Below are positions 1 to 64,000 of a stretch of DNA of 64,000 bases, in pieces. Under the pieces are notes generated by a model. That model did not search any database, was not told where the DNA came from, and saw only the letters and a list, made by a program, of their open reading frames with translations. The stretch is from Eubacteriales bacterium (lineage in GTDB: Bacteria; Bacillota; Clostridia; Oscillospirales; SIG627), in assembly GCA_045541915.1 (NCBI GenBank), contig JAZQJZ010000037.1:52735-116734 (forward strand), written 5' to 3'. A program made the translations under genes and the position numbers. Numbering within the stretch: position 1 is the first letter of the stretch; each line of letters begins with the position of its first letter.

Positions 1-473
1 ACCACGCTTCCCATCCCAATAACCGCTCCGTCTCCAATGGTGACGCCGCCCTTGATGAGTACGTTATCTCCGATCCACACATCATTTCCGATTTCGCATT
101 CGTATCCGTTTTCTGTGGTTAAGTGTTCCTTGTAGTGGCTTTCTTTTGCATAGGAAAAAAAGTAAGTATCAGAATAAAATGCCGGATGGGATGAAACGCT
201 CCTTCCAATGGGGTGATCGGCTGAAACCACTCTCACGTTGGATCCAATGGAAGAAAAACGACCGATTTTACACCGGGAGAATTCGCTTCTGTTGCCAATA
301 TATGACCCATAACCAAGAGAAGAAGAAGAAAAATAGGTTCCTCTTCCCAAAGCGTTTTTTCCTTCAAACGAACACGTTCCAAGTATGGTGTTGGATGAGG
401 CGTTGATCTTGCACCGGGAACCAAATTTGATTTTGTAAAAAAGCGCAATGAGAAATTTTAAGATTCTTTTCAT
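1..473 (-). CDS. CatB/Vat-like hexapeptide-repeat O-acetyltransferase (3' end runs off the window)
   Basis: Not in the ORF track. Manual minus-strand translation from ATG at 473 gives MKRILKFLIALFYKIKFG...IGRFSSIG...HP...IGNDVWIGDNVLIKGGVTIGDGAVIGMGSVV, typical left-handed beta-helix motifs. Confidence 0.9.
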   Translation of the reverse strand, partial: MKRILKFLIALFYKIKFGSRCKINASSNTILGTCSFEGKNALGRGTYFSSSSLGYGSYIGNRSEFSRCKIGRFSSIGSNVRVVSADHPIGRSVSSHPAFYSDTYFFSYAKESHYKEHLTTENGYECEIGNDVWIGDNVLIKGGVTIGDGAVIGMGSV

Positions 474-483
474 AAGACAACCG

Positions 484-1677
484 TCATTTTTTGATTTTTT
501 CTGCAATGATATCTTTCAATCGACCGAAGAATTCTCTTGGTGCATAATCAAAGGTTGTGCGCCAGGAGGCATCATAATATTCGTATTTCATTCTGCGGTG
601 GTCAGCAAAATACTTTGGACGTTTGCCGTCCCAGGGGCGGATTACGTCCGAATCCAATTGATACATGTGAAGCTGATTTCCGGGGATGTTTTCCAATACG
701 TTTTGGCTGATGGGGCGCAAGGTCATGCCAAAGGATGCGATTTCTTTGTAAGGAAGCTCGGAGTTGGTGATGACATATTTTTTGCCGTTTGCAGAGGTTT
801 TCATATTGCTTAAATCCATGCAAATCTCGTTGCCGGGAATGCCGCAAACCGTATGTCTTTCATCCAGAACGCGCTCATAGAAGCTGTCGTAATGCACCAG
901 GTCTTCATAAGGCGCCATGCAGTATTGGCCGGGGCAGCCCTGCATCAGCGGAACCTGTACAAAGGTTAGAGGGATCGCAGTTTTGTTGTGCTCGCCAAAA
1001 TCCGAAAAGCAGGTGGTGCGGGCCTTATAGGGATAAATGTAACTCAACCCTTGATCTGCAATGAAACTTGCAAAATAGCGGCCCCAACTGCGTGTCCAAC
1101 CGGAAATGTCACGCGGGATCTTCGGGTTCAGTACAGGCAATTTATCTTCGTGTGCTAAATACCACTTTTTGAAGTTTTTCCATTGACGCTCATTCCAGCT
1201 CTGTCCCCAAGTAACAACCATATCACCGAGAAAAACGTCACTTAAGGAGGGAAGAGGGCAAAAACCAAAATGAGTAAATACGTTGGCTCCGTAAGAATAA
1301 AGGGCAACGCCGCACACTCTTTCGTCATCGCCATACGCCTCGTGTGCCTGGCAGGTATAAGAATAAAAATCCTCTGCCACCACCAGGTCGTCCTCAAGAA
1401 TGATTACCCCGCCGTATTTTTCGCTGTAATCCCCGCACTGGACGATGTGCTTTCGAAGTCCTTGGCGCTCCGGGAACCGGCGGATCTCAAGGGGGCCGTG
1501 CTTCCACTCAAATTCCCTTGCCACCTTTTCCACCTCATCGCTTCGGTTGGATTCATCGATGCTGACGATCAGCGGAACATCGTCTGTCTCAAATTTTGCT
1601 TTTCCAATGCTCTCCAGCAATCGTTTCATTCCGTCGGGTCTGTTGTAGCCAACTGCAACAATGGCGGGCTTGATCAT
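484..1677 (-). CDS. Glycosyltransferase, GT-A fold (GT2-like)
   Basis: N-terminal AIVAVGYNRP motif, IILEDD acidic motif, polysaccharide operon context. Confidence 0.8.
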   Translation of the reverse strand: MIKPAIVAVGYNRPDGMKRLLESIGKAKFETDDVPLIVSIDESNRSDEVEKVAREFEWKHGPLEIRRFPERQGLRKHIVQCGDYSEKYGGVIILEDDLVVAEDFYSYTCQAHEAYGDDERVCGVALYSYGANVFTHFGFCPLPSLSDVFLGDMVVTWGQSWNERQWKNFKKWYLAHEDKLPVLNPKIPRDISGWTRSWGRYFASFIADQGLSYIYPYKARTTCFSDFGEHNKTAIPLTFVQVPLMQGCPGQYCMAPYEDLVHYDSFYERVLDERHTVCGIPGNEICMDLSNMKTSANGKKYVITNSELPYKEIASFGMTLRPISQNVLENIPGNQLHMYQLDSDVIRPWDGKRPKYFADHRRMKYEYYDASWRTTFDYAPREFFGRLKDIIAEKIKK

Positions 1678-1701
1678 AGCATTGTCCTCCTGTATTCGAA
1701 A

Positions 1702-2943
1702 TTAAATTTTTTGTCTCTGCTGCCGGATGCGTCTTAATTCCTTGGTGCACAAAGCGATCAGGAAAAAGGTGCTGAATGTCAGATACGAACCGCCGAAAAA
1801 GCCGCGCACAAAGACAAAACATATAAAAATCAGGATCAGATCCTTGGCATCACGGTTCTGATTTTGAAAATAGGATCTGGCAACCAAAAGAATTGCCCAG
1901 ATCAAAAGCGCGCTCCCCAGCACGACACCGAAATGGATCAGAATCTCAAGGTACATATTGTGAATGTTCCATTGGATCCATGGCCACTCGCCATAGACGC
2001 CATATCCCAAAATGGGCCGTTCGGAAATTTTTTGCAGCGCCAGGTCATAGAGATCGTCGCGACCGGTGGTGTTGCTGATCAAGGTTCCTTCAATCATCGA
2101 ATCGATGATTCTGGCAGAAACTCCCATTTGATTGAGCCATCGACTGATGGATTCTAAAAAGGAGGTGTAGAGCTTTTGATTTGACAAGAGACCGCCGAAG
2201 ATGGCGACTCCCAGAACCAAAAGACCTCTTTTTCCGGAGGAGACAGTGCCGGCTTGCAAAAGCTTGATGACAACAAAAATAAGAAGGATCAAAAACGGGC
2301 CGCGGGTGCCCAGAGAAAGCAGATAAATTAGGCCGCCAACAGAAATGAGCCAAGGAATGATTTTTTTGCTGTTAAAGGCATAGTTGAAAACCAGCAGTAT
2401 ATTGGGAAGAAGCTGGTATGCCCGGTTCATATCATCCGATACGATCAAGCCGTTGGGAATCATATAAAGAAAGAGAAATGCCACCTCTGCCAAAACAGAA
2501 AGACAAGAAACCTTTCCCAAAAGCTCCATCATGGCCTTGTCCGGAATGACCACCAGTCCGACAATAAACCATCTTAAACAAGGAAAAATGGTGTTCCAAA
2601 ACTGGCTTGGCTTGGTGATAAATTTTGCATTTTCGGGATAAATGGCACAGGTGACAAGAATTGCCGATATCACGAAAGCCGGAACGATCAGCTCTGCAAG
2701 TCCGACCCTTGTTTTTCTTGTCATACAAAAAAGGATCAGCGTCACATACAAGGTGGGCAAGATCAGATCGCTCAAAAAACCAATGCCGGGGAGCATGGAA
2801 AAAACCAGTATGGCATATCGAACAATGTTTTTTTCGCAGAAGGCCAGAAGCACCAAGAGCACCTGTGGCCAGGTGTTGGAGAAGGTGGATTCCGGCTTAT
2901 TTTGCCGGTTCATCCATTTCTCTCTTGCATCACTTGTTGTCAT
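1702..2943 (-). CDS. Wzy polymerase / O-antigen ligase family membrane protein
   Basis: Many hydrophobic segments, TRG motif, GR...PILGYG...HNMYLEIL Wzy_C-like loop. Confidence 0.85.
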   Translation of the reverse strand: MTTSDAREKWMNRQNKPESTFSNTWPQVLLVLLAFCEKNIVRYAILVFSMLPGIGFLSDLILPTLYVTLILFCMTRKTRVGLAELIVPAFVISAILVTCAIYPENAKFITKPSQFWNTIFPCLRWFIVGLVVIPDKAMMELLGKVSCLSVLAEVAFLFLYMIPNGLIVSDDMNRAYQLLPNILLVFNYAFNSKKIIPWLISVGGLIYLLSLGTRGPFLILLIFVVIKLLQAGTVSSGKRGLLVLGVAIFGGLLSNQKLYTSFLESISRWLNQMGVSARIIDSMIEGTLISNTTGRDDLYDLALQKISERPILGYGVYGEWPWIQWNIHNMYLEILIHFGVVLGSALLIWAILLVARSYFQNQNRDAKDLILIFICFVFVRGFFGGSYLTFSTFFLIALCTKELRRIRQQRQKI

Positions 2944-2949
2944 GAAGGC

Positions 2950-4173
2950 TCAATTCCTTTCTGCATTGTCGAATGAATGGAAAAAAGCATCCAATGCATC
3001 CGCGTATTTTGTAAGATCGAAAAGCTTTTCGTTGAATAAATTCTGTCTCAATTGAAGTCTTTCTTCCGGTGTTATGGCGCAAAGTCCTTTGACTGTTTCC
3101 AGGTCTTTTTTCAAATTGCCGGAAAGCATAAAGCTGTCCCGGCCGTCCTTTAAGTAAAGGAAGGTGTCGCTGATGTTGTTGATGATAACGGGAGTGCCCA
3201 TGGAAACGCTTTCCACGATCTTGGTGGAAAAGCCTGCCTTTGTCATCAGGTTTTCATCTCGGTAATTAATGGAAAAATCCGCTTGTTTCACCATTTGAAG
3301 AGTCTCTTTGTGAGACCGTCTTCCCAAAAAGTGAATGTTCTTTTCTTCTTTGAGTGCCGCGGCCTGGCGGGGAACCCCGGCGATATAGTCTTCTTTTATA
3401 ATACCGACGATATCAAAATGATACGGGATGTTCTCTGAGGAAAGATGTAGAAATAGGTCGATTACCCGATCCAATCGATCCTTCATCCCCTCAGGTGCCG
3501 CTTCTCGGCCGGTAAGCTTAAAGGGGGTTCCGGCGTAAATGAATGTGGGCAAGGGGTTGGGCACAAAATTCGGAGAGACGGAATCGGTGTGGAACAAGGG
3601 TGGGATCACCACAGATTTCCGACCCGGCTTCTGATAATAGTCCCGGATGAATTGGCTGACCGCGATCACTCCATCGGCATACTTTTGATGGATCTTGTGC
3701 ATATAGTTCCAATTTGCCCTCATCACCACTTTTCTCAATGGGGATTGAAGGTCGAAAATCGGTAGATCGGCGCAATTCACAATGTAATAAGCGCCGTTTT
3801 TTTTGCACCACTTTGCGATCTTTTCAATGGCGATGGCGTAAGTGGGAGACTGATAGGTGATCACATATAAAACCGAGGCTTGTTTTCGGATTTCATCCAG
3901 TCTTTCCAGAATTTTTTTGCAAACTTTGGGTGTTTGGATCAAGCCGGAAATGCTCAAGGTGTCCGGCAGCTCCAGATACCGTCCCTCTTCTTCCAAAGAA
4001 TAAGGGGGAAGGGAATTGATCTCGCGGAATGTTTTGCAGTTGCGATTCATTCCGATGTATTCCACCCGGTATCCCAGAGAGGTGAAAATCTTTCCGTTGT
4101 TTTTTACCAGGTGTGCCTGAACGTTTTCGTTTCGAAAATCAAAATCTCCGATGTAAACGATGCATTGATTCAT
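2950..4173 (-). CDS. Glycosyltransferase, GT-B fold (GT4-like)
   Basis: VIAVS, IYAG and GFSTKIVESVSMGTPVI motifs. Confidence 0.85.
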   Translation of the reverse strand: MNQCIVYIGDFDFRNENVQAHLVKNNGKIFTSLGYRVEYIGMNRNCKTFREINSLPPYSLEEEGRYLELPDTLSISGLIQTPKVCKKILERLDEIRKQASVLYVITYQSPTYAIAIEKIAKWCKKNGAYYIVNCADLPIFDLQSPLRKVVMRANWNYMHKIHQKYADGVIAVSQFIRDYYQKPGRKSVVIPPLFHTDSVSPNFVPNPLPTFIYAGTPFKLTGREAAPEGMKDRLDRVIDLFLHLSSENIPYHFDIVGIIKEDYIAGVPRQAAALKEEKNIHFLGRRSHKETLQMVKQADFSINYRDENLMTKAGFSTKIVESVSMGTPVIINNISDTFLYLKDGRDSFMLSGNLKKDLETVKGLCAITPEERLQLRQNLFNEKLFDLTKYADALDAFFHSFDNAERN

Positions 4174-4196
4174 ATGATCTCTCCAGAAGATAAGGC

Positions 4197-5009
4197 TTAC
4201 CTTAAATTGTCATATACCCAGTTCAGCAGTTTTTTTGGCATTAAGTAAATGGCGATTTGAACCCATTTCACCACAATATAATCCCACCGGGAACAATACT
4301 TGTTTCGGAGAAACTGCTTCCAGACCTGGATCATCAATTTGGAATTTTTCCATTCCTTGCGTCTTTCCAGCGTATTACCGTCAAAACGGAAATCCACCAG
4401 AATCTGATCGATGTTTTCACAGCGGTATCCGCGATTTAACAGGCGGATCCAGAATTCCACGTCTTGGTTGGTGCGCATTTCACTGTAGTTTCCCGCTTCC
4501 AGAATGGCAGATTTTCGAAACATGACCGTGGAATGGTTGAAGGGATTTCTGCGTCTGGCGTATTCCTTGATTCGGTCAAATCCAATGGGAACCCGTTTGA
4601 CGCGGATGGGCTTTTCCGGATCGGTATCAAATTCATTCATGTGCGCGCCCACCAGGACACAGTCGGGATGCTCCATCAGGTAACGGACTTCGCACTGGCA
4701 CCGCTCGGGCTTTGAGATGTCGTCGTTGTCCATTCGGGCGATCAGTTCATTTTTGCAAAGGAGAACGCCGCTTTTCAGCGCCTTTCCCAAACCCACATTT
4801 TCCGGCAATCTCACAATGTTGAAAAGCCCGGGGTGATTTTCCTGGTAAGTGGACAGCATCCCGTCCAACTCTTCCGTTAGGGGGCCGTCGCAAACCAAAA
4901 CAAAATCATCCGTTTTGTGCGTTTGTGATAGCATACTGTCGATTCCCAATTTGGCAAAAGCCGGATCGTCCTTCCGGTACATCGTCATCAATACGCTGTA
5001 ATGATCCAT
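4197..5009 (-). CDS. Glycosyltransferase family 2 (AmsE-like)
   Basis: Likely start MDHYSVLMTMY at 5009 after an AGGAG RBS; VLVCDG, ARMDNDD, NPFNHSTVMFRK and QDVEFW motifs. Confidence 0.9.
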   Translation of the reverse strand: MDHYSVLMTMYRKDDPAFAKLGIDSMLSQTHKTDDFVLVCDGPLTEELDGMLSTYQENHPGLFNIVRLPENVGLGKALKSGVLLCKNELIARMDNDDISKPERCQCEVRYLMEHPDCVLVGAHMNEFDTDPEKPIRVKRVPIGFDRIKEYARRRNPFNHSTVMFRKSAILEAGNYSEMRTNQDVEFWIRLLNRGYRCENIDQILVDFRFDGNTLERRKEWKNSKLMIQVWKQFLRNKYCSRWDYIVVKWVQIAIYLMPKKLLNWVYDNLR

Positions 5010-5017
5010 ATTTCTCC

Positions 5018-5944
5018 TCAATAGATTGGCGTGAGCCAGTTTTTCAAGTCTTTGCTTTTTCCTTTTGCTGCATCCAGATAATCCTTGTGCAGATCGGCGG
5101 TGAGGGCTCCGGTTTCGCCGTCTCCGACGGTGTAACGGTCGATGGAAAGCACGGGAGTGATCTCCATTGCCGAACCGCAAAGGAAGGCTTCGTCGCAGGT
5201 ATAAAGCTCGGTTCGGTCGATGGTTCTTTCCTCCACCGGGATCCCTTTGATCTTGGCCAATTGGATGATGGTATCGCGGGTAATGCTTTCCAGAACACTA
5301 TCGGTCAGCCTTGGGGTGATCAGAGTACCGTTTACCACCATAAAAAAGCAAGAGCCTGGCCCCTCCGATACCTTTCCGGCTTCGTTGAGGAAAAGGCAGG
5401 TATCATAACCGTGGCGCAGAGCCTCTCTTTGGCCCACGCGGCTGTTGATGTAATTGGCACCGCATTTGATTCTGGGAGAAAGAGCTGTGTCAGAAATTCT
5501 TCTCCAGGAGGTAACGCAGCAATGCAGTCCTTTTTTGTTGTACTCGGCGCTGGTTCTTCCTCGGGGAATGGGGGCCACGAACATATCCACGGGATCCTCT
5601 GATCCCCAGGAGCCAAAGCCATCCACAAACAGGGTCTGGCGCACCGAAAGATTTTCATCGTATTCGTTTGCCCGCACCACGTCCACCAGTGCTTTTTTCA
5701 GATCTTCCTTGGTGTAAGGACAGTTGATCTGGATCAGTCTGGCAGAGCGCAGGAGCCGGTTGTAATGATCGTCCAGGCGAAATGCATAAAGCTGATTTTC
5801 CTCCTGGTTCCAATAGCAAGGGATGCCTTCAAATACGTTCAGACCGAACTGGGCGGTGGGAGCGAGAACGTTGATCTTGGCATCGCCTACGTTTAAAATC
5901 TCTCCTTTGTACCAAATCAGGCGGTTTGCAACATCCGTTTTCAT
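5018..5944 (-). CDS. PLP-dependent class IV aminotransferase (IlvE / D-amino acid aminotransferase fold)
   Basis: FGLNVFEGI, catalytic Lys in PRIKCGANY, EGPGSCFF, LESITR. Confidence 0.9.
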   Translation of the reverse strand: MKTDVANRLIWYKGEILNVGDAKINVLAPTAQFGLNVFEGIPCYWNQEENQLYAFRLDDHYNRLLRSARLIQINCPYTKEDLKKALVDVVRANEYDENLSVRQTLFVDGFGSWGSEDPVDMFVAPIPRGRTSAEYNKKGLHCCVTSWRRISDTALSPRIKCGANYINSRVGQREALRHGYDTCLFLNEAGKVSEGPGSCFFMVVNGTLITPRLTDSVLESITRDTIIQLAKIKGIPVEERTIDRTELYTCDEAFLCGSAMEITPVLSIDRYTVGDGETGALTADLHKDYLDAAKGKSKDLKNWLTPIY

Positions 5945-6675
5945 AAGCACACCTCTCCATTGCTTTTGTTTTCTTGATCGCTCTCCTCCTGGTCGGGCAG
6001 ATGGGCAATGCGGATGATCTCCGCCTCGGCCAATTCTGCCGCTGCTGCATCAGAAAGAGAATCGTCTTCTTTTGCTTCGTAAATATCTTGCTTTTTAAAC
6101 ACCTTCAGGACGGTGCCGGCTAAAATTTTTACATCCAGCCAAACACCCTCTTTTTGGAATTGGTCAATGTAAAGATTGTCAAGGGTTACCTTTTCATCCC
6201 AGGAGTTCTCGTTTCTTCCCTTGACCTGGGCAAGTCCTGTAATACCGCCACGAACCTGAAAGCGCTTTTTGTATTTTTTGTTGAGGGAATCAAAATCGCC
6301 CAGCTCATAGGAAACGCAGGGTCTTGGCCCTACCAGGGAAAGATCGCCCTTTGCCACATTCCAAAGCTGAGGAAGCTCATCCAGGCTTGTGTTTCGCAAA
6401 ATGCGTCCCACCCGGGTCACTCTGGGATCGTTTTCATAGTTGAAAAGACCGGCGCCCATTTTTTCTGCGTTTACCACCATAGAACGGAACTTATACATTT
6501 TGAAAATGCGTCCGTTTTTGGTGCGCCTCTCTTGGGCAAAGAGAACCGGGCCTTTGCTGTCACACTTGATGGCAATGGCAATGATGATCCACACGGGAAT
6601 CAGAACGATCAGCGCCATCATACTCAGGATCAGATCAAAGGCGCGTTTGATGAATTTGTTGATCGGGTACCACAT
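5941..6675 (-). CDS. Priming phosphoglycosyltransferase (bacterial sugar transferase)
   Basis: KRAFD, MYKFRSM, DPRVTRVGRILRNTSLDELPQL, SLVGPRP, GITGLAQV motifs. Alternative TTG start at 6687. Confidence 0.95.
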   Translation of the reverse strand: MWYPINKFIKRAFDLILSMMALIVLIPVWIIIAIAIKCDSKGPVLFAQERRTKNGRIFKMYKFRSMVVNAEKMGAGLFNYENDPRVTRVGRILRNTSLDELPQLWNVAKGDLSLVGPRPCVSYELGDFDSLNKKYKKRFQVRGGITGLAQVKGRNENSWDEKVTLDNLYIDQFQKEGVWLDVKILAGTVLKVFKKQDIYEAKEDDSLSDAAAAELAEAEIIRIAHLPDQEESDQENKSNGEVCL

Positions 6676-6683
6676 AAAGCCTC

Positions 6684-7895
6684 TCAAAATACAAAGGTGT
6701 GAAACAGATCGTCAAAGGTTTCTCCGCGTTTGATGATCTCTATTTCACCCTCCGAAATGTCGATAATAGGGAAGTTTGGGAGAATAAAGGGCGGTTTTAA
6801 TACCACCGAGTATGAACCGACGTTGCCAAATACCACCACATCTCCCTTTGCCAGCTTTCCGTTAAAGTGGCGGTAGAGATAGTCCGATTCAATGCAAGTA
6901 AATCCACCGAAATCCAGATCCTGGTATTCGGTTTGCTCGCCGCCTGTGGCATAAACCTCGATGGGAGGATTTTTGGTGTTTAAGGTCGGATTGATATTGT
7001 AAATACTGCCAAGCAGGGTGGCAATGTTCTTGCCGCGCACATTTTTAATGTTAACGACCTTGGAGGCAAAGCGCATACAGTCACCCACCAGAGCGCTGCC
7101 CGGCTCTACCAGAAGCAAAGGCTTTTTGGGGGCATCTTTAAAATGCTCGGCAAAAAGGGGTGCCACTGCCTGGGCATATTGCTTGTAGGTGGGAATTTCG
7201 GAATCAAATTGAGCCTTCAGAGAATCGGCCATTTTTCCAAACAGGCCGCCGCCCAGGTCGATGTGATCCGGCACCAAGCCAAGCCGATCGATCAGCGCCA
7301 GCATTCCCTTGGCGCGGGGAGCCCAAGTGTCCAATCGCCGGGTGGCAAAGTGGCATTGCAGACCCATCAGATAAAGGTTTGGATGCTTCCGGAACAAGGC
7401 CAAGGCCCGGTTGAAGTCTTCTGAGGCGGTGTCGAATCCAAATCGGGAGACCACCCCGTCGTTGACATCAAAATTGCAACGGATCCCAAGGTTTAATCGG
7501 TGCTCCGGATGCCGCCTTGCAATTTCGGAGACAAGATCGATTTCATAAGCGGAGTCAAGATTGACTGTGCCGCCCATTACAAGAAGCTCTTCCACTTTTT
7601 TTGCATTTTTGAAGGGGCCGTTCCAGATGATCTTCTCCGGTTGAACTCCGATGCGCAGTGCAATTTCCATTTCCATATCGGAAACCACTTCTGCAAAGCC
7701 GCCCAGTTCATTCACGATTTTGCAAAGTTTGGGGGTATAGTTGGTTTTATAGGAATAGGCAATGTTGAAGTTGGGATAAAAGGCTTGAAATTCTTGTTTT
7801 AATTCCAAAAAATTTTGCCTGAACTGTTTGCTTTCCAACAGATAAAAGGCATCTCCGACCTGTTCGGTTAGCTCTTTCATGGGAAGATGATTCAT
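6684..7895 (-). CDS. LysA-like PLP-dependent (fold type III) decarboxylase, paralog of the housekeeping lysA
   Basis: YSYKTN (PLP Lys), SRFG, DLGGG, EPGSALV, CIESD and GSY motifs. Confidence 0.88.
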   Translation of the reverse strand: MNHLPMKELTEQVGDAFYLLESKQFRQNFLELKQEFQAFYPNFNIAYSYKTNYTPKLCKIVNELGGFAEVVSDMEMEIALRIGVQPEKIIWNGPFKNAKKVEELLVMGGTVNLDSAYEIDLVSEIARRHPEHRLNLGIRCNFDVNDGVVSRFGFDTASEDFNRALALFRKHPNLYLMGLQCHFATRRLDTWAPRAKGMLALIDRLGLVPDHIDLGGGLFGKMADSLKAQFDSEIPTYKQYAQAVAPLFAEHFKDAPKKPLLLVEPGSALVGDCMRFASKVVNIKNVRGKNIATLLGSIYNINPTLNTKNPPIEVYATGGEQTEYQDLDFGGFTCIESDYLYRHFNGKLAKGDVVVFGNVGSYSVVLKPPFILPNFPIIDISEGEIEIIKRGETFDDLFHTFVF

Positions 7896-8737
7896 TTTGC
7901 CGTTTTCTCCTTGATGATCGTAACGATTTTTTCCACGCAGTCCTTGACTGCTTTTTTGTTTTCCAGATAATCCGTTTCTGTTTTGGTAGAAAGAGAAGCC
8001 TCAAAAGCTCTCAAAGAAGCCAAATTTTCGGAGAAAATCTCTTCGATGGAAACAAGGTCTCCGATTTCCTCTGCATTGCAAAAGCTTCTGGAAAGGATGG
8101 CTCTTGTGGAGCCAAGACGGTAATGCTCCATCACGATTCGTTCCGCAGGGAGCGTTCCCTCTCCGATCCTTGCAATGCCGCCAAAGCCATAGGGAATATT
8201 CTTTTTCCGAATGGTTTGACAAAGTGTTTCTACGGTGCCGTTTGAGAGAAGCTGGAACATAAAGGTCAAGCCGTAGCTTAAGTGCAGATCGTTCAGTCCG
8301 ATGTGAATGTCATCCGGCAGCGCCTTTTCCAGAACCCGGTCAAGAATGTTCACCGCTTCTTTGGTTTCCAAAAGCAGCGTTGTGGCAACTCTTCCGCCCA
8401 CCGCATCCAAGAAGGAGGTGACCTCGGATTCTGTTTTCCACATGGGAAGCATAATGCGGTCTGCGCCGGCGGAGATTACCTGTTCGATCTCTTCCACAGA
8501 ATCCTTGTTCCAAGGGTTGATCCGGACCAAAAGCTCTGAATGGGTCAGCACCTTGGAGAGGGTGGCCACATCCGCCACCGAATGATGGGATTTGACCGTG
8601 TTCATATTCTTTTGCCGTTCTTCCTTGCCCAGTGTTTCCAAATCCACCATAATGCGGTGAACGCCGTGTTTTTCCGCGATCATCGCAACCTGGGGCTGAT
8701 TGGTGATATAGATTAAGTTGAGCGACATATTGTTCAT
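7892..8737 (-). CDS. HpcH/HpaI aldolase-citrate lyase family protein
   Basis: VDLE, VRINP, IMLPM, LLETKEAV and HIGLNDL motifs. First gene of the operon. Confidence 0.85.
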   Translation of the reverse strand: MNNMSLNLIYITNQPQVAMIAEKHGVHRIMVDLETLGKEERQKNMNTVKSHHSVADVATLSKVLTHSELLVRINPWNKDSVEEIEQVISAGADRIMLPMWKTESEVTSFLDAVGGRVATTLLLETKEAVNILDRVLEKALPDDIHIGLNDLHLSYGLTFMFQLLSNGTVETLCQTIRKKNIPYGFGGIARIGEGTLPAERIVMEHYRLGSTRAILSRSFCNAEEIGDLVSIEEIFSENLASLRAFEASLSTKTETDYLENKKAVKDCVEKIVTIIKEKTAK

Positions 8738-8801
8738 CCTTTTTCATTTTTTCGTAAAAATGTCACGAAAGAGAGGCCTATAACAATCCCATTATTTATT
8801 T

Positions 8802-8830
8802 ATTATACTAAAATATATACCGAAGGTCAA
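8802..8830 (-). promoter_or_regulatory. Sigma-A promoter of the polysaccharide operon
   Basis: Minus strand reads TTGACC-N17-TATAAT. Confidence 0.75.
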
Positions 8831-8947
8831 GTCATTTGCCGTTTTTCGTATCCGCTCTTTCCTTTGTTCCTTTTGCCGAGGCGAAAGAGTTTAGGGAAAA
8901 AGGAAAAAACTCCGGGAAAAAGCGCACGAAAAAAAGAGGAGTGGGTA

Positions 8948-8976
8948 TTGAAAAGCAAGAGGGATTGTGCTACAAT
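8948..8976 (+). promoter_or_regulatory. Sigma-A promoter of trkAH
   Basis: TTGAAA-N17-TACAAT with an extended TG. Confidence 0.65.
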
Positions 8977-9011
8977 CCAAGGAGAAAAAAGAAAAAACAG
9001 AGGAAAAAGAA

Positions 9012-10370
9012 ATGAACATTATTATTGTGGGCGGAGGCAAAGTAGGAAGCACCATTCTGGAAAGCCTTGTGGCAGAAAACCACGATGTGGTTGCCATTGA
9101 TTGCGATCCCACGGTGGTAGCGCAGCTGTCCAATGTATATGATGTGATGTGCGTTTGCGGCAACGGCGTTGACTGTGAAACGCTCACGGAGGCCGGTGCG
9201 GAAAATGCTCAGCTTTTGATTGCGGTCACCGGTTCAGATGAATTTAATATGCTTTGCTGCTTTATGGCAAAGAGAATGGGTGTGCCCAATACCATTGCCC
9301 GGATCCGCAATCCCGAATACAATGACAAAAGTCTTGGTTTTATGAGGCAGACGCTGGATATTTCCTTTGCCATCAATCCTGATGCTGTGGCGGCCAAGGA
9401 AATGTTCAATCTTCTTCAGCTCCCCGGTGCAGAAAGCATTGAAACCTTTTCCCGCCGCAATTTTGAATTGGTGGAATTGGTGATCAAACCCGGCTCTGTT
9501 TTGGATGAAATGAGCCTTGCGGAAATGAAAAAGAAATATTCCGGCTCTTATCTTGTGGGTATTGTGCAAAGAGGGGAAGAGGTGGTCATCCCCGGCGGTT
9601 CCTTTCGCTTAAAAAGCGGCGACAGGATCGGTCTTACCGCCACTGCCCAGGAATTGGAGAAGCTGTTTAAGTTGCTGGGAACCATGAAGGAACGGGCCAA
9701 AAATGTGATGATCGTTGGCGCAGGCAGATATGGCTTTTATCTTTCCAAAATGCTTTTGGAGGACGGCGCCCAGGTCACGGTGATCGATAAGGATAAGGAA
9801 GCCTGTGAGGCGTTTGCCGAGGCGCTTCCCGGTGCCATTGTGATTTATGGCGATGCCGCGTCTGAGGAACTTTTGATGGAAGAGGGACTTCTTTCCATGG
9901 ATGCCTTTGTGACGCTGACGGGCAATGATCAGGAAAATATTCTTCTCTCCTATTTGGCGGAATCCAAGGGCGTCAAAAAGACCATTACCAAGGTCAACCG
10001 GGAAGAGTTTTTGTCTATGTCGGAGAAATTGGGACTGGAGTGCACCGTTTCTCCCAGAAAAATGATTTCCGATATTCTCACCCGTTACGCCCGGGCGCTG
10101 GAAAATTCGGTGGGCAGTAAGATCGAAACTATGTATAAATTAATGGGCGGAAAAGCCGAAGCGGTGGAATTTATTGTTCGGGACGATTTCCCCTTTGTGA
10201 ACATCCCTTTGAAAGATATGAAACTGAAGGCCAACACGCTGATCGCCGGGATCATTCGGGGCAGAAAGGTCATCATCCCCTCCGGTATGGATTTCATTCA
10301 GGCCGATGACCGGGTGGTGGTGCTCACCGCAGGAAACAGTTTTGCCGACCTTTCGGATATGATGGAGTAA
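9012..10370 (+). CDS. trkA: Trk potassium uptake system NAD-binding subunit
   Basis: Two RCK domains with GGGKVG and GAGRYG Rossmann motifs. Confidence 0.95.
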   Translation: MNIIIVGGGKVGSTILESLVAENHDVVAIDCDPTVVAQLSNVYDVMCVCGNGVDCETLTEAGAENAQLLIAVTGSDEFNMLCCFMAKRMGVPNTIARIRNPEYNDKSLGFMRQTLDISFAINPDAVAAKEMFNLLQLPGAESIETFSRRNFELVELVIKPGSVLDEMSLAEMKKKYSGSYLVGIVQRGEEVVIPGGSFRLKSGDRIGLTATAQELEKLFKLLGTMKERAKNVMIVGAGRYGFYLSKMLLEDGAQVTVIDKDKEACEAFAEALPGAIVIYGDAASEELLMEEGLLSMDAFVTLTGNDQENILLSYLAESKGVKKTITKVNREEFLSMSEKLGLECTVSPRKMISDILTRYARALENSVGSKIETMYKLMGGKAEAVEFIVRDDFPFVNIPLKDMKLKANTLIAGIIRGRKVIIPSGMDFIQADDRVVVLTAGNSFADLSDMME

Positions 10371-10373
10371 ACA

Positions 10374-11822
10374 ATGAATCGGAAAATGGTTTTTCGTACG
10401 GTGGGACTGATGGTTCTTATGGAAGCAGGGCTTCTTTTGCTCCCTTTGGCCGTTTCCTTGATCTATCGGGATTCCTGCACGGTTTCGTTTTTGATCAGTA
10501 TTTTGGTGGCTCTTTTGGTGGGCGGCGCAATGGTCCTTGCGTTCAGACCGGAGGATCGGGTGATCTATGCAAGAGAGGGCTTTGCCATTACCAGCCTGGC
10601 GTGGCTGTTTCTCTCTGCCATCGGCGCGCTTCCCTTTTTTCTGTCGGGACAGATTCCCCGGTATGTAGACGCTTTTTTTGAAACGGTCAGCGGTTTTACT
10701 ACCACCGGCGCTTCTATTTTGCCGGATGTAACGGCCCTTGAAAAAGGACTTCTTTTCTGGCGCAGCTTCACTCATTGGGTGGGTGGAATGGGTGTTTTGG
10801 TGTTTTTGGTAGCCTTTCTTCAAGGGGTTTCCGATCGCACCATTCATATCATCCGGGCGGAAATGCCCGGCCCGTCGGTGGGAAAACTTCTTCCCAGAGT
10901 CAAGGATACTGCAAAGATCCTTTATATCATCTATCTGGCGATGACCGGTGTGCAGATCGTGGCGCTTCTTTGCAGCGGAATGGATTTGTTTGGCAGCGTG
11001 GTCCATACTTTCGGCACCGCCGGCACCGGCGGTTTCGGGATCTATGGGGATAGCATCGGTTCTATGACGGCACCGCAGCAGTGGATCATTACCGTTTTTA
11101 TGTTTTTGTTCGGTATCAATTTCAATTTGTATTATTTGATCTTGATCCGCCGTTTCCGCTCTGCCATCTCCTCCAGCGAACTTCGGGTATATTTCGGAGT
11201 CGTTGTGATTGCCATTGCTATTTTGTGTTTTGATCTTTCCGGTGTATATGAATCTTTTTCCGAGCTTGTTCGCCACGCTTCTTTCCAAGCGGTCTCGGTT
11301 ATGACCACCACCGGCTACTCCACGGTGGATTTCAACACCTGGCCCACCCTTTCCAAAACCGTGCTTCTCATCCTGATGTTTGTGGGCGGTTGCGCCGGAT
11401 CCACTGCGGGTGGTTTTAAGGTTTCCCGGGTGATCCTTCTTTTCAAGACCTGCCAGATCGAATTTCGCCATCTTCTCCATCCTCGCTCTGTGGGTGTTCT
11501 TCGCTTTGAGGGAAAAAAGGTGGACGGTGAGACCCGTAAAGGACTCAAGGTTTATCTTGCCCTTTACACCCTCTGCTTTTTTGCCATTCTCTTCCTTTTG
11601 GGATTCGACGGCTTTGATCTGGAGACCAACCTTAGCGCCGCCGCTGCCTGCTTTAACAACGTTGGTCCCGGTTTTGCGGCGGTAGGTCCTATGAGTTCAT
11701 ATGCTGAGTATTCGGATTTTTCCACCATTTTGCTTTCATTTTCAATGCTTTTCGGCAGACTTGAGATCTGGCCGATGATTATGTGCTTTGCCCCAGCCGC
11801 CTGGAAAGGTCGCCGGGGATAA
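10374..11822 (+). CDS. trkH: Trk potassium uptake membrane subunit
   Basis: FETVSGFTTTG, TTTGY, GGCAGSTAGG, NNVGPG and GRLE motifs. Confidence 0.95.
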   Translation: MNRKMVFRTVGLMVLMEAGLLLLPLAVSLIYRDSCTVSFLISILVALLVGGAMVLAFRPEDRVIYAREGFAITSLAWLFLSAIGALPFFLSGQIPRYVDAFFETVSGFTTTGASILPDVTALEKGLLFWRSFTHWVGGMGVLVFLVAFLQGVSDRTIHIIRAEMPGPSVGKLLPRVKDTAKILYIIYLAMTGVQIVALLCSGMDLFGSVVHTFGTAGTGGFGIYGDSIGSMTAPQQWIITVFMFLFGINFNLYYLILIRRFRSAISSSELRVYFGVVVIAIAILCFDLSGVYESFSELVRHASFQAVSVMTTTGYSTVDFNTWPTLSKTVLLILMFVGGCAGSTAGGFKVSRVILLFKTCQIEFRHLLHPRSVGVLRFEGKKVDGETRKGLKVYLALYTLCFFAILFLLGFDGFDLETNLSAAAACFNNVGPGFAAVGPMSSYAEYSDFSTILLSFSMLFGRLEIWPMIMCFAPAAWKGRRG

Positions 11823-11855
11823 AAAAAAGAACCAGTCCATAACTGGTTCTTTTTT
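11823..11855. terminator. Bidirectional intrinsic terminator
   Basis: A-run GAACCAGT-ccata-ACTGGTTC T-run between convergent genes. Confidence 0.8.
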
Positions 11856-13050
11856 ATAGATCACGGCTGATTTTTCTCATAAAAAGATAGTACCCGGTGC
11901 CGGAAAGAAACTGGCAAAGAGCACCGATCAAAAGGGTGAAAAAGCCGCCGAAAACTCCGATCATTCCGGTGACGAGTGCACCCGAGACGGCAACGCCCAA
12001 AGTGTGCAAAAGCATCCGCCAGGAGGAATACTGGCCGATGTACCGGTAATCCACAAATTTTGTAATGGAAACCGGAATGGCATAGTTGACGAAGCAGGCA
12101 AAAAAGTTGGAACAAAAGTACATGACGTAAAACATTGTCAAAGAAGTGGTGGCCAGCATCAGGGGCATGGAAATAAAAAGGCCAATGGAAGAAGCAAAAA
12201 TAATCCGGCCGCCACCTTTTTTGGCGATGACAGAAAAGATCGAGCAGCCAATCACCGAGGAAATTTGCAGAAGCAGCGTTAAAATCGCACCAGAGCTTTG
12301 ATTGGTGATATTCATAGAATGGCCAACTGTCATAGCCACACCTAAAATACCGGTAGAAAATCCGCGGAGGAGATTGGGAAGAAGTAGGGCGTAAAAGGGC
12401 TTATAGGAAAACAGATTGATTTTTTCGCCTTGATGAGGGGAGTAATCTGTCTTTGGCGGAACAGGAGAAAAAGAAAGGATCAGCAAAAAGGAGGCCAGAA
12501 GCATGGCCGCTCCCAGAAGGAAAAAGCAGAGCATGATGGTGTTGTAATGCTCTCCAGCATTTGCAGTGAAAAAAGACATCGCCGCGGAAACGAGGATGCA
12601 TAGGGCGCCGGAAATCACTCCCACAAGTCCGGAAACAGTGGAAAATTGCTCCATATCAATCACGTGGTACGGTGCTTTATAGGTCAGACTGTTGTAAAAG
12701 GCCTGAACGATGTTGGTAATGATCCCGGCAGAGAAAACCAGAAGGTATTTTCCGGTTAAGGGAATGGAGTGGAACAGACAAAGGGGGATCAGGGAAAGAA
12801 ACATTACCATCTGCAGCACGGTGGAGATGGCAAACGCACGCAGAACATTCCGGATCCGGTCAATGATCAGCGAGACGATCAAAATGACCGAAACCTGCAC
12901 CATTTGCACAACGGAAAGGTAAAGGGTGACCACCCGGTCGGAAAGACCGTTTTCCAGCAAAAAGGCTTGAATGACCGAGCCTGCGATCATCATAAGAAAG
13001 GTGCTGTAGGTGGCGGAATGAAGAATGTATTTGGTGTGATTTTGTTGCAT
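11854..13050 (-). CDS. MFS-type transporter
   Basis: 398 aa with about 12 hydrophobic segments arranged 6+6. Confidence 0.75.
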   Translation of the reverse strand: MQQNHTKYILHSATYSTFLMMIAGSVIQAFLLENGLSDRVVTLYLSVVQMVQVSVILIVSLIIDRIRNVLRAFAISTVLQMVMFLSLIPLCLFHSIPLTGKYLLVFSAGIITNIVQAFYNSLTYKAPYHVIDMEQFSTVSGLVGVISGALCILVSAAMSFFTANAGEHYNTIMLCFFLLGAAMLLASFLLILSFSPVPPKTDYSPHQGEKINLFSYKPFYALLLPNLLRGFSTGILGVAMTVGHSMNITNQSSGAILTLLLQISSVIGCSIFSVIAKKGGGRIIFASSIGLFISMPLMLATTSLTMFYVMYFCSNFFACFVNYAIPVSITKFVDYRYIGQYSSWRMLLHTLGVAVSGALVTGMIGVFGGFFTLLIGALCQFLSGTGYYLFMRKISRDL

Positions 13051-13157
13051 ATTTCCTCACAAAAAATGAAATATGAGCATTTCCTTGGGATGGTTATAGC
13101 ACAAGAAAAAACAAAAATCAATAGGTTTTGAAATTTTGAAAAGCGTTCTTTGTTTTT

Positions 13158-13331
13158 TTAGGGAATGAGGGTGTATTCAAACGCTTCAAAATGAAGCCGT
13201 TTTCCCAGATCGGTCCCCTCGGGAAGGAGCGCCAGTGCAATGAAGATATCGTTTTCTTCGCCTCTCCCGTCCTCTCGAAGCCAGGCATATTCTCCCTCAA
13301 TTTTTTGAACGGTGTAGTTTTTCGGTTCCAT
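13158..13331 (-). CDS. Small hypothetical protein (DUF3006-like)
   Basis: MEPKNYTVQKIEGEYAWL...LLPEGTDLG after a GGAAGG RBS. The longer track ORF overlaps the tRNA and is unlikely. Confidence 0.7.
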   Translation of the reverse strand: MEPKNYTVQKIEGEYAWLREDGRGEENDIFIALALLPEGTDLGKRLHFEAFEYTLIP

Positions 13332-13398
13332 CTTGATATCCTTCCTGTTTTGTTTGAAATGGAAAGTAGTCTTCCTTCGACGAAGGTGGGATATGATG

Positions 13399-13430
13399 AA
13401 AAAAGCACTCGCTTTCGCAAGTGCTTTTTT
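13399..13430 (-). terminator. Terminator downstream of tRNA-Leu
   Basis: AAAAAAGCACT...AGTGCTTTTTT hairpin. Confidence 0.75.
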
Positions 13431-13431
13431 C

Positions 13432-13518
13432 TGGTGCCGGAAGCGGGGGTCGAACCCGCACGGTATCGCTACCACTGGATTTTGAGTCCAGCACGTCTGC
13501 CAATTCCATCATTCCGGC
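13432..13518 (-). tRNA. tRNA-Leu (CAA)
   Basis: GCCGGAATGATGGAATTGGCAGACG...CTGGA-CTCAAAA-TCCAG...long variable arm...GGTTCGACCCC...CCA, 87 nt. Confidence 0.97.
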
Positions 13519-13671
13519 GCAAAAAGCATTGTAACACAAAAAAAACAGAAAATCAAGGTTTTTCTAAATTTATTTTTCTTTCCTTGAAATTTGAGGAAAG
13601 TTTTTTATTTGATGTGGAAGAAACGAAAAAAATATGATACAATAAAAAAAGAAAAAAAGGAGGTGGTAAGG

Positions 13672-14706
13672 TTGATCCCAAATGAGTTTTCCCGTGCAGT
13701 TACCGGGTGGTTTCGTGAAAATGGGCGGATCTTGCCGTGGCGCCAGGGGCGTGATCCTTACCGCATCTGGATCTCGGAAATCATGTTGCAACAGACCCGG
13801 ATCGAGGCGGTCATTCCTTATTACCACCGCTTTTTAGAGACGCTCCCCACTGTGTTCGATCTGGCCTTGTGTCCGGAGGATAAGCTTTTGAAGCTTTGGG
13901 AGGGCTTGGGCTACTATTCCCGTGCCCGGAATTTGAAAAAGGCGGCGGAGAAGATCGTTTCCGATTTTGGGGGAGAAATGCCCCGGGAAGCCAAGGTCCT
14001 GGAGACTCTTTCCGGCATTGGGGAATATACCGCCGGCGCCATTTCTTCCATTGCCTTCGGTCAGCCCTCTCCGGCAGTGGATGGCAATGTGCTTCGGGTG
14101 CTGACCCGAGTTTTGGCAGACCGGGGAGATATTGCCCTGCCGGCAACCAAAAAGCGCTTGACTGCAGCTTTAAAGGAGATTTATCCGTCGGGAGAGGAGG
14201 CCGCTCTTTTGACCGAGGGGATCATGGAGATCGGAGAGAGGGTCTGTATTCCCAACGGCGCCCCTCTTTGCTCGCTCTGTCCGCTGAAGGAAATGTGCCT
14301 TGCCTTTCGGGAGCAAATAACAGATTTAATTCCGGTGAAAAGCCCGAAAAAAGAGCGGAAAAAAGTGAAAATGACGGTTTTCCTGCTCTCTTGTAACGGT
14401 CGGTATGCTTTGAGAAAACGAGAGGAAAAAGGGCTGCTTTCGGGCATGTGGGAGTTTTATCACACCCCGGGAAAGCTTGGCCAAAAGGAGGCGCTTTTGC
14501 ACCTGGAACAAGAGGGCTTTGCCCCCGGATCCATTTCTCCTTGTGGTTCTTCTACTCACATTTTCACCCACCTGGAGTGGGAGATGAAGGGATATTTTGT
14601 CACCTGCGAAAAGGAAAAAGAGGATTTGCTCTGGAAAACAAAAGAAGAAATCGAAGCGGAATATGCCCTTCCCGGCGCCTTTCGCTATTTCAAAGAAAAG
14701 CTCTGA
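13672..14706 (+). CDS. mutY: A/G-specific adenine glycosylase
   Basis: WISEIMLQQT, WEGLGYYSRARN, VDGNVLRV, Fe-S Cys cluster, NUDIX-like C-terminus with HIFTH. TTG start after GGAGG. Confidence 0.95.
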   Translation: MIPNEFSRAVTGWFRENGRILPWRQGRDPYRIWISEIMLQQTRIEAVIPYYHRFLETLPTVFDLALCPEDKLLKLWEGLGYYSRARNLKKAAEKIVSDFGGEMPREAKVLETLSGIGEYTAGAISSIAFGQPSPAVDGNVLRVLTRVLADRGDIALPATKKRLTAALKEIYPSGEEAALLTEGIMEIGERVCIPNGAPLCSLCPLKEMCLAFREQITDLIPVKSPKKERKKVKMTVFLLSCNGRYALRKREEKGLLSGMWEFYHTPGKLGQKEALLHLEQEGFAPGSISPCGSSTHIFTHLEWEMKGYFVTCEKEKEDLLWKTKEEIEAEYALPGAFRYFKEKL

Positions 14707-14740
14707 AAAAGGCAGTGAGCCAAGCTCACTGCCTTTTTTT
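14706..14740. terminator. Bidirectional terminator
   Basis: AAAAAGGCAGTGAGC-caa-GCTCACTGCCTTTTTTT. Confidence 0.85.
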
Positions 14741-14741
14741 G

Positions 14742-16697
14742 TTATAGTTTTGCCAAATAATCTCGGGTTTCTTGGAGTCTTATGGGAATGTTCATCTTTT
14801 CATCGCCCTTATGCCAGTTTTTCCATTTGCCCTGCTCCAGAATCTTTCTCTCTTCCAGAATCTGTTCCAAAAATCCGCAAGCAGCCTTGCCCTTCTCCTT
14901 TCTCTGTTCCAGAGGAAGGGTGGGATCCACCAGATCCAGACAGTGGATACACCAACGGGTCAAAAGCAAAAGATGTTGGGTCTGATACTTTAAAAATTGA
15001 CGGAAATAAAGAAGCTGCTCCGAGGAAAGAGCCCCTTCCGCACCATTCATTTCCGAAAGGAGGGAAGACAGCTTTTCTTCGCTTTCCAAAAGAACCGGAA
15101 GCCGCTGACGGGAGGCATAATCCAAATCGCAATGAAGCTTGCCTAAAAGGGCATATTTTCCGATCCAGGTCAACTGACCGTCGGTGGCGGCATTGCGGAT
15201 AAAGGGAAGCTTTTTGTAATCGTGATAGAAGAAAAACCACTTCTCCGCAAACTGGCTTGCCAATTCGTCGCCAAAATCAGCAAAGGAATCGTAATACCGA
15301 TACCGCAAGGGAGTAATGATTTTTTGTGATTCGCCAAAGATGCTTCTGTCAAAATCCTCCACCGTTTTCCGGACGTCTGTTCCCATGGGATCTTGCAAAA
15401 TGGCAGCATTCATAGAAATGGAAAAATGCATGGGGCGCACGTTGGAAACATTCAGCATGGAGTATTTCAGCCCACCGTGACTTGCGGCCAATCGGTAAGA
15501 ATATCCCATTTTTTCCGGGTGACAGCCCTCGGCCATATGGGGCCCCAGTGCCCAGAAGGAGGTGTGATAATAAACGCCGTAGCAATCTCCGGCATTTTTT
15601 ACGGTGGTGAACATATCGCCGCCGAACATCTGGTCGATGCCAAAGTCTGCCAGAACGGGAATGGTGCTTTGGGGAAGCTTTAAAAAGCCCTTGCCGTAAA
15701 GCATTGATCCTTCATTCCACAAGGTGGCGGTGCTGTAAAAACGGTCATGTTCCAAGACACTGCAAATGATATCGTACTGAGTTTGAATGGCCCGGGTTAC
15801 CAGTGCGCCGCGTCCTTCCCAGGTGGTGGGGACGGCGGGGTCATTTTTCCAGACCGCTTCGTCCTTCTTTCCGCGCAGACCCAGCTGCCAAACCACCCGA
15901 TCCCCATATTTTGACCAAAGCTTGGCATAGTGAAGCCAAAGCTCCTTCATGGCTTCGGGATTGGAGGCAAAGGAAAGCTCTTCCTCGCGCCCTCTTTCCT
16001 GGAAATATCCTTCTGCAGAAAAATGAGAAACACCCATAGGTTCAATGTGGTGCTGGGAGATCATCATTCCGCGGTTGTAAGCGACCTCCACCAGTGCTCT
16101 TTCTCCGGGCTTTTCCAGATTCAAAAGCGTTGCCGGGATGATCAAATTATACTCCAGACGCAGGGCCGTTTCAACGACTGCATCCATAACATCGGGGTGC
16201 ATTACGCGCTTGTAATAAGCGTAATCCAGGCCTCTTTCATACCCGCTTTCCTCCAGATCGGAAAGCAGATCCTCGTCGTTGATAAACCAGCCGCGAAACC
16301 GTACCGGCCGGCAAGGGGAAGAAAAGGATTTCTCCTCTACCACCATTTCTTCTCTTGTTTTCGGAAACAGATCAATGAATCGGTGGGTAGGGAGGACCTT
16401 CAGGCAACGGGTGGAAAAGGCGTAAATGCCGAAAACTGTTCCCAATACATCGGATCCGGTGATCGAAACGCAGTTTTCGCTGATGGTGACGGTATATGCC
16501 TCCGGCTCTGTACCATTTTCCGTGCGGATCACAATACCGCTTTCAGAAAAGACTCCTTTCTTGATTGAAAAGCCGGTTTCATTTCCCGAAAGGCGGCGCA
16601 GATCCCTCTGGAGATCCTTTGCCGCAAAGAGGATGGCTTGGTCTGCGTTTTCTTCCAGAGAGATTTTTACGCTTTCATTCCGATCAAATAATTTCAT
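14742..16697 (-). CDS. GH115-like glycoside hydrolase (alpha-glucuronidase family), no signal peptide
   Basis: GSDVLGTVFGIY, VRFRGWFINDED, SQHHIEPM, LGLRGKKD, GVYYH and LNVSNVRP resemble GH115 motifs. Confidence 0.75.
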   Translation of the reverse strand: MKLFDRNESVKISLEENADQAILFAAKDLQRDLRRLSGNETGFSIKKGVFSESGIVIRTENGTEPEAYTVTISENCVSITGSDVLGTVFGIYAFSTRCLKVLPTHRFIDLFPKTREEMVVEEKSFSSPCRPVRFRGWFINDEDLLSDLEESGYERGLDYAYYKRVMHPDVMDAVVETALRLEYNLIIPATLLNLEKPGERALVEVAYNRGMMISQHHIEPMGVSHFSAEGYFQERGREEELSFASNPEAMKELWLHYAKLWSKYGDRVVWQLGLRGKKDEAVWKNDPAVPTTWEGRGALVTRAIQTQYDIICSVLEHDRFYSTATLWNEGSMLYGKGFLKLPQSTIPVLADFGIDQMFGGDMFTTVKNAGDCYGVYYHTSFWALGPHMAEGCHPEKMGYSYRLAASHGGLKYSMLNVSNVRPMHFSISMNAAILQDPMGTDVRKTVEDFDRSIFGESQKIITPLRYRYYDSFADFGDELASQFAEKWFFFYHDYKKLPFIRNAATDGQLTWIGKYALLGKLHCDLDYASRQRLPVLLESEEKLSSLLSEMNGAEGALSSEQLLYFRQFLKYQTQHLLLLTRWCIHCLDLVDPTLPLEQRKEKGKAACGFLEQILEERKILEQGKWKNWHKGDEKMNIPIRLQETRDYLAKL

Positions 16698-16714
16698 TTT
16701 TGATCCTCCTTATT

Positions 16715-17182
16715 TTATGAAAGGGAAGGGGGAATCAGTGCCTTGAAAAGTCCCTCCAGGCCGGTTACCACGTCTTGATAGGTTTCGTTAAAATTGCCGG
16801 TATACCAAGGGTCGGAAATGTCCCGATCCAGTCCGGCCCAGGAGAGAAGAGAGGAAATCTTGTCTTCATTTTCTCCAATAAAGCGCTGGAGATTTCTCCT
16901 ATTGTTCCGGTCCATCACGATGATCAGATCCGCCTGGTCACATTCCTTTTTTGTGATCTGCTGGGCGTATTTTCCGTCACACCGGATCCCAAGTCGCTCC
17001 AGCACTCTTCTGGTTCCCGGATGCACCGGGTTTCCCAATTCTTCAGTGCTGGTGGCGCGGGAGGAAATTTCAAATAAATGGGAGAGGCCCTTCTTTTCCA
17101 CCATATCCCGGAAAATGAATTCCGCCATCGTGCTCCGGCAAATATTGCCGTGGCAGACAAAAACAATGTGTTTCTTTTTCAA
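16715..17182 (-). CDS. Low-molecular-weight protein tyrosine phosphatase
   Basis: FVCHGNICRS P-loop and DPWY. Confidence 0.93.
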   Translation of the reverse strand: MKKKHIVFVCHGNICRSTMAEFIFRDMVEKKGLSHLFEISSRATSTEELGNPVHPGTRRVLERLGIRCDGKYAQQITKKECDQADLIIVMDRNNRRNLQRFIGENEDKISSLLSWAGLDRDISDPWYTGNFNETYQDVVTGLEGLFKALIPPSLS

Positions 17183-17823
17183 ATCAATTCCTCGATCTTT
17201 TCATAAAGCTCCTGGGCAGTATCTGCCAGATGCTCGGCTCCGGCCTCCAAAAGATCTTCCCGATCGCGGAAGCCCCAGGTCAGCGCAACGCAGGCCATTC
17301 CCAGATTTTTTGCCGTTTGAACGTCCACCTCGGAATCGCCTACGTAAAGGCAGTTTTCCTTTTCCACCTTCAAAAGGCGCATCGCCTCCAAAATGGAATC
17401 GGGATGGGGCTTGCGGCGGATTCCCTCTCGCTCTCCAACGGAAAAGGAAACGGTGGGAAAATAAGTTCGGGTCAGGGTCTGTACGGCAAAATCCGGCTTG
17501 TTGGAGATAATGGCGGTGACATAGCCTTCCTTCTGCAATCGCTCAAGCAATTGGGGAATGCCCGGATAGGGCTGAGTGTGATCCTCGGAATGCTTGCCGT
17601 AGTGCTCCCGGAAAATGGGAAGGGCCTCCTCCAAGCGGTCTTTGGCATAGTCAGGCAGGGATTTTTTCATCAGATTCACCACACCGTTTCCCAGAAAACT
17701 CCGAATCTCTTTTGTACTCCTTTTGGGCAGATCCATCTTTTGCAGTGTGAAATTTACGGAAATGCAAAGATCCTCAAGGGTATCAAGCAAGGTTCCGTCT
17801 AAATCAAAAAATACAGCTTTCAT
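17179..17823 (-). CDS. HAD-family hydrolase (phosphoglycolate phosphatase-like)
   Basis: FDLDGTL, SNK, KPHP and VGDS..D motifs. Confidence 0.92.
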   Translation of the reverse strand: MKAVFFDLDGTLLDTLEDLCISVNFTLQKMDLPKRSTKEIRSFLGNGVVNLMKKSLPDYAKDRLEEALPIFREHYGKHSEDHTQPYPGIPQLLERLQKEGYVTAIISNKPDFAVQTLTRTYFPTVSFSVGEREGIRRKPHPDSILEAMRLLKVEKENCLYVGDSEVDVQTAKNLGMACVALTWGFRDREDLLEAGAEHLADTAQELYEKIEELI

Positions 17824-17910
17824 AAAAAACCTCGTCTCTCTGTTGCAAATGTTATTTGAATTTTATCACGTATTCCGGCAAAAAGCAAGATTGGTGTCTT
17901 TTTTTCGAAA

Positions 17911-17943
17911 GTTTACATTCTGTTTAAATTAAAGCGTTATAAT
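17911..17943 (+). promoter_or_regulatory. OmpR-type direct repeat plus -10 box upstream of the two-component operon
   Basis: GTTTACATT-ct-GTTTAAATT followed by TATAAT at 17938. Confidence 0.55.
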
Positions 17944-17970
17944 GAAAAAAAGACTCTGGAGGAAACGAAA

Positions 17971-18648
17971 ATGTTCAAGGTTATGGTGGTGGAGGATGAC
18001 GCCAATACGCGCCTTTTATTTTGCAAGATTTTAGAGCAAAACGGTTATTCTCCCATTGCCGCAAAGGATGGGGAGGATGCCCTGGAAAAAATGGATCACG
18101 AGCATGTGGATCTGATTGTGCTTGATGTGATGATGCCCCGGATGGACGGATTCGAATTTACCCGCACCCTGCGCTTTGCCGACTGCAACATTCCCATTTT
18201 AATGATCACGGCAAAGGACGGCCGGATGGACAAACGGGAAGGTTTTTTGGTGGGGACAGATGATTATATGACAAAGCCGGTGGATGAAGAGGAAATGCTC
18301 CTTCGGATCGCGGCCCTTTTGCGCAGAAGCCGCATCAATTCTTCTCACCGAATTGAGATCGGACAGACGGTGTTGGATTATGATTCCCTTTCAGTGATCA
18401 CACCCGAGGGAAGCACTTTCTTGCCTCAAAAGGAATTTTTGGTGCTTTTTAAGCTCCTTTCCTTCCAAAACAAAATCTTCACCCGGCGTCAGCTGATGGA
18501 CGAGATCTGGAATCTGGATTCCGAAAGTGACGAGAGAACTGTGGATGTTCACATTCATCGCTTGCGGGATCGCTTTGAGAACAATCCGGATTTTCAGATC
18601 CAGACCATTCGCGGTCTGGGCTATAAGGCGGTGAAAAAGAATGGCTAG
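17971..18648 (+). CDS. OmpR-family response regulator (HssR-like)
   Basis: VEDD, LDVMMP, KP, RTVDVHIHRLR and TIRGLGY motifs. Confidence 0.93.
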   Translation: MFKVMVVEDDANTRLLFCKILEQNGYSPIAAKDGEDALEKMDHEHVDLIVLDVMMPRMDGFEFTRTLRFADCNIPILMITAKDGRMDKREGFLVGTDDYMTKPVDEEEMLLRIAALLRRSRINSSHRIEIGQTVLDYDSLSVITPEGSTFLPQKEFLVLFKLLSFQNKIFTRRQLMDEIWNLDSESDERTVDVHIHRLRDRFENNPDFQIQTIRGLGYKAVKKNG

Positions 18649-19669
18649 ACCTTACCGGTTTCGAAATCTGATCAGCCTGTTTGTGATCATGGTGATGTTC
18701 AGCTCCAGCTTTTTGACGGTGCTTTGCTTTATTCTGCTTCGGATATTCCGTCTGTTGCCCACTGCGTTTTTTGCCACTGTCTGGATGCCGGTGGTTTTGA
18801 TGCTGGTGGTCAATGTGATCACGGCTTGTGTGCACTTTTTTCTGGTTCCAAAGCTGATTCGCCCCATTGAATCTCTGATTGATGCCACAGGCAAAGTGGC
18901 AAAAGGGGATTTTTCCGTTCGGGTCTCCTCGGAGGATATGGTGGGAGAGGTGAAGGAATTGGTGGATAGCTTTAATGCCATGACCGAGGAACTGGGGAGC
19001 ACCGAGATCTTTCGAAGTGATTTTATTCGGGATTTTTCCCATGAATTTAAAACACCCATTGTCTCCATGAAGGGCTTTGCCCGACAATTGAAAAATCCGC
19101 TTCTTTCCGAGGAAGAAAGACAGCAATATTGCGACATTATCATTTCCGAATCGGAGAGATTGAGCAATATGAGCGCCGGGATCTTGCTGCTTTCAAAGTT
19201 TGAAAACCAGCAGATCATTTCCGACAAAAAGCCTTATCGGCTGGATGAACAGCTGCGAGACTGTATTTTGTTGATGGAAAAAGAATGGGAAGGGAAGAAT
19301 CTTGATCTGGATTTAAATCTGGACCCGGTGAGCATTGTGCAGAATTCAGATGTTTTGTACCACGTTTGGTCCAATCTTATCTCCAACGCGGTGAAATTTA
19401 CTCCGGAAAACGGAACGGTAGCCATTCAGCTGACGGAAAATCAGGATGCGGTGATCGTCACCGTTCGGGATACCGGAATTGGTATGACCGAAGGGCAAAT
19501 GAAGCACATTTTTGATAAGTGCTATCAGGCTGATCCGGCACATTCCGAAAAAGGAAATGGTCTTGGCCTTTGCATCGCAAAGCGGATCTGCACCCTTGCC
19601 GGGGCCAGTCTTTCGGTTCGATCCAAAATTGGGCAAGGATCGGTGTTTACTGTGATTTTGCCAAAATAA
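18641..19669 (+). CDS. HAMP-domain sensor histidine kinase (intramembrane-sensing type)
   Basis: Two TM helices with a short loop, SHEFKTP H-box, NAVKF, DTGIG and GNGLGL boxes. Confidence 0.93.
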   Translation: MARPYRFRNLISLFVIMVMFSSSFLTVLCFILLRIFRLLPTAFFATVWMPVVLMLVVNVITACVHFFLVPKLIRPIESLIDATGKVAKGDFSVRVSSEDMVGEVKELVDSFNAMTEELGSTEIFRSDFIRDFSHEFKTPIVSMKGFARQLKNPLLSEEERQQYCDIIISESERLSNMSAGILLLSKFENQQIISDKKPYRLDEQLRDCILLMEKEWEGKNLDLDLNLDPVSIVQNSDVLYHVWSNLISNAVKFTPENGTVAIQLTENQDAVIVTVRDTGIGMTEGQMKHIFDKCYQADPAHSEKGNGLGLCIAKRICTLAGASLSVRSKIGQGSVFTVILPK

Positions 19670-19689
19670 ATAAAATGAAATAAAAAAAG

Positions 19690-19725
19690 AAAAAGCCTTT
19701 GCTGAATCAAGCAAGGGCTTTTTTT
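19690..19725. terminator. Bidirectional terminator at the left edge of the phage-like cassette
   Basis: AAAAAGCCTTTGCT...AGCAAGGGCTTTTTTT. Confidence 0.8.
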
Positions 19726-19742
19726 CGCTCTTTTGAGTTCTT

Positions 19743-19949
19743 TCATTTTTTTGGAATTCGGTGAACGCTGAACTTGGTTCTGGAAAACTTCCTTCCCCGG
19801 ATGGTTTGATACACATTTCGGTAAACAGCATCACGGGAAATTTTCATGCAGGAGGAAAGCTGCGGCACCGTGTCCCACACCCCAAGACACAATTCCATAT
19901 CGGAAGACAGATCATATGCGGCATAGCATACGTGCTTTATTGGTATCAC
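19743..19949 (-). CDS. Small basic phage-type protein, putative DNA-binding regulator
   Basis: 68 aa with YAAYD...ELCLGVWDTVPQLSSCMKISRDAVYR (HTH-like) and a basic tail, preceded by a near-consensus promoter. Start codon uncertain. Confidence 0.6.
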   Translation of the reverse strand: MIPIKHVCYAAYDLSSDMELCLGVWDTVPQLSSCMKISRDAVYRNVYQTIRGRKFSRTKFSVHRIPKK

Positions 19950-19969
19950 CTCTCATTCTCTCTGAAGGT

Positions 19970-20059
19970 ATTATAACACGAAAAATCGTAATCGTCAATA
20001 ATTTTTTGCGAAAAATCGTGCGTAAAAATTGATGGTATCTCGAAATCTCGTGATAAAAT
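19970..20059. promoter_or_regulatory. Divergent promoters with three operator-like repeats (consensus CACGA-N4-TCGTG)
   Basis: Minus: TTGACG-N17-TATAAT (19998-19970). Plus: extended TGnTAAAAT (20051-20059). CGAAAAATCGT at 19979 and 20009, CGAAATCTCGT at 20041. Confidence 0.65.
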
Positions 20060-20090
20060 AGCATCAGAAAGGAGGGGATGCCCTTGATTG

Positions 20091-20142
20091 TGTGAAAAAG
20101 TCTGTGGAAAAGTATGTGGAATGTGAAAAAGTGTGTGGAAAA
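20091..20142. promoter_or_regulatory. DnaA-box cluster
   Basis: TGTGAAAAA (20091), TGTGGAAAA (20103), TGTGGAATG (20115, degenerate), TGTGAAAAA (20122), TGTGGAAAA (20134); reverse complements fit TTWTNCACA. Confidence 0.6.
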
Positions 20143-20159
20143 GTGAAAGGAGAAAAAAG

Positions 20160-20489
20160 ATGGAATGGATTCGTGAAACGGTAATGGAGATTGTTTTGAC
20201 GGGACTTGGCATTTTTCTGACTGCGTTGATGACAAAAATTGGCTCTGTGGTGGAGAAATATTGGAAAGCAAAATCCTCAGATGAAAGCATTCTTGCCATT
20301 GCCAGAACCTGCGTTGGCGCAGTGGAAATGATGTACCGGGAATGGGGCGGTGAAGAAAAATTGGAGCAAGCTATGACCTTTGCCGAGGATCTGCTTCGGG
20401 AAAAGGGAATTGATTTGCCCAAGGAGCGGATACGCCTGTTTTTGGAATCTGCTTTGGCGGAATGGAAGGGAGTGTTTTCTGACACATGA
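20160..20489 (+). CDS. Phage holin, LL-H-like family
   Basis: One N-terminal TM, then A..CVGAVEMMY...GEEKLEQA...L.EKGI...I...LESAL pattern. AAAGGAG RBS. Confidence 0.8.
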   Translation: MEWIRETVMEIVLTGLGIFLTALMTKIGSVVEKYWKAKSSDESILAIARTCVGAVEMMYREWGGEEKLEQAMTFAEDLLREKGIDLPKERIRLFLESALAEWKGVFSDT

Positions 20490-20893
20490 TGGATCTTGCA
20501 AAAAATCTGGCGGTGATCCTGGGTCTTGTGGTTTCCTTGGGAACGGTATTCACCGTCACCCTTCCGGGATTACGAAATAAAATAAAAGCAAAATGGAAAG
20601 AAGGGGATGATCTTCGGACAGAAATTGGATATTTGCGCGGTCTTCTGGAGGAACACGTAAAAAAAGATCATTCCAAGGAAGAGGAAGCTTGTTTGCAAAA
20701 GGAAGTGGATATTTGTGTTCTGCGGGATCTGATCACCACCCTGTATTACAAATACTCCCACGAAAAAAAAATTCCCGTTTATGCTATGGAGGACATTACG
20801 GCACTTTATCAGCTCTATCAAAAAAGGGGCGGCAATTCTTATGTACAAGTGCTTATGCGTCAGATCATAGAAGAATGGGAAGTGATGCATTGA
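20486..20893 (+). CDS. Phage lysis-module membrane protein (holin-associated)
   Basis: N-terminal TM, coiled coil, and C-terminal LR..I...YY...LYQLYQKRGGNS motif typical of ORFs next to holins in Firmicutes phages. Confidence 0.65.
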   Translation: MMDLAKNLAVILGLVVSLGTVFTVTLPGLRNKIKAKWKEGDDLRTEIGYLRGLLEEHVKKDHSKEEEACLQKEVDICVLRDLITTLYYKYSHEKKIPVYAMEDITALYQLYQKRGGNSYVQVLMRQIIEEWEVMH

Positions 20894-20900
20894 AGAAAGG

Positions 20901-22700
20901 ATGAAAACTATGAGAAATATCAGCGTTGATCTCACGCAAGACAGCCCGACTCCTCAATACCTGTTTGTGGGATATGAGGGGGAACACAATGCCACACGTC
21001 TGAAGGTGGTATTGCCGGAACGGATGCGCCTTTCCGGAGAAGTACAGTACCGCTTTTTGTTTGAGACGGCAAGGGGGGAAGCGGTTTTTTCCGCAGCCCT
21101 GACACCGGAAGAGGATGGCAGCCTTTCGGTTTTATTGGCACAGGCCCTTATGGTGCCGCCGGTGTTAAAGGCTTATGTGGGTTGTTATGGCACCGAAAAC
21201 GGCGAAACCGTACTGGTGGCCAAAACACCCCAAATGCTCCTTGGGGTGCAAAAGAGCATTCCGGAAACACAGGAAGAGGTGAATGTAAATGGCGCTTGTG
21301 TTCCGGGGCTTAAGATCGAGGATCGCCTTTTAAAGGACAGTGAAAATCCGGTGGAAAGCCGCGCCATTTATCAGGAATTGGAGAAAAAGATCGGCAAAGG
21401 AGATGTGGCGGGAAGCGTTCACGCTCCCACTCTGGCATCCGCTTCTTCACCGGTTTCGGAAAGGGCGGTTTCCTATGCATTGGAAAATAAGGTCTCTTGG
21501 AGCGATGTGGTCTTTGATCTGGACTCTTCTTTGCCCAGTGCCCTGAAGGTTCCCAGCGAAACTGCCACGGTGTCAGCACTGGAAAAGAAGGTGGGATGGG
21601 AGAATACTGTCTCTTCCGTTTCCAGTACCACCGCCTCGAATGACAAAATCCCCACCGAAAAGGCAGTTTCCCATGCCTTGAAAGAAAAGTTGAGCTGGGA
21701 CAATGTGTCCACAGACATTTCCGCTTCTGCTTTTTCCGATGAAAAGGTTCCCTCGGAAAAAGCGGTGAGCGTTGCTCTTTCCAGAAAATTCGACGCGGAC
21801 GATCTTTTGGTGTATATGCCCTCGGACTCGTTGACCGACACCTCCGATCCCTTGGAGCAAATGAAAAAAGCAGTTTCCGCCTATGGCCTGGGGAGACATT
21901 TTTCCCAATATGTGCAAAAGGGGAATGTGGAATCTTCTTTTTCTGCCACAAGCAAAAATCCGGTTCAGAACAAGGTGGTTTCCGCAAATGTAGCAAATGC
22001 CTTGAAAGGCACGGCAAGCGGTACTTTTGTTCACCTTGACGACATTTCACCTTTAGAACACGAAATGAAGGTAACCCTTTCCGGGGAAGAAGAATCTCTT
22101 GCCAATGCCACGCTGAAGAGGTGCGGCAAAAACCTATTTGATCCCCAGTCTCTTGTGGATTGCGGCGGTGTGATACAGGAGGATGGAGCCATTTATTTTG
22201 CAAGGGCCAATTCCATTTCGCAAACGACGGTTTTTCAAGGGGACTTTGGAACCAAGCGGCTTACTTTTTCATATAAAGTGAAGACTGCCGCTGCCGGCGG
22301 TTCGTCCGGCGCCCGCTTTTTTATTTATTACAAGGACGGTACCTATGAATATGTGGGCAATGTATCCGGTTTAGATTATCAGGAAATCGTGGTGACCACT
22401 AGAATCGGCTATCAATTTGATCGAATCGTTGGGGATTATGGCTCGGCCTTAAATTCCACCTGGATCAAGGATATACAAATAGAGGTAGGCACAACCAAAA
22501 CTGACTATGAAGCTTATTTCTGCACCGAATACGAACTAAATGCCGACGGAACTGTGGATGGCGTGAAAAGCCTTTATCCGGTGACTGTACTGTCAACCGA
22601 TTCCACCGGTGTAAATGTGAAAGCAGAGTACAACAAAGATACAAACAAGGTGATGGAAAACCTTGTCAATGCCATTATTTCATTAGGAGGAAATGTATAA
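20901..22700 (+). CDS. Tail-fibre / receptor-binding-like protein (BppU-like N-terminus, repeat stalk, carbohydrate-binding-like C-terminus)
   Basis: GYEGEHNATRL N-terminal motif; repeats of about 34 aa (NPVESRAI, SPVSERAV, KVPSETAT, KIPTEKAV, KVPSEKAV, NPVQNKVV); GKNLFD...IQIEVGTTKTDYEAY domain. Confidence 0.7.
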   Translation: MKTMRNISVDLTQDSPTPQYLFVGYEGEHNATRLKVVLPERMRLSGEVQYRFLFETARGEAVFSAALTPEEDGSLSVLLAQALMVPPVLKAYVGCYGTENGETVLVAKTPQMLLGVQKSIPETQEEVNVNGACVPGLKIEDRLLKDSENPVESRAIYQELEKKIGKGDVAGSVHAPTLASASSPVSERAVSYALENKVSWSDVVFDLDSSLPSALKVPSETATVSALEKKVGWENTVSSVSSTTASNDKIPTEKAVSHALKEKLSWDNVSTDISASAFSDEKVPSEKAVSVALSRKFDADDLLVYMPSDSLTDTSDPLEQMKKAVSAYGLGRHFSQYVQKGNVESSFSATSKNPVQNKVVSANVANALKGTASGTFVHLDDISPLEHEMKVTLSGEEESLANATLKRCGKNLFDPQSLVDCGGVIQEDGAIYFARANSISQTTVFQGDFGTKRLTFSYKVKTAAAGGSSGARFFIYYKDGTYEYVGNVSGLDYQEIVVTTRIGYQFDRIVGDYGSALNSTWIKDIQIEVGTTKTDYEAYFCTEYELNADGTVDGVKSLYPVTVLSTDSTGVNVKAEYNKDTNKVMENLVNAIISLGGNV

Positions 22701-22900
22701 TGTTTTGTTTGAAAGACTTTATCAAAACAGGATTGTTGAAGGCGGTAGGATTTCTGGAGGATTATCAAATCATCTTGAATGCTGCCGGTTGGTATGAAAA
22801 AGGTGTGCTGGAGGAGAGCGATCTTGCAGAAATCCAGCTTGCCGTCGAGGAATATAATTTGGAAAAATACGGAAATCATTCAACGGCGGAGGCTGTATGA
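22700..22900 (+). CDS. Small phage protein (XkdX-like, possible fibre chaperone)
   Basis: 66 aa, coupled to the fibre gene (TAATG) with an AGGAGG RBS; W.EKGVL.ESD..EI pattern. Confidence 0.55.
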   Translation: MFCLKDFIKTGLLKAVGFLEDYQIILNAAGWYEKGVLEESDLAEIQLAVEEYNLEKYGNHSTAEAV

Positions 22901-24138
22901 TCGGCTCTTCTCTGGTAAAAGCAGTTTATTTGGCGCATCAGGGGAATTATACCGCCGGAAGAAAAGGCAAAATTGAAAAAGTGACCCTTCACCATATGGC
23001 AGCCCGCTGGACGGCAAAGCGTTGCGGCGAACTGTTTCAAACACCGGGAAGGAAAGGCTCTTCCCATTACGGCATTGGCTATGAAGGGGAAATCGCCCAG
23101 TATGTCAGCGAAGGGGACACCGCATGGTCCGATTCCAACTGGGAGTCCAATCTTAGCTCCGTTTCCATCGAATGTGCCAATGAAACAATGGGAGAACCCT
23201 GGCCTGTGTCAGATTCTACCTTGGAGAGCCTTGCTTTGCTGCTTGCGGACATCTCTCTTCGCAATCATTTAGGCCCTTACAAAAAAGGAGAAAATTTGAC
23301 TTGGCATCAGATGTACAGTGCCACCGCTTGCCCCGGCGCCTTCCTTCTTTCCAAAATGGATGAGATTGCCGAAAGGGCCAACAAACTCATCGCGAACGGT
23401 ATGCCTGCTGCGGAAAAAAAGCGGGAGGTAACGGTATCCTACCAGGTCTTTACCGATCAATGGCTGGGAAATATCTATCGGCATGATCCAAAGGATCCGA
23501 TCTTTGGATATGCCGGGATTTTCGGTCAGGGGATCAGCGGACTTTTTGTCAATGCAGACGTGGGAAATGTCTTCTATCAGGCCCACATCAAAGGGGGACA
23601 GTGGCTTCCTGAGGTAAAAAATCGAGAGGATTTTGCCGGCATCCTGGGCAGAGAAATGGACGGCGTAATGATCCGGGGCGACAACATCGGGATCTCCTAT
23701 CAAGTGCACACCAAGGAAGACGGCTGGCTGGGTGTGATCCGCGGTTATGATAAATCCGATCCTCAAAACGGCTATGCCGGTATCTTGGGACATACCATTG
23801 ACGGCATTATGATCTGGGCCGATCCGATCCTGGCAGAGGAAACAGCAGAAAAAAATCTTTCGCAGGAAGAGGTCCCCCCCTTGCCCGAGGAAGAAAAAGT
23901 GAAAGAGTCCGAGGAAGCAGAGCCGGAGGAAGCAGAGCCGGAGGAAGCAGAGCCGGAGGAAGCAGAGCCGGAGGGAGCAGAGCCGGAGGAAGCAGAGCCG
24001 GAGGAAGCAGAGCCGGAGGAAGCAGAGCCGGAGGAAGCAGAGCCGGAGGAAAAGAAATCAAAAAAGCAACGAATTCTGGAAATTCTGAAGAATCTTTTTC
24101 ATTTGATCAAGACATTTTTTGATTTTTTAAAGCCCTAA
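22897..24138 (+). CDS. N-acetylmuramoyl-L-alanine amidase (Amidase_2 endolysin) with ChW-like repeats, acidic linker and amphipathic C-terminal helix
   Basis: Zn/catalytic motifs present: TLHHMA, SSHYGIG, SIECAN, WHQMYSATACPG. Three YQ.H....WL-type repeats. Confidence 0.88.
   Translation: MIGSSLVKAVYLAHQGNYTAGRKGKIEKVTLHHMAARWTAKRCGELFQTPGRKGSSHYGIGYEGEIAQYVSEGDTAWSDSNWESNLSSVSIECANETMGEPWPVSDSTLESLALLLADISLRNHLGPYKKGENLTWHQMYSATACPGAFLLSKMDEIAERANKLIANGMPAAEKKREVTVSYQVFTDQWLGNIYRHDPKDPIFGYAGIFGQGISGLFVNADVGNVFYQAHIKGGQWLPEVKNREDFAGILGREMDGVMIRGDNIGISYQVHTKEDGWLGVIRGYDKSDPQNGYAGILGHTIDGIMIWADPILAEETAEKNLSQEEVPPLPEEEKVKESEEAEPEEAEPEEAEPEEAEPEGAEPEEAEPEEAEPEEAEPEEAEPEEKKSKKQRILEILKNLFHLIKTFFDFLKP
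23911..24045 (+). repeat. 15-bp tandem repeat x9 (GAGGAAGCAGAGCCG, encoding EEAEP)
   Basis: Nine units read directly; unit 5 has one A>G change (EGAEP). Confidence 0.97.
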
Positions 24139-24143
24139 AAAAC

Positions 24144-24178
24144 AAAAAAGACCTTGTTTTTACACAAGGTCTTTTTTT
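24144..24178 (+). terminator. Intrinsic terminator closing the cassette
   Basis: AAAAAAGACCTTGT...ACAAGGTCTTTTTTT. Confidence 0.85.
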
Positions 24179-24282
24179 ATGTGTATAGGTTACAAAAAAG
24201 GTATTTTTGGTCGTTTTGCGTATGACTTCGAACTTTCAATAAAATTCAAAATCGTCTGCGAAGCGGATGCCTTCGACACCTA

Positions 24283-24344
24283 TTCACGATTCACTTTTAG
24301 CAGTTACCTAATCGACAAGTTTTGAGAGAAGAGTGAATCGTGAA
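24283..24344. repeat. 13-bp perfect inverted repeat (REP/MITE-like)
   Basis: TTCACGATTCACT (24283-24295) and AGTGAATCGTGAA (24332-24344). Confidence 0.6.
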
Positions 24345-24349
24345 AAAGT

Positions 24350-24385
24350 AAAATCGACAAGCTTCTGTCGAAACTTGTCGATTTT
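24350..24385 (-). terminator. Terminator of tRNA-Ala
   Basis: AAAATCGACAAG...CTTGTCGATTTT hairpin abutting the CCA end. Confidence 0.75.
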
Positions 24386-24461
24386 TGGTGGAGCATAGGG
24401 GACTTGAACCCCTGACCCCAACACTGCCAGTGTTGTGCGCTCCCAACTGCGCTAATGCCCC
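24386..24461 (-). tRNA. tRNA-Ala (GGC)
   Basis: GGGGCATTAGCGCAGTTGGGAGCG-CAACA-CTGGCAG-TGTTG-GGGTCAGGGGTTCAAGTCCCCTATGCTCCACCA, 76 nt, with the G3:U70 pair. Confidence 0.97.
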
Positions 24462-24703
24462 ATTGCGATCACGAGTGGTATTGTAACACAGCAAAAGAAA
24501 AATAGCAAGACTTTTTTTCAAATTTTCTAATTTTCTTCTGCAACAAAAAGGGAAAAAGAAGGGGAAACGTAAAAAGATATCTTCCAAAAAAATGTCACGT
24601 TCTGTAGAAGTCGGCATAGAATGGATCGTGAGGAACCGGATTTTCGAGAAAAAACGGGCTTTGATCAGCCGGTGGATCTTGTCGCCAAATTTCGGCGAAA
24701 TCC

Positions 24704-24732
24704 TTGACAAAAAGGCGAATTTATGGTATCCT
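24704..24732 (+). promoter_or_regulatory. Sigma-A promoter of the lysine operon
   Basis: TTGACA-N17-TATCCT with an extended TG. Confidence 0.7.
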
Positions 24733-24738
24733 CAGTAT

Positions 24739-24905
24739 TCGATAGAGGCGCACTGCATCAAGAGTACTCGAACCCGAAAAAGGCTTGCCGGAGCCGGGGC
24801 GAGAAAAGGGGTGGGTGCCGAAGCAGACTTTTGCGGCAAAAAAGTCCGTCTGGCAGCTTGGAGAATATCCCTGTTGTTGTCGCAGAAATGCGGAGAGCTA
24901 TCCGA
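24739..24905 (+). ncRNA. Lysine riboswitch (L-box)
   Basis: GATAGAGGCGC...AAGAGTA...AAAGGGG...GCCGAAG...TGG...GAATA...TGTCGC-GAAA-GCGGAGAGCTATC fits the L-box consensus and precedes dapA-lysC-lysA. Confidence 0.92.
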
Positions 24906-24941
24906 CTTCCCAAAGGGGTCTATATGTTTTTTGGTGATAAG

Positions 24942-24972
24942 TCGGTGGCTGCTTGCAGCTACCGATTTTTTT
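24942..24972 (+). terminator. Riboswitch expression-platform terminator
   Basis: TCGGTGGCTGC-tt-GCAGCTACCGA-TTTTTTT. CCGACTT (24902) can pair with AAGTCGG as an antiterminator. Confidence 0.8.
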
Positions 24973-24988
24973 CAAGAAAGGAACGATT

Positions 24989-25876
24989 ATGAAAAACACT
25001 ATTTTCCGTGGCGCAGCCACCGCACTTGCAACTCCTATGACCGAAACAGGAATTGACTTTGATGCCCTCGGAAAGCTGATCGAGTTTCAGATCGAAGGCG
25101 GCATCAGTGCCCTTGTGATCACCGGAACCACCGGTGAAAGCTCTACTTTGACCGATGAGGAGCACAAGGCTGCCATCTCCTTTGCAGTCAAACAGGCAAA
25201 GGGGCGCGTTCCGGTGATTGCCGGTACTGGCTCCAACGATACGGATTATGCCATTGCCCTTTCCCGTTATGCCTGCGAGGCGGGCGTTGACGGTCTCCTT
25301 TTGGTGACGCCTTATTACAATAAGGCAACGCAAAACGGTCTTGTGGCGCATTTTACAGCCATTGCCGATGCGGTAACAAAGCCCGTTATTCTTTACAATG
25401 TTCCTAGCCGTACCGGCTGCAACATCAAACCGGAAACGGTGGCGATCCTGGCTGAGCATCCCCGTATTGTGGGAATCAAGGAAGCCAGCGGTGATCTTTC
25501 TCAGGTGGCAAATATCGCTCATCTTTGCGGCGATAAGATCGATATTTACTCCGGTAATGACGATCAGATCCTTCCCGTTCTTTCCCTGGGGGGTGCCGGT
25601 GTGATCTCGGTTCTTTCCAATCTTCTTCCCGGTCAGACCGATCAGATCTGCCAGAAGTTTTTCGAAGGGGATAACCAGGGTGCAAAAGATCTGCAGCTTC
25701 GATATCTCCCTTTGATCCACGATCTGTTTTCCGAGGTGAATCCCATCCCGGTGAAGGCAGCGCTTTCTGCGATGGGCTTCGGTGAAAACCGACTCCGCTT
25801 GCCCTTAACTCCCATGGAGGAGAAAAACAGAAATGTTCTGATCGAGGAAATGAAAAAACAAAATATTTTGGTTTGA
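24989..25876 (+). CDS. dapA: 4-hydroxy-tetrahydrodipicolinate synthase
   Basis: GTTGES, TPYYNK, LYNVPSRT, GIKEASG and NPIPVK motifs. Confidence 0.97.
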   Translation: MKNTIFRGAATALATPMTETGIDFDALGKLIEFQIEGGISALVITGTTGESSTLTDEEHKAAISFAVKQAKGRVPVIAGTGSNDTDYAIALSRYACEAGVDGLLLVTPYYNKATQNGLVAHFTAIADAVTKPVILYNVPSRTGCNIKPETVAILAEHPRIVGIKEASGDLSQVANIAHLCGDKIDIYSGNDDQILPVLSLGGAGVISVLSNLLPGQTDQICQKFFEGDNQGAKDLQLRYLPLIHDLFSEVNPIPVKAALSAMGFGENRLRLPLTPMEEKNRNVLIEEMKKQNILV

Positions 25877-25889
25877 GGTAATATCTGAA

Positions 25890-27203
25890 ATGTTAAAAGT
25901 AATCAAATTTGGCGGAACGTCCCTCGCCAGTGCAGAGCAGTTTAAGAAGGTAGCTTCCATCGTTCGGGAGGATAAGACCCGCCGCTATGTGGTGGCCTCT
26001 GCCCCGGGAAAGCGCTTTTCCGATGATATCAAGGTGACGGATCTTCTTTTGAAGTGCTATGCCTTGGCCAGAGAAAGAGAAAATTTCGAAGAGCCCTTCG
26101 GTCAGATCAAATCCCGATTTGAGCAGATCATTGCAGAGCTTGGAATTTCTCTGTCCCTGGAGGAAGAGTTTGCCGCTTTTTATACCAGAATCTGCAAGGG
26201 TGCCAGCGAAGCATACATTGCGTCCCGCGGTGAGCATTTCAATGCCCGGATCCTGGCAGCTTATTTGAATTTCCCCTTCATCGAAGTGGCAGAGGGCATT
26301 ATTTTCGATGAAAAGGGCGCTTTGATGGAAGAGGTGACCAATGAAAAATTGGCCGCTCTTTTGAAGAAGCATACCCGTGCCGTTCTTCCCGGCTTTTACG
26401 GTGCTACCGAGCACGGTGACATTCGTATTTTCAGCCGCGGCGGTTCCGATATTACCGGTTCTCTTGCCGCCCGTGCCGTGAAGGCCGATCTGTATGAAAA
26501 CTGGACCGATGTTTCCGGTCTTTTGATGGCCGATCCTCGCATTGTAAAGGATCCCCGTGCCATTGAATTTGTGACCTACCGTGAATTGCGCGAGCTTTCC
26601 TATATGGGTGCCAGTGTGCTTCACGAGGACGCCATTTTCCCTGTGCGCAGAGAGGGAATCCCCATTAATATCCGCAACACCAATGCCCCCGAGGATGCAG
26701 GTACCATGATCGTGGAAAATGCGGAAAAGAGTGTTGGCATTGTGACCGGTATTGCCGGCAAAAAGGGCTTTGGCGCCATTTATGTGGAAAAGGGAATGAT
26801 GAACAGCGAATTGGGCTTCGGCCGCAAGGTGCTGGGCGTTCTGGAAGAAAAGAAAATCAGCTTTGAGCATCTCCCCAGCGGCATTGACACCCTGACGGTT
26901 GTGGTGGATCGCAATGCCCTGGTGGGAAGAGAAAATGAGATCATTCATGACCTGCAGAAGGCAGTCAAAGCAGATCGTATCCACTTGGTGGAGGACCTTT
27001 GTCTCATCGCTGTGGTAGGCCGGGGTATGATCAACTCTCCCGGTACTGCCGCCAGACTTTTCAGTGCCCTGGCAAGGGAAAAGATCAACATCCGTATGAT
27101 CGACCAAGGCTCTAGCGAATTGAATATTATCGTGGCACTGGAAGAAAAGGATTATGAAAAGGCACTGCAGGCCATTTATTCGGAGTTTGTTCCGGAGGTT
27201 TAA
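25890..27203 (+). CDS. lysC: Aspartate kinase
   Basis: KFGGTS, SRGGSD, WTDVSG and two ACT domains. Confidence 0.95.
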   Translation: MLKVIKFGGTSLASAEQFKKVASIVREDKTRRYVVASAPGKRFSDDIKVTDLLLKCYALARERENFEEPFGQIKSRFEQIIAELGISLSLEEEFAAFYTRICKGASEAYIASRGEHFNARILAAYLNFPFIEVAEGIIFDEKGALMEEVTNEKLAALLKKHTRAVLPGFYGATEHGDIRIFSRGGSDITGSLAARAVKADLYENWTDVSGLLMADPRIVKDPRAIEFVTYRELRELSYMGASVLHEDAIFPVRREGIPINIRNTNAPEDAGTMIVENAEKSVGIVTGIAGKKGFGAIYVEKGMMNSELGFGRKVLGVLEEKKISFEHLPSGIDTLTVVVDRNALVGRENEIIHDLQKAVKADRIHLVEDLCLIAVVGRGMINSPGTAARLFSALAREKINIRMIDQGSSELNIIVALEEKDYEKALQAIYSEFVPEV

Positions 27204-28511
27204 ATGAAAAAACTGACGTGTAAAAACTGTTCCGTCACCCCGGAAGGCAGACTTTTGTTTGCCGGACGAGACTTGGGAGAACTGGCACAAAAGTATGGAA
27301 CGGCGCTCTATGTGATGGATGAGGACAGGATTCGGGAAATGTGCCGGATCTACCAAATGGCTATGAAAAAAGCCTTTGGGGACTCTGCTCAGCCTCTCTT
27401 TGCCAGTAAGGCCTGCTCCTTCAAGCAGATCTATCGCATTATGAAGGAAGAGAAAATGGGCATTGATGTAGTCTCTCCCGGTGAGATCTATACTGCCAAA
27501 AAAGCAGACTTCCCCATGGAACAGGCATATTTTCACAGTAACAATAAAACCGATGAAGATATCCGCTTTGCCATGGAATGCGGTGTGGGCTACTTTGTGG
27601 CAGACAATGAAGAGGAAGTTGTCGCGGTGGACCGCATTGCCCGAGAGAGGGGAATCCGGCAGAAAATGCTGCTTCGCATTACCCCCGGTATCGACCCTCA
27701 TACCTATGAAGAGGTGGCCACGGGAAAGGTGGATTCTAAATTCGGTTCCGCCATTGAAACCGGTCAGGCGATGGAAATCACAAAGCTTACTTTGACCATG
27801 CAAAATGTGGATCTGAAAGGCTTTCACTGCCACGTGGGCAGCCAGGTGTTTGATTCGGATGTGTTCCTTCGCTCTGCGGAAAAAATGCTGGAGTTTATCT
27901 TGCAGGTGCGCAGTACCACCGGCTATACCGCATCGGAATTGGATCTTGGCGGAGGCTTTGGTGTAAGATATGTAGAAAGCGATCCGGAGTATTCTCTGGA
28001 AGAGATGATCCTGGAAGTGGGGGAGGCCTTTCACAAGCTTTGTGAGAAACTTGAGATCCCTATGCCCGCGGTTCGAATGGAGCCGGGCAGAAGCATCGTT
28101 GCCGATGCTGGGTTGACCCTTTATTCTGTGGGTATGGTGAAAAGGATCAAGGGATATAAGAATTATGTTTCTGTAAATGGCGGTATAAGTGACAATCCTC
28201 GCTTTGCTCTTTACGGCTCTCAGTACACCGTGGTGCTTCCGGAAAAAATGAAGGAAGCCGATGATTTTTCTTGCTCGGTGGTAGGCCGCTGTTGCGAAAG
28301 CGGAGACATTCTCCAGGAGAATGTTCTTCTTCCGTCCTCCGTTCGAAGAGGAGACCTTCTGGCGGTTCTGACCACCGGTGCTTACAACTACTCTATGGCA
28401 TCTCATTACAACCGGGTGTTAAAGCTTCCTGTGATTATGCTCTCCGGTGGCAAGGACTATGTGGCAGTCCGCAGAGAAACCTTTGAGGATCTTGCCGCCT
28501 GCGATCTATAA
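27204..28511 (+). CDS. lysA: Diaminopimelate decarboxylase
   Basis: FASKA, SKFG, HCHVGSQ, EPGRSIV, CCESGD and GAYNYSMASHYN motifs. Confidence 0.97.
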   Translation: MKKLTCKNCSVTPEGRLLFAGRDLGELAQKYGTALYVMDEDRIREMCRIYQMAMKKAFGDSAQPLFASKACSFKQIYRIMKEEKMGIDVVSPGEIYTAKKADFPMEQAYFHSNNKTDEDIRFAMECGVGYFVADNEEEVVAVDRIARERGIRQKMLLRITPGIDPHTYEEVATGKVDSKFGSAIETGQAMEITKLTLTMQNVDLKGFHCHVGSQVFDSDVFLRSAEKMLEFILQVRSTTGYTASELDLGGGFGVRYVESDPEYSLEEMILEVGEAFHKLCEKLEIPMPAVRMEPGRSIVADAGLTLYSVGMVKRIKGYKNYVSVNGGISDNPRFALYGSQYTVVLPEKMKEADDFSCSVVGRCCESGDILQENVLLPSSVRRGDLLAVLTTGAYNYSMASHYNRVLKLPVIMLSGGKDYVAVRRETFEDLAACDL

Positions 28512-28516
28512 AAAAG

Positions 28517-28545
28517 AAAAAGAACCCAATTTTGGGTTCTTTTTT
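28517..28545. terminator. Bidirectional terminator
   Basis: AAAAAGAACCCAA-t-TTGGGTTCTTTTTT. Confidence 0.8.
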
Positions 28546-28554
28546 GTTTGCTAT

Positions 28555-29424
28555 TTATTCTTTGTCAGGAGGCAGGATCTCTGCACCTACCATCTCCTCC
28601 AGCCATTCCTGACAAAGAGGAAGCCAGGTGGCAATGTGGGGATTGTTCGAATTGTTTTTCAAGGGTGCGTTTTGCGAATTTCTTGCCTGTGTGATACGGT
28701 TGGCAACGGAAAGACCATGCTTTCCCCAACCGTACATATGAAACTCTGTGGGAACGCCTTGTTTTTGCAGAGCGGAGGCAAGAACCAGAGAGTGCTCACA
28801 GGAAACGATCGCATCGCTTACGGTGGTCCACAAAAAGGTGGGCGGAGTGTTGGGAGAAACCTGCTTTTCCATGGAAACCAATTTTCTGCGCTCAGGGGTA
28901 TCCTCTTTTCCCATCATCACCATGGTGCAGTCCGGGTGCATCAAATCCGGTTCGGTGGAAACCAGAGGGTAGCAAATGATCTGCGCCGCAGGGCGAAGAA
29001 GGTTCTTTTCTTTTCCCACCATTTCCGAAAGCCAATCCTTGTCCCAGAACACACCTAGGGAAAGGGCAAGATGTGCGCCGGCAGAGAAGCCGCAAGTTAC
29101 GATTCGATCGGGATCGATACAAAGCCGCTGAGCATTTTCCTTTAAATATGCCATGGCAAGAGCTTCTTCACAAAGAGGCTGAGGGAATTGGGCATCTTCG
29201 TTGGTGCTGTAAGAGAGAATGGCGGCATTGTAACCGTAAGTTAAAAAACGAAATGCAATGGCTTCCCCCTCCCGAACGGAAACAAGGCGATATCCGCCGC
29301 CGGGAGAGATCAAAACGGTAGGCCGGCGCTGGACGGGGGATTTTTTCAACATTTTGGGAATAAACAGGGTGAGAGTTGCATTATCTTTTCCGCCAAAGGG
29401 AAGGGATACAGTTTCGTAGATCAT
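28555..29424 (-). CDS. Alpha/beta hydrolase (acetyl esterase, BD-FAE-like), copy 1
   Basis: PGGGY oxyanion motif, GFSAG nucleophile, catalytic D and HGLS. Confidence 0.88.
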   Translation of the reverse strand: MIYETVSLPFGGKDNATLTLFIPKMLKKSPVQRRPTVLISPGGGYRLVSVREGEAIAFRFLTYGYNAAILSYSTNEDAQFPQPLCEEALAMAYLKENAQRLCIDPDRIVTCGFSAGAHLALSLGVFWDKDWLSEMVGKEKNLLRPAAQIICYPLVSTEPDLMHPDCTMVMMGKEDTPERRKLVSMEKQVSPNTPPTFLWTTVSDAIVSCEHSLVLASALQKQGVPTEFHMYGWGKHGLSVANRITQARNSQNAPLKNNSNNPHIATWLPLCQEWLEEMVGAEILPPDKE

Positions 29425-29497
29425 AATATTCTCCTATTTTTTTGAATCAATTTTTTTAAAAGTGTGAAAGAGAGAATCAGACTGTGGAGAATGAAAA

Positions 29498-30376
29498 TTA
29501 TTCTTCTGTTTTTTCCGGCAGAGAAAGCTCTACTCCGAACATTTCCTCCAGCCATTCTTCACAAAGGGGAAGCCAGGTGGCAATGTGAGGGTTCACGTGA
29601 CTGCGCTTCAACTCTTCTCCGTAATTTTCCGGAGTTTGGGTGATGCGGTTGGCCAGGGAAAGACCGTGTCTGCCCCAACCGTAAACGTGAAATTCCATGG
29701 GAACTCCCGCCTCTTGCAGAGCCAAAGCCAAAAGCAGAGAGTTCTTAACGGGCACTGCCTTGTCAGGCTGTGTGCTCCAAAGGAAGGTGGGAGGAGTGAG
29801 GGGAGAAACCTGCTTTTCCAGAGAAACCAGCTCCAATTCTTCCGGTGTAGGATCCTCTCCCACCAAACGTCGAATGCTTCCATTATGCCGGAAGGAGGGA
29901 TCGCTGGTGACCACCGGATAGCAGATGATCTGGGCGGTAGGACGCAACAGTTCATTGTCTTTTCCCACTTTTTCCGAAAGCCACTTTTTATCCCAGAACA
30001 CGCCCAGGGAAAGGGCCAGGTGACCGCCGGCGGAAAATCCGCAGGTGTAAATGCGGCTGGGATCAATCAAGTATGTTTCGCAGTTTTCCTTTAAATATGC
30101 CACCCCCAGCGCGGCCTCGCAGAGGGATTGAGGAAAACGGGCATCCTCCTTCACACTGTAAGAAAGCACGGCGGCGTTAAATCCCATGGTGAGAAAACGG
30201 AAGGCGATGCATTCTCCCTCACGAACGGAAACAAGGCTATATCCACCGCCGGGACAGACCAGCACGGTGGGGCGGCGTTTTACGACGGTCTTTTCCTTTG
30301 GTTCGGGAATGTAAAGGGTAAGAGTGGCATTGTTCTTTCCGCCAAAGGGAATGGGGACTGTTTTCAGTGTCATCAT
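29498..30376 (-). CDS. Alpha/beta hydrolase (acetyl esterase, BD-FAE-like), copy 2
   Basis: Same motifs; clear tandem paralog of 28555-29424. Confidence 0.88.
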   Translation of the reverse strand: MMTLKTVPIPFGGKNNATLTLYIPEPKEKTVVKRRPTVLVCPGGGYSLVSVREGECIAFRFLTMGFNAAVLSYSVKEDARFPQSLCEAALGVAYLKENCETYLIDPSRIYTCGFSAGGHLALSLGVFWDKKWLSEKVGKDNELLRPTAQIICYPVVTSDPSFRHNGSIRRLVGEDPTPEELELVSLEKQVSPLTPPTFLWSTQPDKAVPVKNSLLLALALQEAGVPMEFHVYGWGRHGLSLANRITQTPENYGEELKRSHVNPHIATWLPLCEEWLEEMFGVELSLPEKTEE

Positions 30377-30545
30377 TTCTTCTGCCTCGTTTTGAAGTTT
30401 TTCTATCACATTGTATCACAAAAAAAGTTTCTTTGCAAGAAAAGGGAGAAAACACTGGGAAAATCAGAAAAAACTATTGAAAAAAAGTGAAAAGTGTAGT
30501 AAAATAACACTGATTTTTGAAATGGAATTTGAAAGGAAAAAGGCG

Positions 30546-31352
30546 ATGATCGGGACCATAGAAGTGATTGATTCCCATTGTCATATTTATCCGGAAAAGA
30601 TCGCAGCTCGCGCCTGCGCCGGAACGGATCGCTTTTATGGCACCACCGCCGCTTGTGACGGAACCACCGCCGGTCTTTTGAAAAAAACAGCCGACGGTAG
30701 AATCGATCGTTTTCTGGTTCACTCTGTTGCTACCACACCCAGCCAGGTGCGAAGCATCAATGATTTTATTTCCGGCGAAGTAAAGCATGATCCTACCCAC
30801 TTTTTCGGCTTTGGTACCATGCATCCGGAAAGCGAGGATCCAAAGGGCGATCTTCAGCATCTTTTAGAAGTAGGGCTAAAAGGTGTGAAGCTTCACCCGG
30901 ATATCCAGGCCTTTCCCTTGGACGGGCCCCGTGCCATGGCCATTTTCCAGCTTTGCCAGGAGAATGAGATTCCGGTTCTTCTTCATACCGGTGACCATCG
31001 GTATGATTTTTCCAATCCCAATCGTCTTATCCCCGTTTTAAAGGCCTTTCCAAACCTGACGGTGATCGGCGCCCATTTGGGTGGCTGGTCCATCTGGGAG
31101 GAGGCTTGCGATCGTATGGCAGGGACTCCTAATTTGCATGTAGACTGTTCCTCCACCTTTCCTTTCTATAACAAAGAGAGAGCAAAAGAATTGATCCTGC
31201 GTTGGGGCGTGGATCGGGTTTTGTTCGGATCGGATTTTCCCATGTGGGATCCGATCAAAGAATTGGACACCTTTTTGTCCTTGGATTTGGGGGAAGAAGC
31301 AAACCGCAAGATCTTGGGAGAAAACGCGAAAAAACTGTTTTGTCTTTTGTAA
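30546..31352 (+). CDS. Amidohydrolase family 2 protein
   Basis: IDSHCH, GVKLHP, LLHTG, AHLGG and LFGSDFP motifs. Confidence 0.9.
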   Translation: MIGTIEVIDSHCHIYPEKIAARACAGTDRFYGTTAACDGTTAGLLKKTADGRIDRFLVHSVATTPSQVRSINDFISGEVKHDPTHFFGFGTMHPESEDPKGDLQHLLEVGLKGVKLHPDIQAFPLDGPRAMAIFQLCQENEIPVLLHTGDHRYDFSNPNRLIPVLKAFPNLTVIGAHLGGWSIWEEACDRMAGTPNLHVDCSSTFPFYNKERAKELILRWGVDRVLFGSDFPMWDPIKELDTFLSLDLGEEANRKILGENAKKLFCLL

Positions 31353-31363
31353 AGGATAAAGAA

Positions 31364-32170
31364 ATGCGCCATTCCAATATTCATACCCACACTGTTTTTT
31401 CCGACGGAAAAAATACTCCGGAGGAAATGGCAGAGGAGGCCATCAGACTGGGATTGGTTTCTCTTGGCTTTTCCGATCATAGTGATACTCCTTTCTTTCC
31501 CGAAGACTGCATGAAGAAAGAGGAGTATCAAGCGTATCGGAAAACCGTCTATGAGCTAAAACGAAAAAACGAAGGGAAAATCGAAATTTTTTGTGGCATT
31601 GAAAAGGATTATTTTTCCCAAATTGAGCCTGGATTTTTCGATTATGTAATCGGTTCCGTTCACTATATCACCTCTCCCGACGGATTTGCTCCCATTGATT
31701 ATTCCCTGGAGCGTCAGATGGAATATATCCGTGATTTTGGCCATTCAGATCCTTTGGAGTTGGCAAAGCGCTATTATGAAACAGTCGTGGAGCACGCTGA
31801 AAAGAATACTTTTGATGTTCAAGGACATTTTGATCTGGTCAACAAATACGGTCTGTTTGACGGGGCCGGGGAGGAATACCGGCGAGTTGCTCTGGAAGCG
31901 CTGGATGAGGTGATGAAAAAGGTGCCCTTCATTGAGGTGAATACCGGCGCCATTGCCAGGGGCTATCGAACAGAGCCTTATCCGGATGATTTTCTTTTAA
32001 ATAGGATTTTGGAAAAAGACGGAAAATTGGTGCTGAACGGTGATTCTCATAAGATCTCGCACCTTTCCTGTCATTATGATCAGTCCCTTTTGAAGCTAAA
32101 GCAAATGGGGTTTGCATCCATTTGGCAAAAGCGTGAGGGGCGTTTCTGTGAAGTTAAAATGAATTTGTAA
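31364..32170 (+). CDS. PHP-family histidinol-phosphatase (HisJ/HisK-like)
   Basis: HTHTVFSDG, GFSDH, IGSVH, GHFD, EVNT and DSH motifs. Confidence 0.88.
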   Translation: MRHSNIHTHTVFSDGKNTPEEMAEEAIRLGLVSLGFSDHSDTPFFPEDCMKKEEYQAYRKTVYELKRKNEGKIEIFCGIEKDYFSQIEPGFFDYVIGSVHYITSPDGFAPIDYSLERQMEYIRDFGHSDPLELAKRYYETVVEHAEKNTFDVQGHFDLVNKYGLFDGAGEEYRRVALEALDEVMKKVPFIEVNTGAIARGYRTEPYPDDFLLNRILEKDGKLVLNGDSHKISHLSCHYDQSLLKLKQMGFASIWQKREGRFCEVKMNL

Positions 32171-32195
32171 CGGGAGAAACCGAAAATTTTACCTG

Positions 32196-32263
32196 TCAGA
32201 GCGCAGCTTATAACCCAAGCGTCGGCACTGTGATTTGGCGCTTAGAGATGCAATTCCCTCTGA
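32196..32263 (+). ncRNA. Candidate structured cis-regulatory RNA upstream of glyA (class unrecognised)
   Basis: Nested pairings TCAGAG/CTCTGA, GCA/TGC and AAGCGTCGG/TTGGCGCTT; GC-rich island in an AT-rich spacer; no U-tract. Confidence 0.4.
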
Positions 32264-32320
32264 AAAACCTTAAACTTGTTGGATTAAATGATTTTGATAA
32301 AAATAAAGGAGATAGAAAAA

Positions 32321-33562
32321 ATGAACTTTTTCGACGAATTGAAGCAGTATGACCCGGAAGTGTATGCCGCTTGCGACAGAGAACTTTCCCGTCAAAGACA
32401 CAACATTGAACTGATCGCCTCTGAAAACATCGTTTCCAAAGCGGTGCTCCTTGCTGCCGGTACCCCCCTTACCAATAAATACGCAGAAGGATACCCCGGA
32501 AAGAGATATTACGGCGGTTGTGAGCACGTAGATGAATTGGAAAGCATTGCCATTGAAAGAGCCAAAAAGCTCTTTGGTGCAGAGCATGCCAATGTTCAGC
32601 CCCATTGCGGCGCCTCTGCCAACCTGGCTGTTTTCTTTGCTTTGGTTCAGCCCGGTGATACGGTTATGGGTCTTTCTCTTGCTCACGGCGGTCACCTTTC
32701 CCACGGTTCTCCTGCCAATATTTCCGGTAAGTATTTCAACATTGTTTCATACGGTGTGGACGAAAAGACCGAGGTTCTCAATTACGACGCTTTGCGCGCC
32801 AAGGCGCTGGAGTGCAAACCCAAGCTGATCGTTGCCGGTGCCAGTGCTTACTCCCGCGTGATCGACTTTGAAAAGATCGGTCAGATCGCAAAGGAAGTGG
32901 GCGCGTATTATATGGTGGATATGGCTCACATTGCCGGTCTTGTGGCAGCAGGGGTCCATCCTTCCCCCGTTCCTTATGCAGACGTGGTCACCACCACCAC
33001 CCACAAAACGCTCCGCGGTCCTCGCGGCGGTCTGATCCTTTGCAAGGAAGAATTGGCAAAGCAGATCGATAAGGCTATTTTCCCCGGCACCCAGGGCGGT
33101 CCTCTGGAGCACATCATTGCCGCCAAGGCAGTGGCTTTCGCTGAGGCAATGAAGCCTGAATTTGTAGAATATCAGAAGAAGATTGTGAAAAACGCTGCCA
33201 CCCTTGCCAAGGCTATGGAAAAGGCAGGCTTCCGTGTTTGCTCCGGCGGTACGGATAACCACCTGATGCTCATTGACTTGAGAAACTTCGGTGTTACCGG
33301 AAAAGAAATGCAGGCGCGTCTTGACTCTGTCCATATCACCGTCAATAAGAACGCCATCCCCGACGATCCCGAAAGCCCCTTTGTCACCAGCGGCATCCGT
33401 TTGGGAACTCCCGCAGTGACCTCTCGTGGCTTTGGCGAAGAAGAAATGGAAAAGATCGCCCTTTGGATCCGGGATATTGCATCTGATTATGAAGGAAGCC
33501 GCGAAAGAGTCAGCGCGGAAGTTATGGCTGTTTGCGAAAAATTCCCCATTTACGAGGATTGA
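32321..33562 (+). CDS. glyA: Serine hydroxymethyltransferase
   Basis: [29 protein letters not shown] and [14 protein letters not shown] motifs. Confidence 0.98.
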
Positions 33563-34140
33563 TGATGAAGCTTATCATTGCATCCGGAAATGCCGGGAAA
33601 TTGAAGGAAATCCGTGCCATTTTAGGGGATCAATTCCAGGAGATTATTTCCATGAAGGAAGCCGGCATCTGCCATGAAACAGTGGAAGACGGCAGTACAT
33701 TTTTGGAGAATGCCCAAAAGAAGGCAAGGGAGATCTGTGAGATTTCCGGGGAAGCCACCCTGGCGGATGACAGCGGCATTTGTGTGGATGCACTGGACGG
33801 TGCGCCGGGAATCTATTCCGCCCGTTTTTGCGGCCGGCACGGCGATGATGAAGCCAACAACCGCCTTTTGATCAAAAAACTTAAGGGCGAGAAAAACCGA
33901 AATGCCCATTACGCTTGCGCCATTTCCATTGCCTTTCCCGATGGCAGCGAAAAACACGCCCTGGGATATCTTTACGGCCAGATCGTGGATTCTCCCAAGG
34001 GAGAGGGCGGATTTGGCTACGATCCCTATTTTTATCTGCCGGAATACGGCCAAACGGCCGCCCAGCTTCCTGCAGAAGAAAAAAACCGGATCAGCCACCG
34101 GGCAGAAGCGTTGAAAAAGCTATTGGAGCAGTTGGTATAA
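33562..34140 (+). CDS. rdgB: Non-canonical purine NTP pyrophosphatase (RdgB/HAM1)
   Basis: SGNAGK, ADDSG, GFGYDP and KNRISHR motifs. Confidence 0.95.
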   Translation: MMKLIIASGNAGKLKEIRAILGDQFQEIISMKEAGICHETVEDGSTFLENAQKKAREICEISGEATLADDSGICVDALDGAPGIYSARFCGRHGDDEANNRLLIKKLKGEKNRNAHYACAISIAFPDGSEKHALGYLYGQIVDSPKGEGGFGYDPYFYLPEYGQTAAQLPAEEKNRISHRAEALKKLLEQLV

Positions 34141-34145
34141 AAAAG

Positions 34146-34180
34146 AAGAGCAGATTTAAAACCTGCTCTTTCTTTTTTTT
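34146..34180. terminator. Bidirectional terminator
   Basis: AAGAGCAG...CTGCTCTT flanked by A and T runs. Confidence 0.75.
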
Positions 34181-34185
34181 GTCTA

Positions 34186-35787
34186 TTAGTCGTTTACTTT
34201 GCGGGTGTAATCGGGAAGAAGCTTGGGAGATACCAGATCAGACTTGATTCCGGCTTGTTCCATCTCTGCGGCAAATTTTTCCACGTGATCCAAAGTAAGC
34301 TTGCCAAGCTTTACTTCCTTTGCTCTGTCAGCGGCATTCTTACCGGCAGAGCGGCCGAAAACGATGATATCCAAAAGGGAGTTACCCATCAGACGGTTTC
34401 TTCCGTGAATACCGCCAACGGCCTCGCCGGCAACGTAAAGACCGGGAACGCAGGTTTCGTTGTCTGCTTTGATCTCCAGACCGCCGTTTTGGTAGTGAAG
34501 AGTGGGATAAATGAGGATGGGCTCCTTGCGGATATCAATTCCGTATTTGCCGAACATTCTCATCATAGCCGGGATTCTCTTTTCGATGGTTCCCTCGCCG
34601 CCCTTTAGTTCGATCATAGGAGTATCCAGCCAAATACCGTAGCCTTCGGGTGTGGGAATCCCCTTGCCACGTTCCTTGCATTCGCGAATGATGGAAGCGG
34701 CGGAAACGTCGCGGGTTTCCAGGGGATGCATAAAGGGAGTTCCGTCTACATTGATGAGCATGGCGCCCAGAGAACGAACCTTTTCAGTTACCAGTGCGCC
34801 GAAGATCTGTTCCGGGAAAGCGGCACCGGTGGGGTGATACTGGAGCGTATCCTGATAAAGCAGCTTTGCGCCGGCTCTGTAACCCAGAACCAAGCCGTCG
34901 GCAGTGGCGCCGTAATGATTGGAGGTGGGGAAGCCCTGATAGTGAAGTCTTCCGCATCCGCCGGTGGCAATGATCACGGTCTTGGCACGGGCAACCATAA
35001 TTTCGCCCGTTTCCATATTCATCAAAACAGCACCGGCAGCCTTGCCCTCTTCATCCAGGATCAATTCAATGGCACTGGTGAAATCCACCACAGGAATCTG
35101 ACGGTTCAGTACCTCATCGCGCAGGGTACGCATAATCTCTGCGCCGGAGTAGTCCTTTGCAGCGTGCATTCTCTTGCGGCTGGTACCGCCGCCGTGGGTA
35201 GTAACCATGGTGCCGTCAGGCATTTTATCAAATTCCACACCCAGATCGTTCAGCCAAGCAATGGCATCGGGAGCTTCGGTGACCAAACGGTAAAGAAGTT
35301 CGGGCTTGTTGGCAAAGTGACCGCCGCCAAGTGCATCCACATAGTGAATGGCAGGGGAGTCGTTGGACTTGTCTGCGGCCTGAATGCCGCCTTCTGCCAT
35401 CATGGTGTTGGCATCACCGATACGAAGTTTGGTGACGATCATGACATTGGCACCCTTTTCGTGGGCTTCAATGGCAGCACTGGATCCGGCACCGCCGCCA
35501 CCGATGATGAGAACATCCACATCGTAGGTGGGGTTTTCCAGATCGATTTTCATTCCCTTAACCCGGGAATTGGCTTCCAGCAGAGCGCAAAGCTCCAGCG
35601 GAACCTTTTCGCCCTTGTTGGGGCCGACGGTCAGCTTGGTGAACTGGCTTTCAATATAGTCCGGATGGAAGGTGGCAAGGAGCTTTTCCTTTTCCTCTGC
35701 CGTCATTCTTCGGGGTTCTGTTTTGGCATTGGCGGCGCGATTTGCTTCCACCTTCGCCATAGACTCTCGCATGGTTTCGTTGTACAT
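34186..35787 (-). CDS. Soluble fumarate reductase / succinate dehydrogenase-family flavoprotein (TfrA-like)
   Basis: GGGGAG FAD motif, ANTMMAEGG, QYHPTG, TEKVR, TRD, HYQNGG and HGRNRLMGNSL dicarboxylate-site residues. Confidence 0.88.
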   Translation of the reverse strand: MYNETMRESMAKVEANRAANAKTEPRRMTAEEKEKLLATFHPDYIESQFTKLTVGPNKGEKVPLELCALLEANSRVKGMKIDLENPTYDVDVLIIGGGGAGSSAAIEAHEKGANVMIVTKLRIGDANTMMAEGGIQAADKSNDSPAIHYVDALGGGHFANKPELLYRLVTEAPDAIAWLNDLGVEFDKMPDGTMVTTHGGGTSRKRMHAAKDYSGAEIMRTLRDEVLNRQIPVVDFTSAIELILDEEGKAAGAVLMNMETGEIMVARAKTVIIATGGCGRLHYQGFPTSNHYGATADGLVLGYRAGAKLLYQDTLQYHPTGAAFPEQIFGALVTEKVRSLGAMLINVDGTPFMHPLETRDVSAASIIRECKERGKGIPTPEGYGIWLDTPMIELKGGEGTIEKRIPAMMRMFGKYGIDIRKEPILIYPTLHYQNGGLEIKADNETCVPGLYVAGEAVGGIHGRNRLMGNSLLDIIVFGRSAGKNAADRAKEVKLGKLTLDHVEKFAAEMEQAGIKSDLVSPKLLPDYTRKVND

Positions 35788-35799
35788 TTTTCTCCCCCC

Positions 35800-36474
35800 T
35801 TACTTTTCGATTTCGCGGTTGTTATAAAGTTCTTTTAATTCTTCCAGCGGCTTTTGCATCAAATTCTCCAAAAGCTCCTGGAAGGTGCCGTCCTTGATCT
35901 CCTGCACGCGGTCCTTCAGATGGCCGCACTGGGGAGCGAGGTATTTTCCGTTGAGTCTTCTGGCAAGCATTGCCACCTGAGGATGGCTGATTCCGGCCGG
36001 GCAACGGGAAGAGCAGACACCGCACATAACGCAGTCAAAGCTTTCTTCAGCGCATTTTTCATATTCGCCTCTTTGAGCAAAGGCAATGTACTGCATTACA
36101 TTCAGTCCCTGGGTGCAGGCCTTGGTACAGGCGTTGCATCCGATACAGCTGTAGATCTCGGGGTAAAGCTGCATCATGATCTGTTCGGTGGGACCGATCT
36201 TCTGAATGTCATAAACCTGCTTGACAAGGGGGAAGAAGGGGAGGGTGGCAATATACATGTTGTCCTCTACCTTGGTCTGACAAGCCAGGCAAACCTTCAG
36301 CTCCGTGTCCCCTTTGATGCGATAAATGGTAGCGCAAGCGCCGCAGAAGCCGTTCCGGCATCCGCAACCGCGAACCAGCTGATAACCGGCATATTCCATT
36401 GCGCTCATAATGGTAAGATTGCTGGGTACGGCGTATTTTTTACCGTACAGAAAAATATTTACGGTTTGTTCCAT
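35800..36474 (-). CDS. Fumarate-reductase-type iron-sulfur subunit ([2Fe-2S] plus two [4Fe-4S])
   Basis: CRNGFCGAC...LACQ, CIGCNACTKAC and CVMCGVCSSRCP. Confidence 0.85.
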   Translation of the reverse strand: MEQTVNIFLYGKKYAVPSNLTIMSAMEYAGYQLVRGCGCRNGFCGACATIYRIKGDTELKVCLACQTKVEDNMYIATLPFFPLVKQVYDIQKIGPTEQIMMQLYPEIYSCIGCNACTKACTQGLNVMQYIAFAQRGEYEKCAEESFDCVMCGVCSSRCPAGISHPQVAMLARRLNGKYLAPQCGHLKDRVQEIKDGTFQELLENLMQKPLEELKELYNNREIEK

Positions 36475-36495
36475 ATGTGTTCCTTTCCTCAATCA

Positions 36496-37323
36496 TCAAT
36501 ATTCGTCCGGAAGCTCTTCCAGCTGGTCAAAGCGGAAGACCGGGCCGTCTTTACAGATGAATTTGTCACCCAGATTGCATCTGCCACACTTGCCGATGCC
36601 ACATTTCATACGCATTTCCAGGGTGGTATAGATCTGATCCTTCTGGAAGCCAAGCTCCTGAAGACCGGCAAGAGTGAATTTGATCATAATGGGAGGACCG
36701 CAAAGAACAGCAGTCTTGTTGGTATCAAAATTCAGTTCCTTCACAAAGTTGGGAACAAAGCCAACGTGACCGTCCCATTCCGGCTGCTCGCGGTCAATGG
36801 TCAGGTGAACGTTGATGCCGTCTTCCTTGCACCACTGACTGATGATCTCGTCGTAATCCACCAGATCCTGCATAGAGCGGGAGCCGTAGACAATGTCGAT
36901 CTTGCCGTAATTCTCACGGTAATGGCGGCAGTAATTGATGACCGATCTGAGCGGCGCCAGACCGATACCGCCGGCCACAAAGAGAAGGTCTTTTCCCTTG
37001 AATGCCGTCTCTACCGGGAAGCCGTTGCCGTAAGGGCCGCGAATGGTCACATACTGGCCGGGCTGGGTGGAGTGGAGAAAGCTGGTAACACAGCCGCACT
37101 TTTTGATGGAAAATTCCATAAATTCCGTATTGGTAGGGGAAGAGGTGATGGAAAAAAGTGCTTCTCCTACGCCGGGAATGGAAAGCATGGCGCATTGACC
37201 GGGAATGTGCAAAAAGGGTTTTTTACCATCGGGCGTTACCACCCGGAAGGTTTTGACATCGGGCGTATCAATCCGAACATCGGTAATGACACCCACTTGA
37301 GGGATCAAAGCTTCTTTTTCCAT
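36496..37323 (-). CDS. FAD/NAD(P)-binding oxidoreductase (FlxA/AsrB-like)
   Basis: RGPYGNGF, AGGIGLAP, CGPPIM and MKCGIGKCGRC...CKDGPVF motifs. Start MEKEALIP at 37323. Confidence 0.9.
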   Translation of the reverse strand: MEKEALIPQVGVITDVRIDTPDVKTFRVVTPDGKKPFLHIPGQCAMLSIPGVGEALFSITSSPTNTEFMEFSIKKCGCVTSFLHSTQPGQYVTIRGPYGNGFPVETAFKGKDLLFVAGGIGLAPLRSVINYCRHYRENYGKIDIVYGSRSMQDLVDYDEIISQWCKEDGINVHLTIDREQPEWDGHVGFVPNFVKELNFDTNKTAVLCGPPIMIKFTLAGLQELGFQKDQIYTTLEMRMKCGIGKCGRCNLGDKFICKDGPVFRFDQLEELPDEY

Positions 37324-38351
37324 TATTTGTCCCCTCCAATCTCTTTTGTAACTTTCACGATATTCATAGAAATGGGGCATTTGATCAAGCATCTGCCACA
37401 GCCAACACAACCGAAAATACCGTTGTTATTGGCAGGATAGTAAACCAATTTATGCATAAATCTCTGACGGAAGCGTTCCAGCTGGGTCAAACGGGGTTGA
37501 GCAGCTGCCATCTGGGTGAAATCGGAATACATACAGGAATCCCAGCAACGATAACGCTGAATTCCACTTCCGGTATCAAAATCCCGAATGTCAAAGCACT
37601 GACAGGTGGGGCATACGAAGGTGCAGGTTCCGCAGCCAAGGCAAGACTGGGAAAGGGGCGCCCACTTGGGATCGTTGAAGAGGTCCATCAGTTTTTCTTT
37701 TTTGAAATGATCGGTGGGAAGATTCTGCAAGGGAAGCTCTTTTAAAATGCCGCGGATCGCCTTCTTTTCCTCTTCCACCTTCTGGGGATCACAGTCCTCC
37801 AACAGGGAAGAAAAAGCAGAAAGAAGGGAGGTTCCTTTTTCAGTTTTTTCCTGGAAATACATCTGGCCATCTGCGATCCAGGCGGCAACGTCGCCACAAG
37901 GATCGGCCGCGTCAATTCCAAAGGAGGAGCAGAAGCAGGTCTCTTCCGGCATAGAGCAGGCGAGGGAAACCACAGTGGAATGCTCTCTTCTGTTTTTGTA
38001 GAAGGTGTCCACCGGGTCAGCCAGGAATACCCGATCTAGAATATCAAAGCTTCTGACATCACACGCTCTGGCACCGAAGATCACAAAATCTTCGTTTTCC
38101 TGGCGGATATCAATTACTTCGATCTTCTTGCCCTCCACCTTGAAGTTTGCCATATTCTCTACTTGAGGGAAGAAGAAATCCTTGGCAGAACGGTTGGTGT
38201 TGCAAGCACCGGAAAGGGTATCACCCTCCTGATATCTCCGGTATTCTGCGCCGGCTTCGGTATCCACGGGAAGGTACAGAGCCTCTTTTTTTGCAATGGC
38301 GGAAAGAAGGAGAGGGAGCTTTTCCAAAGAAATCGTTTTCATTTTGTTCAC
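37323..38351 (-). CDS. 4Fe-4S protein (FlxB/AsrA-like)
   Basis: CLGCGTCTFVCPTCQCF, RCWDSC, RFRQRFMHK and CVGCGRCLIKCP motifs. Confidence 0.88.
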   Translation of the reverse strand: MNKMKTISLEKLPLLLSAIAKKEALYLPVDTEAGAEYRRYQEGDTLSGACNTNRSAKDFFFPQVENMANFKVEGKKIEVIDIRQENEDFVIFGARACDVRSFDILDRVFLADPVDTFYKNRREHSTVVSLACSMPEETCFCSSFGIDAADPCGDVAAWIADGQMYFQEKTEKGTSLLSAFSSLLEDCDPQKVEEEKKAIRGILKELPLQNLPTDHFKKEKLMDLFNDPKWAPLSQSCLGCGTCTFVCPTCQCFDIRDFDTGSGIQRYRCWDSCMYSDFTQMAAAQPRLTQLERFRQRFMHKLVYYPANNNGIFGCVGCGRCLIKCPISMNIVKVTKEIGGDK

Positions 38352-39316
38352 TCTCCCTTCCCAAAGGCTTCTCCGGGTTCCATATCGTCGGTGGTGAAAT
38401 TGGTGAGAGGCGGTCTCTCATCGGGATTTTCGCCGGCTTGATAGGTGCCGTAGAAGGTATTGATATCTTTGATGAATTTGCGATTTAAAAGGTGCAGGGG
38501 AATGTTTTGAGGGCAAACGCGGGAGCATTCGCCGCAGTCGGTACATCTTCCTGCCACGTGAAAAGCACGGATAATGTGGAAATTCTGCTCCTCAAAGGAG
38601 GAAGCAGGAGCCTTGGAATCAATGCCGGAATTGGGATTGTCAAATACGCACTTTTCGCAAGTGCAAGCGGGACAAACATTGCGGCAAGCGTTGCAACGGA
38701 TGCAACGGGAAAGCTCCTTCTGCCAGAACGCGAAACGATCCTCGGAGCTCATTTTTTCCAGTTCTTCCACACCCACAAAACGCTGGGAATCCAAAACGTC
38801 TCCGTCCTCGCCCAGAATTTCGTCAAAGAGAATGTGCTTATGACTCTTGCAATGGAGGCAACGCTCTGCCAGAGCATCGGCTCTTTTGACCGTCTTTTCT
38901 CCGTAAATGGTGGAGACGGTTAGATTGTCGCCCTCTTCCTTGATGGTCTTAATGCCGCGCAGTCCCATTTTGCGTAGCGCCTCGATGTCCAGCTTTCCTT
39001 CGCAAGGAATTGCCACCGCCCACACCTTTTCTCTGTGGAAGCGATGCTCCTTTAAAAGCTGACTGAAAGAGTAGGTATCGCAAGGCTTTAAGAACACGGC
39101 AACCACGCCGTCCTTCAAGGTTTCTTTCACCAAGTACTTGGAAAGATTGGCACCGGAAAATCCGTTGTATACCAGGCCGTTTTCCACTTCTTCCGGGGTA
39201 CGGAAAATGTGGGGTGTCTGATCGTAGAAGAATTCGCCCTGGCTCCAGGCAAGAACGCGATCGGCTTTTCCGGATTTGAGAAGCTCAATGGCTTTTTCGC
39301 GAATTACTTTTTGCAT
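38348..39316 (-). CDS. 4Fe-4S protein (FlxC/FdhB-like)
   Basis: KPCD, CIRCNACRNVCPACTC and AFHVAGRCTDCGECSRVCP motifs. Confidence 0.85.
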   Translation of the reverse strand: MQKVIREKAIELLKSGKADRVLAWSQGEFFYDQTPHIFRTPEEVENGLVYNGFSGANLSKYLVKETLKDGVVAVFLKPCDTYSFSQLLKEHRFHREKVWAVAIPCEGKLDIEALRKMGLRGIKTIKEEGDNLTVSTIYGEKTVKRADALAERCLHCKSHKHILFDEILGEDGDVLDSQRFVGVEELEKMSSEDRFAFWQKELSRCIRCNACRNVCPACTCEKCVFDNPNSGIDSKAPASSFEEQNFHIIRAFHVAGRCTDCGECSRVCPQNIPLHLLNRKFIKDINTFYGTYQAGENPDERPPLTNFTTDDMEPGEAFGKGE

Positions 39317-39741
39317 CTCAGATCCTCCAATCTTCTGTTTTTACCCAAACGGGTCACAGTGGCAACAAAATCGTTCATGGTAGCGGCAAACTTGGCACCC
39401 TCTGCGGCACTGACCCATTCCACACGGGTTCTCTCTCTTTCAATGCCGAGAAAATCCAGCATGGAGAACAAAAGGGTCATACGGCGACGGGCATAGTAGT
39501 TGCCGGTGGTGTAGTGGCAGTCACCCGGGTGGCATCCGCACAGGATCACACCGTCCGCCCCTCTCTGGAATGCTCGGAGAATGAACATGGGATTGACCCG
39601 ACAGGAGCAGGGAACACGGATGATCTTTACGTTGGCAGGATACTGAAGGCGGTTGGTACCGGAAAGGTCAGCACCTGCATAAGAGCACCAGTTGCAACAA
39701 AAAGCAACGATGGTGGGTTCAAACTTTTCTTCTATTTGCAT
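39304..39741 (-). CDS. mvhD: MvhD/FlxD [2Fe-2S] subunit
   Basis: AFCCNWCSYAGAD, RVPCSCRV, GCHPGDCHY and WVSAAEG motifs. Confidence 0.93.
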   Translation of the reverse strand: MQIEEKFEPTIVAFCCNWCSYAGADLSGTNRLQYPANVKIIRVPCSCRVNPMFILRAFQRGADGVILCGCHPGDCHYTTGNYYARRRMTLLFSMLDFLGIERERTRVEWVSAAEGAKFAATMNDFVATVTRLGKNRRLEDLRCKK

Positions 39742-41723
39742 ATAGCATCTACCTCCGCCATGATTTGTCTGTTAGAGAAGCCGTGGAGGTCCATTGCGCC
39801 GCTGGGACAAGCAACGGTGCAAGCGCCGCAACCCTGGCAAACCGCAGGATTAACACTGGCTACGCGGCGTACTCTGGTGGTACGGTCGGGCATTCTGAAT
39901 TCTTTTTCTTCGTAAGTGATAGCGCCGTAAGGACAAACCTTTTCACAAGAGGAGCATCCGTTACAGAGCATTTCATCGGAATGAGCCACACAGGGGTTGC
40001 AGGTAAGGCTGTTCTTGTTTAAGAGACCGATGACCTTGGCGGCGCAAGCAGAGGCCTGGGCAACGGTTTCGGGAATATCCTTGGGGCCCTGGCAGCATCC
40101 GGAAAGGAAAATGCCGGCGGTGGGACTTTCCACAGGGCGAAGCTTGGGGTGAGCTTCGGTGAAGAAGTCGTTGGTGTCCATGGAGGCAGTGAGCATGGTT
40201 GCCAAAGGACGGGCAGATTTGTCTGGTTCAATGGCAGCGGCAAGGACCACAAGGTCTGCATCGATGGTAAGCTGCTTTCCTTCGATCAGATCGGAGGCGC
40301 GCACCATCAGTTTTCCGTTTTCGGGAGAGACCTTGCCTACCATACCCTTGATGTAATGAACGCCGTATTCTTCTACGGCTCTGCGGTAAAACTCGTCGAA
40401 GTTTTTACCGGGGGTACGCACGTCAATATAGAAAACATAAACCTCTGTATCGGGGTATTTTTCTCTGGTGAGCATGGCGTGCTTTGCGGTATACATACAG
40501 CAGATCTTGGAGCAATAGCTCTTTCCGCAACCGTTCCCGTCCTCGCGGCTTCCCACGCACTGCACAAATACGATCTTGTGAGGGTGCTCTCCGTCAGAGG
40601 GACGGAGCAGGGTTCCGCCGGTGGGACCGGCAGCGTTGGTCAGACGTTCAAATTCCAGAGAGGTGATCACGTCCGGAGATTGGGAATAGGCAAATTCATC
40701 GTATTTGGTCAATTCAATGGGATTAAAGCCTGTGGCAACTACGATGGCGCCGTATTGCTCCTCCAGAACGGTATCTTTCTGCTTGTAGTCAATGGCTCCG
40801 GCGGTACAAACCTTGGAGCAAACGCCGCATTTGCCGGTTTTCAGCATGGTGCAGTAATCGGCATCAATGGTGGCAACCTTAGGCACTGCCTGAGCAAAGG
40901 GAATATAAATGGCTCTCTTTTGATCCAGTCCCAGGTTGAAATCGTTGGGAACCTTCTTCTGAGGACATTTCTCGGTGCAAAGACCGCAGCCGGTACATTT
41001 GGTCTCGTCCACAAATCTTGCCTTGCGGCGGATGGAAACATTGAAATTGCCCACAAAGCCCTTGACTGCATCCACTTCACTGTAAGAGAAGATGCGAATC
41101 TTTTCGTTTTGGGCAACATCTACCATTTTTGGGGTCAAAATACAAGCGGCACAGTCCAGGGTGGGGAAGGTCTTATCGATCTGGCTCATCTTGCCGCCGA
41201 TAGTGGGCTTCTTTTCCACAATATCCACTTCAAATCCCGCATCGGCAATGTCAAGGGCGGTCTGGATGCCGGCGATGCCGCCGCCAATGACCAGTGCACG
41301 CTTGACCACGGGGCTTTCACCGGGGATGAGAGGTGCGTTCAGGTGCACCTTGGCAATGGCGGCTCTGCCCAGAATGATGGCCTTTTCCGTGGCGCTTTCC
41401 TTGTCCTTGTGGATCCAGGAGCACTGCTCACGGATGTTGGCGATCTCCACCATAAAGGAGTTGATGCCGGCAGCAGCGGCTGCCTTGCGGAATGTATTTT
41501 CGTGCATACGGGGGGAGCAGGAGCAGATCACGGCGCCGGTCAAGCCGTATTCCTTGATGGCATTTTTGATCTTGTTCTGTCCTTCCTCGGAACACATATA
41601 CTGATAATCTTCAAAATAAACCACGCCGGGCTCTTTGCCAAGGGCTTCGGCGACGGCTTTTACATCAACGGTTGCAGCAATGTTACTGCCGCACCAGCAA
41701 ACGAAAACGCCGATTCTTTGCAT
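39732..41723 (-). CDS. hdrA: Heterodisulfide reductase subunit A (electron-bifurcating flavoprotein)
   Basis: GVFVCWCG, CSPRMHE, NIREQCSW, GGGIAG, KTFPTLDCAAC, QCVGSR, CSKICC, HPKLRP and GPKDIPET motifs plus ferredoxin motifs. Confidence 0.96.
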   Translation of the reverse strand: MQRIGVFVCWCGSNIAATVDVKAVAEALGKEPGVVYFEDYQYMCSEEGQNKIKNAIKEYGLTGAVICSCSPRMHENTFRKAAAAAGINSFMVEIANIREQCSWIHKDKESATEKAIILGRAAIAKVHLNAPLIPGESPVVKRALVIGGGIAGIQTALDIADAGFEVDIVEKKPTIGGKMSQIDKTFPTLDCAACILTPKMVDVAQNEKIRIFSYSEVDAVKGFVGNFNVSIRRKARFVDETKCTGCGLCTEKCPQKKVPNDFNLGLDQKRAIYIPFAQAVPKVATIDADYCTMLKTGKCGVCSKVCTAGAIDYKQKDTVLEEQYGAIVVATGFNPIELTKYDEFAYSQSPDVITSLEFERLTNAAGPTGGTLLRPSDGEHPHKIVFVQCVGSREDGNGCGKSYCSKICCMYTAKHAMLTREKYPDTEVYVFYIDVRTPGKNFDEFYRRAVEEYGVHYIKGMVGKVSPENGKLMVRASDLIEGKQLTIDADLVVLAAAIEPDKSARPLATMLTASMDTNDFFTEAHPKLRPVESPTAGIFLSGCCQGPKDIPETVAQASACAAKVIGLLNKNSLTCNPCVAHSDEMLCNGCSSCEKVCPYGAITYEEKEFRMPDRTTRVRRVASVNPAVCQGCGACTVACPSGAMDLHGFSNRQIMAEVDAICK

Positions 41724-41733
41724 ATTGTTCCTC

Positions 41734-42120
41734 CTATTTTGCGTATTTTCTCATTGCGGTGACCAAAGCCTGCTGGGGCATATCTTCATCCAGCATGGAA
41801 GGGATCTGGTCGGGTTTTAAATGGTTCATTCCCTGCTGACGGATCACCATCAGTCGAACCGCCTCAATGAGCTTTGCCGGCTCCACCTGACGGGGACAAC
41901 GCTCCACACAGGCAAAGCAGGTCAGACAGCGATACAGGGACTTGGAAGCCATCAGGGGCTCAATATCGCCGCTTTCCACCATGGAAACAAACTGGTGGGG
42001 GTGAAATTCCATTTCATCATAAGAAGGACAGGTTCCGCTGCATTTTCCGCATTTCATACACTTGCGAGGGTTCACACCGCTGATGCGCAGAATTTCCTCT
42101 TTCAAATACTTCTGTTCCAT
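41734..42120 (-). CDS. hdrC: Heterodisulfide reductase subunit C
   Basis: CMKCGKCSGTCP and CLTCFACVERCP. Confidence 0.9.
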   Translation of the reverse strand: MEQKYLKEEILRISGVNPRKCMKCGKCSGTCPSYDEMEFHPHQFVSMVESGDIEPLMASKSLYRCLTCFACVERCPRQVEPAKLIEAVRLMVIRQQGMNHLKPDQIPSMLDEDMPQQALVTAMRKYAK

Positions 42121-42132
42121 TTGAACGCCTCC

Positions 42133-42909
42133 TTATTCCAAACCCAATGCTTCGAATAAAAGCTCGGTAAAATAAAGAACCGGGATCTCGCCGCCGCACT
42201 TTTGCAGATTGTAAAGGCAAAGGGGACAAGCGGTGATCACGCAGTCTGCACCGGCGCATTTTGCGCTGTGAAGAACGGCACTGCTTTTCTTTTGAACGCT
42301 TTCTTTGTCCTCCAGGGCAAGATAAGCGCCACAGCACTCATTGCGATAAGCATACACCACCGGCTCCGCGCCCAGAGCGCGAATGAAATCCTCGATAATA
42401 GTGGGGTTTTCCGGATCGTCAAAGGCCATCACTTTGCCGGGGCGGAGAAGAAGGCATCCGTAATAAGCGCCGATTTTCTTGCCGGTCAAAGGATTCTTGA
42501 CTGCATCGCGAATCTTATCAAAGCCCACCTTGTCACGGAGCATTTCCAAAAAGTGGAGCACCTGGCCTTCACCGGCGTAGGGCACCTCGGGTTGGAGGTA
42601 ACGGTTGACGCGATCGCGGATGTCTTCATCCTGCAACATATCAAAATTAACGCGTTTGAGAACATTGTGACAAGCAGAGCAGACGGTCACCACCGGCATC
42701 TTCTGCTGATGGGCTGCCATCAAGGTGCGCACAGCGGAAAGCTTGGTTGCAATCTCGTCCTTGGCCACGGGGTAGCAACCGCCGCAGCACTGCCATTCAG
42801 GGATTTCTTGAAGCTCGATCCCCAGAGCCTGGGCAGCCAGTCTTGCCTTGCGGTCAAGCTCTTTTGCTTTGGTTCTCAGGGTACAGCCGGGATAATACTG
42901 GAAAATCAT
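42133..42909 (-). CDS. hdrB: Heterodisulfide reductase subunit B (two CCG domains)
   Basis: YYPGC, WQCCG, VCSAC, YYGCLLLRP, ECCG and ACPLC motifs. Confidence 0.92.
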   Translation of the reverse strand: MIFQYYPGCTLRTKAKELDRKARLAAQALGIELQEIPEWQCCGGCYPVAKDEIATKLSAVRTLMAAHQQKMPVVTVCSACHNVLKRVNFDMLQDEDIRDRVNRYLQPEVPYAGEGQVLHFLEMLRDKVGFDKIRDAVKNPLTGKKIGAYYGCLLLRPGKVMAFDDPENPTIIEDFIRALGAEPVVYAYRNECCGAYLALEDKESVQKKSSAVLHSAKCAGADCVITACPLCLYNLQKCGGEIPVLYFTELLFEALGLE

Positions 42910-42934
42910 CTTGGTTTCCTTTCCGATTGGATTT

Positions 42935-44311
42935 TTAGGCCATGTCTTCGGGACGGAAGACTTCGTCAAATTTTTCTGCGGTCAAAAAGCCCAGTGCAAC
43001 GCAGGCTTCTTTCAAAGAAATGTCTTCTTTAAATGCTTTCTTCACGGTCTTTGCCGCATTTTCATAACCGATATAGGGGTTGAGCGCGGTGACCAGCATC
43101 AAAGAATTGTGAAGATTTGCGTGCATCTTTTCGCGATTGGCACGGATTCCGGTGACGCAGTTGTCGTTGAAGGAAACCATCGCCTCTGCCAAAAGACGGG
43201 CAGACTGCAGGAAATTGTAAATGCAAACGGGCATAAATACGTTCAACTCAAAATTGCCCTGGCTTGCGGCCATTCCTACGGCCACATCGTTGCCCATCAC
43301 TTGCACGGCAACCATGGTAATGGCTTCGCACTGGGTGGGGTTTACCTTGCCGGGCATAATGGAGGAGCCGGGCTCGTTTTCGGGAATGAAGATCTCACCA
43401 ATGCCCAGTCTGGGACCGCTTGCCAGCCAGCGAACGTCGTTGGCAATCTTCATCAGATCGGCGGCAAGTGCCTTCAGAGCACCGTGAGCAAAGACCAATT
43501 CGTCCTTGGAGGTAAGGGCGTGAAATTTGTTTCCGGCGGTGACAAAGTCCTTGCCGGTGATCTGGGAAACAGCGCTGGCAACTTGGGCATCAAATCCTTT
43601 GGGGGTATTCAAGCCGGTTCCCACAGCGGTGCCGCCCAAGGCCAATTCCTTCAAGGGCTTTAAGGAAAGACCGAGCAGTTCCTTGTCCTTTTCCAGACTG
43701 GATCTCCATCCGCTGATCTCCTGGGAGAATCGGATGGGAGTAGCATCCTGCAGATGGGTTCTTCCGCTCTTTACGATGCCTTCGTTTTCTTTCTCCAGAC
43801 GAATCAAGGTAGAAATGAGAAGATCTAAGGCCGGGAAGAGCTTGTCTTCAATGGCCTCCACCGCGGCAATGTGCATGGCGGTGGGGAAGGTATCGTTGGA
43901 GCTTTGGGACATATTGATATCATCGTTGGGGTGAAGTAGCTTTTCTCCGGCCAGTTCATTCCCTCGATTGGCGATGACCTCGTTTGCATTCATATTGGAT
44001 TGAGTACCGGAGCCGGTTTGCCAGACCACAAGAGGAAAGTGATCGTTGAGTTCGCCCCGCATTACCTCGTCGCAAGCGCGGGAGATGACTTCCAGCTTTT
44101 TATCTGTCATTTTTTCCGGCTTGAGCGCGTGATTGGCAATGGCAGCGGCTTTTTTCAGAACGCCGAATGCACGGGTGATCTCCCGAGGCATGATCTCAAT
44201 GCCTACGCCGATCTTAAAGTTCTCGTGGCTTCTTTCGGTTTGTGCTGCCCAGTATTTATCAGCGGGGACTTTCACCTCGCCCATAGAGTCATGTTCAATG
44301 CGGTATTCCAT
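42935..44311 (-). CDS. fumC: Class II fumarate hydratase
   Basis: [37 protein letters not shown] and [11 protein letters not shown] motifs. Confidence 0.97.
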
Positions 44312-44515
44312 TGTTTTCCTCCCATAATATAACTGAAGATTTTCAAAAACAAACACTTGTCATTTTAACAAAATTTTTGCGGAAATTCAAGCAAAGTTTT
44401 ACGAAAACCTTGAGTTACCAATGCAAAATTCGACATAGCAATATAATTCCATAGATATATAAATAAATTCCGAGAGAAATAGTGAATTTTTTTGTGCAAA
44501 TTGCCAATAGCGCAC

Positions 44516-44547
44516 AAAAAGAGCACACCGCAAAAGGTGTGCTCTTT
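44516..44547 (-). terminator. Terminator after the aminotransferase gene
   Basis: AAAAAGAGCACACC-gcaaaa-GGTGTGCTCTTT. Confidence 0.8.
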
Positions 44548-44552
44548 GAACC

Positions 44553-45770
44553 TCATTTTTGTTTGTAATCAGAAAGGAAATCTCCCAAGTCTTCCATGGC
44601 TTTTTTCAAAATTTCTTTTTCCGGAAGCATCACAATGCGGAAATGGTCATTTCCTTGCCAGCCGAATCCGGAGCTGGGAATGATCAAAAGATTTTTTGCG
44701 TGGAGCAGATCCAGCGCAAACTGTCGGTCGTCCCGGATGTTAAACTTTTCCTTGTCAAGCTTGGGGAAGAGGTAAAAGGCGGCTCGGTTTTTCACAAAAG
44801 AGATGCCGTCGATCTGTTCCAAAACACCGCAGGTGGCTTCTCTTTGATCATACAGCCTCCCGCCCGGAACCAGCATGGCCTGGGTGGAAGCGTTGTCGGC
44901 CATGGCGGCAGGAACTGCCAGCTGTGCCAGTGCATTGGAGCAAAGCCGCATAGAGCAAAGCTTTGTTAAGGACTCCTTCAAGGGGCCCCGCTTTTCTTCC
45001 GGTCCGGAAAGAACGGTCCAACCGCAACGGAATCCGCAAACCACGTGAGATTTGGAAAGGCCGTTGAAGGTCACCGTCAGAAGATCCGGTGCCATTGTAG
45101 CCGGGGAAACGGCTTCCAGACCGTCCATCACCAGTCTGTCATAGATTTCATCGGAAAAAATGGCAAGGTCAAATTCTCTTGCAATACCAACGATTTTTTC
45201 CACCAGTTCTTTGGAATAAACGGCACCGGTGGGATTGTTGGGGTTGATGAGAAGAATGGCGCGGGTTTTGCTCGTGATCTTCTCACGAATGTCATCCAGA
45301 TCCGGCATCCAGTCGTTCTCTTCCCTGCAGCGGTAGAAAACCGGCTTGGCACCGGCCAGGTGAGAGCAGTTTTCCCACAAAGAGTAATTGGGAGAGGGAA
45401 GCAGGATCTCATCTCCGTAACTCAAATAAGAAAGGGTGACCATCTGCACCGCTTCGCTGACACCGTTTGTGAGAAAAATATCGTTCATGGAAATGTCAGA
45501 GATGCCACGGGACAAATGGTAGGAAAGGATCGCTTCTCTTGCTGCGGGCATTCCTCGCATATCGCAATAGGCAACGGCATCATCCATTCCATCGGTCAAA
45601 GCCTTTTTCACGCTCTCCGGCATTTTAAAGCCGAAGGAGGCCGGGTTTCCCGTGTTGAGCTTTAACACCTTTTTGCCTTCCGCTTGCATCCGTAAGGCTT
45701 CCTCGTAAACGGGGCCGCGAATGTCGGAGCGAACCAGGGCGAGTTTATCGGAAATTGCAGATTGATTCAT
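44553..45770 (-). CDS. Class I/II PLP aminotransferase (AlaA/AlaT-like)
   Basis: Likely start MNQSAISDKL at 45770; DIRGP, KLNTGNP, NPNNPTG, SDEIYD and NGLSKS...GFRCGW motifs. Confidence 0.9.
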   Translation of the reverse strand: MNQSAISDKLALVRSDIRGPVYEEALRMQAEGKKVLKLNTGNPASFGFKMPESVKKALTDGMDDAVAYCDMRGMPAAREAILSYHLSRGISDISMNDIFLTNGVSEAVQMVTLSYLSYGDEILLPSPNYSLWENCSHLAGAKPVFYRCREENDWMPDLDDIREKITSKTRAILLINPNNPTGAVYSKELVEKIVGIAREFDLAIFSDEIYDRLVMDGLEAVSPATMAPDLLTVTFNGLSKSHVVCGFRCGWTVLSGPEEKRGPLKESLTKLCSMRLCSNALAQLAVPAAMADNASTQAMLVPGGRLYDQREATCGVLEQIDGISFVKNRAAFYLFPKLDKEKFNIRDDRQFALDLLHAKNLLIIPSSGFGWQGNDHFRIVMLPEKEILKKAMEDLGDFLSDYKQK

Positions 45771-46004
45771 ATCGGTACCTTTCTGTTTTAGCATTGCAAA
45801 AGGATTCAACGGAGGACAGTGTACCACAAAAAATTCAGTTTTGCAATAGGTTGGCCGAAAAAAATTTGGATAAATTAGTAAAAATGAAAATTTTTTCAAA
45901 AACGATGGCGAGAAAGAGTTCTTGGGTGTTTTTTGACTTGGAATTTCACCCTTGACAAAAAGGGAAAAGGACGTTACTCTTTTTTTAAGAGCAAAAGAGG
46001 AACA

Positions 46005-46946
46005 ATGAAGGGAGATGCTGCTTTGAAAATACGTCTTTTGGCCTTGCTTATGGTTTTGAGTCTTTTGATGGGAGGCATATTGGGATGCTCCAGTGAGCTC
46101 TCCTCCGATCCGGTCACTGAGCCCGGTCAGGATCAAACTGTAGATACCAAAGAAGAAACCAAGGAAAAAGAAACCCAGATGAATTCTGATCAAGGTACTA
46201 CCACCACAACCACAACGACCACCACAACCACAACGACTACTACAACGGCCGCACCCCCCACCACTACCACCGTGGCAAATGATGTGCTTTCCGGGAAAAG
46301 AGCCTTGTTTGTGGGAGATTCCATTTGCGCCGGCTACGGTGATTCTGCCAAGACCGGATGGGCCGGGCGTATTGCCACCGCCACCGGACTGATCTCCGCA
46401 AATCGCGCGGTCAGCGGAACCTCGGTTTCCGATGTGCGAAAAAGCAAACAGGGGATCATTGTGGATCAGCTCAATCTCAATGCAGAGTTTGATTATGTTG
46501 TGCTCCACGGCGGAGTGAATGACGCTTGGTCCAAAGCAAAAGTGGGAAAAATGAGTGATTCCTGGTCTCCCGCTGATTTTGATACTTCTACCTTTGCCGG
46601 AGGACTGGAAACACTCCTTTATACTGCCATTCAAAAATACGGTGCCAAGGCACGCATCGGTTATCTGATCAATTTCAAAGCACCAAAATGTGAAAAGGGC
46701 TATGTGGCGCAGATGGATGACTATGTGGAAATGACCAAACAGATCTGCGATAAGTGGGGTGTGGCTTATTTTGATATGTATAATCACGATGAGATTACGC
46801 AAAAATTGAAATTTGATACCAAAGCCAATACCAAGGATTACATTCATCCCAACGCCGCCGGCTATGAAATTTTGTATCCCTATATTGCCCAGTTTATGCG
46901 CACCCTTACTCCTTGTGAGCAAGCGGTTCTGGATCGGGTGAAATAA
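46005..46946 (+). CDS. SGNH/GDSL esterase lipoprotein with poly-Thr linker, copy 1
   Basis: Lipobox ILGC, 17-Thr run, FVGDSI, GGVND and DYIHPN motifs. Confidence 0.85.
   Translation: MKGDAALKIRLLALLMVLSLLMGGILGCSSELSSDPVTEPGQDQTVDTKEETKEKETQMNSDQGTTTTTTTTTTTTTTTTTAAPPTTTTVANDVLSGKRALFVGDSICAGYGDSAKTGWAGRIATATGLISANRAVSGTSVSDVRKSKQGIIVDQLNLNAEFDYVVLHGGVNDAWSKAKVGKMSDSWSPADFDTSTFAGGLETLLYTAIQKYGAKARIGYLINFKAPKCEKGYVAQMDDYVEMTKQICDKWGVAYFDMYNHDEITQKLKFDTKANTKDYIHPNAAGYEILYPYIAQFMRTLTPCEQAVLDRVK
46197..46271 (+). repeat. Imperfect ACN trinucleotide run encoding a poly-Thr linker
   Basis: ACTACCACCACAACCACAACG... read directly. Confidence 0.85.
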
Positions 46947-46962
46947 GAAAGAGGACTTTGTT

Positions 46963-47844
46963 ATGAAAAGACGAGCGATTGTTTTCTTTTTGGCCTTTTC
47001 TATGCTTTTTTTATCCCTTGTGGGATGCGGCAGCACCCTCCAGTCTGTTGACACCGGGGAGAACCTGACGGCGACAAAAGAGAATCAAAAAACGCAGGAT
47101 GAAGGCAAAACGGAAGAAAACCAGACAAAAGAGGAGAAAGAAACTGTGGACGAACAAGCACGCGTCGCAGTATGGAAAGAGGCACTTTCCGGGAAAAGAG
47201 CGCTATTTGTGGGCTCTTCTACCTGCGCCGGCTACGGTGACAGTAAGAATAAGGGCTGGTCAGGACGAATTGCCGATGCCGCAGGACTTGTAGTTGTTAA
47301 CCAAGCTGTGAGCGGCACGTCTGTATCCGACATTCGCAAGCCAAAGCAGGGAATTATCACCACCCAGCTTCAAGCGGATGGAGAGTTTGATTACATTATG
47401 CTCAACGGCGGTCGGAACGATGCCTGGTCCAAAGCAAAGGTGGGAAAAATGAGCGATGCCTGGTCTCCCGAGGCGTTTGATACCTCCACTTTTGCCGGAG
47501 GACTGGAAACCTTGATCTATACTGCGATCAAGACCTATGGGGACAAGGCGTGCATTGGCTTTTTGATCGATTTTAGGGCGCCTAAGTGTGACAAAGGCTA
47601 CGTTGCCCAGATGCATGAATATGTGAATATGACAAAAAAGATCTGTGACAAGTGGCAGATCTCCTACTTGGATATGTATAACCACAAGGAAATCGCTAAA
47701 AAACTACAGTTCCATACCCTTCGTTATACCAATGACTATATTCATCCCACCGATGGCGGCTATGAAATTTTGTATCCCTATATCGCCGATTATATGTGCA
47801 CAATGACACCCTGTTCGCAAGAGATTCTGGATCGGGTAAGATAA
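46963..47844 (+). CDS. SGNH/GDSL esterase lipoprotein, copy 2
   Basis: Lipobox LVGC, FVGSST, GGRND and DYIHPT; long blocks identical to copy 1. Confidence 0.85.
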   Translation: MKRRAIVFFLAFSMLFLSLVGCGSTLQSVDTGENLTATKENQKTQDEGKTEENQTKEEKETVDEQARVAVWKEALSGKRALFVGSSTCAGYGDSKNKGWSGRIADAAGLVVVNQAVSGTSVSDIRKPKQGIITTQLQADGEFDYIMLNGGRNDAWSKAKVGKMSDAWSPEAFDTSTFAGGLETLIYTAIKTYGDKACIGFLIDFRAPKCDKGYVAQMHEYVNMTKKICDKWQISYLDMYNHKEIAKKLQFHTLRYTNDYIHPTDGGYEILYPYIADYMCTMTPCSQEILDRVR

Positions 47845-47854
47845 AAAAGGAAAG

Positions 47855-47895
47855 AAAAGACGGAGTTTTCATTTTGGAAAATTCCGTCTTTTTTT
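47855..47895 (+). terminator. Intrinsic terminator
   Basis: AAAAGACGGAGTTTTC...GAAAATTCCGTCTTTTTTT. Confidence 0.8.
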
Positions 47896-47964
47896 GTTGC
47901 AAAGGGGAGAGATTTGTGGTACAATAAACGCGTTTTGTAATACGAAAGGATCCTTGTTTTTTTT

Positions 47965-49335
47965 ATGGATAAAAAGAAAGAACTGTTTGAAACCATGCCG
48001 GTGCCAAAGGCATTGGCAACGCTTGCCATCCCCACCATCATCAGCCAGCTGATCAGTATGATCTATAACCTGGCGGATACCTTCTTCATCGGAATGACCA
48101 ATGACCCTTATAAGGTGGCTTCTTCCACCCTTGCCTTTGTTTTGTTTTTTGTGATGGCCTCCCTTTCCAACCTGTTCGGTGTTGGCGGCGGAAGCTTGAT
48201 TTCCCGTCTCTTGGGGCAGCAAAAGCCCCAGGAAGCAAAAAAAGTATCCTCCTTTAGCTTTTACGGAACCATCTTTGTTACCCTGCTGTATTCCGGCCTT
48301 TGTCTGTTCTGTATGGATGGGGTGCTTCATATGGTGGGCGCCAGTGAATTTACATATGACTATGCCGCCTCCTACACCTTTTGGGTGGTGATCATCGGCG
48401 GTGTGCCGGCCACACTCAGCATGGCTCTTTCCCATCTTTTGCGTAGTGAAGGGTATGCCAAGCAGGCCAGCTTTGGTCTTGGAATGGGCGGCGTGATCAA
48501 TATCATTTTAGACCCTGTCTTTATGTTTTTCATTCTTCCGGATGGTCAGGAGGTGGCTGGTGCCGCCATTGCCACCTGTCTTTCCAATGTGATCTCTTTG
48601 GTCTATTTTCTGATCGTGATTGCGTCCCTTCGCGGAAAAACGGTGCTTTCTCTTTCTCCTCGGTATTTCATTCCCGGTTTTTCTTATGTGAAAAGGATTC
48701 TTGCCATTGGAATCCCCTCTGCTTTGGGAAGTCTTCTTGCCAGTATTTCCAATATGTTTTTAAATCAGTTTTCCTCCTCTTACGGAGATGTGGAATTGGC
48801 AGCCCTTGGCATTGTGAAAAAAATTGATATGCTTCCCTTGAATGTAGGTATGGGTCTGTGCCAGGGTATGCTTCCTTTGGTGGCATACAACTATGCCTCC
48901 GGCAACCAGGAGCGTATGAAGAAGGTGATCTCCACCTGCCGCTTTGCCGGAATGGCCTTTGCCGGCATTTGCGTATTCTTTTTTGAAATTTTTTCCCGTT
49001 CGATCGTTTCCTTTTTCATTCAGGAAGTTACCACAGTCTCTTACGGCGAGATCTTTCTGCGCATTTGCTGTCTCGCCACGCCCTTGATGTTCTATAATCT
49101 TCTTGCCACCTTCTCCTTGCAGGCCATGGGAAAGGGAAGAGAATCTTTAATTCTGTCCATTTGTCGTCAAGGCCTTGTGAACATTCCCTTGCTATTTTTC
49201 ATGAATGCCCTTTTCGGACTTTACGGTGTGGTTTCCACCCAGCTTTTGGCCGATGGAATCACCATGATCATTTCCACTCTTTTGACCAAAAAAGTGTTTC
49301 GGGAATTAAAAGAATTGGAAACAGCGGAAGGATAG
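47965..49335 (+). CDS. MATE family efflux transporter
   Basis: LAIPTI...YNLADTFFIG, NIILDP, GAAIAT and YNY motifs; about 12 TM segments. Confidence 0.93.
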   Translation: MDKKKELFETMPVPKALATLAIPTIISQLISMIYNLADTFFIGMTNDPYKVASSTLAFVLFFVMASLSNLFGVGGGSLISRLLGQQKPQEAKKVSSFSFYGTIFVTLLYSGLCLFCMDGVLHMVGASEFTYDYAASYTFWVVIIGGVPATLSMALSHLLRSEGYAKQASFGLGMGGVINIILDPVFMFFILPDGQEVAGAAIATCLSNVISLVYFLIVIASLRGKTVLSLSPRYFIPGFSYVKRILAIGIPSALGSLLASISNMFLNQFSSSYGDVELAALGIVKKIDMLPLNVGMGLCQGMLPLVAYNYASGNQERMKKVISTCRFAGMAFAGICVFFFEIFSRSIVSFFIQEVTTVSYGEIFLRICCLATPLMFYNLLATFSLQAMGKGRESLILSICRQGLVNIPLLFFMNALFGLYGVVSTQLLADGITMIISTLLTKKVFRELKELETAEG

Positions 49336-49361
49336 AAGAAAGAAACAGGAGGCCTTTTGGC

Positions 49362-49943
49362 TTATGCCAGAAGGTCTCCCATTTTTTCGAAGTAATAGAA
49401 ATGATCCTGGATCTGAACGGTATAATACCAGGCATCTCCGTTCTTATTTGCCTGGAGGTAACGATTGTCCTTTCGTTCCAGTTGGGCCCGTCTGCCCCAC
49501 CAGCCGGAGGGGAGAGCATCGTAGGAATAGTAAAATCCGTTTTGCACCCCGTCATCCGATTCTCTGGTAAAGCTGAAGATCACATTTCTTCTGGAATCGG
49601 AGGCGGTCTGAAAGAAGATTACCTCAAAGCCAAAGGTGGAAAGGGCTTCTTCCAAAATCTCATTTTCGATCTCGGTCCGATCGTCACTTTCCTTTTCAAA
49701 GGAAACCAGCCGGGTTTCACCGGTCACTGTTTGCCATTCCTCCGTTTCTTCCTGCTCCAGCGCCACGTAAATCCGCTCCAGATGGAAAGATTCCATTTCC
49801 TCCACGCACCGAGTAAAAAGCTCGGTGTTTTCTTTTACTATCGCGATAACAAGATTGGCGCTTTGGTGGGAGGGGACATCTCCCCGGCAGGCAGAGAGAA
49901 AAAGAAGGGACAAAAGGAGTAAAAGGGAACAGAGCCTTCGCAT
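49362..49943 (-). CDS. Hypothetical lipoprotein
   Basis: MRRLCSLLLLLSLLFLSAC lipobox; start overlaps the upstream stop codon. Confidence 0.7.
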   Translation of the reverse strand: MRRLCSLLLLLSLLFLSACRGDVPSHQSANLVIAIVKENTELFTRCVEEMESFHLERIYVALEQEETEEWQTVTGETRLVSFEKESDDRTEIENEILEEALSTFGFEVIFFQTASDSRRNVIFSFTRESDDGVQNGFYYSYDALPSGWWGRRAQLERKDNRYLQANKNGDAWYYTVQIQDHFYYFEKMGDLLA

Positions 49944-50683
49944 TATCCTTCCCTCCCGTACGGCAAGATACCGGTTTCGTAAAGGTGTTTGCACTCCGGT
50001 GTTTTTTCTCCGTTTTCATCTTGAATCACAAAGACCGGCCTTGTTTTCAAATCCGGCTTTGCTCCTTTGACGCCGCGTACCAGAATCAAACTGGGAGCAT
50101 CACCTGGCTTGGGAGTGACCAGAACCAGATCCTTTGGCTCAATTTGATGCTTCTGCATGGCAGAAAACAATTCGGCCATCCGACCAAACCGATAAACGCA
50201 GAAAAATTCTCCTTTGTCTTGCAAGAGGGAGGATGCCGCACCGCAAACGTCCTGAATGTCGCAAAAGATCTCGTGCCGGGCAATGCGCTTTTTTTCATTT
50301 TCATTCACTGCACCGGAGCTTGTTTTCATATAAGGTGGATTGGAAAACACAAAATCACAGGTACCGGGAATGATTTTTTTCGCTTCCTTAAGGTCGCCCT
50401 GGATTACCTCCACCTTTTGGTCAAATCCGTTGAGAGAAAGGTTTTCCCGAGCCAGAAGCGCATATTCCGGCTGGATCTCCAGTGCCCAGATCTTCTTAAA
50501 TTCCTTGTGAATGGAAAGCAGAATGGGAATGATGCCGGTTCCGGTCCCCAATTCCACTCCCACCTTGCCCTTTCGGCAACGGATAAAACCGGACAATAGC
50601 ACTGCATCGGTACCGAAGGAAAAACCGTCGGTAAACTGGTAAAGAGAGTGGTTTTCGTCCAGGGTGTGGAGTACCTTAGCCAT
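49943..50683 (-). CDS. tRNA1(Val) A37 N6-methyltransferase-like (YabB/TrmN6)
   Basis: FGTDAVLL, ELGTGTG, NPPY and ARHE motifs. Confidence 0.88.
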   Translation of the reverse strand: MAKVLHTLDENHSLYQFTDGFSFGTDAVLLSGFIRCRKGKVGVELGTGTGIIPILLSIHKEFKKIWALEIQPEYALLARENLSLNGFDQKVEVIQGDLKEAKKIIPGTCDFVFSNPPYMKTSSGAVNENEKKRIARHEIFCDIQDVCGAASSLLQDKGEFFCVYRFGRMAELFSAMQKHQIEPKDLVLVTPKPGDAPSLILVRGVKGAKPDLKTRPVFVIQDENGEKTPECKHLYETGILPYGREG

Positions 50684-50777
50684 AAGAAGTCCTTTCTGAT
50701 TGGATTTTCATATCTTGACTTGAAAAAGAATTGTTTTTATGCTACCATAGAACCAGAATTTTCAAAGGAGATTTTCC

Positions 50778-51488
50778 ATGGAAAAAATTTATACCATTCC
50801 CGTTAACGAGGCCTTTGACGAGAGCGGCTCCTGTCCCTTTTGCCGTATGAGAAAAAAGCTGGAGGAGAACGAGATCGATCTGGTTTTGGGTGCCTCCATG
50901 ATGGAGCCGGACATTCGGATTCAAACCAATGAAAAGGGCTTTTGCGGAACCCATTTCAAGCAGATGTACGAAGCACAAAAAAGGCTTCCCCTGGCACTGA
51001 TGCTGGAAAGTCATCTGGATCTGATGAAAAAGGAATGCGCCACACCGAAAATTTCCTTGAAGGACAAATTGGTGACCGTTTCCGATCACACCGAGTCCTT
51101 CTGCAAAACCTGCTATGTATGCGAGCGGGTGGAATTTCACTGGGGAAAAATGTTCGAAACCGCTTGCCTTCTTTGGGAGATGGATATTGAGTTTCGCCAC
51201 AAAATGGAAAAGCAGACCTATTTTTGTATGCCATGTTATACCCGTTTTTTGAAAACGGCAAAGCATTTCGTTTCCAAAAAGAAGCTTCCCGACTTTCTGG
51301 ACGCGGCACAATCCGTTCAGATGAAGTATCTGGAGGATTTAAAGAGCGATATTTCTCATTTTTGCAGAAAATTCGATTATCGCTTCCACGATGAGCCCTG
51401 GGGCAATGCCAAGAATTCGGTGGAGAGAGCCGTTCGTTTTCTCTCCGGAGAAGCCAGTTTACCGCCATCCAAAGAGGAAAATAACTGA
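50778..51488 (+). CDS. Conserved Cys-rich clostridial protein (DUF6062-like)
   Basis: CPFC, GFCGTH, CYVC, FC.PC and KFDYR motifs. Confidence 0.7.
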   Translation: MEKIYTIPVNEAFDESGSCPFCRMRKKLEENEIDLVLGASMMEPDIRIQTNEKGFCGTHFKQMYEAQKRLPLALMLESHLDLMKKECATPKISLKDKLVTVSDHTESFCKTCYVCERVEFHWGKMFETACLLWEMDIEFRHKMEKQTYFCMPCYTRFLKTAKHFVSKKKLPDFLDAAQSVQMKYLEDLKSDISHFCRKFDYRFHDEPWGNAKNSVERAVRFLSGEASLPPSKEENN

Positions 51489-51515
51489 TTTTTTGCAGAT
51501 TGTAAAAAATACGAC

Positions 51516-51613
51516 TTTTTCACATCCGATTGTGGATATAAGGGAAAAAAAGGCTGATTTTTAAGCACTTTTTCACATTTCCCACAGAGTTTTCCACAGC
51601 AAATTGTGGAAAA
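51516..51613. promoter_or_regulatory. DnaA-box cluster between convergent genes
   Basis: TTTTTCACA (51516), TGTGGATAT (51531), TTTTTCACA (51569), TTTCCCACA (51578), TTTTCCACA (51590), TGTGGAAAA (51605). Confidence 0.6.
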
Positions 51614-51627
51614 GAAGTTTTATTTCT

Positions 51628-52641
51628 TTAAAATTTGAAGTGAAAGGGAGAAGTGGCAAAGGCATTTAAACTCTCGTCTGCCAGAATCCCGGCCTTGAAA
51701 TTGTAATAGGCTTGAGCGGCGATCATGGCCCCGTTGTCTCCGCAAAGGGAAGGGGACGGCAAAAACAAGGTGGCACCGCACTTTTTGCAGACTTCTTCCG
51801 CTGTTTTTCGAATGTGACTGTTGGCGGCGACCCCGCCGGCCAAAATCAGCTTTTGATGAGAAAATGCCGTTAGGGCATGCTCCAAACGGGAAGAGATTCC
51901 GGCGCAAACCGCTTTGGTAAAGGAGGCCGCCAGATCCTCCGGCACGATTTCTTCTCCGGTTTGCTTTTTGTTGTGAACGTAGTTGATCACGGCAGTTTTC
52001 AGCCCGGAAAAGGTAAAGTCAAAATCGTGATCTCGAATGGAGGCCGGGGGAAAATAGATGGCATCCGGATTTCCAATGGCCGCCAGACGGTCCATTTCCT
52101 TTCCGCCGGGATAACCGATTCCCAAAACTCTTGCCGCCTTGTCAAACGCTTCTCCGGCGGCATCGTCCCGTGTGGCACCCACCAGGGAAAAATCCGTGTA
52201 GCTTTTCACTTCCACAAGAGAGGTGTGCCCACCGCTCATCACCAGAGCCAGAAAAGGCGGCTCCAGGTTCGGGTGCTCAAGGTACAGGGCAGAAATATGC
52301 CCTTCAATGTGATTGACGGGAATCAGTGGCTTGTTTTTTGCCAGAGCCAGAGATTTTGCAAAATTGACTCCCACCAAAAGGGCTCCGATCAAGCCGGGGC
52401 GGTTGGTGACGCCGATGGCGTCAATGTCATCGTAGGTAAGACCGGCATCGGAAAGGGCTTTTTCGCAGACGGTGCAAATGGCTTCTGTGTGAGCGCGGCT
52501 GGCAATCTCTGGGACCACACCTCCATATCGGTGATGAATGTCGATTTGGGAAAGAACCACGTCGGATAAAACGCGCCGACCATCTTCCACCACCGCAGCA
52601 GCGGTTTCATCGCAGGAGGATTCAAAGGCTAAAATTTTCAT
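51628..52641 (-). CDS. tsaD: tRNA N6-threonylcarbamoyltransferase
   Basis: ESSCDET, GGVVPEIASRAH, HIEGH, SGGHT, DDAAGEAFDK and DNGAMIA motifs. Confidence 0.97.
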   Translation of the reverse strand: MKILAFESSCDETAAAVVEDGRRVLSDVVLSQIDIHHRYGGVVPEIASRAHTEAICTVCEKALSDAGLTYDDIDAIGVTNRPGLIGALLVGVNFAKSLALAKNKPLIPVNHIEGHISALYLEHPNLEPPFLALVMSGGHTSLVEVKSYTDFSLVGATRDDAAGEAFDKAARVLGIGYPGGKEMDRLAAIGNPDAIYFPPASIRDHDFDFTFSGLKTAVINYVHNKKQTGEEIVPEDLAASFTKAVCAGISSRLEHALTAFSHQKLILAGGVAANSHIRKTAEEVCKKCGATLFLPSPSLCGDNGAMIAAQAYYNFKAGILADESLNAFATSPFHFKF

Positions 52642-53096
52642 AAATCAGTTTCCTTCATGTTTAAATGAATTTGATATAAAATGGCGTTTTCCGTGGGATC
52701 GGAATAGTAGTTTTTCCGTAGGCCCATCTGGGAAAACCCAACCTTTTGGTACAGGCTGCGGGCGGCAAGGTTTCCCTCTCTTACTTCCAGGAAAAAATCC
52801 TCTGCCCCTTGTAGGGAACCTTCTTTCAGAACGAAGGTGATCAAATGAGTTCCAAGCCCCTTTTTTTGGGCATTCGGATGGATCCCAATGCGCAAAATCT
52901 CGCCCTCCCCGACAACGAGCGTGGTCAGGGCATATCCCTTCAAAATCCCGTTTTCCAGGCACACTGCTCCTTTTGCATGAGGCTGGGAAAAAAAGGAGGT
53001 TAAGGCATCTGCCTTCCAGGGATCGGAAAATAAGATCTGTTCCAATTCTGCAATGGAAGGAATGTGACAGGGCGTTAAGGGAAGAATTTCAATCAT
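52638..53096 (-). CDS. rimI: Ribosomal-protein alanine N-acetyltransferase
   Basis: GNAT fold with QKKGLG, LEVREGN..A..LY and RKNYY motifs; directly upstream of tsaD. Confidence 0.88.
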   Translation of the reverse strand: MIEILPLTPCHIPSIAELEQILFSDPWKADALTSFFSQPHAKGAVCLENGILKGYALTTLVVGEGEILRIGIHPNAQKKGLGTHLITFVLKEGSLQGAEDFFLEVREGNLAARSLYQKVGFSQMGLRKNYYSDPTENAILYQIHLNMKETDL

Positions 53097-53529
53097 GGAT
53101 GACTCCTTTTTCCACCAGGCACAAAAGCCCCTCCAGGATCTGTTCTGCCGCTTTTTGATAAACGGTAAAATTCCCTCCAAAGGGATCGCCCACACCGCCG
53201 GGAATGGTAACGGTTTTTCCTTTGACGCCGAAGGCCTGCAAAAGGAGCCTTTCGTGATCTTCTGTCATGGCGACAATAAGGTCAAAGGAATCCAAATCCT
53301 CCTTTGTAACTCTTTTCGCCTTGTGATCGAAATTTGAAATCTGATAAACCTTCTCCAATACGTCCTTTGCGGTCCGGCACATATCAGAACCGGGCACAGC
53401 ATAGATCCCGGCAGAGTCGCAGAAAAGGGAAAGCCCCTTTTTTTCGCTAAGAGATTGCATCAGTGCCTGCGCCATAGGAGAACGGCAGGTGTTGCCGGTA
53501 CATACAAACAGTATTCGCAATGTTTTCAC
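53089..53529 (-). CDS. LMW phosphatase, YwlE-like protein-arginine phosphatase
   Basis: FVCTGNTCRSPMA (Thr typical of the YwlE group) and DPFGG. Confidence 0.82.
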   Translation of the reverse strand: MKTLRILFVCTGNTCRSPMAQALMQSLSEKKGLSLFCDSAGIYAVPGSDMCRTAKDVLEKVYQISNFDHKAKRVTKEDLDSFDLIVAMTEDHERLLLQAFGVKGKTVTIPGGVGDPFGGNFTVYQKAAEQILEGLLCLVEKGVIHD

Positions 53530-53594
53530 CTCAAGTGGTATTTTAACACAAGAAAATCAAAATTACAATTCCAAGTTGATAGAAGGAGAAGAAA

Positions 53595-54731
53595 ATGAAG
53601 AAAAAAGAAATTGCCATCCTTTGTTCCCTTTTGGCGGTGGTTCTTCTTTTGGGCGGCGTTTTTGTGTTTGCGCTTCGCTTTTATCTGGGCAAGGGACTTT
53701 CGGAGCTGGTCCGGCTGGAAGGGGAGTATTCCTATAACGGAAAGCTTCTGCTTTCGGAAGAGAAGGAGAGTGCGCTGCTTTACGAGCCCTTCAACAGAGA
53801 AATTTTTAGGGAGATCAAGCTGGAGCAGGTGGATCTTTCTCCTTTCGGCTTTGACGGAAGAATTTTTTCTTACTATAAGGTGGAATTGGAAAAGGATTAC
53901 GGAATCGTACTGACCAATTTTTATCCTGTGGAATCTTCTTATGAGCCCTTCTGGCCGGTTTGCGGCCCGGAGCGGTTTGTCTATATTGCCGAGGACGGAA
54001 AGAAATATAACATTCATCCCAAGGAGAATCTGTGCTATCCTATGTTTGCCGATTCCATTGAGGGAGTCGATCCCTTTGGGCAAAATGTAGTTGCATTTTC
54101 CGCCAATTCCGATTATGCCATTTCCTTGGACGGAACCGATGTAACCGTCTATCGCACCGATCCTTCCTCAAATAGCCTCCGGGTGGTGTCCGTGCAGACC
54201 GTTTCCTTTGCCGAATACGGAAGCAATCTTCGCTTTGGCGCCTTTGTGGGCAATTCGCAAGCCTATTTTTCAGTCAGTGGAAAAGAGGGAGAATATTATG
54301 TTGCCTTGGATTGCAATGGCGGCAAAACAGCCAAGACTGCGCTGGATCTAAAGGGCAGTTACGGCCCGGCTCTCAATCGCCTTTATGCCCAGAGACTGGA
54401 CATAGAAAACGAAGGAGATAAGGACTTGATCCTCCATTGGAATCACTTGCTTTTGGGAAGTGTCTTTTCCGGTCCGGAATTGAAGGGCTTTTCTCAAGGC
54501 GAGATCTTTTCCGTATCTCCCCGGGGTGGCTATGCCGTTGCCCGCGTTCAGGGAGAGGGAAAGGAAGAGGTTTTGGTTATGAGTGAAAAAAGAGCCTTTT
54601 CTGTCACCTCTGTGCTGCCTGAAAATGAGACGGTGCAAAAGGTGGACTTCATTTATGAAAATATTATGGCGGTGTCACTTTTAAACCGCGAAGGCGAAGC
54701 TTCTGTTCGCGTGTTTAAGATCTGCTTTTGA
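53595..54731 (+). CDS. Membrane-anchored hypothetical protein, beta-rich
   Basis: N-terminal TM and an AGGAG RBS; no recognisable catalytic motif. Confidence 0.7.
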   Translation: MKKKEIAILCSLLAVVLLLGGVFVFALRFYLGKGLSELVRLEGEYSYNGKLLLSEEKESALLYEPFNREIFREIKLEQVDLSPFGFDGRIFSYYKVELEKDYGIVLTNFYPVESSYEPFWPVCGPERFVYIAEDGKKYNIHPKENLCYPMFADSIEGVDPFGQNVVAFSANSDYAISLDGTDVTVYRTDPSSNSLRVVSVQTVSFAEYGSNLRFGAFVGNSQAYFSVSGKEGEYYVALDCNGGKTAKTALDLKGSYGPALNRLYAQRLDIENEGDKDLILHWNHLLLGSVFSGPELKGFSQGEIFSVSPRGGYAVARVQGEGKEEVLVMSEKRAFSVTSVLPENETVQKVDFIYENIMAVSLLNREGEASVRVFKICF

Positions 54732-54736
54732 GGAAT

Positions 54737-55393
54737 ATGAAACGTTTTTTCTTTTTTGATCTGGACGGAACGCTGACCGATCCCGGCGTCGGCATTACCA
54801 ATTCCGTGATGTATGCCCTCCGAAGTTATGGCATCGAGGAGACAAGCCGGGAAAAGCTCTATCCTTTCATCGGCCCGCCTTTGGTGGATTCCTTTCAAAA
54901 ATACTATGGTTTTTCCAAGGAACAAGGTCACGAGGCCACCCGACGCTTTCAGGAATATTTTTCCCAAAAGGGCTTGTTTGAAAATGAACTGTACCGGGGG
55001 ATTCCCCAACTGCTCAAGCATCTGAAGGAACAAGGCAAAAAGGTGATCCTTGCTACCTCGAAGCCGGAAGTATTTGCCCAGCAGATCGTGGAGCACTTTG
55101 AACTGACCCCTTATATTGACTTGGTTTGCGGCGCTACGATGGATGAGAAGGAGCGCTATGAAAAAAAGGATGTGATCCGGTATGCCATCCAATCCTCCGG
55201 TGCCGATCCTCTTGCATCCGTGATGATTGGAGATCGGAAATTTGATATTTTGGGCGGCAAGCATTTCGGTATGAACACCGTGGGTGTTCTTTACGGCTAC
55301 GGAAGCCGCGAGGAATTGGAGCAGGCAGGAGCAGACTGCATTTGCGAAACCGTTTTGGAATTGGAACGGGCTTTGTTGGAAGAGGAAAAATAA
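54737..55393 (+). CDS. HAD-family hydrolase
   Basis: FDLDGTL, FIGPPL, ATSKP and MIGDRKFD motifs. Confidence 0.9.
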   Translation: MKRFFFFDLDGTLTDPGVGITNSVMYALRSYGIEETSREKLYPFIGPPLVDSFQKYYGFSKEQGHEATRRFQEYFSQKGLFENELYRGIPQLLKHLKEQGKKVILATSKPEVFAQQIVEHFELTPYIDLVCGATMDEKERYEKKDVIRYAIQSSGADPLASVMIGDRKFDILGGKHFGMNTVGVLYGYGSREELEQAGADCICETVLELERALLEEEK

Positions 55394-55427
55394 AACCGCG
55401 TCTTCAAACGCGGAAAAGGAGAACAAA

Positions 55428-56396
55428 ATGAAGGATTATATTTTGAATGACTATGATCTGGAAGCGGCAAAGCAATTGGATGATTTTTTGCCTTCCCAAA
55501 TGTTCGATGCTCATATGCATATCACCCACGAAAAAGATTTTCCCGGTGGCGAGGATTCCTTTGATACCTATCTTCGGGATCTATCACCCTTTTCGGGAGA
55601 CCGTAAGCTTTTTTGCAACGGAATCGTCTATCCTACCAAAAACCTTTCGGATCCTGATCAATTGCGCTTGTCCGATTCCTTTTTAGCATCTCAACTTCAA
55701 AGGTATCCTCACAATGTAGGGGAAATTCAGATTCTGCCTTGCGAGTCGGTGGAGGACATTGAAAAAAGATTGATCCATCCCCGGATCCGAGGCTTAAAGT
55801 GTTACCACATTTTCTCCCATCGCTCCGATACCTTTTCTTCCTCCATAGGGGAGTATTTGCCGGAGTCTGCCTGGCAGGTGGCAAATGAAAAAGGACTTGT
55901 CATTACCTTGCATATGGTCAAAGACCGGGCTCTTGCCGATCCGGACAATTTAAGTTATATCAAGAAGATGGCAAAGGCATATCCCAATGCCACCCTCATT
56001 CTGGCTCACGCTGCCCGGAGCTTTGCCGCCTGGACGGTGTTTGGAACCGTGGATGAATTGGTGGGGCTGGAAAATGTCTGGTACGATTTTTCCGGCATTT
56101 GCGAATCTCCCTCCCTGCAATATATTATGAAAAAGGTGGGCACGGATCGCTGTATGTGGGGAACGGATTACCCGGTTTCGCGTCTTGCAGGAAAGGCGAT
56201 TTCCATTGCAGATCAGTTCTATTGGATCGGAGAGAGGGATCTTACGAATTTTCAATCCAAAACCGCGTTTCGCTGCTGGCACGTGATCACCGAGGAACTG
56301 TATGCGTTTCGTCAGGCTTGCATCTTGGCAGAACTGGATCGAAAAAAGATCGAGGATGTGTTTTACAACAATGCTGCAAGGCTCTTCTATCAATAA
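55428..56396 (+). CDS. Amidohydrolase family protein
   Basis: FDAHMH, GLKCYH, TLH, LAHAAR and WGTDYP motifs. Confidence 0.85.
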   Translation: MKDYILNDYDLEAAKQLDDFLPSQMFDAHMHITHEKDFPGGEDSFDTYLRDLSPFSGDRKLFCNGIVYPTKNLSDPDQLRLSDSFLASQLQRYPHNVGEIQILPCESVEDIEKRLIHPRIRGLKCYHIFSHRSDTFSSSIGEYLPESAWQVANEKGLVITLHMVKDRALADPDNLSYIKKMAKAYPNATLILAHAARSFAAWTVFGTVDELVGLENVWYDFSGICESPSLQYIMKKVGTDRCMWGTDYPVSRLAGKAISIADQFYWIGERDLTNFQSKTAFRCWHVITEELYAFRQACILAELDRKKIEDVFYNNAARLFYQ

Positions 56397-56422
56397 AAAA
56401 CGGTGCGAGAGCACCGTTTTTT
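56395..56422. terminator. Bidirectional terminator
   Basis: AAAAAACGGTGC-gaga-GCACCGTTTTTT. Confidence 0.85.
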
Positions 56423-56436
56423 ATTGATAGCGGTTG

Positions 56437-57645
56437 TTATTGCTTTTCCTTTAGCATATTGGAAAATGCTTCGGCCGCATATCGGGCTGCCTGCTCGGCT
56501 TCCTCCAAAGTGTTGGCCGCCGTTCCCACCTCAAGCAGAAGGCAACCGGGTAAAAATTCCTGGTTGAAACGGGCGGTCCGAAGATAAAGGGCTCTGGAAA
56601 GAGAGGGGTAAAGGGTGTCGAGACTGTCCTTATAGGCGGTGGCAACAGTCAGATTTTGTCGCCAGTTGGGGTGCCTTCCGTTTTGATTGCTTCCTACCAC
56701 CAGCATCACCTGTGCACTGGGAGTGCCTTGAATTTCGGTGTAGCTTTTTACATAGGAATCCCCTCTTGTGACGCTGTCCCGATGCAGATCGATCACATAT
56801 TCAATGGAGGGGTACTGGGCAAGTAAGGCCCGTACGGTTTCGGCGGCATTGGTATAGGCTTGGTTGAAATCGTCCTTGTCGTGCATTACCGTGCAGTGTA
56901 GGGTGGGAATGCCCAGCGAAGTGAGCGTTTCGGAAAACACCTTTCCTACCTTCACTACGCTTCTTTCGGCATTCTCGGTTCGAAAGGAGACTGACGATTC
57001 CACAAAATAGGTTTCCACACCTTCCGGTGCAAAATCCGAAAGATTGGTGTTGTCCTCCAAATAGCATTCTGTTGCGTGGGTGTGAAGCACCAGAACCAAC
57101 GGCTTTTCTCCTGCAGGGGAGGCAGAGCAGGGGAAGGCGGCCTTTCTTGCATCTTCAATATCAGGATCGTACGAGGTGGTATTGATGCAGAAGGTATTGG
57201 AGGAAAGATCGGCGCGAACCACCGGAACTGCCCCTTGGGGCAATTCCCCGTAAAGGGTTTTTCCGGATTCCTCCGGCGCATCCTCCGGCTGCGGATCAGG
57301 GTTGGATTCCGGTTTTGGCAAAATCAAGGGTGAAAAATACTGAGCAGTGCCAATTGTCATCGGAATTCCCGCAGCCAAAGGCAAGGTCAATTCCGATGAG
57401 AGAAAATAAAAGCCTATCTGGGTTTTGTTTTGTGATTCTTCCAAACTGCCACCCAAGGCCGTCATAACCGTCTTTTCTCCCATGGAATGGAACATTTCTT
57501 CGGCTTTTCCCGCCCCCACGGAGCGAACAAGAAAAAGCATGCCCACCACAGCGCCGCATAGAATCGGCAGAAGGGCATACATGGCAAAATAGGCGACAAA
57601 CTTTTGACAGAATTGTTTGATTTTTTGTTTTTGATTCTCTTTCAT
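56437..57645 (-). CDS. spoIIP: Stage II sporulation protein P
   Basis: N-terminal TM, LHTHATECY, IDLHRDS, RFNQ and LLEVG motifs; downstream of gpr. Confidence 0.92.
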   Translation of the reverse strand: MKENQKQKIKQFCQKFVAYFAMYALLPILCGAVVGMLFLVRSVGAGKAEEMFHSMGEKTVMTALGGSLEESQNKTQIGFYFLSSELTLPLAAGIPMTIGTAQYFSPLILPKPESNPDPQPEDAPEESGKTLYGELPQGAVPVVRADLSSNTFCINTTSYDPDIEDARKAAFPCSASPAGEKPLVLVLHTHATECYLEDNTNLSDFAPEGVETYFVESSVSFRTENAERSVVKVGKVFSETLTSLGIPTLHCTVMHDKDDFNQAYTNAAETVRALLAQYPSIEYVIDLHRDSVTRGDSYVKSYTEIQGTPSAQVMLVVGSNQNGRHPNWRQNLTVATAYKDSLDTLYPSLSRALYLRTARFNQEFLPGCLLLEVGTAANTLEEAEQAARYAAEAFSNMLKEKQ

Positions 57646-57647
57646 TT

Positions 57648-58568
57648 TTACCCCACAAGCGAGAGCATATCCTCATAGGAAAGGTCACGGTTTAGGGCAA
57701 GCGTGATGCCGTATCCGATAAAGCTTCCCATTACCCGGATGATCTGATCTGTTTCTTTCGGCGTGACAAAAAAATTCAGATCGCTTTTGCTCCATTCTTT
57801 TCGTACGTTTTCTGCATCCTCCCGTTTCCCGGAAAAACGCCGGATGGCGTCGGCGGCCAGTGTGGCGGCATCCACCACCGTGGGAACTCCGACGGCAATC
57901 ACCGGGACCCCCAATTCCTCCTGAGTCAGTGCCGGTCGTTGATTTCCCACACCGGATCCGGGACGGATCCCTGTGTCACAAAGCTGAATGGTGGTCACCA
58001 AGCGTCCCGGATCCCGGGAGGCCAAGGCATCGATGGCAATGACCAGCTCCGGCTCAATGCTTTTGACTACGCTTCGGATCACGTCAGCGCTTTCGATCCC
58101 CGTTTGTCCCAAAACTCCAGGGGTGATGGCACATACATCAGAAAGGCCCAGATCCTCAAAGATCAAAGGGCGCTCCTTTCGAATGTGACGGGTGACTACC
58201 AGATGCTTTACAGCCACAGGACCGATGGCATCGGCGGTGATATTCTGATTGCCAAGTCCTGCCACCAAAACCGATCCGGCCACTTTTGTTTTTTGCTTTA
58301 AAAGCTGGGTGAAAAGCTCTGCAAAATGCAAAACCTTTTCTCGAAAGATTTCCCGATCGTCCAGCCAGATCTTTCCTGTATTTAGGGTCAGATATGTGCC
58401 GCATGGCTTTCCGGAGAGTTCTTCCCCCTTTTGATTCAGGATCCGCACCTGCTCTATGGGCATACTGCCGCAAAAGGATTCTTTACACTCTATGCCGTCC
58501 GGCTTTGGAGTATGCTCAAAAATACTGTTGCAAATTTCAATGGCAAGATCGCTTCTTACAGGTCTCAT
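57648..58568 (-). CDS. gpr: GPR germination endopeptidase
   Basis: RSDLA.E, GLGN..ITADAIGP, PGVLGQTG.E, IDALASR, GVPTVV and VTPKE.D motifs. Confidence 0.95.
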   Translation of the reverse strand: MRPVRSDLAIEICNSIFEHTPKPDGIECKESFCGSMPIEQVRILNQKGEELSGKPCGTYLTLNTGKIWLDDREIFREKVLHFAELFTQLLKQKTKVAGSVLVAGLGNQNITADAIGPVAVKHLVVTRHIRKERPLIFEDLGLSDVCAITPGVLGQTGIESADVIRSVVKSIEPELVIAIDALASRDPGRLVTTIQLCDTGIRPGSGVGNQRPALTQEELGVPVIAVGVPTVVDAATLAADAIRRFSGKREDAENVRKEWSKSDLNFFVTPKETDQIIRVMGSFIGYGITLALNRDLSYEDMLSLVG

Positions 58569-58708
58569 TTTTCCTTTTTCCTTTTCCTAAAAATTCATTT
58601 CATGGATATTCTTGACAATTTTTCAAAAAAAATTTCCGAAAGGACTTGTTTTTTTTGAAAAATGGTGTTATGATTACTCTGTTAAGTATCGTCAAGGAGG
58701 TGAATCGT

Positions 58709-58972
58709 TTGCCGAATATCAAGTCCGCAAAGAAGCGTGTGTTGGTTTCCGAAAAGAAAGCTGAAATCAACAAGGCTTTTGTTACCACAGTGAAAACCAC
58801 TGCAAAGAAGTTTGATAAAGCTCTGGAAGAAGGAAACAAAGAAGCAATCCAGACCGCTTACAATGAAGCTGTCAAGAAGATTGATACCGCAGTTGCCAAG
58901 GGCTATGTTCATAAGAACACTGCAGCAAGAAGAAAGAGCCAGATGACCAAAAAGCTCAACTCTGCTGAATAA
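58709..58972 (+). CDS. rpsT: 30S ribosomal protein S20
   Basis: TTG start after AAGGAGG; PNIKSAKKR...HKNTAARRKS. Confidence 0.97.
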   Translation: MPNIKSAKKRVLVSEKKAEINKAFVTTVKTTAKKFDKALEEGNKEAIQTAYNEAVKKIDTAVAKGYVHKNTAARRKSQMTKKLNSAE

Positions 58973-58988
58973 GAACGAGAAATAAAAG

Positions 58989-59579
58989 CTACGAGATGTT
59001 CGTGGCTTTTTTTCTTTCTTGTTCCCAAAAAAGCATCAGACAAAAGATCAGAAGGGAAGCACCCTTTGAAGAGAAGAAGAGTGCAAGGCCAAAACAAGTA
59101 AGGATCACCAGAGTGGCCCTGCTTAAAGGAATCAAAATCCGTTCTGCCATTTCCGGGTTTCCGATCATAGAAATCAGGGAAAAGAGCGTCTGGTAGCCGT
59201 CCAGCCCACAAATGGGGAGCAGATTGATTAGGCACAAGAACACATTACAAAAAAAGAAATAGAACAAAGTCGGAGAGGGACGGTTCCGAATGAGAAAAAG
59301 AGCTCCGGTGGCGGAAAGCACATTCAAGAATGGTCCGGAAAGATAAATGAAAATTTCCTTTCGGTACGGAATCAAGACGGTGTCAAGCCCGATTCCGGCC
59401 CCGGCAGGGGAAAGAAAAAAGCGTTCCGTTTTGTAGCCCAAAGCATAAATCGTGCCCAAATGCCCCAGTTCGTGAAGGAGTGCGGAAAGAAAAAACAGAG
59501 CGGTCTCTTTCGGCGAAGCACTGCGGAAAAGCAGAAGGAATGGGATCAGATAAAGGAGAAACGAAAGATCTTTTTTCAC
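58989..59579 (-). CDS. M50 site-2 protease (SpoIVFB-like, short)
   Basis: HELGH, GPFLN and NLLPICGLDG motifs. Confidence 0.82.
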   Translation of the reverse strand: MKKDLSFLLYLIPFLLLFRSASPKETALFFLSALLHELGHLGTIYALGYKTERFFLSPAGAGIGLDTVLIPYRKEIFIYLSGPFLNVLSATGALFLIRNRPSPTLFYFFFCNVFLCLINLLPICGLDGYQTLFSLISMIGNPEMAERILIPLSRATLVILTCFGLALFFSSKGASLLIFCLMLFWEQERKKATNIS

Positions 59580-59782
59580 ACAAACACCTCGTTTTCCCAG
59601 GCTCCGAATACCTCTATCGCTTCTTTTTCATCCAGGTCAAAGACCTCTCGGGCACTTTCCCATTGAAACAGCTCCCGAAAAAAATCCAAAGAAAAATGGG
59701 GAAAAGAGGTGCTTTGTGCTGGCGCCAAAAAAAGAAGCAAAAGCAGGATTAAAATAAAAAAACGGCGCAATTTCTGTCCCAT
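59576..59782 (-). CDS. Small single-TM protein coupled to the M50 protease
   Basis: 68 aa with a hydrophobic N-terminus; stop overlaps the protease start (GTGA); AAAGGG RBS-like sequence upstream. Confidence 0.55.
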   Translation of the reverse strand: MGQKLRRFFILILLLLLFLAPAQSTSFPHFSLDFFRELFQWESAREVFDLDEKEAIEVFGAWENEVFV

Positions 59783-59834
59783 CCGATTGCCCTTTCATTT
59801 TTCGAAAAATGTGGTAAGATTCACAAAAAATATA

Positions 59835-59863
59835 TTGACACAAGCCGATTTTTATTCTATAAT
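59835..59863 (+). promoter_or_regulatory. Consensus sigma-A promoter
   Basis: TTGACA-N17-TATAAT. Confidence 0.8.
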
Positions 59864-59913
59864 TTTCCTCGATGGGGGGTTCTCCTCCAAAATTGAAAGT
59901 GAGGTATTTTATA

Positions 59914-60351
59914 ATGAAAAAAGTAAGCGCACTTTTGCTTGCAGTTCTGTTGATCCTTCCTATGGCTGTTGCTTGCAGCACCGGTCCCAAAGGCGATCCG
60001 GTTGAAGTTCCCAATGTTACGGTTGTTAGCTACAAGGGTGTAGAGACCGAGGTTGCCACCGGCGAAGTTGCTACCGAAGAGAATTCCGTTACCACGTTTT
60101 ACACCGGTTCTGTTACCGCTTACGTGGAAGAGGGGGCTCTTCTTACCGTAAAGGACGTTTTGGACGGTTATGCTCGCGATCTGGATTCCACTGCACACTA
60201 CGATGAAGACACCGGCTGCTACAACAGATTCCACGATATCTTGAACAGCGACGGTTGGTTCTGGAACGTTTACGTAAACGGCGCTGAGGCTCGTATGGAT
60301 CAGGAAGTCAAAGCTGCTACCGATAAGATCGAGATCAGATACGAGAAGTAA
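59914..60351 (+). CDS. Small lipoprotein with a DUF4430-like beta-grasp domain
   Basis: Lipobox AVAC, WNVYVNG...D.IEIRY C-terminus, strongly biased codons. Confidence 0.72.
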   Translation: MKKVSALLLAVLLILPMAVACSTGPKGDPVEVPNVTVVSYKGVETEVATGEVATEENSVTTFYTGSVTAYVEEGALLTVKDVLDGYARDLDSTAHYDEDTGCYNRFHDILNSDGWFWNVYVNGAEARMDQEVKAATDKIEIRYEK

Positions 60352-60408
60352 TGAAAACAAAAAAGAAAAAACGGGAGTGGATCCCGTTTTTTCTTGTATA
60401 GGTATCAT

Positions 60409-61356
60409 ATGAAAATTTCCATGCAAAAACTAAAAGGCCCCATTTTTCTTCTTTTGGCGGCGCTGGTCTGGGGCTCCAGCTTCGTCGCACAGGATCTGGC
60501 AAGTGACTCTGTGGGAGCGTTTACCTTCAATGGCTTCCGTATGACCCTGGGCGGACTATCGTTGCTTCCGGTGATTTTGATCAAAAACCGTGGAAAGCTG
60601 TTTCGCAGCGTAAATACCAAAAAGGATAAAAAATGGCTGTTCACCGGCGGTATCGTTTGCGGCTTTATCGTTTTTTTCGCCGCGTTCTTTCAGCAGCAAG
60701 GAATTCAGGAAGGAACCAGCGCCGGGAAAAGCGGATTTATTACGGCAATGTATGTGGTTATGGTTCCTCTTGTGGGGCTGTTTTTAAAAAAGAAGGTTCG
60801 GCCCTCTGTTTGGGGATGTGTTTTCCTTGCGGCCGTGGGGCTTTATCTTCTCTGTCTTGCAGATTTTTCTGACGGTGTTTCCGGCATTGTGGAAAATCTC
60901 ACCATGAGCCGCGGAGATCTTTTGACGCTTTGCTGTGCAGTTTGCTACACCTTTCATATTCTGGCCATTGACCATTTTGCACCCCATACCGATGGAGTCT
61001 TTTTGTCCAGCGTCCAGTTTTTGTTCGCCGGTGCACTGGGCCTTGTTGTTACTCTGATTTGGGAAAAGCCTTCATGGGAGAACATTTTCTGCGCAATGGG
61101 CGCCATTTTGTATGCGGCTCTGTTTTCCTGCGGAATCGGTTATACCTTTCAGATTCTGGGACAAACCTCAACTCCTCCGGCGCTGGCATCTTTGATTATG
61201 TGCCTGGAATCGGTATTTGCCGTGCTTTCCGACTTGATATTCTTGAATACGCCCATGACATCGGAAGAGATTTGCGGTTGTATTCTTATGTTTGTGGCCA
61301 TTTCCTTTGCTAATATTGTGGACTTTTTTCCAAAGAAGAAACCATCACAACAATAA
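60409..61356 (+). CDS. DMT/EamA family transporter
   Basis: WGSSFVAQ, GKSGFITAMYVVMVP and ASLIMCLESVFA motifs; about 10 TM segments. Confidence 0.9.
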   Translation: MKISMQKLKGPIFLLLAALVWGSSFVAQDLASDSVGAFTFNGFRMTLGGLSLLPVILIKNRGKLFRSVNTKKDKKWLFTGGIVCGFIVFFAAFFQQQGIQEGTSAGKSGFITAMYVVMVPLVGLFLKKKVRPSVWGCVFLAAVGLYLLCLADFSDGVSGIVENLTMSRGDLLTLCCAVCYTFHILAIDHFAPHTDGVFLSSVQFLFAGALGLVVTLIWEKPSWENIFCAMGAILYAALFSCGIGYTFQILGQTSTPPALASLIMCLESVFAVLSDLIFLNTPMTSEEICGCILMFVAISFANIVDFFPKKKPSQQ

Positions 61357-61385
61357 AAAAACTGCGGTTTTTACCGCAGTTTTTT
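61355..61385. terminator. Bidirectional terminator
   Basis: AAAAAAACTGCGGT-tttt-ACCGCAGTTTTTT. Confidence 0.85.
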
Positions 61386-61398
61386 GTTTAGCAAAAGG

Positions 61399-61839
61399 CT
61401 ATTCGGCTGCAATGTCCACATCTCTTGGTTCCACGGGAGTGGAAAATACAATTTGTGTGATGGTTCTTCCAAATTGCTGAAGAGACCCCAAAAACACCTC
61501 CAGCTCCGCAGTGGTACGGAAGGCAACCTTTACCAGCTGGGAGTACTGTCCGGTTACACAAGAGCATTCCAAAACATTGGGACAATTTCTTACAAAGGGA
61601 TAAAAATCCGATTTTTGATCGGGTGTTACCTCCACACTAATGAAGGCGGTCACATCAAATCCCAATTTGGAACGGTCAATGGTCATATGATATCCCTTGA
61701 TCAGCCCCTCCTGGGTGAGTCGATCAATTCGCGCGGAAACGGCGGGAGAAGAGAGGAATACCTCCTTTGCAATCTCCTTGACTGAAATTCGCGCATTTTT
61801 TTGTAGCATTTGAATGATTCTCTCGTCAACTTTATCCAT
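61399..61839 (-). CDS. Lrp/AsnC family transcriptional regulator
   Basis: MD..D..I...LQ.NAR.S...IA..V.LS..AV..RI HTH and a RAM domain with VTG. Confidence 0.95.
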   Translation of the reverse strand: MDKVDERIIQMLQKNARISVKEIAKEVFLSSPAVSARIDRLTQEGLIKGYHMTIDRSKLGFDVTAFISVEVTPDQKSDFYPFVRNCPNVLECSCVTGQYSQLVKVAFRTTAELEVFLGSLQQFGRTITQIVFSTPVEPRDVDIAAE

Positions 61840-62000
61840 TTTTACTCCTTACAACCAAACGATTCCTAATTTTCTCAAAATTTCCCCACGATTATAGCAC
61901 ACAAAATTAACAAAATCAAGTTTTTGTTCCATATAACTTTATTATGTTTGCATATCGATTTTTTATATAAGAAAGAAAAAACGAAGCGCCGAACGCTTCG

Positions 62001-62648
62001 TTATCTGGAAAAGAAACGGGAAAAGCGATCCCAAGGAAGAGATTCTTCCGGAAGGCAGGAAAAGGTGAGCTTTTCACCTGTTTCCGGGTGAGAAAATGAG
62101 ATTCGATGGGAAAACAACGCCAGTTGACCTTTTTCTCCTCCATATTTGCGATCGCCCAAAAGGGGCATTTTTCGGCTGGCGAACTGCACCCGGATCTGGT
62201 GGGTTCGACCGGTGATCGGTTGAACGGATACCAAGCATCCCTCCGGGGAACAGGCGAGGGTACGGTAATGCAAAATGGCTTTTTTTACGCCCCTTCTTTC
62301 CCGTTTCACCGGAAAGACCTTTCCCCTCTGACGGTCGAAAAACAAAAGGTCCTCTAAAATTCCCTCCGGAATTTCGGGCGCGTGGCATAAAACGGCAAAG
62401 TACTCCTTTTCCATATGACCGGATGCAATGTACTCCGAAAGGGTGGCTGCGGCTTTTTTGGTTCTGGCAAATACCATCACTCCGGAAGTTTCCCGGTCCA
62501 GGCGGTGAACCGGGAAGATCTGACCTCCCAGCTCCTTTTGCAACAGATCCGGCATATTGGGATTGTTTTTGTCGTCGCCCTGGGAAAGAATTCCAGCCGG
62601 CTTTTCTGCCACGGCAATGTGCTGATCAAAATACAGTATGTTCATCAT
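62001..62648 (-). CDS. RluA-family pseudouridine synthase
   Basis: KPAG, HRLDRETSG, TGRTHQIR and GDRKYG motifs. Confidence 0.93.
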   Translation of the reverse strand: MMNILYFDQHIAVAEKPAGILSQGDDKNNPNMPDLLQKELGGQIFPVHRLDRETSGVMVFARTKKAAATLSEYIASGHMEKEYFAVLCHAPEIPEGILEDLLFFDRQRGKVFPVKRERRGVKKAILHYRTLACSPEGCLVSVQPITGRTHQIRVQFASRKMPLLGDRKYGGEKGQLALFSHRISFSHPETGEKLTFSCLPEESLPWDRFSRFFSR

Positions 62649-63355
62649 TCGTAACCATTTCGATCCAAATGTCTTAAGGATCTTTCGTGATGCTTTTTTC
62701 TTCTCCGGCTGCGAACGCAATTTCGCCGGATGCATTTTTCCAATGATAAAATATTGGCTCTTGATAGGTAGGATGTTCCCGGTTTTGCAGTCATCACACC
62801 GCGCGCTTTTCGCGTTTTTCCGCCGCTTTTGATGTAAGGCCCCATCTCCTCCAAGCGCAGAATTCCATCTTCCAGCCTGGAAAAAAGCACCTTTTTTGAG
62901 GTAAAGACCACGATTCCCTTGACCGGGGTTTTTCGAAACAACCGGGATTTCTTCAGCACTCGTAAAAGAGCCTGCCGATGGACCTCGTTTTGCAGAAGGG
63001 GAGAGTGAAAGCGAATGACCTTTTCACCGTAGATCTGCACCCATTCTTTTTTGCCAATGTTGATCTTGCCGTTGTGGCTTTTGGTTTCAATGACAAAAAT
63101 TCCCCATTTGCAAAGGAGAATGTGGTCGATCTGAGTCACAGAGCGTTCGGTTTTTAAAAACACATTGTTCAGAAGCACCGCACCCGGAAATTGCTCCTTG
63201 ATGTAATCGGAAACCTCTTTTTCTGCCCGGTCTCCGAAATGACGCACCTTGCTTCTTTTCCATTCCTTCCGAATATGAAAAGCCAAAAGGATCAAAAGCG
63301 CTATGGCATCCACAGACAGAAAGATCAAGAGAATGAGTGTGGCCGAAGGGGTCAC
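62645..63355 (-). CDS. NERD-domain nuclease-like protein with an N-terminal TM
   Basis: G..AE, QIDHILL, FVIETK and SPLLQN motifs. Confidence 0.85.
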   Translation of the reverse strand: MTPSATLILLIFLSVDAIALLILLAFHIRKEWKRSKVRHFGDRAEKEVSDYIKEQFPGAVLLNNVFLKTERSVTQIDHILLCKWGIFVIETKSHNGKINIGKKEWVQIYGEKVIRFHSPLLQNEVHRQALLRVLKKSRLFRKTPVKGIVVFTSKKVLFSRLEDGILRLEEMGPYIKSGGKTRKARGVMTAKPGTSYLSRANILSLEKCIRRNCVRSRRRKKHHERSLRHLDRNGYE

Positions 63356-64000
63356 TTGGCGATCTCCGTCAAAACCAGATCGGTCAGATTGATGATGTCG
63401 CCTGCGCCCATAATGATCAAAAGCCCTTTTTCACCGCTTTCCTTCAGGTGCTGGGAAATGCTCTCAAAGGAACCTAAATATTCACCGTTTTGGCTCTCTT
63501 TGGCTAAATTTTCGGCAGTAATTCCCTCCAAAGGCTTTTCCCTTGCAGGATAAATATCCGCAAAGATTACCCGATCTGCCATGGCAAGAGAGGAAAGAAA
63601 ATCATCCCAGTATGCTCGGGTTCTGGTGAAGGTGTGAGATTGAAAGACCACCGTGATCTTTTCATATCCCAATTTTTTTGCGGAAGAGAGGGTGGCGCGT
63701 ATCTCGTCCGGGTGATGGGCGTAATCGTCAAACACTCTCATTTTTCCGCATTTTCCGCGGTATTCAAATCTCCGCTCCACTCCGCGGAAGGCCTCCAGGC
63801 CTTTTTTTACATATTCGGGAGAAACTCCGGAAAGATAGGCAGCCGAGGCAGCGGCCAGAGCGTTTTGTACATTGTGAACACCGGGAACGGAAAGGGTGCA
63901 AGAGGTGTAAAGACCTTCTTTTGTGAAGATATCAAAGGAGTAAAAGCCACTTTCCTCCCGAAGATGATCACACCAAAGATCCTTTTTCTCGTTTTGGGAA
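63352..64000 (-). CDS. murC: UDP-N-acetylmuramate--L-alanine ligase (5' end outside the window)
   Basis: PGVHNVQNALAA, FRGVERRF, DDYAHHPDEI, VFQSH, IYPARE and MGAGDI motifs. Confidence 0.93.
   Translation of the reverse strand, partial: SQNEKKDLWCDHLREESGFYSFDIFTKEGLYTSCTLSVPGVHNVQNALAAASAAYLSGVSPEYVKKGLEAFRGVERRFEYRGKCGKMRVFDDYAHHPDEIRATLSSAKKLGYEKITVVFQSHTFTRTRAYWDDFLSSLAMADRVIFADIYPAREKPLEGITAENLAKESQNGEYLGSFESISQHLKESGEKGLLIIMGAGDIINLTDLVLTEIAK

Follow-up and report, generated by a model that had tools for sequence, protein, structure and literature searches.

The question raised by this locus was what a compact cassette of lysis and fibre genes does among the housekeeping genes of a gut clostridium: whether it is the remnant of a prophage, a self-contained unit put to a new use, or one part of a system whose other parts lie elsewhere. 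The cassette was examined in a window of 64,000 nucleotides (the whole stretch of DNA that was analysed), in the rest of the source genome, and in a genus sample of 20 genomes of an uncultured gut Clostridia genus, all of them MAGs of 63-95% completeness.

Organization and boundaries of the cassette

The six genes at 19743-24178 were found intact, uninterrupted and tightly coupled in the ORF listing of the window (Table 1), as the first-pass annotation of this DNA had reported. The holin gene and orf135 overlap by 4 nt, orf135 and the fibre gene are 7 nt apart, and orf66 overlaps the fibre gene by 1 nt and the amidase gene by 4 nt. The terminators claimed for both sides were likewise recovered as hairpins at the two boundaries; the hairpin scan alone is weak evidence for terminators, since it returned 11 sites in 5.5 kb vs 6.9 +/- 2.6 in shuffles. 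The flanking genes are housekeeping genes (HAD, RR-HK and lysine riboswitch-dapA-aspartokinase). Around the cassette neither a direct repeat of the end of the tRNA nor any att repeat was found.

Table 1. Features of the cassette and its flanks (positions in the window)
Feature	Position	Strand	Remarks
Terminator-like hairpin	19688..19725	+	16-bp stem, then T run; closes upstream RR-HK operon; left boundary of cassette
sORF68	19743..19949	-	Small divergent protein, candidate local regulator; conserved core YAAY...C(L/M)GVWD
sORF68 promoter	19970..19998	-	TTGACG-17-TATAAT with TG; 11/12 matches; kept in relatives
Operator-like sites (three)	19979-19989, 20009-20019, 20041-20051		CGAAA(A/T)(A/T/C)TCGT; overlap both divergent promoters
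Cassette promoter, putative extended -10	20051..20059	+	TGATAAAAT; read from sequence
Holin, LL-H family	20133..20489	+	PF09682, phrog_608; one N-terminal TM helix
orf135	20486..20893	+	N-terminal TM helix and predicted cytoplasmic domain; phage family; phrog_4105, E 1.6e-8
Fibre / receptor-binding protein	20901..22700	+	BppU-like N-domain 1-120; low-confidence repeat shaft; CBM-like beta-sandwich head 370-599
orf66	22700..22900	+	Small protein 3' of fibre gene; 75% identity over 51 residues in G008
N-acetylmuramoyl-L-alanine amidase (Amidase_2)	22897..24138	+	Two wall-binding-like repeats, EEAEP repeat linker, C-terminal amphipathic helix
Terminator-like hairpin	24144..24177		Right boundary of cassette; hairpin scan and inverted repeat I1
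tRNA-Ala(ggc)	24386-24461	-	248 bp beyond amidase stop

Lysis and fibre proteins

The holin was assigned by its match to PF09682 (E 4.9e-12, 46.6 bits, Pfam gathering cut-off 24.9); its score against NCBIfam TIGR01673 was 24.3 bits, below the cut-off of 34.75. The TM helix was read off the sequence. The true start is probably the ATG at 20160, a start conserved in the alignment of relatives. The best conserved protein of the cassette is orf135, with 23 invariant residues across 14 sequences; it falls in viral clusters (Atlas) and may act as a holin partner. Its identification as XhlA was considered and rejected, there being no PF10779 match and the TM helix being N-terminal.

The amidase was identified by PF01510 (E 4.1e-17, 63.2 bits, cut-off 26) and, among endolysin PHROGs, matched phrog_7698 best (E 1.5e-40). 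Residues H32, H33, Y58, H137 and C145, which we take from T7 lysozyme to be the Zn and catalytic residues, are invariant in 7/7 Amidase_2 orthologues. The earlier statement that the Zn ligands are intact holds to that extent, the ligand role itself being presumed from the likeness to T7 lysozyme. The C-terminal tail recurs in the Amidase_3 versions.

An AF2 model of the fibre was compared with known structures using Foldseek, and matches were obtained to 3uh8 (TMt 0.65), 4v96, 6v8i and CBM4/16/29. Superposition of the N-domain on TP901-1 BppU (3uh8) gave an rmsd of 3.5 A over 125 columns. Pfam BppU_N did not match the window fibre at E up to 0.1 and was borderline for one orthologue (G005; 22.4 bits, cut-off 23.1); the BppU assignment rests on the fold. 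By this model the N-domain is a virion-attachment fold and the head is predicted to bind carbohydrate. The fibre matches viral tail fibres, and its gene is single copy and the sole gene of its kind in the genome. The fibre heads vary strongly from species to species, and collagen-like repeats occur in several orthologous fibres. No signal peptide was read in the sequence of either fibre or amidase. Searches of Pfam and PHROGs with orf66 gave no match, and its assignment as a fibre assembly factor is a guess.

Control region

No family in Pfam, PHROGs or NCBIfam matched sORF68. Its orthologues adjoin the cassette in five relatives (G003, G004, G011, G016 and G019), and every one of them is preceded by a TTGACA-17-TATAAT promoter of its own containing an operator-like site. 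The operator-like pattern occurs at seven sites in the 1.77-Mb genome, three of them clustered at the cassette; no second cluster of distinct sites was found in the genome, and a looser pattern added one overlapping palindrome, on contig C7. The sequence TGnTA(T/A)AAT stands at the position matching the cassette -10 in G009, G003, G004, G016 and G018. Judged by eye, the promoters seen resemble sigma-A promoters and not those of sporulation, and no sigma-E- or sigma-K-like -10 was seen at the cassette promoters.

Conservation and inheritance

A single copy of orf135 was found in 14/20 genomes of the genus, and in most species the cassette occupies the same chromosomal place. The holin-orf135-fibre-lysin genes adjoin the same HAD or RR-HK genes in relatives, the left-hand anchor is identical with or without a downstream tRNA, and the genes that follow are housekeeping genes (his genes in G008, for example). 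In 14 species, whose cassette proteins have diverged by about 50%, every cassette frame is uninterrupted. For the closest pairs of orf135, pN was 0.14-0.19 and pS 0.56-0.73, and the flanking HAD gene behaved alike. Distances for holin plus orf135 followed those of the portal described below (Mantel r 0.93; 1/5000 permutations as high; 9 genomes), and the cassette co-diverges with core genes. Vertical inheritance and selective constraint, which the first pass had proposed to test, were both borne out.

The composition of the cassette varies. The fibre is absent from G018, which keeps holin-orf135-amidase; in G002 it is reduced to a 118-aa N-domain protein; and in G011 and G005 fibre and amidase are present, with LL-H holin and orf135 absent. 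Six of the 20 genomes have no orf135, whereas the portal is found in 19.

No prophage, integrase or virion gene was found at the cassette site in the 14 relatives' loci examined. On these comparisons the cassette is domesticated and under purifying selection and is not decaying, as had been claimed, because it occupies the same place in sister species, its frames are uninterrupted, its pN values are much lower than its pS values, and neither att repeats nor a prophage was found.

Virion genes elsewhere in the genome

The absence of virion genes noted in the first pass was upheld for the locus and not for the genome. A search for a partner tail locus was positive: contig C36 carries a head/tail operon (portal, p151, capsid protein, p127, nozzle and p319), and TerS and TerL lie on contig C7. 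The portal is of P22 type (PF16510, E 5e-15; phrog_156). The small capsid protein matched phrog_267 (E 1e-38) and the capsid protein of PDB 8e16 (E 5e-31); an NCBIfam search with it returned no capsid family and no N4-gp56 match. The nozzle, of podovirus type, was modelled at an AF2 pLDDT of 90.4 and matched P22 gp10 (TMt 0.74) and likewise T7 gp12, Sf6 and SU10. A scan with a handful of Pfam virion models can mislead when it comes back negative.

The head operon encodes neither fibre nor lysin. It and the TerS/TerL pair are neighboured by housekeeping genes (LysR, RNase H, MnmA and thiamine genes), and in the neighbourhood view no integrase adjoins the cassette, portal or terminase loci; integrase matches lie elsewhere in the genome. 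TerL was found in 20/20 genomes of the genus (73-84% identity) and the portal, in the 19 that have it, at 70-83% identity. Across the order the portal occurs in 116/251 genomes, mostly as a single copy, its identity being 56-66% within the family and falling to about 30% in distant families. Where both are on one contig, TerS/TerL lie 10-84 kb from the head operon. By this distribution the portal and terminase genes are judged to be old and vertically inherited.

An 18-nt promoter motif, TGTCATTGCGTG(T/G)CAGTA, was found upstream of the head/tail and TerS genes. It occurs at 40 places in 14/20 genomes of the genus, and the reversed control gave 0. Thirty motif loci were fetched, and the genes downstream were the portal (13), the holin cassette (7), a DUF4417 operon (3), TerS (2), a BppU_N fibre and Amidase_2 pair (1) or unclear (4). 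The motif is therefore common to the portal, TerS and DUF4417 promoters and, in seven species, to that of the cassette. Near the cassette of the source genome no match with <=4 mismatches was found, so that its tie to the head genes rests on orthology with motif-bearing sister cassettes. The unit is not self-contained, as it had been called: the portal-capsid-nozzle operon and TerS/TerL lie elsewhere and share one motif with the cassette in sister species.

Function of the cassette

Most likely the cassette serves release and targeting in a domesticated virus-like particle system, the head and packaging genes of which are at other places in the chromosome. More specifically, and with a probability of roughly 0.6, it would be the lysis and receptor-binding-fibre operon of a dispersed, vertically inherited, podovirus-derived GTA-like system predicted from its genes, and would correspond to operon II of the Faecalibacterium prausnitzii GTA (FpGTA). 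This reading proceeds from direct observations of gene content, folds, conservation, purifying selection, co-divergence and the motif shared in sister species. As expected of a GTA, phage-derived structural, packaging and lysis genes occur without replication, lysogeny or integration modules in the neighbourhood view, and are vertically inherited under purifying selection; as in FpGTA, the fibre, holin and lysin genes form an operon unlinked to the head operon, which is on another contig.

In such a system the head and tail genes (C36) and TerS/TerL (C7) would be switched on in some cells, and the terminase would fill small heads with DNA. The cassette fibre may join the short tail through its BppU-like N-domain, and its carbohydrate-binding head would target the wall of the recipient cell. 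The LL-H holin, probably with orf135, would let the signal-less amidase reach the wall, whereupon the producer cell would lyse and the particles be freed; the order of these events is likewise supposed. The source cassette appears to have its own sigma-A-type promoter and three overlapping operators, and faces the divergent sORF68, so that lysis and fibre supply could be gated separately.

Several observations stand against the GTA reading. BppU-type N-domains belong to siphovirus and myovirus baseplates, and the tail here is podovirus-like. The co-distribution of cassette and portal is also imperfect, and the motif is absent from the source cassette. The capsid protein matched no NCBIfam capsid family, whereas that of FpGTA carries the N4-gp56 family name (PMC12946183).

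The cassette and particle genes might instead cooperate in particles that are not GTAs, such as a killing or kin-discrimination particle, a phage decoy, or a conserved defective phage of other benefit to the host. This is unlikely, although every tie between cassette and head genes fits it equally well and strong variation of fibre heads between species is expected for targeting under conflict. Retention of TerL/TerS in 20/20 genomes (73-84% identity) argues that DNA packaging matters, and the closest described analogue, FpGTA, is reported to package host DNA (PMC12946183).

Release or display of a fibre adhesin by holin and amidase in the style of type 10 secretion, independent of particles, is distinctly unlikely. 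The conserved part of the fibre is its virion-attachment domain, sister cassettes have their promoter motif in common with the portal and TerS operons, and neither fibre nor lysin is encoded in the head-nozzle operon. The source cassette does have its own promoter, operators and small regulator, its fibre and amidase lack signal peptides, and the fibreless holin-orf135-amidase of G018 suggests that the lysis part is valuable by itself.

A role in mother-cell lysis or spore-surface decoration is very improbable. The genome encodes Spo0A (E 3e-45) and SpoIVA (E 1e-110), Amidase_2 and Amidase_3 enzymes act in Bacillus mother-cell lysis, and exosporium fibres carry collagen-like repeats, as do several of the orthologous fibres; yet the promoters, by eye, are of sigma-A type with an extended -10 or bear the motif of the portal and TerS genes, and the N-domain of the fibre has a fold known from phage baseplates. 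The functions first proposed for the cassette (adhesin release or display, mother-cell lysis, spore decoration) are not supported, given the virion genes elsewhere, the sister motif and the sigma-A-like promoters. An inert remnant of a prophage integrated at tRNA-Ala is hardly credible and already contradicted by the present results: the tRNA 3' end is 248 bp away and the cassette genes are all phage-type, but the site shows no att repeat, integrase or broken gene, and presence in relatives was not judged patchy.

If the GTA-like reading is correct, it can be tested which genes make particles, how the timing of lysis is kept separate from that of head production, and how the fast-evolving fibre head sets DNA recipients in rumen and gut communities. 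A searchable gene set is provided for another lineage (P22-type portal, small capsid protein, nozzle, detached TerS/TerL and lysis-fibre operon), and the promoter motif finds dispersed parts of the system. A seemingly self-contained locus may belong to a larger system whose parts are scattered over the genome.

Packaging of host DNA in a GTA-like manner is described as common in gut Ruminococcaceae, Oscillospiraceae and Christensenellaceae, and a GTA locus is identified, in the same 2026 report, only in Faecalibacterium (PMC12946183). Tentatively, and with some doubt, the cassette, the motif, the portal-capsid-nozzle genes and TerS/TerL may represent a widespread, previously unmapped GTA family of gut Oscillospirales-type Clostridia, which could underlie GTA-like packaging in gut viromes where no locus has been found. 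On this view one subclade would have released lysis and fibre supply from the head regulon and put them under a repressor-type switch of their own (sORF68 and three operators), and the amidase would be tethered by a conserved Pro/Glu linker and an amphipathic helix that were retained when the catalytic domain was exchanged.

Comparison with known systems

In type 10 secretion the cargo is a toxin or an enzyme, and virion genes are not involved. The likeness to the cassette lies in a signal-less protein set between a holin and a wall hydrolase. The difference is that the "cargo" here is a virion fibre and that portal, capsid, nozzle and terminase genes are present and, in sister species, are probably co-regulated with the cassette, with which they share the motif. 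TcdE of C. difficile is named in connection with such secretion (PMC6016235).

In the fold of its N-domain, and in the trimeric shaft and receptor-binding part that come after it, the fibre resembles TP901-1 BppU (ORF48; PDB 3uh8 / 4v96); the partner expected here is a podovirus nozzle or adaptor instead of the Dit ring of a siphovirus. The xhlA-xhlB-xlyA genes of PBSX in Bacillus subtilis form a domesticated lysis unit of a defective phage (membrane protein, holin and amidase). The cassette is similar in this set of genes, but those of PBSX are contiguous with tail genes. In RcGTA of Rhodobacter capsulatus the head-tail cluster, the fibre/spike genes and the holin-endolysin pair lie apart under common host control. 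Dispersal of these genes over separate chromosomal places is the likeness to the system here; the particle of RcGTA is siphovirus-like, the host is an Alphaproteobacterium, and the proteins and regulators are unrelated.

The closest counterpart is FpGTA, for which a head/packaging operon and a separate operon of fibre, RBP, holin and endolysin are described (PMC12946183, Nat Commun 2026). The system proposed here is accordingly new only in part and is not the wholly undescribed one first suggested. FpGTA particles are reported as podovirus-like and 40-nm, with a capsid protein named as N4-gp56 family (PMC12946183). By that description both systems have podovirus-like particle genes, here seen as genes, in gut hosts of the same broad clostridial group, and the cassette resembles the roughly 5-kb operon II in being a separate fibre/RBP, holin and endolysin operon far from portal, capsid and terminase (PMC12946183). 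A baseplate gene is ascribed to operon II, unlike the cassette, and TerS/TerL are placed in operon I (PMC12946183), whereas here they are detached from the head operon. Unlike operon II as described, the cassette begins with holin and orf135 and, in one subclade, has its own regulator.

Cassette layout and gene identities

The gene block described by the first-pass annotation was borne out in its open reading frames, gene order, tight packing and closing hairpins. Neighbouring genes overlap or almost abut, and the holin start kept in relatives is the ATG at 20160. In the surroundings are genes for a HAD phosphatase and for an OmpR-type response regulator and its kinase (RR-HK pair), together with dapA and aspartokinase behind a lysine riboswitch; a tRNA-Ala gene lies 248 bp downstream of the cassette.

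Features of the cassette, its surroundings and motif-linked loci (window coordinates unless a contig is named; G, genome of the 20-genome genus set, G000 being the one studied; C, contig; L, fetched locus; p151, p127 and p319, unnamed proteins)
Feature	Position	Strand	Remarks
Kinase adjoining the cassette	17971-19669		two membrane helices, hardly any outer loop; partner OmpR-family
Hairpin-plus-T-run site	19688-19725		left end of cassette
sORF68	19743-19949	minus	divergent small ORF
Leader mini-ORF	20078-20095		MPLIV-stop, strong Shine-Dalgarno
Holin	20133-20489	plus	LL-H family (PF09682, E 4.9e-12)
orf135	20486-20893	plus	phrog_4105
Fibre, 599 aa	20901-22700	plus	model-based fold
orf66	22700-22900	plus	small gene 3' of fibre
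Amidase, 413 aa	22897-24138	plus	Amidase_2 domain (E 4.1e-17); endolysin PHROGs (E 1.5e-40)
Repeats of amidase linker	23874-24079		EEAEP repeats encoded by ten tandem 15-nt units
Spacer, amidase stop to tRNA-Ala	24140-24420		hairpin-rich, inverted repeats I2, I3, I8
Hairpin-plus-T-run site	24144-24177		right end of cassette
Lysine riboswitch	24735-24908		RF00168, 72 bits, E 6e-18; upstream of dapA and aspartokinase
Head operon	contig C36		portal, p151, capsid protein, p127, nozzle, p319
Terminase locus (outside window)	G000 C7:62803-66088 (L081 12804-16089)		TerL and gp3-like TerS, with thiamine transporter and thiamine pyrophosphokinase between
DUF4417 operon (outside window)	G000 C12:170343-172941 (L082 4343-6941)		exact 18-nt motif, TTGACA-17-TATAAT promoter, DUF4417 (E 3e-65), three unknown proteins
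Fibre-lysin pair of a relative	G005:C8, L114 2917-5953		motif, BppU_N/collagen/DUF6273 fibre, Amidase_2

Residues H32, H33, Y58, H137 and C145 of the amidase were unchanged in all seven orthologues. In the orf135 protein a membrane helix at the N-terminus precedes a run of basic residues, and the C-terminal domain belongs to a phage family without assigned function. None of the six cassette proteins was matched by PADLOC, NCBIfam gave no match over its cut-offs, and a PDB sequence search gave none for the fibre, orf135, the nozzle or p319.

The spacer downstream of the amidase matches many other sites in relatives and two in its own genome (on C12), and has the look of a short dispersed element, either a repeat or a terminator. 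G009 and G003 have mini-ORFs like that of the cassette leader in the corresponding position.

Fibre protein

The fibre had no family match by sequence search. In its AlphaFold model the N-domain (residues 1-120) was confident and superposed on the N-domain of TP901-1 BppU (3uh8, TMt 0.65); the fold was also matched by 80alpha and further baseplate chains. The C-terminal beta-sandwich, likewise modelled confidently, is similar to CBM4/16/29 modules, and the model cannot be relied on in its middle part. A viral structure library gave tail fibre and BppU proteins as top matches. The gene is the sole one of its sort in the genome.

Searches of isolated phages by tblastn gave zero matches for the fibre and one weak match for orf135. 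For the N-domain, 40 pattern matches were obtained in IMG/VR, none of them confirmed, and five loci in metagenome contigs, two being the same HAD-holin-orf135-fibre locus and three being weak matches of less than 40 residues. Complex prediction with the nozzle, p127 and the fibre N-domain scored 0.00, which gives no verdict either way. To our knowledge, the BppU-type domain comes thus far from long-tailed phages only.

Conservation, variation and selection

All genomes used were MAGs. The one studied comprises 1.77 Mb in 40 contigs (89.5% complete), and its relatives are uncultured Clostridia. In sister species holin-orf135-fibre-lysin lies beside the HAD gene or RR-HK pair that adjoins it here, and the downstream genes in relatives are housekeeping genes. 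A single orf135 copy was present in 14 of the 20 genus genomes. Completeness of the remaining six is 71-94%, and in one of them, G014, a fragment of the holin lies at the edge of a contig. Strong single matches to the fibre N-domain were found in 13 of the 20. None of 11 genomes from other genera of the family had orf135, and elsewhere in the order weak C-domain matches only were obtained, in 13 of 249 other genomes. Relatives of orf135 in viral contigs lie mostly amid DNA-metabolism genes, so the family tells little about function; one adjoins an endolysin in one of seven annotated viral or genomic loci (19 fetched).

Cassette frames were all open in relatives, at protein identities of 31-59%. 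Fibre shafts and heads diverge strongly among species, several with collagen repeats; G018 is without a fibre, and G002 has a 118-aa N-domain protein only. Fibre and amidase are present in G011 and G005, with LL-H holin and orf135 absent; in G005 (94% complete) the portal was not found with the query used. The lysin is of Amidase_2 type in six species and Amidase_3 type in eight. Most lysins of both types end in a common tail, a Pro/Glu-rich linker followed by an amphipathic helix, which the Amidase_2 lysins of G009 and G018 lack. Linker length and composition differ by species, with the terminal helix retained, Amidase_3 enzymes included.

For the closest pairs pN of orf135 was 0.14-0.19 against pS of 0.56-0.73, with similar values for the holin and the same figures for the flanking HAD gene in those pairs; these ratios are rough because synonymous sites are near saturation. 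Att-like direct repeats flanking the cassette were looked for and none was found.

Upstream regions and regulation

Two kinds of upstream region were present among the genus genomes. The first (this genome, G009, G003, G004, G016, G018 and G019) has an extended -10, TGnTA(T/A)AAT, mostly accompanied by operator-like CGAAAnnTCGT sites, and in five relatives by the divergent sORF68 gene. The same operator-like site lies in the spacer of the sORF68 promoter, and of seven such sites in this genome three fall within 73 bp at the cassette. The second kind (G008, G015, G007, G013, G012, G017 and G002) carries TGTCATTGCGTGTCAGTA upstream of the cassette, 11 nt before a TAtnAT hexamer. This 18-nt motif is not present at the cassette of this genome. 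A sporulation-sigma promoter for the cassette, judged by eye only, was dropped.

The motif of the sister cassettes is similar to a PhoB-type direct repeat (TGTCA-N6-TGTCA). The RR-HK pair adjoining the cassette is of the OmpR family, and motif-bearing cassettes were found with and without a neighbouring pair. The helices and short loop of the adjacent kinase suggest that it is of the intramembrane-sensing type. A search of sequencing runs matched eight DNA runs, the best with 0.46 of the sampled words, and listed no RNA run.

Particle genes elsewhere in the genome

There are 40 occurrences of the 18-mer, spread over 14 of the 20 genus genomes (reversed control, 0). Among 30 fetched loci a portal lay downstream in 13, the holin cassette in seven, a DUF4417 operon in three, a small-terminase-like gene in two, and a BppU_N/collagen fibre with Amidase_2 in one; four were ambiguous. 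The large conserved gene behind the motif is a P22-type portal (PF16510, E 5e-15; phrog_156). In the C36 operon, flanked by a LysR gene and RNase H/MnmA, the capsid protein (278 aa) matched phrog_267 (E 1e-38) and the capsid protein of PDB 8e16 (E 5e-31), and the model of a 567-aa protein (pLDDT 90.4) was that of a podovirus tail nozzle (P22 gp10, TMt 0.74; also T7 gp12, Sf6 and SU10). An Atlas search for p319 yielded no information on its identity. The large terminase on C7 is of the Terminase_3/6N type, and the small terminase gene there carries a degenerate motif copy.

The earlier reading that virion genes were lacking was wrong. Scans of the genome with PF03354, PF04860, PF05065, PF10145, PF05709 and PF05133 gave zero matches, and PF05065 and PF04860 were found in none of the 20 genus genomes; these six common models missed the particle genes. 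The portal is P22-type and the capsid protein is of family PF25209. The genes were found only via PF03237 and the promoter motif.

The DUF4417 operon on C12 is divergent from the gene of a 209-aa XerC/D-like recombinase, and a DUF4417 gene also stands behind the motif in G012 and G014. This operon may contribute a further component or a regulator to the particle system.

Age, spread and co-divergence

All 20 genus genomes carried TerL (73-84% identity), and 19 carried the portal (70-83%); the two genes are separated by 10-84 kb wherever a single contig spans both. The gene order of the head operon is kept in G011 and G008, with a capsid-protein identity of 88%. In the order, 116 of 251 sampled genomes had the portal, mostly single per genome; identity declines from 56-66% within the family to about 50% in another family and about 30% in remote families. 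More than 1,171 clusters, formed at 90% identity, matched it. Two further genera of the family have weaker versions of the motif upstream of the portal. Cohnella and Vallitalea are the named sources of nozzle homologues P0237 and P0240 (about 32% identity), and the head-tail module family therefore extends past this order.

Distances of holin plus orf135 track those of the portal in nine genomes (Mantel r 0.93; one of 5000 permutations as high), a figure to be read as agreement and not as a probability because related genomes are non-independent.

Comparison with FpGTA

The available portion of a 2026 paper (PMC12946183) reports gene transfer agent (GTA)-like packaging in gut Ruminococcaceae, Oscillospiraceae and Christensenellaceae, and characterises FpGTA of Faecalibacterium prausnitzii. 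As described there, operon I encodes TerS, TerL, portal, scaffold and capsid, and operon II, about 125 kb off, encodes baseplate, tail fibre, RBP, holin and endolysin. FpGTA particles are podovirus-like, measure about 40 nm and contain pieces of host DNA of about 9 kb (PMC12946183). The two operons map to 2536737-2546346 and 2672270-2677176 of F. prausnitzii CP030777, and the paper names the accessions RCH50849.1, RCH50851.1, RCH50852.1 and RCH48800.1.

The best account of the cassette, given the gene content, folds, conservation and selection observed together with its co-divergence and the shared motif, is that it forms the lysis and receptor-binding operon of an FpGTA-like system. The dispersed genes would then assemble a particle and package DNA, and the fibre would have its docking place on that particle; what orf135, orf66 and the amidase tail do, and how the cassette is controlled, we infer on the same footing. 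The likeness to FpGTA is drawn from descriptions, and the two differ in that the proposed system here belongs to another lineage, has its parts more scattered, and has a putative private switch in this subclade.
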